In this document: one piece after another, positions 1-26,655 of the stretch | How positions within the stretch are numbered: position 1 is the first letter of the stretch | Layout: every line of letters begins with the position of its first letter | Assembly: GCA_037444665.1 (NCBI GenBank) | Contig: JBBILZ010000037.1 | Coordinates: 1 to 26,655, forward strand | Direction: 5' to 3' | DNA: 26,655 nt | DNA from: a candidate division WOR-3 bacterium | GTDB lineage: Bacteria; Hydrothermota; Tepidihabitantia; SM23-42; JAOAFX01 | The notes under the pieces: generated by a model | Databases searched by the model: none | The model's input: the letters and a program-made list of their open reading frames with translations, nothing else | Told to the model about the DNA's origin: nothing | Made by a program: the position numbers and the translations under genes

Positions 1-102
1 GATAAAAAAAATGGTAATTGCCAGATTATTTACAAAATATTCAGGGGATACCCCTTGAAAAGATCGCGCATTGTTTAACGGTTACGAGGCCCATTTCGTA
101 AA

Positions 103-160
103 CAAAGGGTATCAATGATTATCAGAAGGAATAAAAGGATATCAGGGGGATAAAGGCAAT
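103..160. repeat. Degenerate ~10-nt periodic purine-rich repeat tract
   Basis: Units such as AAGGGTATCA, AAGGATATCA and GGGGGATAAA. TCAGGGGGA (142-150) is the reverse complement of TCCCCCTGA (24129-24137) in a similar tract. Confidence 0.45.
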
Positions 161-165
161 TTGAG

Positions 166-198
166 AAAAGAGAGCCCCAATAAGGGGCTCTCTTTTTT
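166..198. terminator. Bidirectional intrinsic terminator downstream of cspA
   Basis: AAAAGAGAGCCCC-AATAA-GGGGCTCTCTTTT hairpin with an A run on the left and a T run on the right, just past the cspA stop at 217. Confidence 0.85.
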
Positions 199-216
199 GC
201 GTCATAGTGCTATGCA

Positions 217-423
217 CTACACCCGCTCTATGTTTGTGGCTTTTGGTCCTTTAGGTGTAGTTGTAACTTCAAATTTAACTCTTTCACCTTCAGAAAGCGT
301 GCGATAGCCTTCACCGACGATTTCCTGAAAATGGGCGAATACATCACCAGTTCCATCTTCTTTTGCAATAAAACCATAACCCTTACGACTATCAAACCAC
401 TTAACCTTACCATATATTGGCAT
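217..423 (-). CDS. cspA: Cold-shock protein (CSD), 68 aa
   Basis: GKVKWF, RNP1 KGYGFI, RNP2 VFAHF and GPKATNI motifs. Start moved to the ATG at 423 because AAGGAG lies just upstream of it. Confidence 0.95.
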   Translation of the reverse strand: MPIYGKVKWFDSRKGYGFIAKEDGTGDVFAHFQEIVGEGYRTLSEGERVKFEVTTTPKGPKATNIERV

Positions 424-542
424 TTTTACTCCTTTCAAGCCTCTTTCTGTTAAATTGGGGATTAATCCAATGAGTAACTGCCCAGAATATCAATTACCAT
501 TTTTAATCCAGCACCAACAAACATCAAGTATGCCTGATTATA

Positions 543-570
543 ATTATATTCAAAAAACAAAGTTTGTCAA
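543..570 (-). promoter_or_regulatory. Sigma70-like promoter of cspA
   Basis: TTGACA (570-565), 16 nt, TATAAT (548-543). Implies a 5' UTR of about 110 nt, typical of csp genes. Confidence 0.7.
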
Positions 571-584
571 TACCTACTTTTTAT

Positions 585-612
585 TTGACTTTTTATTATA
601 TATGTATATAAT
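585..612 (+). promoter_or_regulatory. Sigma70-like promoter of the glycosylation operon (near-leaderless)
   Basis: TTGACT (585-590), 16 nt, TATAAT (607-612). ATG follows 9 nt later with no SD. Confidence 0.7.
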
Positions 613-621
613 AAAATACTT

Positions 622-1530
622 ATGAAGGTTGGCATTTTAATACCTGCCTATAATGAATATGAAAATATCCCGCATCTCATCGCAATGTTTGATGAATTCA
701 TTAAAACACACCCGCATTACGAAGTTATCTTCATAGATGATGGTTCAACAGACTCTACTCAGAAGGCATTAAAAAATTATAAAAGAAGTTATCTAAAAGT
801 GGCACAGCATAAAAGGAATTTAGGCAAAACCCAGGCAATCATTACTGGAGCCCGAATAACTGACGCACCAATTTTAGTAATATATGATGCAGATATGCAA
901 TTTGAAATAACCGATGTTCCCAGACTTGTTGACCTTATTATTAATAATAATGCAGATGTGGCAACAGGCTGGAAACAGGGCAGGTATGAAAAGAAATTCG
1001 TGTCCAGTGTTTATAATTGGTGTGGTAGAAAATTATTTAATTTAAAAGTCCACGATATGAATGCAATAAAAGCATTTAGAAGGGAAGTTTTACAGGCAAT
1101 ACCATTACGCCGTGACTGGCACCGCTACATTGTTCCGCTGGCAAATGAATATGGTTTTCTGGTCAAAGAAATACCAGTTACGCTGAAGCCGCGTCTATAT
1201 GGAAAACCAAAATATCAAAAAAAATCCCGTATCATCATCGGTTTTTTTGACCTCCTTGCAGTAAAATTTCAATTGTCTTTTATACAAAAACCATTATTAT
1301 ATTTTGGAACAGCAGGGATGGTGCAGATACTCATCGGTATAATTATTGGAATAATTGCAGTTGTCTTGAGAATTCTGGGACATGGTTTCAGGCCTTTATT
1401 ATATCTTGTAATTCTCTTTATTGTCTCAGGTATCCTTTTCTTTTCATTAGGACTGATTGGCGAATCAATCCGTGCAATCCTTGACCGCATTGAAAAATTT
1501 GAACATCCTGATAAACCATCAATTGAGTGA
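622..1530 (+). CDS. GT2 glycosyltransferase, polyprenol-phosphate glycosyltransferase (DPM1/ArnC/GtrB-like)
   Basis: IPAYNE, DDGSTD and DAD motifs; two C-terminal transmembrane helices. Confidence 0.9.
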   Translation: MKVGILIPAYNEYENIPHLIAMFDEFIKTHPHYEVIFIDDGSTDSTQKALKNYKRSYLKVAQHKRNLGKTQAIITGARITDAPILVIYDADMQFEITDVPRLVDLIINNNADVATGWKQGRYEKKFVSSVYNWCGRKLFNLKVHDMNAIKAFRREVLQAIPLRRDWHRYIVPLANEYGFLVKEIPVTLKPRLYGKPKYQKKSRIIIGFFDLLAVKFQLSFIQKPLLYFGTAGMVQILIGIIIGIIAVVLRILGHGFRPLLYLVILFIVSGILFFSLGLIGESIRAILDRIEKFEHPDKPSIE

Positions 1531-1548
1531 AAACACTGAATTTGAAAT

Positions 1549-2529
1549 ATGATTTCGCAGACTACCAATGATACAAAAAAGTCAAAATTGAACTTATTCT
1601 GGAATCTATTGAGAATTTTAATCGGAATTCTATTGATTGTATTTCTTCTTATAAAACTTGATATAGAAAAAATCTTTCTTCAATTTAAAAGTCTAAATAT
1701 AAAATTTTTGCTTTATGCTCTTATTCCATATTTTTTATTCATAGTTGTCTCTGCCTGGCGATGGCAGGTATTGCTTGATTATAAAAGAATGGCAATGCCA
1801 TTCAAAAACTCGCTGATTATCTATTTTATCTCACTATTTTTTAATAATTTTTTACCCACAACAGTCGGCGGCGATGTAATGCGTGTATTGTATTCAATGA
1901 AAAACAGAAAGACTGATGCATTAGCAATTGTCCTCGCTGACAGAATTCTTGGATTTGTTGGATTGTTCATCTTTGGTCTCTTTGCAGTGGTATATCTCTA
2001 TCTATTCCAGAAAAGAACCGAATTTATCTTATTGATGATTATTGGATTGTTTGCCCTTATCTTTTTGACTTTTATACTCTTTTCTGAAAGAGTCTATGCA
2101 ATTTTTGCACCCATAATGGTAAAGATTAAATTGCTTAAAATTGGAGACAGGATAAATAATCTCCATAGAACAATGACCGATTTTGGCTCTGCCTGGGGTG
2201 TGATTATTTTGTGTATTATCCAGTCAATCATTATCCAGGCACTCCTTGCAATTGCTCCTTATCTGGTTTTGCAAAGTATGGGCAATTTTGAGGTTTCGCT
2301 TCTGCCTTTTTTTATCTATTTGCCCATTATTAATGTGATCTCAATGATTCCGATATCATTCAATGCCCTCGGAGTAAGAGAAAACGCCTATGTATTTCTG
2401 TTCCAGCGTGCAGGTTTAAATGGCGAAGTATCAATTACTGTTTCTCTTGTTTCATTCTTTTTAATCTTTCTGTGGTCTTTACTTGGCGGCGTTTTCTTTA
2501 TTTTTTATAAAAAAACTTCCAATGTTTAG
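1549..2529 (+). CDS. Lysylphosphatidylglycerol-synthase TM / UPF0104 flippase-like membrane protein
   Basis: Multi-pass hydrophobic protein with RW, FFNNFLPTTVGGD-R, DR and P-S-NALGVRE motifs. Confidence 0.85.
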   Translation: MISQTTNDTKKSKLNLFWNLLRILIGILLIVFLLIKLDIEKIFLQFKSLNIKFLLYALIPYFLFIVVSAWRWQVLLDYKRMAMPFKNSLIIYFISLFFNNFLPTTVGGDVMRVLYSMKNRKTDALAIVLADRILGFVGLFIFGLFAVVYLYLFQKRTEFILLMIIGLFALIFLTFILFSERVYAIFAPIMVKIKLLKIGDRINNLHRTMTDFGSAWGVIILCIIQSIIIQALLAIAPYLVLQSMGNFEVSLLPFFIYLPIINVISMIPISFNALGVRENAYVFLFQRAGLNGEVSITVSLVSFFLIFLWSLLGGVFFIFYKKTSNV

Positions 2530-2560
2530 GCATTTAGGCATTTTGGTATTTAGGCATTTA
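2525..2560. repeat. 8-bp tandem repeat (TTTAGGCA x ~4.5)
   Basis: TTTAGGCA TTTAGGCA TTTTGGTA TTTAGGCA TTTA, overlapping the flippase stop codon. Confidence 0.8.
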
Positions 2561-2576
2561 TCACAAAGGGAGGTCT

Positions 2577-3866
2577 ATGAAAGTCTGTATGATTGGCACA
2601 GGTTATGTGGGACTTGTCTCAGGAACCTGTTTTGCAGAGATTGGACATAATGTCATCTGTGTGGATAATGATGAGAAAAAAATAGAAATTTTAAAAAATG
2701 GAAAGATTCCTATTTATGAACCTGGCTTATTAGAACTTGTGCAAAAGAATGTTGCGACTGGAAGATTAAAATTTTCTACTTCCATTAACGAAGGGGTGCG
2801 TGAATCACTCTTTATCTTTATTGCCGTAGGCACTCCGCCAAAAGAGAGTGGAGAGCCTGACCTCTCCAGTATTGAGAATGTAGCGAGCGATATTGGTGAA
2901 GCAATGGAAGATTATAAAATTGTAGTAGAAAAAAGCACAGTTCCAGTGCAGACTGGAAAATGGATAAGGACAGTGATTGAACGATTTAATAAAAAGGACA
3001 TTCCTTTTGATGTTGCTTCAAATCCTGAATTTTTAAGAGAAGGTTCAGCAATAAATGACTTTCTAAAACCAGACCGTATTGTCCTCGGTGTTGAAAGTGA
3101 AAGGGCAAAAGAAAAACTTTTGGAGCTATACCAGCCGATCAATGCCCCAAAGATGATCACTGACCTCGCAAGTGCGGAATTGATAAAACATGCATCAAAC
3201 TCCTTCCTCTCTATGAAGATTTCGTTTATCAATGCCCTATCAATCATCTGCGAAAAATCTGGTGCTGACATAAAAAAAGTCGCTGAAGGCATTGGATTGG
3301 ACAAACGGATTGGTAGAGACTTTTTAAATGCCGGCGCTGGATTTGGTGGATTCTGTTTTCCCAAAGACCTGAAGGCATTCATCGGTATTGCCCAGAAATT
3401 AGGCTATGACTTCAGACTACTGAAAGAGGTAGAAAGGATAAACGAAGAACAGATGTTATATGTGGTGAAAAAACTTGAAAATCTGTTATGGAATTTAAAA
3501 AGCAAACAGATTGGAATTCTCGGTCTATCTTTCAAACCAAATACAGATGATATGAGGTTTGCACCATCAATCACAATAATCAATGAGTTAAAAAGGCAGG
3601 GTGCAACAATAAAGGCATACGACCCGGTAGCAATGGAAAGGGCAAAAGAAGTTATGCCTGATATTGAGTATTGCCCTGATGCCTATAGTGTAGCAAAAAA
3701 TTCTGATGGTATTATTCTTGTAACTGAATGGGAAGAATTCAAGAATCTGAATCTTAAAAAATTGAAAGAATTGATGAGACAACCCGTATTCCTTGATGGC
3801 AGGAATCTATTTGAACCCGAAGAAATGAAAAAAATCGGATTTATTTATACAGGAATCGGAAGATGA
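2577..3866 (+). CDS. ugd: UDP-glucose 6-dehydrogenase
   Basis: GTGYVG Rossmann motif, KSTVP, NPEFLREG, GFGGFCFPKD with the catalytic Cys, FKPNTDDMR. SD GGAGG. Confidence 0.95.
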   Translation: MKVCMIGTGYVGLVSGTCFAEIGHNVICVDNDEKKIEILKNGKIPIYEPGLLELVQKNVATGRLKFSTSINEGVRESLFIFIAVGTPPKESGEPDLSSIENVASDIGEAMEDYKIVVEKSTVPVQTGKWIRTVIERFNKKDIPFDVASNPEFLREGSAINDFLKPDRIVLGVESERAKEKLLELYQPINAPKMITDLASAELIKHASNSFLSMKISFINALSIICEKSGADIKKVAEGIGLDKRIGRDFLNAGAGFGGFCFPKDLKAFIGIAQKLGYDFRLLKEVERINEEQMLYVVKKLENLLWNLKSKQIGILGLSFKPNTDDMRFAPSITIINELKRQGATIKAYDPVAMERAKEVMPDIEYCPDAYSVAKNSDGIILVTEWEEFKNLNLKKLKELMRQPVFLDGRNLFEPEEMKKIGFIYTGIGR

Positions 3867-4792
3867 AGATACTGATCACTGGCGGTGCAGGTTTTATTGG
3901 TTCACACCTTGTTGATTACTACTTAGAAGGAGACAACGAAGTCATTGCGGTTGATAATCTGATTACGGGCCGGGAAGAAAATATCAAACACCATTCAGGA
4001 AATAAAAAATTTAAATTTTTTAGCACGGATGTCTGTTCTCTTGGTAGGATTGATATGAGTATAGATTTCATCTTCCATCTTGCTTCTCCGGCGAGCCCTT
4101 TTGATTATCTGAAATATCCTATTGAGACGATGAAGACCGCATCCCTGGGCACAATAAATATGCTGGAACTGGCACTTAATAAAAAAGCAAAATTCATCCT
4201 CGCATCAACGAGTGAAGTTTATGGTGACCCCTTGGTCCATCCCCAAAAAGAGGAGTACTGGGGTAATGTCAATCCCATTGGTCTCCGTTCTGTCTATGAC
4301 GAAGGTAAGAGGTTTGCTGAAGCAATTACAATGGCATATCATAGAAAATACAGCCTTAAAATCGGAATTGTACGAATTTTTAATACCTATGGCGAAAGAA
4401 TGCGCTCAGGTGATGGACGTGTCATTCCTACGTTCATAAACCAAGCATTAAAAAATGAACCTATGACAATCTTCGGAGACGGCAATCAAACAAGAAGCTT
4501 TTGCTACATCAGCGACCTTATTAGAGGAATCGTAGAGCTTGCAAGAACAGATTATTCAATGCCTGTTAATCTTGGCAATCCCAATGAATTTACAGTATTA
4601 GAACTCGCTCAGAAGATTAAAAAATTGTGTAATAGCAGGAGTCAATTTGTTTTTCAAGCTCTGCCTGAAGATGACCCGCACCGCAGAAAACCTGATATAA
4701 CAAGGGCAAAAGAACTTCTTAAATGGGAACCTGAAGTTGACCTTGAAACAGGTCTGGTAAAATTGATTGAATGGTTTAAAAATAAATCTTGA
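3863..4792 (+). CDS. uxs: UDP-glucuronate decarboxylase (UDP-xylose synthase-like, extended SDR)
   Basis: GGAGFIG, HLASPASP, STSEVYGDP, YWGNVNPIG, YDEGKR (YxxxK) and DDP-RR-PD motifs. ATGA overlap with ugd. Confidence 0.88.
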   Translation: MKILITGGAGFIGSHLVDYYLEGDNEVIAVDNLITGREENIKHHSGNKKFKFFSTDVCSLGRIDMSIDFIFHLASPASPFDYLKYPIETMKTASLGTINMLELALNKKAKFILASTSEVYGDPLVHPQKEEYWGNVNPIGLRSVYDEGKRFAEAITMAYHRKYSLKIGIVRIFNTYGERMRSGDGRVIPTFINQALKNEPMTIFGDGNQTRSFCYISDLIRGIVELARTDYSMPVNLGNPNEFTVLELAQKIKKLCNSRSQFVFQALPEDDPHRRKPDITRAKELLKWEPEVDLETGLVKLIEWFKNKS

Positions 4793-4816
4793 CAGGAATA
4801 ATTTTTGGCATATAAT
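4789..4816 (+). promoter_or_regulatory. Sigma70-like promoter of the SBP-TonB gene
   Basis: TTGACA (4789-4794), 16 nt, TATAAT (4811-4816). AAGGGGG SD before the ATG at 4842. Confidence 0.8.
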
Positions 4817-4841
4817 GTATTTATAAATAAAAGGGGGTAAT

Positions 4842-6914
4842 ATGAAAAAATTTGGAATTATATTAATAGTTATTGCACTAACAATTTTTAGTTGTGCTAA
4901 GAAAGAAGAAAAGTTAACGGGCGAGCAGGGTGGGAAAATGGTGATTGGGACCACAGATTTACCAGGCACTATCTCTCCCTTACAGCCCAATGTGCTCGGT
5001 TCAAATGAAATACTTGACCTGTTGTTTATGAAACTGCACAGGATAGATGCCACAGGTAAAATGAAACCAGAACTGGCATCATCCTGGGAATTTTCTGAAG
5101 ACCTTAAGGCGATCACTTACTACCTGCGAAAAGATATTAAGTGGTGGGATGGTGAACCAGTCACTGCAGAAGATGTCCTTTACACCTATGAAAAGATGGT
5201 GGACCCAAAAACCAATTATCCATTTGTTTCTTCATTCAATATAATTAAAAAAGTAGAGTTAATTGATAAATATACGATCAAATTCACATTCAATCAGGTC
5301 TATGCAAACCTTATTACTGATTCGGATATAATGCCAATTCCCAAACACATCTATGAAAAGATTGGTGACGAATTTGGAAAGAGCAAAATAGTAGGAAATG
5401 GACCTTACCGGGTCAAGGAATGGGTTCCCAATTCTGGACTTGTGTTAACTGCTAATGATGAATATTATCGGGGCAGACCTCCACTGGATGAAATTATCAT
5501 AAAATATTATAACAATGTTGAGGCAATGATTACTGATTTTGAACAGGGCAATTTAGATTTTGCCCTGAACCTCAGTCCGGCTGAGGCAAAGAGGTTGTCC
5601 GGTAACCAGAATATTAATGTTGCTTCAAAGCCCGGGAACAGTTATATCTATCTTGGCTGGAACCTAAATAACGAATTTTTAAAGGATAAAGAAATTCGTA
5701 AGGCATTAACAATGGCGATCAACCGAACCCAGATACTCAATGACATATTCCTCGGAATGGGTAAAATTTCACTTGGTCCTCTTCCCCATTCATCCTGGGC
5801 ATTTAATGAAAATATCGCAACAGTGGAATACAACCTTGAGAAGGCAAAAAATATTTTGACACAAAGAGGCTTTGAGGACCGCAACCGCAATAAAATCCTT
5901 GATAAGAATGGAAAAGACTTTACCCTCACAATCATTGCCAATGTGGAGAACCCGGAACGAGTCCAGATCTTATCCTATGTTACGAACTATTTAACCCAGC
6001 TGGGGATTAAGGTCAATGCCCAGAAAATGGATGTAAACTCTTTTATTTCAGCACTCTTGAGTGGTAAATACGACGGTTTTATTATGGGATGGAGTGTTGG
6101 CGATAAAATTGACCCAACACTTTACTGGCATTCTGACCCGAAGCGCGGTAAATTTAATTTTATAAGTTACAAAAATACCGCAGTTGATTCACTCATTGAA
6201 CTCGGAACAATATTGCTAAATAGAAAAAAGGCAAAGGAAGTCTGGGGTGAATTTCAGCGAATTGTTTATGAGGACCAGCCATATACATTTCTTATTGTGC
6301 CAAATGAAATTTCTGCCACCTACAAAAGGGTAAAAGGAACAGGCCAGGGAGTTAATCTTGCCAGTGCATACACATATTGGATACCAGCATCAGAAAGAAA
6401 GGTTACAGTCGCAGCAGTCATAACACCACCCACCCCAACACCTACACCTACAACAACGACACCTACCACAACCACCCCTACTACAACCACGCCGACAACG
6501 ACAAAAACAGAAACAAAAGTAGAGACAACCAAACCACCTGCACAAGCAGTCTCGCCTGAAAAATTATTAGAGGCGGCTGCCGCATCCAAGGAAACTACCG
6601 CCACGGTTACTCCACCACCAACGACAACGCCATTCAAACCTTCTGTTATAACCAGGCCAGTCCCAGTTAAACAGATCAAACCCAAATATCCGGAAGCGGC
6701 AAAAGCAATTGGTGCAACAGGCAAGGTTGTAGTTAAAGTATTAGTGGGAACCGATGGTAAAGTGAAATCAGCCAGCATCTATTCAAGTTTTGGTAATCCT
6801 GCTTGTGAAGATGCAGCACTCACTGCTGCAAAACAATGGGAATTTAAGCCGGCAACAAAGGATGGAGAACCATTTGAGCAGAGTATCCAGATACCTTTTG
6901 ATTTCAAACCATAA
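4842..6914 (+). CDS. Lipoprotein: family-5 (OppA/AppA-like) solute-binding domain + Pro/Thr linker + TonB C-terminal domain
   Basis: Lipobox IFSC. SBP-5 motifs PELASSW, LRKDIKWWDGEPVTAEDV, GNGPY and IRKAL-MAINR. Linker TPPTPTPTPTTTTPTTTT. C-terminal PKYPEAA...G-VVV-VLVGTDGKV...DAAL-AAKQWEFKPATKDGEP...IPFDF. Confidence 0.85.
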   Translation: MKKFGIILIVIALTIFSCAKKEEKLTGEQGGKMVIGTTDLPGTISPLQPNVLGSNEILDLLFMKLHRIDATGKMKPELASSWEFSEDLKAITYYLRKDIKWWDGEPVTAEDVLYTYEKMVDPKTNYPFVSSFNIIKKVELIDKYTIKFTFNQVYANLITDSDIMPIPKHIYEKIGDEFGKSKIVGNGPYRVKEWVPNSGLVLTANDEYYRGRPPLDEIIIKYYNNVEAMITDFEQGNLDFALNLSPAEAKRLSGNQNINVASKPGNSYIYLGWNLNNEFLKDKEIRKALTMAINRTQILNDIFLGMGKISLGPLPHSSWAFNENIATVEYNLEKAKNILTQRGFEDRNRNKILDKNGKDFTLTIIANVENPERVQILSYVTNYLTQLGIKVNAQKMDVNSFISALLSGKYDGFIMGWSVGDKIDPTLYWHSDPKRGKFNFISYKNTAVDSLIELGTILLNRKKAKEVWGEFQRIVYEDQPYTFLIVPNEISATYKRVKGTGQGVNLASAYTYWIPASERKVTVAAVITPPTPTPTPTTTTPTTTTPTTTTPTTTKTETKVETTKPPAQAVSPEKLLEAAAASKETTATVTPPPTTTPFKPSVITRPVPVKQIKPKYPEAAKAIGATGKVVVKVLVGTDGKVKSASIYSSFGNPACEDAALTAAKQWEFKPATKDGEPFEQSIQIPFDFKP

Positions 6915-6946
6915 AAATTGACGGGCTGGGAGACTGATTAATGGTC

Positions 6947-6974
6947 TTGACAAAATAAAGATTATAAATATAAT
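6947..6974 (+). promoter_or_regulatory. Sigma70-like promoter
   Basis: TTGACA (6947-6952), 16 nt, TATAAT (6969-6974), upstream of the 7078 gene. Confidence 0.75.
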
Positions 6975-7077
6975 ATAGAATAGAAGATGAAGATAATGGA
7001 CAGATTAGCAAAATGCAGGATTGGATGTTTAGGATTCCGAACCAATAACCTGTTTAGCATCTTAATCAAGGGGGTTT

Positions 7078-8169
7078 ATGAAAAAAATAATCGTGATATT
7101 TTTTATTGTTCTATTATCAGCGGCTGAATGGCAGCAGCGCGAAGAATTTACATTGCCAAAAGGAATCATTGTTAATGATATAAAAGTTGGATTTGATGGC
7201 AAAATCTGGATTCTAACCAAATCCTCCCTTTCGCAATTTGACTATAACACAAAAGGACTCACGCTCTTAACAGAGACTCAAAATAGCAAACTTTTTACGC
7301 TTAACAGCGAAGGAGAATTCTTCTTAATTGATAATAATAGACTCCTGATTCTAAACACAGATAATGAAAGTCGTGCACTATCGCTGAGCATCACAAATCC
7401 AGTTCAGATTGAAGCGGCAAAAATTAATAAAAAAAATATCATTGCTATCTCTGAAGGTAATCGTATAATTTTTACTTATGGTGAAGAAATATTGGGCACG
7501 CTGAATACAACCGTTGAAAAATTTTCCATCCTCACCAATATTGGAGAGCAGAAAAACGATTTAATAATTTACACAATGGCAGCTAACCAACTCTTTTTCT
7601 GGACAATCGGCCAACTAAATAATCCTGCAACTTATAAGAGCCAGCTGCTATTCAGTGCCTCTGAACCTATTCTTGATTTCACAACCGGCCAGGATGGAAA
7701 AAACTACATTCTCTTTAAAGATTCAATCATCGTTCTGAAACCTAATGGTGAGCGAGAAAACAAAATTTTAGTTCAGAATATCTCTCCTGGTTCAAGAATC
7801 TTTATCTATTCCACAGATAATTCAATGATACTATTTGACCGCGATGATAAAACATTAAAAATACTTTCTCCGGGAACAATAACAAAAAGTGATATTATTG
7901 CCCTTAACAAAAATCGTCCCAATCCAGTTGAAAACTATACTGAAATTGAATTTACACTAAATGAACCAATGACCATCACACTGACCATTTATAATCTGAT
8001 TGGAAAACCCGTAAAAGTTATTGCGAGCGGGTATTATAACAAAGGCACTCACACCATTCCCTGGTATGCTGATGATGAAAAAGGTATTCCTGTTCCAAAT
8101 GGCGTCTATTTTTATCGCCTTGAGACAAAAAGGGGTGTGTTAATAAAACAGCTCATTGTGCTGAGATAA
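7078..8169 (+). CDS. Secreted protein, probable beta-propeller with a C-terminal FlgD-Ig/T9SS type A sorting domain
   Basis: Signal peptide MKKIIVIFFIVLLSA. C-terminus NRPNPV...IYNLIGKPVK...W-ADDEKG-PVPNGVYFYRL...LIVLR. Confidence 0.8.
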   Translation: MKKIIVIFFIVLLSAAEWQQREEFTLPKGIIVNDIKVGFDGKIWILTKSSLSQFDYNTKGLTLLTETQNSKLFTLNSEGEFFLIDNNRLLILNTDNESRALSLSITNPVQIEAAKINKKNIIAISEGNRIIFTYGEEILGTLNTTVEKFSILTNIGEQKNDLIIYTMAANQLFFWTIGQLNNPATYKSQLLFSASEPILDFTTGQDGKNYILFKDSIIVLKPNGERENKILVQNISPGSRIFIYSTDNSMILFDRDDKTLKILSPGTITKSDIIALNKNRPNPVENYTEIEFTLNEPMTITLTIYNLIGKPVKVIASGYYNKGTHTIPWYADDEKGIPVPNGVYFYRLETKRGVLIKQLIVLR

Positions 8170-8177
8170 AATTCTCA

Positions 8178-8903
8178 TTGGCAAAAACATTAAAATTAAT
8201 AAAGTCAACATTTTCATCGGTCAGAAAGGTCATTGAGCGATTCAATATTCTGGGAAAAAACTCGGATGTCGTCGTTGGTACTTCAGGTGGTATTGATAGT
8301 CTGGTCCTCTTATTTCTATTAAAAGAATACAATGACCACTTCCAGCAACACTGGAATATTTATGCCTGTCATATTGACCCGGGATTTTCAGGGTGGGATA
8401 CAGGTATAATTGAAAAATTCTGCAAAGGTTTAGAGATTCCATGCAGCATAGTAAAGACAAATATCAATAAACGTCTGCAACTGGTTGAAAAAAAATGTTT
8501 TTTTTGCGCCCGCGAGCGGCGGCGTAAATTATTAGAATATGCTGAATCATTGGATATCTTTCAGGTTGCCCTTGCCCACCATCGTGAGGATGTTGTAGAA
8601 ACATTTCTATTGAACATAATCTACAATGGCGAGATTTCAACACTCGTTCCCAGACAATCAGTTATTCAGGGTCGTTTTTCCTTTATCCGACCAATATACT
8701 ATCTTGATAAAAAAGAGATTAGAAAGATTGCCCAGCTTCTAAAGATTCCAGAAAATGTAAATAAGTGTCCATATTATCAGATATCAAAACGGCAGACAAT
8801 TAGAAATTTTTTAAATGAGATTGCACTTGAATATCCTGATGTGTACAATAGCATCTTCAATGGCATTAAAAACATCAAACCTTCCTATCTCCCCCACTAC
8901 TAA
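8178..8903 (+). CDS. ttcA: TtcA-family tRNA thiolation protein (PP-loop ATPase)
   Basis: SGGIDS PP-loop, CFFCARERR, ALAHHRED--ET, IRP and C-terminal CP. TTG start. Confidence 0.75.
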   Translation: MAKTLKLIKSTFSSVRKVIERFNILGKNSDVVVGTSGGIDSLVLLFLLKEYNDHFQQHWNIYACHIDPGFSGWDTGIIEKFCKGLEIPCSIVKTNINKRLQLVEKKCFFCARERRRKLLEYAESLDIFQVALAHHREDVVETFLLNIIYNGEISTLVPRQSVIQGRFSFIRPIYYLDKKEIRKIAQLLKIPENVNKCPYYQISKRQTIRNFLNEIALEYPDVYNSIFNGIKNIKPSYLPHY

Positions 8904-8947
8904 CCCCTCCTACCTACTACTTACTACTTACTCCCTATTCCCTGCTT
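8893..8947. repeat. Degenerate 7-nt tandem repeat between convergent stop codons
   Basis: TCCTACC TACTACT TACTACT TACTCCC TATTCCC TGCTTC, in the region of the ttcA and iorB ends. Confidence 0.65.
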
Positions 8948-9533
8948 CAAATGCCCTGATATTTATATCTACATACTGGGGTTTCACATTCTCTTTAATC
9001 GCATCAAGCCAAACCTGCTTTTTAAAAGTCAAAAATCGTGCGAGACTGCCTAAAAGCACAACATTTACTGCACGGACATTCCCCAATTCCAATGCAATAT
9101 TCTGGGCAGGAACTAAATAGATTTCACCATTCTGTTTTAGAATATCAATGATATTTTTCGGATACTCTCTGTCACCAGTGAGCACACTCATCGGTGCAAG
9201 CTCAAGGTCATTTACAATCAATACACCATCCCTTTTCAGGAAATAACTGTATCTCAATGCCTCAAGTTTTTCAAAGGATAGAATAAAGTCTGCTTTACCC
9301 ACTTCAACCAATGGTGAATATACTTTTGCACCAAAGCGGATATGGGTAATAACACTTCCACCACGCTGTGCCATTCCATGTATCTCACTCTTTTTTACAT
9401 CAAACCCTTCAAGAAATGCAGCAGTGCAAAGAATATCTGAGGCGAGTAAGATTCCCTGACCTCCCACACCACAGATAATAATATTCGTCACTTTTAGTGA
9501 ATCTGTGTTTTTAGATATTTTTTTACTCTTCAT
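8928..9533 (-). CDS. iorB: Indolepyruvate:ferredoxin oxidoreductase beta subunit
   Basis: GVGGQG, SEIHGMAQRGGSV, EKLEALR and NVVLLG motifs; directly downstream of iorA. Confidence 0.92.
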   Translation of the reverse strand: MKSKKISKNTDSLKVTNIIICGVGGQGILLASDILCTAAFLEGFDVKKSEIHGMAQRGGSVITHIRFGAKVYSPLVEVGKADFILSFEKLEALRYSYFLKRDGVLIVNDLELAPMSVLTGDREYPKNIIDILKQNGEIYLVPAQNIALELGNVRAVNVVLLGSLARFLTFKKQVWLDAIKENVKPQYVDINIRAFEAGNRE

Positions 9534-9536
9534 TGC

Positions 9537-11297
9537 TCAATCCTTTTTTGCTGATGAGATTGCATTGTGCTGGCACAATTGAACACATAGGTCACAACCT
9601 GAACAGAGTGTGGGTTCAATATATGCTACAGGCTTCTCTTTTGTTGAAATTTGCTTTAAACTTATTGCCGGACAACCAAGTCGCAGACACAATTTACAAC
9701 CATTGCAATTTTCTACATCAACAACAAGATATGGTTTTGGCTTTTTCAGGAGTGCACACAGATTACGAAAAACAAGCACGGTTACACCATTATAATTCAA
9801 TGCCTCTTTTATTGCCTGCTCAGTTTCTTTGAGATTGGTTGGGTCCACGACCCTTACAAATTCTACGCCACAACCACGAGCAACATCTTCAGGTAAGACC
9901 CTTTTGCCTTCTTCACCACGAGCAAGTTTTCCAGTTCCTGGATGTGGCTGGTGCCCGGTCATTGCAGTAGTTAAATTATCAAGAATAATAAGATTCAAAT
10001 TGCCTTTGTTATAGACTGCATTTAATAGACCAGTGACACCCGAGTGAAAGAATGTAGAATCACCGATAACTGCTACTAATCTTTTATTAATATCTTTACC
10101 ACCTGCCTTATCCATACCATGGGCATTGGTAACTGAAGCACCCATACAGATACAAGTATCCATTGCATTCAACGGTGGTAAAGCACCGAGCGTATAACAA
10201 CCAATATCACCCGTAGCAATAAGTTTAAGTTTATTTACTACATAGAAGACTCCACGCTCTGGACAACCAGGGCATAGCACTGGTGGCCTCTCTGGGATCT
10301 CCTTAATTGCTATATCCGGTCTATACACAGATTTTTTAAAACTTTTTTTTATCACTGTAGGGTCAAGTTCGCCACACAATGGAATCTTCTCTTTACCCAC
10401 AACATTTATTCCTAATGATTTTATCTCCTGCTGGAGAATCGGGTCTCCCTCCTCAATAACAAGAACCCTTTTCACACCACGGACAAATTTTCTTATCAAT
10501 TTTTCAGGCAGAGGGTATGTGAAAGATAATTTCAAAAAACTTGCCTCAGGAAAGACATCCTTGGCATGCATATATGCAATACCAGAACTTATTATTCCAA
10601 GATTTTTATCTTGCCACTCTATACGATTATAAAGAAATTCCTCAGCATAATCAGCAAGGTTTTTTAATCGTTCTTCAACTCTCTGATGTAGAACCCGCGC
10701 ATGCGCAGGTAGAACCAATCTTTTTTAATATCTTTTTGTATAGCCCTTCAAGGAAATCTCCTGCCTTGTCCCGAGTTCTACAATACCTGATGAGTGCGAA
10801 ATACGTGTGGTAAGCCTTAAAAGAAATACACTATCAAATCTTTCTGACAATTCAAAAGCCATCTTTGTAAATATCTTTGCTTCATTAGAATCTGAAGGTT
10901 CAAGCATCGGAATCTTTGCATGCCTTGCATAATGCCTATTGTCCTGTTCATTTTGTGAAGACCACATTCCCGGGTCATCACAGGTTACAATCACAAAACC
11001 ACCGGTCACACCAGTATAGCCGATTGTAAACATCGGGTCTGCAGCAACATTCAAACCTACATGCTTCATTGCAGTAATTGCCCGGGCACCGACAAAAGAT
11101 GCACCAGCACAGACTTCAAGTGCCACTTTTTCGTTCACTGACCATTCAGCATAAATTTCTGGATATTGAATAATATTCTCAAGAATCTCTGTTGAAGGTG
11201 TGCCTGGATATGCTGCAGCAAAATGGCAACCCGCCTCCCAGGCACCTCTGGCAACCGCTTCGTTGCCTGAAAGTATTTTTCTATTGCTATTCTTCAT
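9537..11297 (-). pseudogene. iorA: Indolepyruvate:ferredoxin oxidoreductase alpha subunit with an in-frame TAA at 10725-10727 (pseudogene or sequence error)
   Basis: N part (10725-11297): LSGNEAVARG, YPGTPSTE, NEKVALE, MKHVGLNVAAD, SSQNEQD. C part (9537-10718): RPPVLCPGCP, GDIGCY, IGDSTFFHSG and two ferredoxin CxxCxxC motifs. Both parts are in the same frame, 6 nt apart. Confidence 0.88.
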
Positions 11298-11305
11298 AAT
11301 ACGAG

Positions 11306-11333
11306 ATTATACTTAGAAATTAACCCGGGTCAA
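11306..11333 (-). promoter_or_regulatory. Sigma70-like promoter of iorAB (near-leaderless)
   Basis: TTGACC (11333-11328), 16 nt, TATAAT (11311-11306). ATG follows 8 nt later with no SD. Confidence 0.7.
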
Positions 11334-11393
11334 TACTACGATATTACCCCAAATAATCTTAGTTAGAATGCTGCTTAAAATAGTGGGGATTTC

Positions 11394-12743
11394 TCAAAAA
11401 TTTATTGAAATGATACTATTTTTTGATGGAATTTGATAAATATATGAAATTCCAAAACCAAGCAATCCTTCAGGTCGGATGTATAAATTACCCTGTTTGT
11501 TAGATTTGCCTTCCTTTATAATATTAGCAGTTACAAATGCACCTGCAATATCGCCAATCAAGAGCCCTGTAAAATAAGCCCTTCCCTCTTCAATATGTGC
11601 TAAATAAACGAGTCCCAATCCAGTTAATGCACCAGCAGCACCACCTAAAGTAATTATGTTTCCATCAGACTCACTAAAATTCTTTTCTTTAATAATCTTA
11701 TAACCAATGAATGAACCGAGACCAAGCCCTGCCAGACCTGCGGATATATACATTTTCTCAGAAATTCTTCCACCTTCTTTTGTATCTGCCCAGGACAGAG
11801 CTATTGGCAGAGCAATACCGCCAGCAATACCGCAATGGCCAAAGATGTAGTGGTCGCCATCATCAAGGTCAAGATTTCTTGTCGCTGATGCACCGGCAAA
11901 GAGCCCAGTACCAAAACCAACAATGGAAATTGATAGATAATGTTTTGCATCAAATCTGGGGTCTGACCAATTATCAAATAACGCGAGCGTGCCGGCTGCA
12001 CCAGCACCAGCGAAATCACCAAATAATAGAATTGTATTTCCGCGCCCCATATTCAAATTAAATCTATTTACCGATTGGAAACCTAAATATTCACCAATCA
12101 CACTGCCACAGGCAGTGAAAAGACCTCCTGGTCCTTCCCAGAAATCAACACCAGAAATCGTGCTCAATGCGCCCGCAATATAAAGTCCATGTATTCCACC
12201 TGAAAAAAACATACTGGCGTGTGCCTTTGAAACATCACAATTTCTGGTCAGCATTAAAGGAATTGCAAATCCTGAGGCACTGGTAAGCATATAGATAGCA
12301 AGACCCGTGCGGAAATCATTCGGGCCCAAACTCGCCACTACCAGCGGAGCCTGCGCTGCATACGCAAAAAGGAAAGAATTACCGAGAAAATTTCTATAGC
12401 CTGAGCGGTCATAGACAACTTCTAATTTTTTCTTTTCCGTAACCAAAGCAATCTGTTCTTGAATTATTGAGATATCTTCAGTCTTTATTTTTGTTCGTTC
12501 TCTTATGATACTGCCGTTCTTTTTTGTATAGATCTCCAGTATAAAAGATGAATCAGGTTGCAAAAATAATTGTGCATTTTGCGCATCTGGATAATCCTTG
12601 AAAAAATCAAGCTGGTGAAGAAGTGTATAATCAATTTCATAGATATTCCCTTCAGTATCAAAAGGCATCTGCACCTCGTAGTATATCTGATTTGAATCAA
12701 TCTGGCTTATAACAAAAAAGCAGATAACTTCTATACCAAACAT
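11394..12743 (-). CDS. Hypothetical envelope protein with many Gly-rich hydrophobic helices
   Basis: 449-aa ORF: soluble acidic N-domain, repeated GxxxG-rich hydrophobic segments, C-terminal strand ending in Phe. Confidence 0.75.
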   Translation of the reverse strand: MFGIEVICFFVISQIDSNQIYYEVQMPFDTEGNIYEIDYTLLHQLDFFKDYPDAQNAQLFLQPDSSFILEIYTKKNGSIIRERTKIKTEDISIIQEQIALVTEKKKLEVVYDRSGYRNFLGNSFLFAYAAQAPLVVASLGPNDFRTGLAIYMLTSASGFAIPLMLTRNCDVSKAHASMFFSGGIHGLYIAGALSTISGVDFWEGPGGLFTACGSVIGEYLGFQSVNRFNLNMGRGNTILLFGDFAGAGAAGTLALFDNWSDPRFDAKHYLSISIVGFGTGLFAGASATRNLDLDDGDHYIFGHCGIAGGIALPIALSWADTKEGGRISEKMYISAGLAGLGLGSFIGYKIIKEKNFSESDGNIITLGGAAGALTGLGLVYLAHIEEGRAYFTGLLIGDIAGAFVTANIIKEGKSNKQGNLYIRPEGLLGFGISYIYQIPSKNSIISINF

Positions 12744-12748
12744 ATTAG

Positions 12749-12776
12749 ATTATAAAGCATTTTTTTTAAAAGTCAA
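12749..12776 (-). promoter_or_regulatory. Sigma70-like promoter, leaderless
   Basis: TTGACT (12776-12771), 16 nt, TATAAT (12754-12749). ATG follows 5 nt later. Confidence 0.75.
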
Positions 12777-12807
12777 TAGAAGGTCCGCTTTGTTGTGCAT
12801 ATCTCCC

Positions 12808-12835
12808 TTGACATAATAAATTATTTTATTATAAT
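12808..12835 (+). promoter_or_regulatory. Sigma70-like promoter, leaderless
   Basis: TTGACA (12808-12813), 16 nt, TATAAT (12830-12835). ATG at 12841, 5 nt later. Confidence 0.8.
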
Positions 12836-12840
12836 TTAAT

Positions 12841-13422
12841 ATGATACTATTTTCACTTATCACAAGTCTGTTAAATCCCTATGTTTCTGCCAATATTCTT
12901 GCGACTGATGAATATACTGATGATTATCTCAACCATCTATACCAATTTGGAATAGAGAATAGATTTTCTAATAAAAATTTAGGTTGGGCAATATATATTG
13001 ACTATTTTTATAATAGTAATTATCCATTGAGCAACTCATACTTTATCAAATCCGGTTTACCAGTAACATTGAATGCCTCAGGCACAGGTATACAATTAAA
13101 ATATCTTGCAATGGAAAATATTGAATTTAATATTGGACTCGGTTATTATACAGGAAATGTTTCTTACCCTTTACTTGAAGATAGTGGCAGGGTGGTCAAA
13201 AAAACTGACCAGCGCAGTTCAATGGGGATATGTCTGGGTGTAAATTTTATGCAAAAATTTGGCAGAATAACCTGCGGATTAAGAATTTATACAAATCTTA
13301 TTGGATTTGAAGCAAAAGAACATCCTATGTGGTATGAATACTACAAACGTTCAATAGATTATGCCTCTCTAAACACCGTGGGTTTTGGTTTAATCTTGGG
13401 ATTAAACAGGAGCCAAAAATAA
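12841..13422 (+). CDS. Hypothetical protein, probable small outer-membrane beta-barrel
   Basis: Alternating amphipathic Gly/aromatic strands (WAIYIDYF, FNIGLGYY, GICLGVNF, GFGLILGL) over 193 aa. Confidence 0.6.
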   Translation: MILFSLITSLLNPYVSANILATDEYTDDYLNHLYQFGIENRFSNKNLGWAIYIDYFYNSNYPLSNSYFIKSGLPVTLNASGTGIQLKYLAMENIEFNIGLGYYTGNVSYPLLEDSGRVVKKTDQRSSMGICLGVNFMQKFGRITCGLRIYTNLIGFEAKEHPMWYEYYKRSIDYASLNTVGFGLILGLNRSQK

Positions 13423-14396
13423 TGAAAAAATTACTGTTATTATTAGTTATAGGATATATGCTCTGGGCTGATGGAGGTATAATTCCAACACAAAACCACG
13501 AGATCTATGGAGAAGACCAGGTCGCCATAATAAAGATTCTCCCGGATTCTGAGGAATTATCAATACTTGTTAAATTCAATCGGGTTACAGAAAATCAGGG
13601 CTTTGCCTGGATTATTCCTCTGCCTGCACTGCCTGAAGTAGATGGTGTGGAAGAGAGTCTATTTATTAATCTTTCCGCACTTAACGGAATGAAGCGGAAT
13701 TATGGCGGGTGTGGAGCAGGTTATTATGATTATGAATACGGCGGGGATTATTTTGAGGTAATAGCATTACAAACCATCGGTTTTTTACAAACAGTTTTAA
13801 TACAGACCGATGACCCGGATTCATTAACCAACTGGTTAATTACAAATGGTTATGAATTACCGGATGGCATCACAGAGATTTTTCAGGACTATATAGCTCG
13901 CCAGTGGCAATACTTTTTTATTGCCCGTGCTGATACTTCTTTACCATATTATTATTATGCTAATACCGGAGTCCGTCTCAAATTTGCGACAGATACGATT
14001 GTTTATCCTATGAGAATCTCTTCAATTTCATCATCAATGGATGCTACATTATATTTATATGTAATTGGAGAACACAAAATGTTTTTTGATGATGCAGAAC
14101 TATTATATGCCAACAGAATTTCTAAAGATGAACTTTCTGCAATTGAAGAAGACCTGCCCTATCTTTTCAAATATATTAAAGAGGGTGATTATATCACCAA
14201 ACTGCGCTGTGTCTATGAGCAACCATCCCAGATGAACTCAGATATCGTAATTTATCAATCACCAGATGACATTGAATACCGCACAGAAGAACTCTGGTAT
14301 TTTGGCTTTGCCAATAGTATTTTAATGCCGCTACTCATTTACGCACTTTATATGGGCATTATAAAAATTAAAAAGAAATGCCGACCAAAAAATTAA
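13422..14396 (+). CDS. DUF2330-family protein
   Basis: Signal peptide; FAWIIPLP, L--WL--NGY and YPMRISS motifs; C-terminal TM anchor. 1-nt overlap with the upstream stop (TAATG). Confidence 0.75.
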   Translation: MKKLLLLLVIGYMLWADGGIIPTQNHEIYGEDQVAIIKILPDSEELSILVKFNRVTENQGFAWIIPLPALPEVDGVEESLFINLSALNGMKRNYGGCGAGYYDYEYGGDYFEVIALQTIGFLQTVLIQTDDPDSLTNWLITNGYELPDGITEIFQDYIARQWQYFFIARADTSLPYYYYANTGVRLKFATDTIVYPMRISSISSSMDATLYLYVIGEHKMFFDDAELLYANRISKDELSAIEEDLPYLFKYIKEGDYITKLRCVYEQPSQMNSDIVIYQSPDDIEYRTEELWYFGFANSILMPLLIYALYMGIIKIKKKCRPKN

Positions 14397-14471
14397 ACAT
14401 ACAATACGCACAAATAGCTTATAAAATTAAAGTCTCAGATAAACTATTTTTAAAAATAATGTCAAACCAAT

Positions 14472-14530
14472 GTAGTTGCCCAATTTATTGGGCCCTTATT
14501 ATTGCAATGCTTGATAAATCAAGCAACTAC
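14472..14530. repeat. Inverted pair of GTAG-type REP palindromes
   Basis: GTAGTTGCCCAATTTATTGGGC (14472-14493) and, on the - strand, GTAGTTGCTTGATTTATCAAGC (14530-14509). Confidence 0.8.
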
Positions 14531-14571
14531 CTTTTATAATGGTTAAACTATTGCAAATTAAAGGGGAATAA

Positions 14572-15420
14572 TTGAAAAAACCTGATTGGTTAAAAATCAA
14601 ACTCCCTGCTGGGAAAGAATTTAAAGCGGTTTCTGCACTTCTCAAAGATTATAACCTTTCCACAGTTTGCCAGGAAGCACGCTGTCCAAACATTGGTGAA
14701 TGCTGGGCAAGGAAAAGTGCTACGATTATGATTTTGGGCAAAGTTTGTACCCGAGCCTGCAGGTTCTGCGCAGTAACAACCGGAAATCCAAAAGGTTATT
14801 TAAACCCTGAAGAGCCTGAAAATGTTGCAAATGTTATTAAAGGACTCGGCTTAAGATATGTAGTCATTACATCTGTTGACCGGGACGACCTTGATGATTC
14901 AGGTAGTAGCCATTATGCCCGGACTATCCTGGCAATAAAAGAAAAAAATCCATACACAAAAATTGAAGTCTTAATTCCTGATTTTAATTGCCGAGAAGAA
15001 TTCCTGAAAAACATTGTTGAAGCAAAACCTTTTGTGCTTGGCCATAACCTTGAAACGGTTAGAAGATTAACACCCTTTATCCGGGATAAACGATGTGGTT
15101 ATGAAAAATCCTTACAAGTTTTAAAGATAGCAAAACAGATGGATTCAAATATTTTGACCAAGAGTGGTTTTATGCTTGGACTGGGTGAAGAAAAGGAAGA
15201 GATTAAAGAGACTCTGAAGGATTTAAAGAATGCAGGAGTTGACATTGTAACAATCGGCCAGTATCTCCAGCCCACAAAAAAGCACATCCCGGTCCAGAAA
15301 TACTACACACCAGAAGAATTTAAAAAATTTAAAGAAATCGGTGAGTCAATGGGTATAAAATATATTTTCAGTGGACCTCTTGTCCGTTCCTCCTACCACG
15401 CCTCAGAAATATTGAAGTAG
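14572..15420 (+). CDS. lipA: Lipoyl synthase
   Basis: KPDWLK, CQEARCPNIGEC (CX4CX5C), CTRACRFC radical-SAM motif, HNLETV, GQYLQP and RSSY. Confidence 0.97.
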   Translation: MKKPDWLKIKLPAGKEFKAVSALLKDYNLSTVCQEARCPNIGECWARKSATIMILGKVCTRACRFCAVTTGNPKGYLNPEEPENVANVIKGLGLRYVVITSVDRDDLDDSGSSHYARTILAIKEKNPYTKIEVLIPDFNCREEFLKNIVEAKPFVLGHNLETVRRLTPFIRDKRCGYEKSLQVLKIAKQMDSNILTKSGFMLGLGEEKEEIKETLKDLKNAGVDIVTIGQYLQPTKKHIPVQKYYTPEEFKKFKEIGESMGIKYIFSGPLVRSSYHASEILK

Positions 15421-15463
15421 TTTTTTTACCCACGAATTTCTGAATGAGGCATTTTTAGAAAAT

Positions 15464-15485
15464 GTAGTAGCAGAGTTCACTCTGC
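15464..15485 (+). repeat. GTAG-type REP palindrome
   Basis: GTAGTA-GCAGAG-TTCA-CTCTGC. Confidence 0.7.
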
Positions 15486-15537
15486 AAAAATAACGCATTG
15501 TTCGATAAGGTTACAAAAATGAAACTTGCAGGTTTTT

Positions 15538-15840
15538 CTAACAAAAATCTATGGAATCATAGTCGTCTTCGGTCATACCATATTTTTGTAACATCTTGAA
15601 GTTCTCAAGCAAAGCACCTCTTTCTTGATGATAATCTTCAGGATGATACATTGTAACAGAATAACCATAACTTGACAGTAAAGTTTTAAGGTCCTTTTTA
15701 TTCATCTTATCTACTTTTAGGTCAGGACAGTATTCTTCAATCGCTAATAAAAGGTTTTCTAATGCCTCTTCTGCCGTAATCAAAAGAACAGGCTCCTCAG
15801 GATTGATACCTGCCTTTTTTAATATCTTTAACGCATCCAT
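15538..15840 (-). CDS. Hypothetical acidic protein, 100 aa, third gene of the RM cassette
   Basis: GGAGG SD; starts 9 nt after the HNH gene stop; no recognisable motif. Confidence 0.75.
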   Translation of the reverse strand: MDALKILKKAGINPEEPVLLITAEEALENLLLAIEEYCPDLKVDKMNKKDLKTLLSSYGYSVTMYHPEDYHQERGALLENFKMLQKYGMTEDDYDSIDFC

Positions 15841-15849
15841 AATACCCTC

Positions 15850-16449
15850 CTAACTATTATTATGATTTGGTCTTGGAATATGAGAATTTATATTTTTTTC
15901 ATCGTATACATCAAAAATTTGTTTACAAAAGTTAATCATTCGGTGATCTCCGATAGCAACTGCTTTCTCATAAAGTTTTATAAAATATCTTTTGCCTGCT
16001 TCAGTTTGCGAATAATTTTTCTTCATAAGATTATGCTCCATACACAAGGTCTGGCCGTTTTCTATGGTGTTAGTACCACCTCTATCTTTCGGCTTTATAT
16101 GATCAACACATAATTCTACTCCATCTTCTATCCCTCTTCCACAGACCACACACCTAAAATTATCTCTTTTAAAAATATCTTCTTTTTGCTCAGGAGAAAA
16201 TTCGAAAACTTCTACTTTTTTAATTAATGCGGGGTCATATCTATATATCCCCTTTTTTACTTTTATCAATATACCTTTTTGATGGAACTTTCTGATTTGT
16301 CTCCAAATATCACGTGGTTTTTTGCCATAAAGTTTTAAATATCGTACCTCAACCCAGTCAACTACAGGACCATGTTTTAAATCGCAATTAGGATATTTTT
16401 TGAAATACTCAAGAACCAAATCTCCTATAGTTTTATTTCTTTGCTTCAT
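15850..16449 (-). CDS. HNH endonuclease, putative type II restriction enzyme
   Basis: FKRDNFRCVVCG...VDHIKPKDRGG-N-IENGQTLCMEHNLMK; basic N-terminal domain; ATGA overlap with the methyltransferase. Confidence 0.88.
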   Translation of the reverse strand: MKQRNKTIGDLVLEYFKKYPNCDLKHGPVVDWVEVRYLKLYGKKPRDIWRQIRKFHQKGILIKVKKGIYRYDPALIKKVEVFEFSPEQKEDIFKRDNFRCVVCGRGIEDGVELCVDHIKPKDRGGTNTIENGQTLCMEHNLMKKNYSQTEAGKRYFIKLYEKAVAIGDHRMINFCKQIFDVYDEKNINSHIPRPNHNNS

Positions 16450-17318
16450 ACCATTATTTTCTGAAACTTTAATTGCTCTATGCTACCTTCTTTTATTATT
16501 CTATTTTTCGCTAATTCACAATAAGCGGTATCAATTTCAACACCGATACCACAACGATTAGTTTGCAGACAACCAATCAACGTTGTACCGCTACCGAGAA
16601 ATGGGTCAAGAATCGTATCGCCAACGTAGCTAAACAATTTTATACAACGCTTAGGTAATTCAACAGGAAAAGGTGCAGGATGCCCAACCCGTTTTTTACT
16701 TTCACCTATAAAAGTCCAAACACCATTGGTCCATTCCAAAAATTCTTTTCGCGTTATATCAGAAACACCATTATTAATTTTTCTCCACTGCTTTTTGTAT
16801 AAAACAATAATTACTTCAACCGGTGCAATTACGTATGGAGCCCGCGCAGAAAGCCATGACCCCCAAGCAGTTCGGCGCGATATATTTTGTTCATTCCAGA
16901 TGATTGTAGAATGGTATTTCCAGCCAATCTTTTTGGCGATTGTAGTTATATCAGCACATACACTCTGTTGACCCCCTTTATTTTTATCGAGCGGTACATT
17001 TAGACAAAATCTTCCATCATCTTTTGTCAGGTCATAACACACGACTAAATATTCTTTTGTAAATTTCAAATAGTCATCGTAAGTCATACGATCGTTGTGA
17101 ACCCCATATTTGATATCAACATTATACGGTGGTGAAGTTACTATCAAATCAATACTGCTTTCTTTAATAGTCTTTATTTTTAGAATATCCTCATTATAAA
17201 TATATATTTTATCCGTTTTGAAATATAGATTATTATAACTTTGAATTGTTTCTGAAACCTTATTAATTTTATTACTGCTTTTCTTTTTATTTATGTATTT
17301 ATTTGTCCTGGTAGCCAT
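16446..17318 (-). CDS. Site-specific DNA methyltransferase, beta class (N4-C/N6-A)
   Basis: TSPPY motif IV precedes HPAPFP and DPFLGSGTT motif I. Confidence 0.93.
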   Translation of the reverse strand: MATRTNKYINKKKSSNKINKVSETIQSYNNLYFKTDKIYIYNEDILKIKTIKESSIDLIVTSPPYNVDIKYGVHNDRMTYDDYLKFTKEYLVVCYDLTKDDGRFCLNVPLDKNKGGQQSVCADITTIAKKIGWKYHSTIIWNEQNISRRTAWGSWLSARAPYVIAPVEVIIVLYKKQWRKINNGVSDITRKEFLEWTNGVWTFIGESKKRVGHPAPFPVELPKRCIKLFSYVGDTILDPFLGSGTTLIGCLQTNRCGIGVEIDTAYCELAKNRIIKEGSIEQLKFQKIMV

Positions 17319-17326
17319 ATACAGAA

Positions 17327-17354
17327 ATTATATATAAAATTTTTCAATATGCAA
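17327..17354 (-). promoter_or_regulatory. Sigma70-like promoter of the methyltransferase (near-leaderless)
   Basis: TTGCAT (17354-17349), 16 nt, TATAAT (17332-17327). ATG follows 8 nt later with no SD. Confidence 0.55.
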
Positions 17355-17441
17355 CAAAATTTTTCCGTTAACACCTTCCATATCAATAAAAATACTACTG
17401 CCTGTCTCTGGATTTTTGATTTCAATCAGGTAAGGTTCCAT
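17328..17441 (-). CDS. Small ORF, 37 aa (MEPYLIEIKNPETGSSIFIDMEGVNGKILLHIEKFYI), possible truncated gene
   Basis: Translated by hand. GGAGG SD 5 nt upstream. Own promoter TTGAAA (17494-17489), 16 nt, TATAAT (17472-17467). Confidence 0.55.
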   Translation of the reverse strand: MEPYLIEIKNPETGSSIFIDMEGVNGKILLHIEKFYI

Positions 17442-17513
17442 TTATTCCTCCAGGTATCTGATATTTATTATATTTATAATTCACACAGTTTCAAGATATT
17501 TTTTCTATGATTC

Positions 17514-17822
17514 TTACCAATTTTTCTGGCGCATTCTATTTACAAAATTCTCAAGATTGCTGCAGATTTCAAAAATGGCATCATCTTTAATCCAATAAAT
17601 TTTCTCTTTGCCTTTTGTTTCATATCTCACGATATCAACATTCCTCAATGTTCTCAAAGTTGCTGATACGAGGGGCACAGAAATTCCCATTTCATCAGCA
17701 ATACCTCCTGGTGTCTTATGTTTTCCATGCAAGAGTTTCAAAATTTGATATGCAGTTGGATTTCCTAAAACTCGGCAAACCCTTGAAGCCCTGTAATCTG
17801 TTTCCTGCATCCTTCTTCTCAT
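17514..17822 (-). CDS. ArsR/SmtB-family winged-helix transcriptional regulator
   Basis: LGNPTAYQILKLL, IADEMGISVPLVSATLRTLRNVDIV and G-E--Y. Start placed at ATG 17822, just downstream of the -10 box. Confidence 0.85.
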   Translation of the reverse strand: MRRRMQETDYRASRVCRVLGNPTAYQILKLLHGKHKTPGGIADEMGISVPLVSATLRTLRNVDIVRYETKGKEKIYWIKDDAIFEICSNLENFVNRMRQKNW

Positions 17823-17829
17823 ATATCTC

Positions 17830-17857
17830 ATTATACACAAATTTCAGGTGCAGTCAA
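17830..17857 (-). promoter_or_regulatory. Sigma70-like promoter of the ArsR gene, leaderless
   Basis: TTGACT (17857-17852), 16 nt, TATAAT (17835-17830). ATG follows 7 nt later. Confidence 0.7.
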
Positions 17858-17872
17858 TAGACAATTAAACAT

Positions 17873-17904
17873 TTAAACAATTAAATAATTATTTAATTGT
17901 TTAA
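17873..17904. promoter_or_regulatory. Perfect 32-bp palindrome, candidate ArsR operator
   Basis: TTAAACAATTAAATAA|TTATTTAATTGTTTAA, preceded by related 8-mers from 17861. Confidence 0.55.
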
Positions 17905-18020
17905 GTAAGGTTGTGGAAAAAGTCTTGTTCTTTAACCTTGAGCCTGTTTTAGGAGCTAAAAAATCTATATAGCATTAGCTTTTATGGATGCTAAAATAGA
18001 ATTGCCCTGATGAAATTGAT

Positions 18021-18081
18021 ATGCTGAAATGAATTCAACATGACACGGTTCAGAGTGATACTTTCAGGGTTCAGGATGGCA
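18021..18081. repeat. Degenerate TGACA-ended palindromic repeat cluster
   Basis: ATGCTGAA-ATGAA-TTCAACAT-GACA hairpin, plus related half units TTCAGAGTGATA (18049-18060) and TTCAGGATGGCA (18070-18081). Confidence 0.55.
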
Positions 18082-20230
18082 ACAGATGTTTAGCCGAGAA
18101 TCTCTTTAATCCAATACCAACTAAAATGTTCAAGGCAATAAGTATTAAAAGGGTGTGAAGAATGCCGAGGATGGGAATAAGAATAATTGTGGTTATCATC
18201 GCACCAAAACTTGAGCCGAGCAAATCAATACCATAGAGAACACCCGCTTTTTTACTGCCTAAAATTTCTAAAGATAAGGGAAAATGAAGACCCCCAAAAA
18301 ACCCACCAACAAAGATTAAAACTCCAATAGCATAGTTTGCACCGGGGATTTTAGCAATTGACATAATCAAAATTATTGAAAAATAGAGGGCGATAGATAA
18401 TTGTATAACAGAGAGTATACGGACACCCTCACTCATACCTTCTCCTTTTAAGGGAGAAGAATAATCTTCAAATAGTTTCTTTTTAAACCTTATATATATG
18501 AATGTACCACAGGTTAGTCCGAGCATAAAAAAGCCGATAATTATGCCAAGCCAGGCATAGACATAGCCGTAGAATACCTGGAAGAGTATTAAAAGAATGA
18601 GTTCAGCAGAAATCCCGCCCGCTCCCATTGAAAAGACTGATAAATATATGATTGTTTTGCGGTGCCAGAACAACAAAATTAAAATTAAAGGCAGAAAAAA
18701 AATAATTGGATGCACTTTGAAAAAATTCATAAATAACCATTTCAGGTTTTTTGATATAATACCACCATAGAGCATATTATTAAAATAATAACACACCGGT
18801 TTTAAATCAGTATTAGGATATGCCCTACTTTGTTCAATGCTTGTTTTCAGATAATTAATCCTTTCCTCAGTAAAATTATAATCAAAGAAATAACTGTTCA
18901 CATATAACAGGTTTAAATTTCTCTGTTCAATTTGCTCTTTAAGTATATTAGCAATCTTTTCAGTTATTGCGTAGTCTCCGGCAATATATGTGGTCTTTGC
19001 CGCAGGCAAAACATAGATATTTTTAAAAACCGCCTGAAGTGATTGGTAGATAGTTCCCAGAAACTGCTTGTAAATCGGGCTCAGAATATCGGATGGCGCA
19101 GTTATTCTTATTGAAAACAATCCATCAGATTTTAATCTACTTTTGACTTCTTGAAAAAAATCTTTTGTATAATATCTATTCAACTGCGCATTAATCGGGT
19201 CAGAAAGATTTATAATAATACAATCAAATTTGTCCTTTGTTTTTTTTATGAAAAATCTACCATCCGCAATAATAATATTCAATCTATTATCTACCGAACT
19301 GCTTATATATTTTCGGCTGACTTCAATAATTTTAGGGTCAAGTTCAAGATAGATTAATTTTTTAACGGTCCAGTGCTTGAGAATTTCATCTATTCCTCCT
19401 GCCATACCTCCACCAATGAGTAGCACATCTTCTGGCTTATAGTGTAATAGCAAAGGATAATGGACTGCTTCTTCTGCAGTGTAGTTATCAGGGTAAGCAA
19501 AATCAAAAAAACCATTAGAATAAAAATTTAACTGACTTTCAGTTCGGGTAATTGCAATGGTTCCATATCTGGATTCGTAAAGACCAATAAGTTGCTGTCC
19601 GGGCACCTGAACCTTTCTAAAGAAAAATTCCAGGGCATCTATCTTTATCAACAAAAACAGTGGTAATAAACATAAAATCAACAGTAATTTTTTTTTCAGG
19701 CAGAATAGACCAGCAAATAATAATAATGATATAATTATCAATATAATCCCAAATGGAGGGAGAATAGAAACCAAAAGAAATGAGAATAATAATCCACCTG
19801 CGAATGAACCGAGCCCTTCAATCAGATAAACTTTTTGAGCCAGAATTATTGATGACGCTGATGGGAATAGGGCACCAAAAACAAGGCAGGTGGGACACAA
19901 AGTTATAACAGAAATAATTATAATCTTTTCAAACCCAACAACCTCACCAAATGGTAAAGAGAATACTACTGGTGCAATCCTGAAAAATATTAACGAAAAC
20001 ATCAGGGAGATACAGAGTAAAAAAAGCAGCAAGGCATAAGTCAGAATAGGTGCGAACTTTGGCTTACATTTTGAATATAAAATACTACCCAGGCCTGTCC
20101 ACAAAAGCCAGAAAAAAAATACAATGCCTGACACTAATTCATTACCGGCAAAAAATGCCAGACTTTCACGAATAAGAAGGGCCTGGCTCATTACTGCTGC
20201 AATACCTGAAACAAAGACTGCAATATGCAT
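18071..20230 (-). CDS. Membrane-fused spermidine-synthase-like (class I SAM-binding) protein, 719 aa
   Basis: N- and C-terminal multi-TM regions flank ESRYG, VLLIGGG, YLELDP, DGRFFI, D-II-NLSDP and YTKDFF. Confidence 0.85.
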   Translation of the reverse strand: MHIAVFVSGIAAVMSQALLIRESLAFFAGNELVSGIVFFFWLLWTGLGSILYSKCKPKFAPILTYALLLFLLCISLMFSLIFFRIAPVVFSLPFGEVVGFEKIIIISVITLCPTCLVFGALFPSASSIILAQKVYLIEGLGSFAGGLLFSFLLVSILPPFGIILIIISLLLFAGLFCLKKKLLLILCLLPLFLLIKIDALEFFFRKVQVPGQQLIGLYESRYGTIAITRTESQLNFYSNGFFDFAYPDNYTAEEAVHYPLLLHYKPEDVLLIGGGMAGGIDEILKHWTVKKLIYLELDPKIIEVSRKYISSSVDNRLNIIIADGRFFIKKTKDKFDCIIINLSDPINAQLNRYYTKDFFQEVKSRLKSDGLFSIRITAPSDILSPIYKQFLGTIYQSLQAVFKNIYVLPAAKTTYIAGDYAITEKIANILKEQIEQRNLNLLYVNSYFFDYNFTEERINYLKTSIEQSRAYPNTDLKPVCYYFNNMLYGGIISKNLKWLFMNFFKVHPIIFFLPLILILLFWHRKTIIYLSVFSMGAGGISAELILLILFQVFYGYVYAWLGIIIGFFMLGLTCGTFIYIRFKKKLFEDYSSPLKGEGMSEGVRILSVIQLSIALYFSIILIMSIAKIPGANYAIGVLIFVGGFFGGLHFPLSLEILGSKKAGVLYGIDLLGSSFGAMITTIILIPILGILHTLLILIALNILVGIGLKRFSAKHLLPS
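18424..18461 (-). repeat. CCTCTCCC/TGAGGG-type palindromic repeat embedded in frame in a CDS
   Basis: TTCTTCTCCCTTAAAAGGAGAAGGTATGAGTGAGGGTG, 30/38 identical (hand alignment) to the intergenic copy at 24440-24477. Confidence 0.75.
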
Positions 20231-20301
20231 ATTATAAGTTTATGCAAAAATGATTTTTTAACAATATATTAAAAATATAGTGCCTATGCAAAATGTTTAT
20301 T

Positions 20302-20682
20302 TTATTTTACTATCTCAAACCTAACTTTTCTAAAACCAGTTGTAATAAAATAGACGCCTTCAGCAAGTGGTTGTGAAGGATTATAAGGTTCAATCTCAGT
20401 TTCTGAATCTGCCCTGAGGTCAAATGATACATTGGTAATACGCACATTGGGAAGCCAATCTATGCCACCATCAAGGGAAGCAGCATGGCAAACCTGACGG
20501 TAACCAAGACGAAAATCTCGCCGATCAGCAACAAAATTAAGGGTATCAGTGGGATTGATCACAATCTGCTGTTCATTTTGAATCTGTGTCGTATTATCAG
20601 TATTAACTTTGATATTAAGAAAACTCTGGCAATAAAGAAACGGCGCAATAATGAATAGTGCATCAATAATTTTTTTATACAT
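20302..20682 (-). pseudogene. Internally deleted remnant of a BNR/Asp-box secreted protein with a T9SS-type tail (open frame, 126 aa)
   Basis: GGAGG SD; signal-like N-terminus; QNEQQIVINPTDTLN; one Asp-box SLDGGIDW; then directly LAEGVYFI...KVRFEIVK. Confidence 0.55.
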
Positions 20683-20703
20683 AACGCCTCCTGTATTTTT
20701 AGA

Positions 20704-21006
20704 TCAATGTTTACGCGGTCGCCAGCGCCAGGGCGCGCCAATGGTAAAACAGAGACCAATAATAAATCCGAGATTATAGGGCCAGCCAGTATTATTTACC
20801 TCATAGATACCCACCTCTTTTGTAAAAAGGCTGACAACAAAGGTCACTATAAGGATTGTTCCATGCCATAATCCTGCCCAGAATCCGGCTTTATGCCCGG
20901 GATTTTTTGTTTGGTCCCAGCGTTCATTACCCGGTGCACAACTTGATAATAATAGTGCTGACACAATTAAAACTATCATCATCATCTTTATCAAGGTCTT
21001 CTCCAT
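20704..21006 (-). CDS. Small membrane lipoprotein (GFW-GLWHG motif family)
   Basis: AGGAGG SD before ATG 21006; lipobox LSSC; AGFWAGLWHG, IYEVNNTGWPYNLGF. Promoter TTGACA (21050-21045), 16 nt, TATCAT (21028-21023). Confidence 0.8.
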   Translation of the reverse strand: MEKTLIKMMMIVLIVSALLLSSCAPGNERWDQTKNPGHKAGFWAGLWHGTILIVTFVVSLFTKEVGIYEVNNTGWPYNLGFIIGLCFTIGAPWRWRPRKH

Positions 21007-21090
21007 TTTTACCTCCTTGATAATGATACTCTGATTCATTAAAATGTCAATGATAATGTAAATTTTTTTTGAATTGAGTCTGCATTACCC

Positions 21091-21118
21091 TTGACTTATC
21101 AAAAATTTTGATTAAAAT
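21091..21118 (+). promoter_or_regulatory. Sigma70-like promoter of yebC-ruvCAB
   Basis: TTGACT (21091-21096), 16 nt, TAAAAT (21113-21118). Confidence 0.7.
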
Positions 21119-21151
21119 ATAAATGGTAAGAGAAAAGTAAAGGAGTGTGTT

Positions 21152-21913
21152 ATGTCAGGACATTCTAAATGGGCAAAAATTAAAAGAAAAAAAGCCGGGG
21201 CTGATGCTGCCCGGGGTAGAATATTTACCAAATTAATTAGGGAAATTACAATTGCAGCGAGGCATGGTGGTGGTGACCCGAATGCAAACCCGAGGTTGCG
21301 CACTGCGATTGAAGAAGCAAGGGCAGCAAATATGCCTAATGACAATATTGAACGGGCAATAAAAAGGGGAACAGGACAACTTAATGATGGACAGACCCTT
21401 GAAGAAGTGACCTATGAGGGTTATGGACCAAATGGAGTGGCTTTGCTAATCGAGGCGGTCACTGATAATCGGAATCGCACTACGAGTGAGATTAAACATA
21501 TTCTGTCACGGCACAATGGCTCTCTGGGCACTCAAGGCTCAGTTGCCTGGCAATTTCAAACAAGAGGTATAATAGTCATTGATGGCAAAAAATATGAGGA
21601 AGATACGATAATCAGTCTGGCACTTGATGGTGGTGCACTTGATGTTACTAATGAAGAAGGGAATTATCAGGTAATAACACCACCTGAGAATTTTAATAAA
21701 GTAAAGGAAATCTTTAAGAATAACAATATTGAAATCATCAGTAGTGAATTAACCAAGATTCCTCAGAACACGGTGCCCTTGAGTGATAAGGATGCAGAGA
21801 AGGTCTTGAAATTATTTGAAGCACTTGATGAACTTGACGATGTCCAGCATGTCTATGGTAATTTTGATATTGCAGATGAAGTAATGGAAAAACTATCAAA
21901 CCAGAGTGCATAA
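21152..21913 (+). CDS. yebC: YebC/PmpR-family protein
   Basis: MSGHSKWAKIK, NPRLR, YEGYGPNGVA, TDNRNRT and DDVQHVYGN. AAGGAG SD. Confidence 0.97.
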   Translation: MSGHSKWAKIKRKKAGADAARGRIFTKLIREITIAARHGGGDPNANPRLRTAIEEARAANMPNDNIERAIKRGTGQLNDGQTLEEVTYEGYGPNGVALLIEAVTDNRNRTTSEIKHILSRHNGSLGTQGSVAWQFQTRGIIVIDGKKYEEDTIISLALDGGALDVTNEEGNYQVITPPENFNKVKEIFKNNNIEIISSELTKIPQNTVPLSDKDAEKVLKLFEALDELDDVQHVYGNFDIADEVMEKLSNQSA

Positions 21914-21965
21914 AATAGACAACCCCCAATTCTTAATTTTATATCGCCCGTAGCCATTTTGATAG

Positions 21966-22430
21966 ATGAAGATTATGGGTCTTGACCCTGGGATTTCTGC
22001 AACTGGCTATGGGATTATACTGGATAGCAAAAAATCAATCTGTGGCACAATCAGACCCGCAGAAAAAGATTATTATAAAAAAATATCAACAATCTGTGAA
22101 AAGATTAAATTATTGATAAAACAATACCGACCGGATATTGTATCACTGGAAAAGGCATTCTATCAAAAAAATGTGGCAAGTTTGATAAAAATTTCTGAAT
22201 TGCGGGGTGCAATTCTTTATCTGCTGATAGAAAATGGAATTGATTTTTTTGAATACACACCAGCACAGATAAAACTCGCTACCACTGGCAATGGCAGGGC
22301 ATCAAAGCAACAAATTAGATTTGTAATTGAGCGTGTCTTTACGCAAAACAGGTCCCGTATCTCCAACCACGCCATAGATGCGCTGGCAATTGCCTATACT
22401 GCCCAGCATAGACTAAAATTGGTTAAATAG
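21966..22430 (+). CDS. ruvC: Holliday junction resolvase RuvC
   Basis: GLDPG-ATGYG, E-AF, EYTP-QIK--TG-GRASK and DALAIA; conserved synteny. Confidence 0.93.
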   Translation: MKIMGLDPGISATGYGIILDSKKSICGTIRPAEKDYYKKISTICEKIKLLIKQYRPDIVSLEKAFYQKNVASLIKISELRGAILYLLIENGIDFFEYTPAQIKLATTGNGRASKQQIRFVIERVFTQNRSRISNHAIDALAIAYTAQHRLKLVK

Positions 22431-22475
22431 TAATTGGTGAATGGTTAAATATAAATCACTAATAGTGAGGTTGCC

Positions 22476-23021
22476 TTGATTGGAAGATTAAAAGGAAGGG
22501 TCTTAGAAAAATTTCCACCGTATTTGATACTTGATGTATCCGGTATCGGTTTTATTATCCAGTCGCCATTAAATATCTTTGACCATATTGAATTGAACAC
22601 AGATATTGTAGTATACACAAAATGTCTGATAAAAGAAGAAGAAATATTAGTCTTCGGATTTCTGCAGAAATCAGAGCTTGATACATTTGAAGCACTGATA
22701 GGCGTACCTGGTTTAGGACCAAAGTCCGCATTGACCCTGCTTTCAAATTTTTCTCCGGATGAAATCGCCCGTGCAATTGAAGAAGAGAACCTTGAACTAC
22801 TTTCATCAGTGCCACGCATCGGCAAGAAACTCGCAAGCAAGATAATCCTTGAAATGAAAGGAAAATTGAATTTTGTAAAAGAGAGTGGGGCATTTAATCA
22901 GGCATTGAACGCTCTATGTTCTCTTGGTCTTACAAGGGCAGAAGCAATCAACAGGTTAAAAGGTCTACCCAATGACCTTCCTGCTGAAGAACTCATAAAA
23001 CAGGCATTAAAGGGCAAATGA
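22476..23021 (+). CDS. ruvA: Holliday junction branch migration protein RuvA
   Basis: MIGRLKG, DVSGIGF, HhH motifs VPGLGPKSA and VPRIGKKLA, and AL-SLG. Confidence 0.95.
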   Translation: MIGRLKGRVLEKFPPYLILDVSGIGFIIQSPLNIFDHIELNTDIVVYTKCLIKEEEILVFGFLQKSELDTFEALIGVPGLGPKSALTLLSNFSPDEIARAIEEENLELLSSVPRIGKKLASKIILEMKGKLNFVKESGAFNQALNALCSLGLTRAEAINRLKGLPNDLPAEELIKQALKGK

Positions 23022-24034
23022 AAGAAAGAGCACTTTCAGGAATAAAATTTGAGGGTGAGGAGATATATGAACTAACCCTCAGGCCAAAAAAACTTGAGGA
23101 ATTTGTTGGACAGAAAAATACAATTGAAAATTTAAAGGTCTTTATCCAGGCAGCAAAAAAAAGAAAAGAACCATTAGAGCACATCCTCTTATTTGGTCCA
23201 CCAGGCCTGGGTAAAACAACCCTTGCCCATATCATTGCCCGGGAAATGGATGTGAATATCTATCCTACCTCAGGTCCTATACTGGAAAGACCATTTGACC
23301 TCGCAGGCATATTGAGTAATTTAAAGTATGGCGACATTATCTTTATTGATGAAGTTCATCGGATAAACAAACTTGTGGAAGAATATCTATATCCAGCCCT
23401 TGAAGATTTCCATCTTGATATTATCCAGGACAAAGGAATGGGTGCCCAGACACTCCGTTTAAAACTTGAAAAGTTTACCTTGATCGGTGCGACAACCCGC
23501 TCAGGTTTACTCACCTCTCCCCTGCGCTCAAGATTCGGTATAAATTTCAGACTTGATTATTACCCACCTGAAGACCTGGAACAGATTATTAAACGCTCAG
23601 CAAAAATCTTGAAAATTAAATTAGCAAAAGATGCAGGTATGGAAATAGCACGCAGGGCAAGGGGAACACCAAGGGTTGCAAATAGATTATTGCGACGGGT
23701 GCGTGACTTTGCCCAGGTAAAAGAAAAAGAACTTGTTGATTTAGAAATCTGTGAATATGCCTTACAAAAACTTGATGTGGATAAACGAGGACTGGATGAG
23801 ATGGACAAAAAAATTATCCGCACAATCATTGAAAAGTTTCAGGGTGGACCAGTAGGATTGAATAGTCTGGCAGTAGCAGTAGGAGAAGATGCTCAGACCA
23901 TTGAAGAGGTCTTTGAACCATTCCTTATAATGGAAGGCTTTATAAAAAGGACACCAAGGGGCAGGGAAGTGACAAAACTTGCGTATGAGCACTTCAATAT
24001 AAAACCTGACCACGGTCCATTGTTTACATCATAA
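23018..24034 (+). CDS. ruvB: Holliday junction branch migration helicase RuvB
   Basis: LRPK-L-EFVGQ, GPPGLGKT Walker A, FIDEVHR, GATTR, RGTPRVANRLLRRVRD and RTPRGR. Confidence 0.98.
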   Translation: MKERALSGIKFEGEEIYELTLRPKKLEEFVGQKNTIENLKVFIQAAKKRKEPLEHILLFGPPGLGKTTLAHIIAREMDVNIYPTSGPILERPFDLAGILSNLKYGDIIFIDEVHRINKLVEEYLYPALEDFHLDIIQDKGMGAQTLRLKLEKFTLIGATTRSGLLTSPLRSRFGINFRLDYYPPEDLEQIIKRSAKILKIKLAKDAGMEIARRARGTPRVANRLLRRVRDFAQVKEKELVDLEICEYALQKLDVDKRGLDEMDKKIIRTIIEKFQGGPVGLNSLAVAVGEDAQTIEEVFEPFLIMEGFIKRTPRGREVTKLAYEHFNIKPDHGPLFTS

Positions 24035-24038
24035 TATT

Positions 24039-24060
24039 GTAGTTGCCCGATTTATCGGGC
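24039..24060 (+). repeat. GTAG-type REP palindrome
   Basis: GTAGTT-GCCCGA-TTTA-TCGGGC, 20/22 identical to 14472-14493 with a compensatory base-pair change. Confidence 0.8.
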
Positions 24061-24090
24061 ATTATTCAAGGATTGATTTAGAAACAGGTC

Positions 24091-24220
24091 AAATCCCCGT
24101 AGCTTCAATTCTTTTTACATCCCTTGATTCCCCCTGACAACCGCTGATTATTCTTCACCCCTTTTCACCCTTTCGCCCTCTTTAGCCCTCTCGAGCCTTC
24201 TTGAGCCTTTTTAAATCCCA
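24091..24220. repeat. Degenerate ~10-nt periodic pyrimidine-rich repeat tract
   Basis: TTCTTCACCC CTTTTCACCC TTTCGCCCTC TTTAGCCCTC TCGAGCCTTC TTGAGCCTTT. Confidence 0.7.
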
Positions 24221-24223
24221 CCC

Positions 24224-24251
24224 TTGACTTTTTAAATGATACAATTATAAT
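24224..24251 (+). promoter_or_regulatory. Sigma70-like promoter
   Basis: TTGACT (24224-24229), 16 nt, TATAAT (24246-24251). Confidence 0.75.
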
Positions 24252-24322
24252 ATTATATAGGATTGAGTATGTCTTATCTTATCTTAGTCTTAGAAAATCT
24301 GAAGGTTGTTTCTTTGCCGAGT

Positions 24323-24433
24323 TTATAAGGTTCGTTTGAGTCTGCTCCGCCTGACATCGGAGCAGAAAAATATAATGTCAGCGCTTTCACTTGTCGCTCT
24401 CTCTTCTGAGGGAGAGATTTCCACACCTTATAA
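24323..24433 (+). ncRNA. Candidate structured RNA with an H-type pseudoknot (family unknown)
   Basis: Closing stem TTATAAGGT/ACCTTATAA. Stem TCTGCTCCG/CGGAGCAGA whose loop CTGACAT pairs with ATGTCAG (24375-24381). Extra hairpin at 24398-24417. Confidence 0.45.
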
Positions 24434-24439
24434 TTATAC

Positions 24440-24477
24440 TTCCTCTCCCTTGAAGGGAGAGGATAGAGGTGAGGGTG
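24440..24477 (+). repeat. CCTCTCCC/TGAGGG-type palindromic repeat
   Basis: TCCTCTCCCTT-G-AAGGGAGAGGA followed by TAGAGGTGAGGGTG. Confidence 0.75.
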
Positions 24478-24483
24478 AAAAAT

Positions 24484-24507
24484 GTAGCGTCCATCTTTAG
24501 ATGGACG
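24484..24507 (+). repeat. GTAG-type REP palindrome
   Basis: GTAG-CGTCCATC-TTTA-GATGGACG. Confidence 0.75.
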
Positions 24508-24551
24508 AGAATGAATTGATAAGGGTATGGCTCGTCCCTGTCCGTTTAGCA

Positions 24552-24573
24552 GTAGTTGCGTGATTTATCACGC
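24552..24573 (+). repeat. GTAG-type REP palindrome
   Basis: GTAGTT-GCGTGA-TTTA-TCACGC. Confidence 0.8.
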
Positions 24574-24622
24574 AAAATGTCTTATCCCTGTAAAAGATAC
24601 AGGGAGTAAAATGGAGGAAAAA

Positions 24623-26408
24623 ATGAAAAAGATTATAACTTGCCTTTTAATGGTTTTAGTTCTGAGTGTTGCATGTTCACTATAGTATGTCTGATTATAC
24701 CGCTTCCAACTGGACACCCTATCATATCATTGAAGACCCGGAGACCCATAGAAAAGACGAAGGCTGGTATCCAACCATTGGTCTGGTTCCGGGTTGGCTT
24801 ATAGCAAAGATGCCCTGCATTGTTTATTGCTCGGGTCAGGGCGAGGTAAAGTATCGCTGGCTTGAGGATGGCACGCTACAGTGGCATGGCTTTACGCTTT
24901 TGCCTGCTACTACCGGGCTTGACCCTGGTCCGCCATCGGTCTATACTTATGGAGATTCTGTCTATGTGGTATTTTCAGTAAATTTTTTAGAAGGTGGTGA
25001 ACAACTCTGGAGTGCGATTTATTTTTACCAGTTTTCTTTTTATGCAACTGAAGCCTGGCCTGAAGAACTTGATTATTCACCAGGGCCGCTCCTCGCCTAT
25101 AGAAATGCCTCAATCGTTGTTGATGGTAATGGTAATCCGCATGTAGTCTGGGACAAGTGGGCTCCCTGGACTGGTGACTATGAAATCTACTACCGCTGGC
25201 GGAATAATGGTGTATGGGACCCACCGCTTGCTAATCCACCGCGTAGGATTTCAGAACAGCTGCCAAACTACGCTGACAAGTCGCCACACATAGATTGTTA
25301 TGGTAATGACTTATCTGTAGTTTGGTATGATGAAATTTCTGGCGTTCCAAACGAGATTTTGCGGAGACGAAAAGATATTTCATTAAATTTGTGGGCTGAC
25401 GTAGACCCACCGTACAGCCAATCACCCGGAATTCGTTCTGAGTTTCCCGTAAATGCGGCTCACGATTTTTCAGTCTGGTGTGAAATCGGTAATTCATCTG
25501 ATTATGATATCCGCTACCGGAGTGATACCTATGGTTTTGGCTGGGTTTCTCAAGAGCCTGAAAAAGAATATTTCTGCCACAGTCAATTGCAGAGAGACTG
25601 GTCGCCCTGGGACCTCTATACCATCTTCACCAAAGGCAATACCACACCTTATCAGATTGTCTGTGTTCATCAACAGTTTGGTAGTGGTCCTCCAGGTGGT
25701 GAATCACCTCTATACATTGTAGAGACAGGTCAGGATTCTATCTCTCCATTCTGTCTACACCGTGATGGAAAAATCACTTACACCAATTACTCAGTTGACT
25801 ATGGCACAAATGAACTCACCTATGAACTCTCTTTCCTTGACCCAACATTCCCTTTCCATAAGATAAAAGGCACTGCCTATTTTGAAGGTAATAGCAACAG
25901 AACCTATGAACTCTGGGTAAACGGTGAAAAGAAACATGTCTTTACGGTAAGACCAAATAAAGTTTATGATTTTGATCTCTTGATTCCCCGGGAATTATAT
26001 CAGCATACGCAGCGGATTAACTTTTCAATAAAGAATCCTGCTAATACTGGGGCCTGTCTTGCAGCACTGAGTGTCTATCGTAAGATTGATGCGAAATCTG
26101 GTGGTCCGCAGTCATACGGAACTGTAGAATTCAAAAATTCCAGTGAACTGACAATAGCGCCAAATCCATTCAAAGAAAAAACCGTTGTCAGATATTCCGC
26201 AGCCATAAATCATCCGACCTCAGCGAATATATATGATGCTGTTGGACGATTAGTAAAACGATTTGACGGTTTAACCATGCAATCATGCAAACAGATTACC
26301 TGGGACGGTTGTGATGACACAGGAAAACTTTTGCCGAGCGGTATCTATTTCTTAGAGTTAAAGCTTGCCAATAAATCAATTACTACACAGATAATTTTAT
26401 TGAGATAG
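24623..26408 (+). pseudogene. T9SS/FlgD-CTD secreted protein with an out-of-frame signal peptide (main ORF 24666-26408)
   Basis: GGAGG SD + ATG 24623 encodes MKKIITCLLMVLVLSVACSL-stop (TAG 24683-24685). The 580-aa body is in another frame and ends with PNPF...IYDAVGRLVK...TWDG-DD-GK-LPSGIYFL...IILLR. Confidence 0.7.
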
Positions 26409-26418
26409 TGAATTATCC

Positions 26419-26453
26419 TTCTGGGGGAGAAGTATTACTCTTCTCCCCCAGAA
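26419..26453. other. Strong intergenic hairpin (14-bp stem)
   Basis: TTCTGGGGGAGAAG-TATTACT-CTTCTCCCCCAGAA, followed by an A run rather than a U run on the + strand. Confidence 0.7.
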
Positions 26454-26467
26454 AAAAAAGGAGGCCG

Positions 26468-26655
26468 ATGAGAGTTATTTCGCTCTTTATTTCGTTTTTT
26501 ATCCTTATTAACATGGTTGATGCTTTGAATTTTCGTGAAGTTGTGGTCATACCGAGCGGTGCTGATGAACGAGGATTTGGCTTTGATACTGACCATGATG
26601 GTAGACAAAATTTAGTCTTTTGTTCACCTGTTGGTGCAATGCAATTTTGGGAACA
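26468..26655 (+). CDS. 5' part of a secreted protein with an FG-GAP/VCBS-like motif (runs off the window)
   Basis: GGAGG SD. Hand translation MRVISLFISFFILINMVDALNFREVVVIPSGADERGFGFDTDHDGRQNLVF..., open to the window edge. Confidence 0.75.
   Translation, partial: MRVISLFISFFILINMVDALNFREVVVIPSGADERGFGFDTDHDGRQNLVFCSPVGAMQFWE

Follow-up and report, generated by a model that had tools for sequence, protein, structure and literature searches.

The window analysed here, a stretch of 26,655 nucleotides from an uncultured WOR-3 bacterium, carries one continuous forward-strand reading frame of 690 amino acids, in which a lipoprotein signal peptide, a family-5 solute-binding domain, a low-complexity linker and a TonB C-terminal domain follow one another (Table 1). 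The promoter-like site ends 26 nt before the ATG and matches the sigma-70 consensus at every position, with 10 promoter-like sites found in the region against 7.8 +/- 2.8 in shuffles; an earlier reading of the DNA, made from the sequence only, had given the gene a promoter of its own, and this holds as a consensus match. The same sequence-only reading was right in describing the window as free of transport genes, since a domain scan of the 25 other ORFs returned no ABC, ExbB/ExbD or TonB-dependent receptor domains.

Table 1. Coordinates and basis of the features at the fusion locus (positions are those of the window).
Feature	Position	Strand	Basis
Sigma-70-type promoter-like site (TTGACA, 16 nt, TATAAT)	4789..4816	+	consensus match alone, 12/12
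GGGGG ribosome-binding-site-like run, 4 nt before ATG	4833..4837	+	read from sequence
Whole ORF	4842..6914	+	690 codons plus stop
Lipoprotein signal peptide ending in Cys18 (..TIFSC)	4842..4895	+	Cys18 conservation
Family-5 (cluster C) solute-binding domain, residues ~30-517	4929..6392	+	Pfam SBP_bac_5, Foldseek
Beta-prone motif E518-P530 (ERKVTVAAVITPP)	6393..6431	+	conserved, just beyond binding fold
Low-complexity Pro/Thr-rich linker, residues ~529-600	6426..6641	+	composition, low pLDDT
Short helix in linker, P572-T586 (PEKLLEAAAASKETT)	6555..6599	+	conservation and AF2 model
TonB C-terminal domain, residues 601-690, YP motif Y616 P617	6642..6911	+	Pfam TonB_C, pLDDT

The family-5 binding domain is complete, as had been proposed. 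Pfam SBP_bac_5 matched residues 73-430 (E 2.4e-88; 297.2 bits, cut-off 32.4), and the AF2 model, with pLDDT values of 79-97 in 10-residue blocks over residues ~21-520, matched the fold of solved members. The nearest solved sequence was Bacillus subtilis AppA (1xoc; E 1.4e-66), which Foldseek also recovered with the model of the fusion (E 7.4e-49), together with Campylobacter jejuni NikZ (4oet; TM 0.88, normalised to target; rmsd 2.9). In fold and length the domain is the same as those of cluster C binding proteins such as AppA, NikZ and Escherichia coli DppA, and, like many of them, the fusion has a lipoprotein signal; unlike AppA, NikZ and DppA, it bears a 170-residue TonB-derived tail. Its scores against the NCBIfam equivalogs for Opp4A, NikA and DppA were all far under their own cut-offs. 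Entry 8z1z names a charge-swap mutant of DppA in which R383 (precursor numbering) is paired with D436, two residues that we take to hold the peptide termini. In six members of the fusion family the R383 column reads N/N/D/E/E/N, so that Asn, Asp or Glu stands where DppA has Arg, while the D436 column is ambiguous by one residue, a conserved acidic residue standing one position away from it.

The lipobox of the earlier reading is likewise present. Cys18 is invariant in 37/37 aligned members of the fusion family, and a hydrophobic stretch followed by Cys was observed in all 21 N-termini inspected, which points to lipidation at Cys18. This signal peptide is the sole N-terminal hydrophobic stretch, and the fusion thus has no N-terminal membrane helix for ExbB. 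Similar Cys-ended signals occur in the same genome in a sugar-binding protein (contig C4) and a PstS (C64), both belonging to ABC systems, and in two free family-5 proteins; no signal-peptide Cys was seen in the PstS on C32. Since other binding proteins of the genome carry such signals, the N-terminal lipid of the fusion probably sits in the inner membrane, although anchoring in the outer membrane may be an alternative.

Between the two domains lies a disordered Pro/Thr linker of ~85 residues, in agreement with the sequence-only reading, with pLDDT < 50 over residues 530-568 and 583-600 of the AF2 model. Its length and composition vary across the family, from Pro/Thr-rich here to Glu/Lys-rich in others, and it contains three conserved islands that are new here. 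One of them is the beta-prone motif at residues 518-530, whose pattern (hydrophobic-x-hydrophobic-A-x-hydrophobic) is retained down to 31% identity. A plain family-5 homologue (P0153) stops a few residues past the Trp equivalent, placing this motif outside the canonical fold; the block pLDDT drops there from 86 (residues 511-520) to 52 (residues 521-530), and DSSP assigned no strand. Furthermore, the linker includes a short helix, modelled at residues 572-584 with a pLDDT of about 63, in which E573 and L576 are nearly invariant within the fusion family and which aligns in the tail profile, with low posterior probability, to the linker of canonical TonB proteins.

The C-terminal domain is an intact TonB_C. 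Pfam matched residues 613-689 (E 2.2e-21; 76.5 bits, cut-off 24.6) across profile positions 2-78 of 79, NCBIfam tonB_Cterm gave 67.4 bits (cut-off 27.1), residues 601-690 were modelled with pLDDT values of 83-93, and Y616 and P617 are invariant in 37/37 aligned family members. Within the genome scan, the fusion scored 80.9 bits for TonB_C, similar to the 82.3, 72.7 and 54.6 bits of the canonical TonBs, and its domain is 45% identical over 67 residues to the canonical TonB on contig C1. Moreover, a profile of the fusion tail ran colinearly along canonical TonB, starting near residue 50 and reaching its C-terminus (profile positions 26-176), with 73-110 bits for seven canonical TonBs and 41 bits for the one on contig C11; this colinearity suggests that the tail derives from the TonB periplasmic region.

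SBP_bac_5 and TonB_C were both present in 119/120 of the best database homologues (51-97% identity), and fusion homologues are carried on contigs of up to 2.8 Mb. Around the junction, contigs from the studies coded X1, X3 and X4 cover all of 4700-7100 and one from the study coded X2 covers 6241-7100; X1 is possibly the sample from which the window came, and X3 and X4, whose figures agree exactly, are possibly a single data set. Near-identical DNA is present in hot-spring and sediment habitats. The two-domain homologues and the bridging contigs rule out an assembly chimera. Among 201 sampled genomes of the phylum, the fusion was found in a single frame and as a single copy in 70, spread over many families and down to 30% identity; searches did not recover it from the majority of the genomes sampled, among them all 41 of families f4-f8, which belong to the same class. 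Tail-region and profile searches returned no SBP_bac_5 plus TonB_C combination outside this family, the named sources of the matches being WOR-3, TA06, Stahlbacteria or 'bacterium', and literature searches retrieved no paper on this fusion. The fusion is confirmed as a genuine conserved gene of uncultured WOR-3 bacteria, and the match to TonB_C on which the sequence-only reading depended stands with it.

The YP-bearing C-terminal domain and the Pro-rich disordered spacer are shared with TonB, whereas the N-terminal membrane helix of TonB gives way in the fusion to a lipoprotein signal followed by a binding domain of 490 residues; the earlier idea that the energising helix was replaced by a lipid-anchored binding protein fits this architecture. 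Because there is no membrane helix, and because the gene is not adjacent to exbB/exbD, energy coupling in the style of TonB is not expected. An energised TonB variant would nevertheless be conceivable if the motif at 518-530 acted as a D-box or TonB box gripped by ExbD or canonical TonB, with force transmitted along the arm or to the binding domain. This motif is conserved, lies beyond the binding fold and stands directly before the Pro-rich spacer; PMC10907165 describes the D-box as a Pro-flanked stretch immediately preceding the polyproline region, in which hydrophobic residues alternate with hydrophilic ones, and the motif shares that position and pattern. The likeness is nonetheless a resemblance only, since a profile of residues 512-530 gave ~0 bits against the TonB proteins of the genome (lowest E 0.1, with 10 sequences searched), and a helix to sit on ExbB is lacking, which makes an energised variant improbable. 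We regard as equally doubtful its fuller form, a TonB paralogue in which a lipid-anchored ligand sensor has taken the place of the membrane helix and the strand motif is gripped by ExbD or canonical TonB, so that the proton-motive force would act on the receptor, or on the binding domain for ligand release; if true, it would represent a force-coupled, ABC-independent use of a solute-binding protein.

A more familiar role would be delivery to an ABC importer. The sequence-only reading had the fusion station its binding protein under an outer-membrane transporter and pass substrate to an Opp/Dpp/Nik-type permease, and the closeness of the binding domain to the ABC-associated AppA, NikZ and DppA favours this view. 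The genome of the window, which is 99.5% complete, has eight BPD_transp_1 permease genes in four pairs, two of them Pst (phosphate) and two carbohydrate CUT1-type; profile searches of it returned neither oligo_HPY nor BPD_transp_1_N (PF19300), and no tblastn match to E. coli DppB or DppC was obtained at E <= 1e-3. The cognate permease and ATPase are therefore absent from it, unlike the situation of cluster C ABC binding proteins. One CUT1-type pair, on contig C70, is an orphan without an adjoining binding-protein gene and could be seen as an acceptor, but its family uses a different class of binding protein. The Opp/Dpp ATPase signature oligo_HPY was without a match in 59/70 full-length carriers of the fusion; the remaining 11, mostly of family f19, do have such ATPases, which counts for hand-off, but at both such loci observed, G077:C17 and G124:C331, an additional family-5 gene is located on the same contig as the Opp ATPases, 3-4 kb away, and in G011 the fusion is ~19 kb away from them. 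Hand-off to an ABC permease is largely refuted for the genome of the window, and we consider it improbable as an account of the fusion. Most carriers are without a matching Opp/Dpp-type ABC importer, and the fusion would consequently not be a first step of ABC import. The OPT oligopeptide transporter was rejected as a general acceptor, since its distribution (23/70 carriers; 0/10 in family f2, 0/6 in f13 and 0/14 in f17) does not track the fusion, and 38/70 carriers are without both OPT and oligo_HPY.

In E. coli, TonB reportedly binds two periplasmic binding proteins, FhuD and BtuF (Carter 2006; James 2009; as cited in PMC3813593). These reported contacts link TonB to a periplasmic binding protein, a link that the fusion would make covalent, although FhuD and BtuF are of another class than the binding domain of the fusion and feed ABC importers.

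On the side of the outer membrane, Plug-domain receptors are present in all 201 sampled genomes, and the genome of the window has six receptors and three ExbB genes. Synteny was inspected in 20 loci plus the window, over +/- 9 kb, and co-occurrence with the fusion was profiled for oligo_HPY, OPT and Plug, as well as for two of the five receptors of the genome that are not BtuB-like. No gene family was common to more than 7/21 loci, those common to some being sugar-nucleotide, MscS, pyrimidine, riboflavin and tRNA-synthetase genes, and no receptor gene was consistently close to the fusion. A receptor adjoins it in three genomes, all of family f13; in the one checked (G002) this receptor is BtuB-like, behind a cobalamin riboswitch and on the opposite strand, and the adjacency was judged coincidental, as was the position of an ExbD gene that lies ~6.4 kb from the fusion in G149 and is distant from it in G187. 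Another receptor type, confined to 8/201 genomes, lies 3-6 kb from the fusion in 3/21 loci. The receptor of the ExbBD-TonB cluster on contig C43 occurs in the fusion-free families f4 (19/19), f5 (4/4) and f8 (8/8), while the carrier families f17, f19 and f27 gave no match to it at E <= 1e-100; neither this receptor nor the C103-type receptor follows the distribution of the fusion, and both were rejected as partners. Thus, neither synteny nor co-occurrence pointed to a partner receptor.

Every other family-5 domain in the genome of the window is associated with signalling: two form part of MCP fusions (MCPsignal plus SBP_bac_5), with no hydrophobic segment, and two are free genes, each with a histidine kinase directly after it, one of which (on contig C20) encodes a protein matched by the SgrR model NF010149. 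The E. coli SgrR-type regulators and these MCP fusions resemble the TonB_C fusion in using the family-5 fold away from ABC transport, although they are cytoplasmic signalling proteins and the TonB_C fusion is exported and lipid-anchored. In this context, the fusion could be a ligand-responsive regulator or decoy, whose unenergised TonB_C competes for TonB boxes while the binding domain senses ligand, acting as a brake on TonB-dependent uptake or a sensor for it. The missing membrane helix for ExbB and the consensus promoter, which suggests abundant expression, agree with this view. Allosteric coupling is nevertheless hard to picture across a disordered linker of ~85 residues, and no conserved regulatory partner lies nearby, so that we hold such a regulator to be unlikely, if less so than the energised and ABC-linked roles.

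The fusion could also staple the envelope, its binding domain holding a cell-wall peptide and its TonB_C an outer-membrane protein, thereby tying the layers together. The gene is single-copy, vertically conserved and set in housekeeping surroundings, and the murein-peptide binder MppA is among the solved relatives of the binding domain. However, the MppA match (E 2.5e-24) is far weaker than that of AppA, and an essential structural role is at odds with the failure to find the fusion in most of the genomes sampled; we consider a staple very improbable.

The reading that we prefer, tentatively and with somewhat less than even confidence, is that the fusion forms a tether across the periplasm that is not energised, docks on TonB boxes and serves to capture or sense ligand, not to deliver it to an ABC importer. 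Such a tether would have been built from a cluster C binding protein and those portions of TonB that lie in the periplasm, linker and C-terminal domain, minus the membrane helix. The N-terminal lipid would anchor the binding domain to the periplasmic side of the inner membrane, and the flexible arm would span to the outer membrane, where TonB_C would dock by strand addition on the TonB boxes of TonB-dependent transporters. This docking would proceed without ExbBD energy, as the sequence-only reading had envisaged for a position under an outer-membrane transporter, and we find that part of it plausible. A binding site for a peptide-like or metal-chelate ligand would thus be placed in the periplasm under active transporters, where the domain could capture, retain or sense what comes in. 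The anchoring membrane, the docking on TonB boxes, the class of ligand and its fate, and indeed all function of the fusion, are what we infer. In E. coli, periplasmic fragments of TonB that are not energised inhibit TonB-dependent uptake, and a constitutively made TonB_C decoy therefore needs explanation; furthermore, without an inner-membrane acceptor, the tether model has no account of the fate of the ligand.

TonB-dependent import is understood as far as the periplasm, whereas ideas on how cargo is then picked up, and on whether TonB recruits binding proteins itself, have come from a small number of in vitro experiments with E. coli proteins. A natural and vertically conserved fusion is, in this regard, a ready-made construct to test the link between TonB and a binding protein. 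Conserved islands in its linker may mark contact sites in the TonB linkers of this lineage, which are unknown in model organisms. Finally, since most carriers are without a matching ABC importer, the fusion raises the question of what role a family-5 binding protein plays without a delivery target, in genomes that otherwise attach this fold to chemoreceptor and histidine-kinase signalling.

Pfam and NCBIfam scans and an AF2 model agree with the sequence-only reading that a lipobox signal, a family-5 solute-binding domain, a linker and a near-complete TonB C-terminal domain (77 of 79 profile positions covered; tonB_Cterm 67.4 bits, cut-off 27.1) lie in one continuous ORF. The signal peptide of this fusion ends in ..TIFSC, and the AF2 model (input alignment of 37 sequences, mean pLDDT 83.4) contains two confident domains, at residues ~30-520 and 601-690, separated by a stretch with pLDDT <50 at 530-568 and 583-600 and one short helix at 572-584. 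The closest solved relative of the binding domain is B. subtilis AppA (phmmer E 1.4e-66; Foldseek E 7.4e-49), followed by the nickel-binding NikZ proteins (target-normalised TM <=0.88) and then by DppA, GbpA, opine binders and MppA. Since the fusion scores far under the NCBIfam cut-offs of the Opp4A, NikA, GsiB and DppA equivalogs, it is a family-5 binding protein without named specificity.

The fusion is a real gene and no assembly chimera. The junction is bridged by contigs from runs of studies X1, X3 and X4, which cover window positions 4700-7100, and by a contig of X2 covering 6241-7100 (the source sample may be X1, and a single data set may underlie X3 and X4). Of the 120 top-ranking database homologues (51-97% identity, 599-705 aa), 119 have both Pfam domains, the 458-aa protein P0118 being the sole exception; the contigs that carry some of these two-domain homologues reach 2.8 Mb. 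In a profile search covering 1.84 billion representatives, 16 clusters (50% identity) matched over about the whole length and, together with the database protein P0150, ranked ahead of plain binding proteins; both domains were present in 10/10 of those scanned. Among 201 sampled genomes of the phylum, 70 carry the full-length fusion, defined as a single open frame (668-737 aa, no stops, 30-99% identity) that matches >=95% of the query; in eight further genomes the match is partial, in most cases truncated at a contig end, and no sampled genome has two full-length copies. Matches at E <= 1e-20 occur in every sampled genome of families f1 (6/6), f2 (10/10), f13 (6/6), f14 (4/4), f17 (14/14), f19 (20/20) and f27 (6/6), nearly all of them the fusion itself, and in several smaller families in full. 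No part of the protein found a match in f4-f8 of the same class (0/41 genomes), nor in f12, f16 (0/8) and f23 (0/8), among others; close family-5 proteins are therefore absent there, rather than present in a split form.

The proposed hand-off of substrate from an outer-membrane transporter to an ABC permease through the fusion is improbable, given the gene content of its own genome (2.54 Mb in 120 contigs; 99.5% complete). Neither oligo_HPY (the Opp/Dpp ATPase signature) nor the OppB/DppB N-terminal domain gave a match in this genome; of 14 control genomes, 11 matched the one and 11 the other. With E. coli DppB and DppC as tblastn queries there was no match at E <= 1e-3, and with DppD only generic ABC ATPases were matched. 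The genome has eight BPD_transp_1 genes, arranged as four pairs, two of Pst phosphate and two of carbohydrate CUT1 type. Across the sample, oligo_HPY was found in 24/201 genomes (f19 14/20, f23 2/8, f25 1/3, one genome of f34 and six of f40) and in none of f1, f2, f3, f9, f13, f14, f17, f27 and f28, leaving 59 of the 70 carriers without it. Among other transporters, OPT and CstA are present in the window's genome and PTR2 was not found. OPT does not track the fusion and was rejected as a general partner: it occurs in 23/70 carriers (f2 0/10, f13 0/6, f17 0/14) and also in the non-carrier families f25 and f29. Neither OPT nor oligo_HPY is present in 38/70 carriers.

The surroundings of the gene point to no partner either. 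As first read, the window holds no ABC, ExbB/ExbD or receptor domain among 25 other ORFs scanned, and the fusion has its own putative promoter by consensus match. When the window and 20 loci across families were compared (+/- 9 kb), no gene family was common to more than 7/21 loci; those shared by several were sugar-nucleotide enzymes and MscS in f1/f2, and pyrR/pyrB/pyrC, ribD and aspS elsewhere. Plug-domain receptors occur in 201/201 genomes, so their presence cannot discriminate carriers. A divergent receptor gene adjoins the fusion in three f13 genomes; in one of them, G002, it is BtuB-like and lies behind a cobalamin riboswitch, and its best match in the window's genome (29% identity) is also riboswitch-controlled. 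A second receptor type, 3-6 kb from the fusion in 3/21 loci, is limited to 8/201 genomes. The receptor encoded with the ExbBD-TonB cluster is present in families that lack the fusion, and several families that carry the fusion gave no match to it at E <= 1e-100. Elsewhere in the window, two secreted proteins have FlgD_ig-like ends, which we take to resemble the type-9-secretion C-terminal sorting domain.

Features of the fusion, of the window and of related loci in the window's genome (G000) and one sampled genome (G002)
Feature	Position	Strand	Details
Sigma-70-type consensus	window 4789-4816	+	12/12 match; GGGGG run after
Fusion ORF	window 4842..6914	+	690 codons
SBP_bac_5	residues 73-430		E 2.4e-88
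TonB_C	residues 613-689		E 2.2e-21
Island 1	E518-P530		ERKVTVAAVITPP; directly after binding fold; ..WIPxxERR-V-x-V-A-x-hydrophobic..P
Island 2			PExLLEAA; short helix; E573, L576 nearly invariant
Island 3			PPKPSVITRA; conserved; leads into TonB_C
GT2 glycosyltransferase, LPG_synthase_TM protein, UDP-glucose dehydrogenase, NAD-dependent epimerase/dehydratase-family enzyme	window 622-4792	+	upstream of fusion; syntenic with it within order only (5-6/20 fetched loci per gene)
Secreted protein	window 7078-8169	+	FlgD_ig-like C-terminal domain, E 2.5e-06; own 12/12 promoter consensus at 6947-6974
Secreted protein	window 24666-26408	+	FlgD_ig-like C-terminal domain, E 5.2e-06
HNH endonuclease (199 aa) adjoining N6/N4 DNA methylase (290 aa)	window 15853-17318	-	possibly a restriction-modification pair; ArsR-type regulator close by
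CUT1-type permease pair	G000 C70:2580-4347 (L038)	-	no binding-protein or ATPase gene alongside; downstream 704-aa protein without Pfam family
MCP-SBP_bac_5 protein	G000 C12:7209-10427 (L029)	-	
MCP-SBP_bac_5 protein	G000 C44:9333-12482 (L030)	+	
Free family-5 lipoprotein, then histidine kinase	G000 C20:34550-37560 (L031)		
Free family-5 lipoprotein, then histidine kinase	G000 C68:7672-10582 (L032)		
TonB_C protein (241 aa)	G000 C44:15539-16264 (L030)	+	lipoprotein-like signal (..LLLAC), TonB_C residues 37-112 right after, helical tail
Cobalamin riboswitch	G002 L091 11184-11367	+	92.3 bits
Cobalamin riboswitch	G000 C11, L103 8246-8439	-	59.8 bits; ahead of BtuB-like receptor

Two ExbB-ExbD-ExbD-TonB clusters are encoded in the window's genome, on contigs C43 and C11; contig C32 carries a Tol-like cluster, and C1 one more canonical TonB. 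The C-terminal domain of the fusion is 45% identical to the C1 TonB over 67 residues and 36% to the C43 TonB. When a profile was built from the tail of the fusion (residues 512-690), it aligned with canonical TonBs from residue ~50 through to their C-terminus (73-110 bits for seven of them, 41 bits for the C11 TonB), linker included, with low posterior probability in the linker region. The simplest history would be that a binding-protein gene was joined to the periplasmic part of a tonB gene. The 241-aa protein of C44 is a second TonB_C protein without membrane helix, here also without a Pro spacer.

The linker varies in length and composition, with three islands kept down to 31% identity. The plain family-5 homologue P0153 stops a few residues past the Trp equivalent to that of island 1, which is not packed as a strand in the AF2 model. 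The D-box of TonB is described, in passages of PMC10907165, as an alternating hydrophobic/hydrophilic, Pro-flanked segment just upstream of the polyproline region that is gripped by an ExbD dimer; island 1 is like it in position and pattern, by resemblance only, and in the same limited sense also looks like a TonB box. An energised variant of TonB working through this strand motif would fit that likeness, but the island 1 motif profile was not significant against the genome's TonB proteins (best segment KVAVAAAPSE of the C43 TonB, 0.4 bits), and we regard it as hardly probable.

The fusion is one of five SBP_bac_5 genes in the genome. Two others encode proteins of ~1050-1070 aa in which an MCP signalling domain is N-terminal and SBP_bac_5 is C-terminal. 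Neither has a hydrophobic segment (the 19-residue Kyte-Doolittle mean peaks at 1.24 and 1.49), and both resemble soluble chemoreceptors in which a binding protein serves as the sensor. Open frames of this type (1047-1139 aa) recur across the phylum sample. The remaining two are free lipoproteins (513 and 514 aa), each directly followed by a histidine kinase gene, an arrangement that suggests two-component sensing dependent on them.

The architecture is already in public databases under generic names, homologues being called 'TonB family protein' or 'peptide/nickel transport system substrate-binding protein', with candidate division WOR-3, TA06 and Stahlbacteria as named sources; a literature search, supplements apart, found no paper on an SBP_bac_5-TonB_C fusion. 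New here are the absence of a matching ABC importer, both from the window's genome and from most carriers, the finding that OPT and receptors do not track the fusion, its family-5 paralogues in a signalling context, the colinearity of its tail with TonB linkers and the three conserved linker islands.

In the window's genome, Cys-ended signals like that of the fusion occur in the sugar binding protein and one phosphate binding protein, both parts of ABC systems and bound to act at the inner membrane, as well as in the two free family-5 lipoproteins; such a Cys is not seen in the second PstS (C32). Because ABC-system binding proteins share this signal, and because a long spacer is needed only if anchor and target sit on opposite membranes, the fusion is probably anchored at the inner membrane, its arm reaching outwards as in TonB. 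The nearest precedent is the reported binding of E. coli TonB to FhuD and BtuF (as cited in PMC3813593). A ligand-linked decoy or brake on TonB is rather unlikely, and an envelope staple would be less likely than any of the other readings. We tentatively favour an unenergised tether, which would hold the ligand-binding domain beneath TonB-dependent transporters, where ligand may be captured, retained or sensed rather than delivered to an ABC importer.
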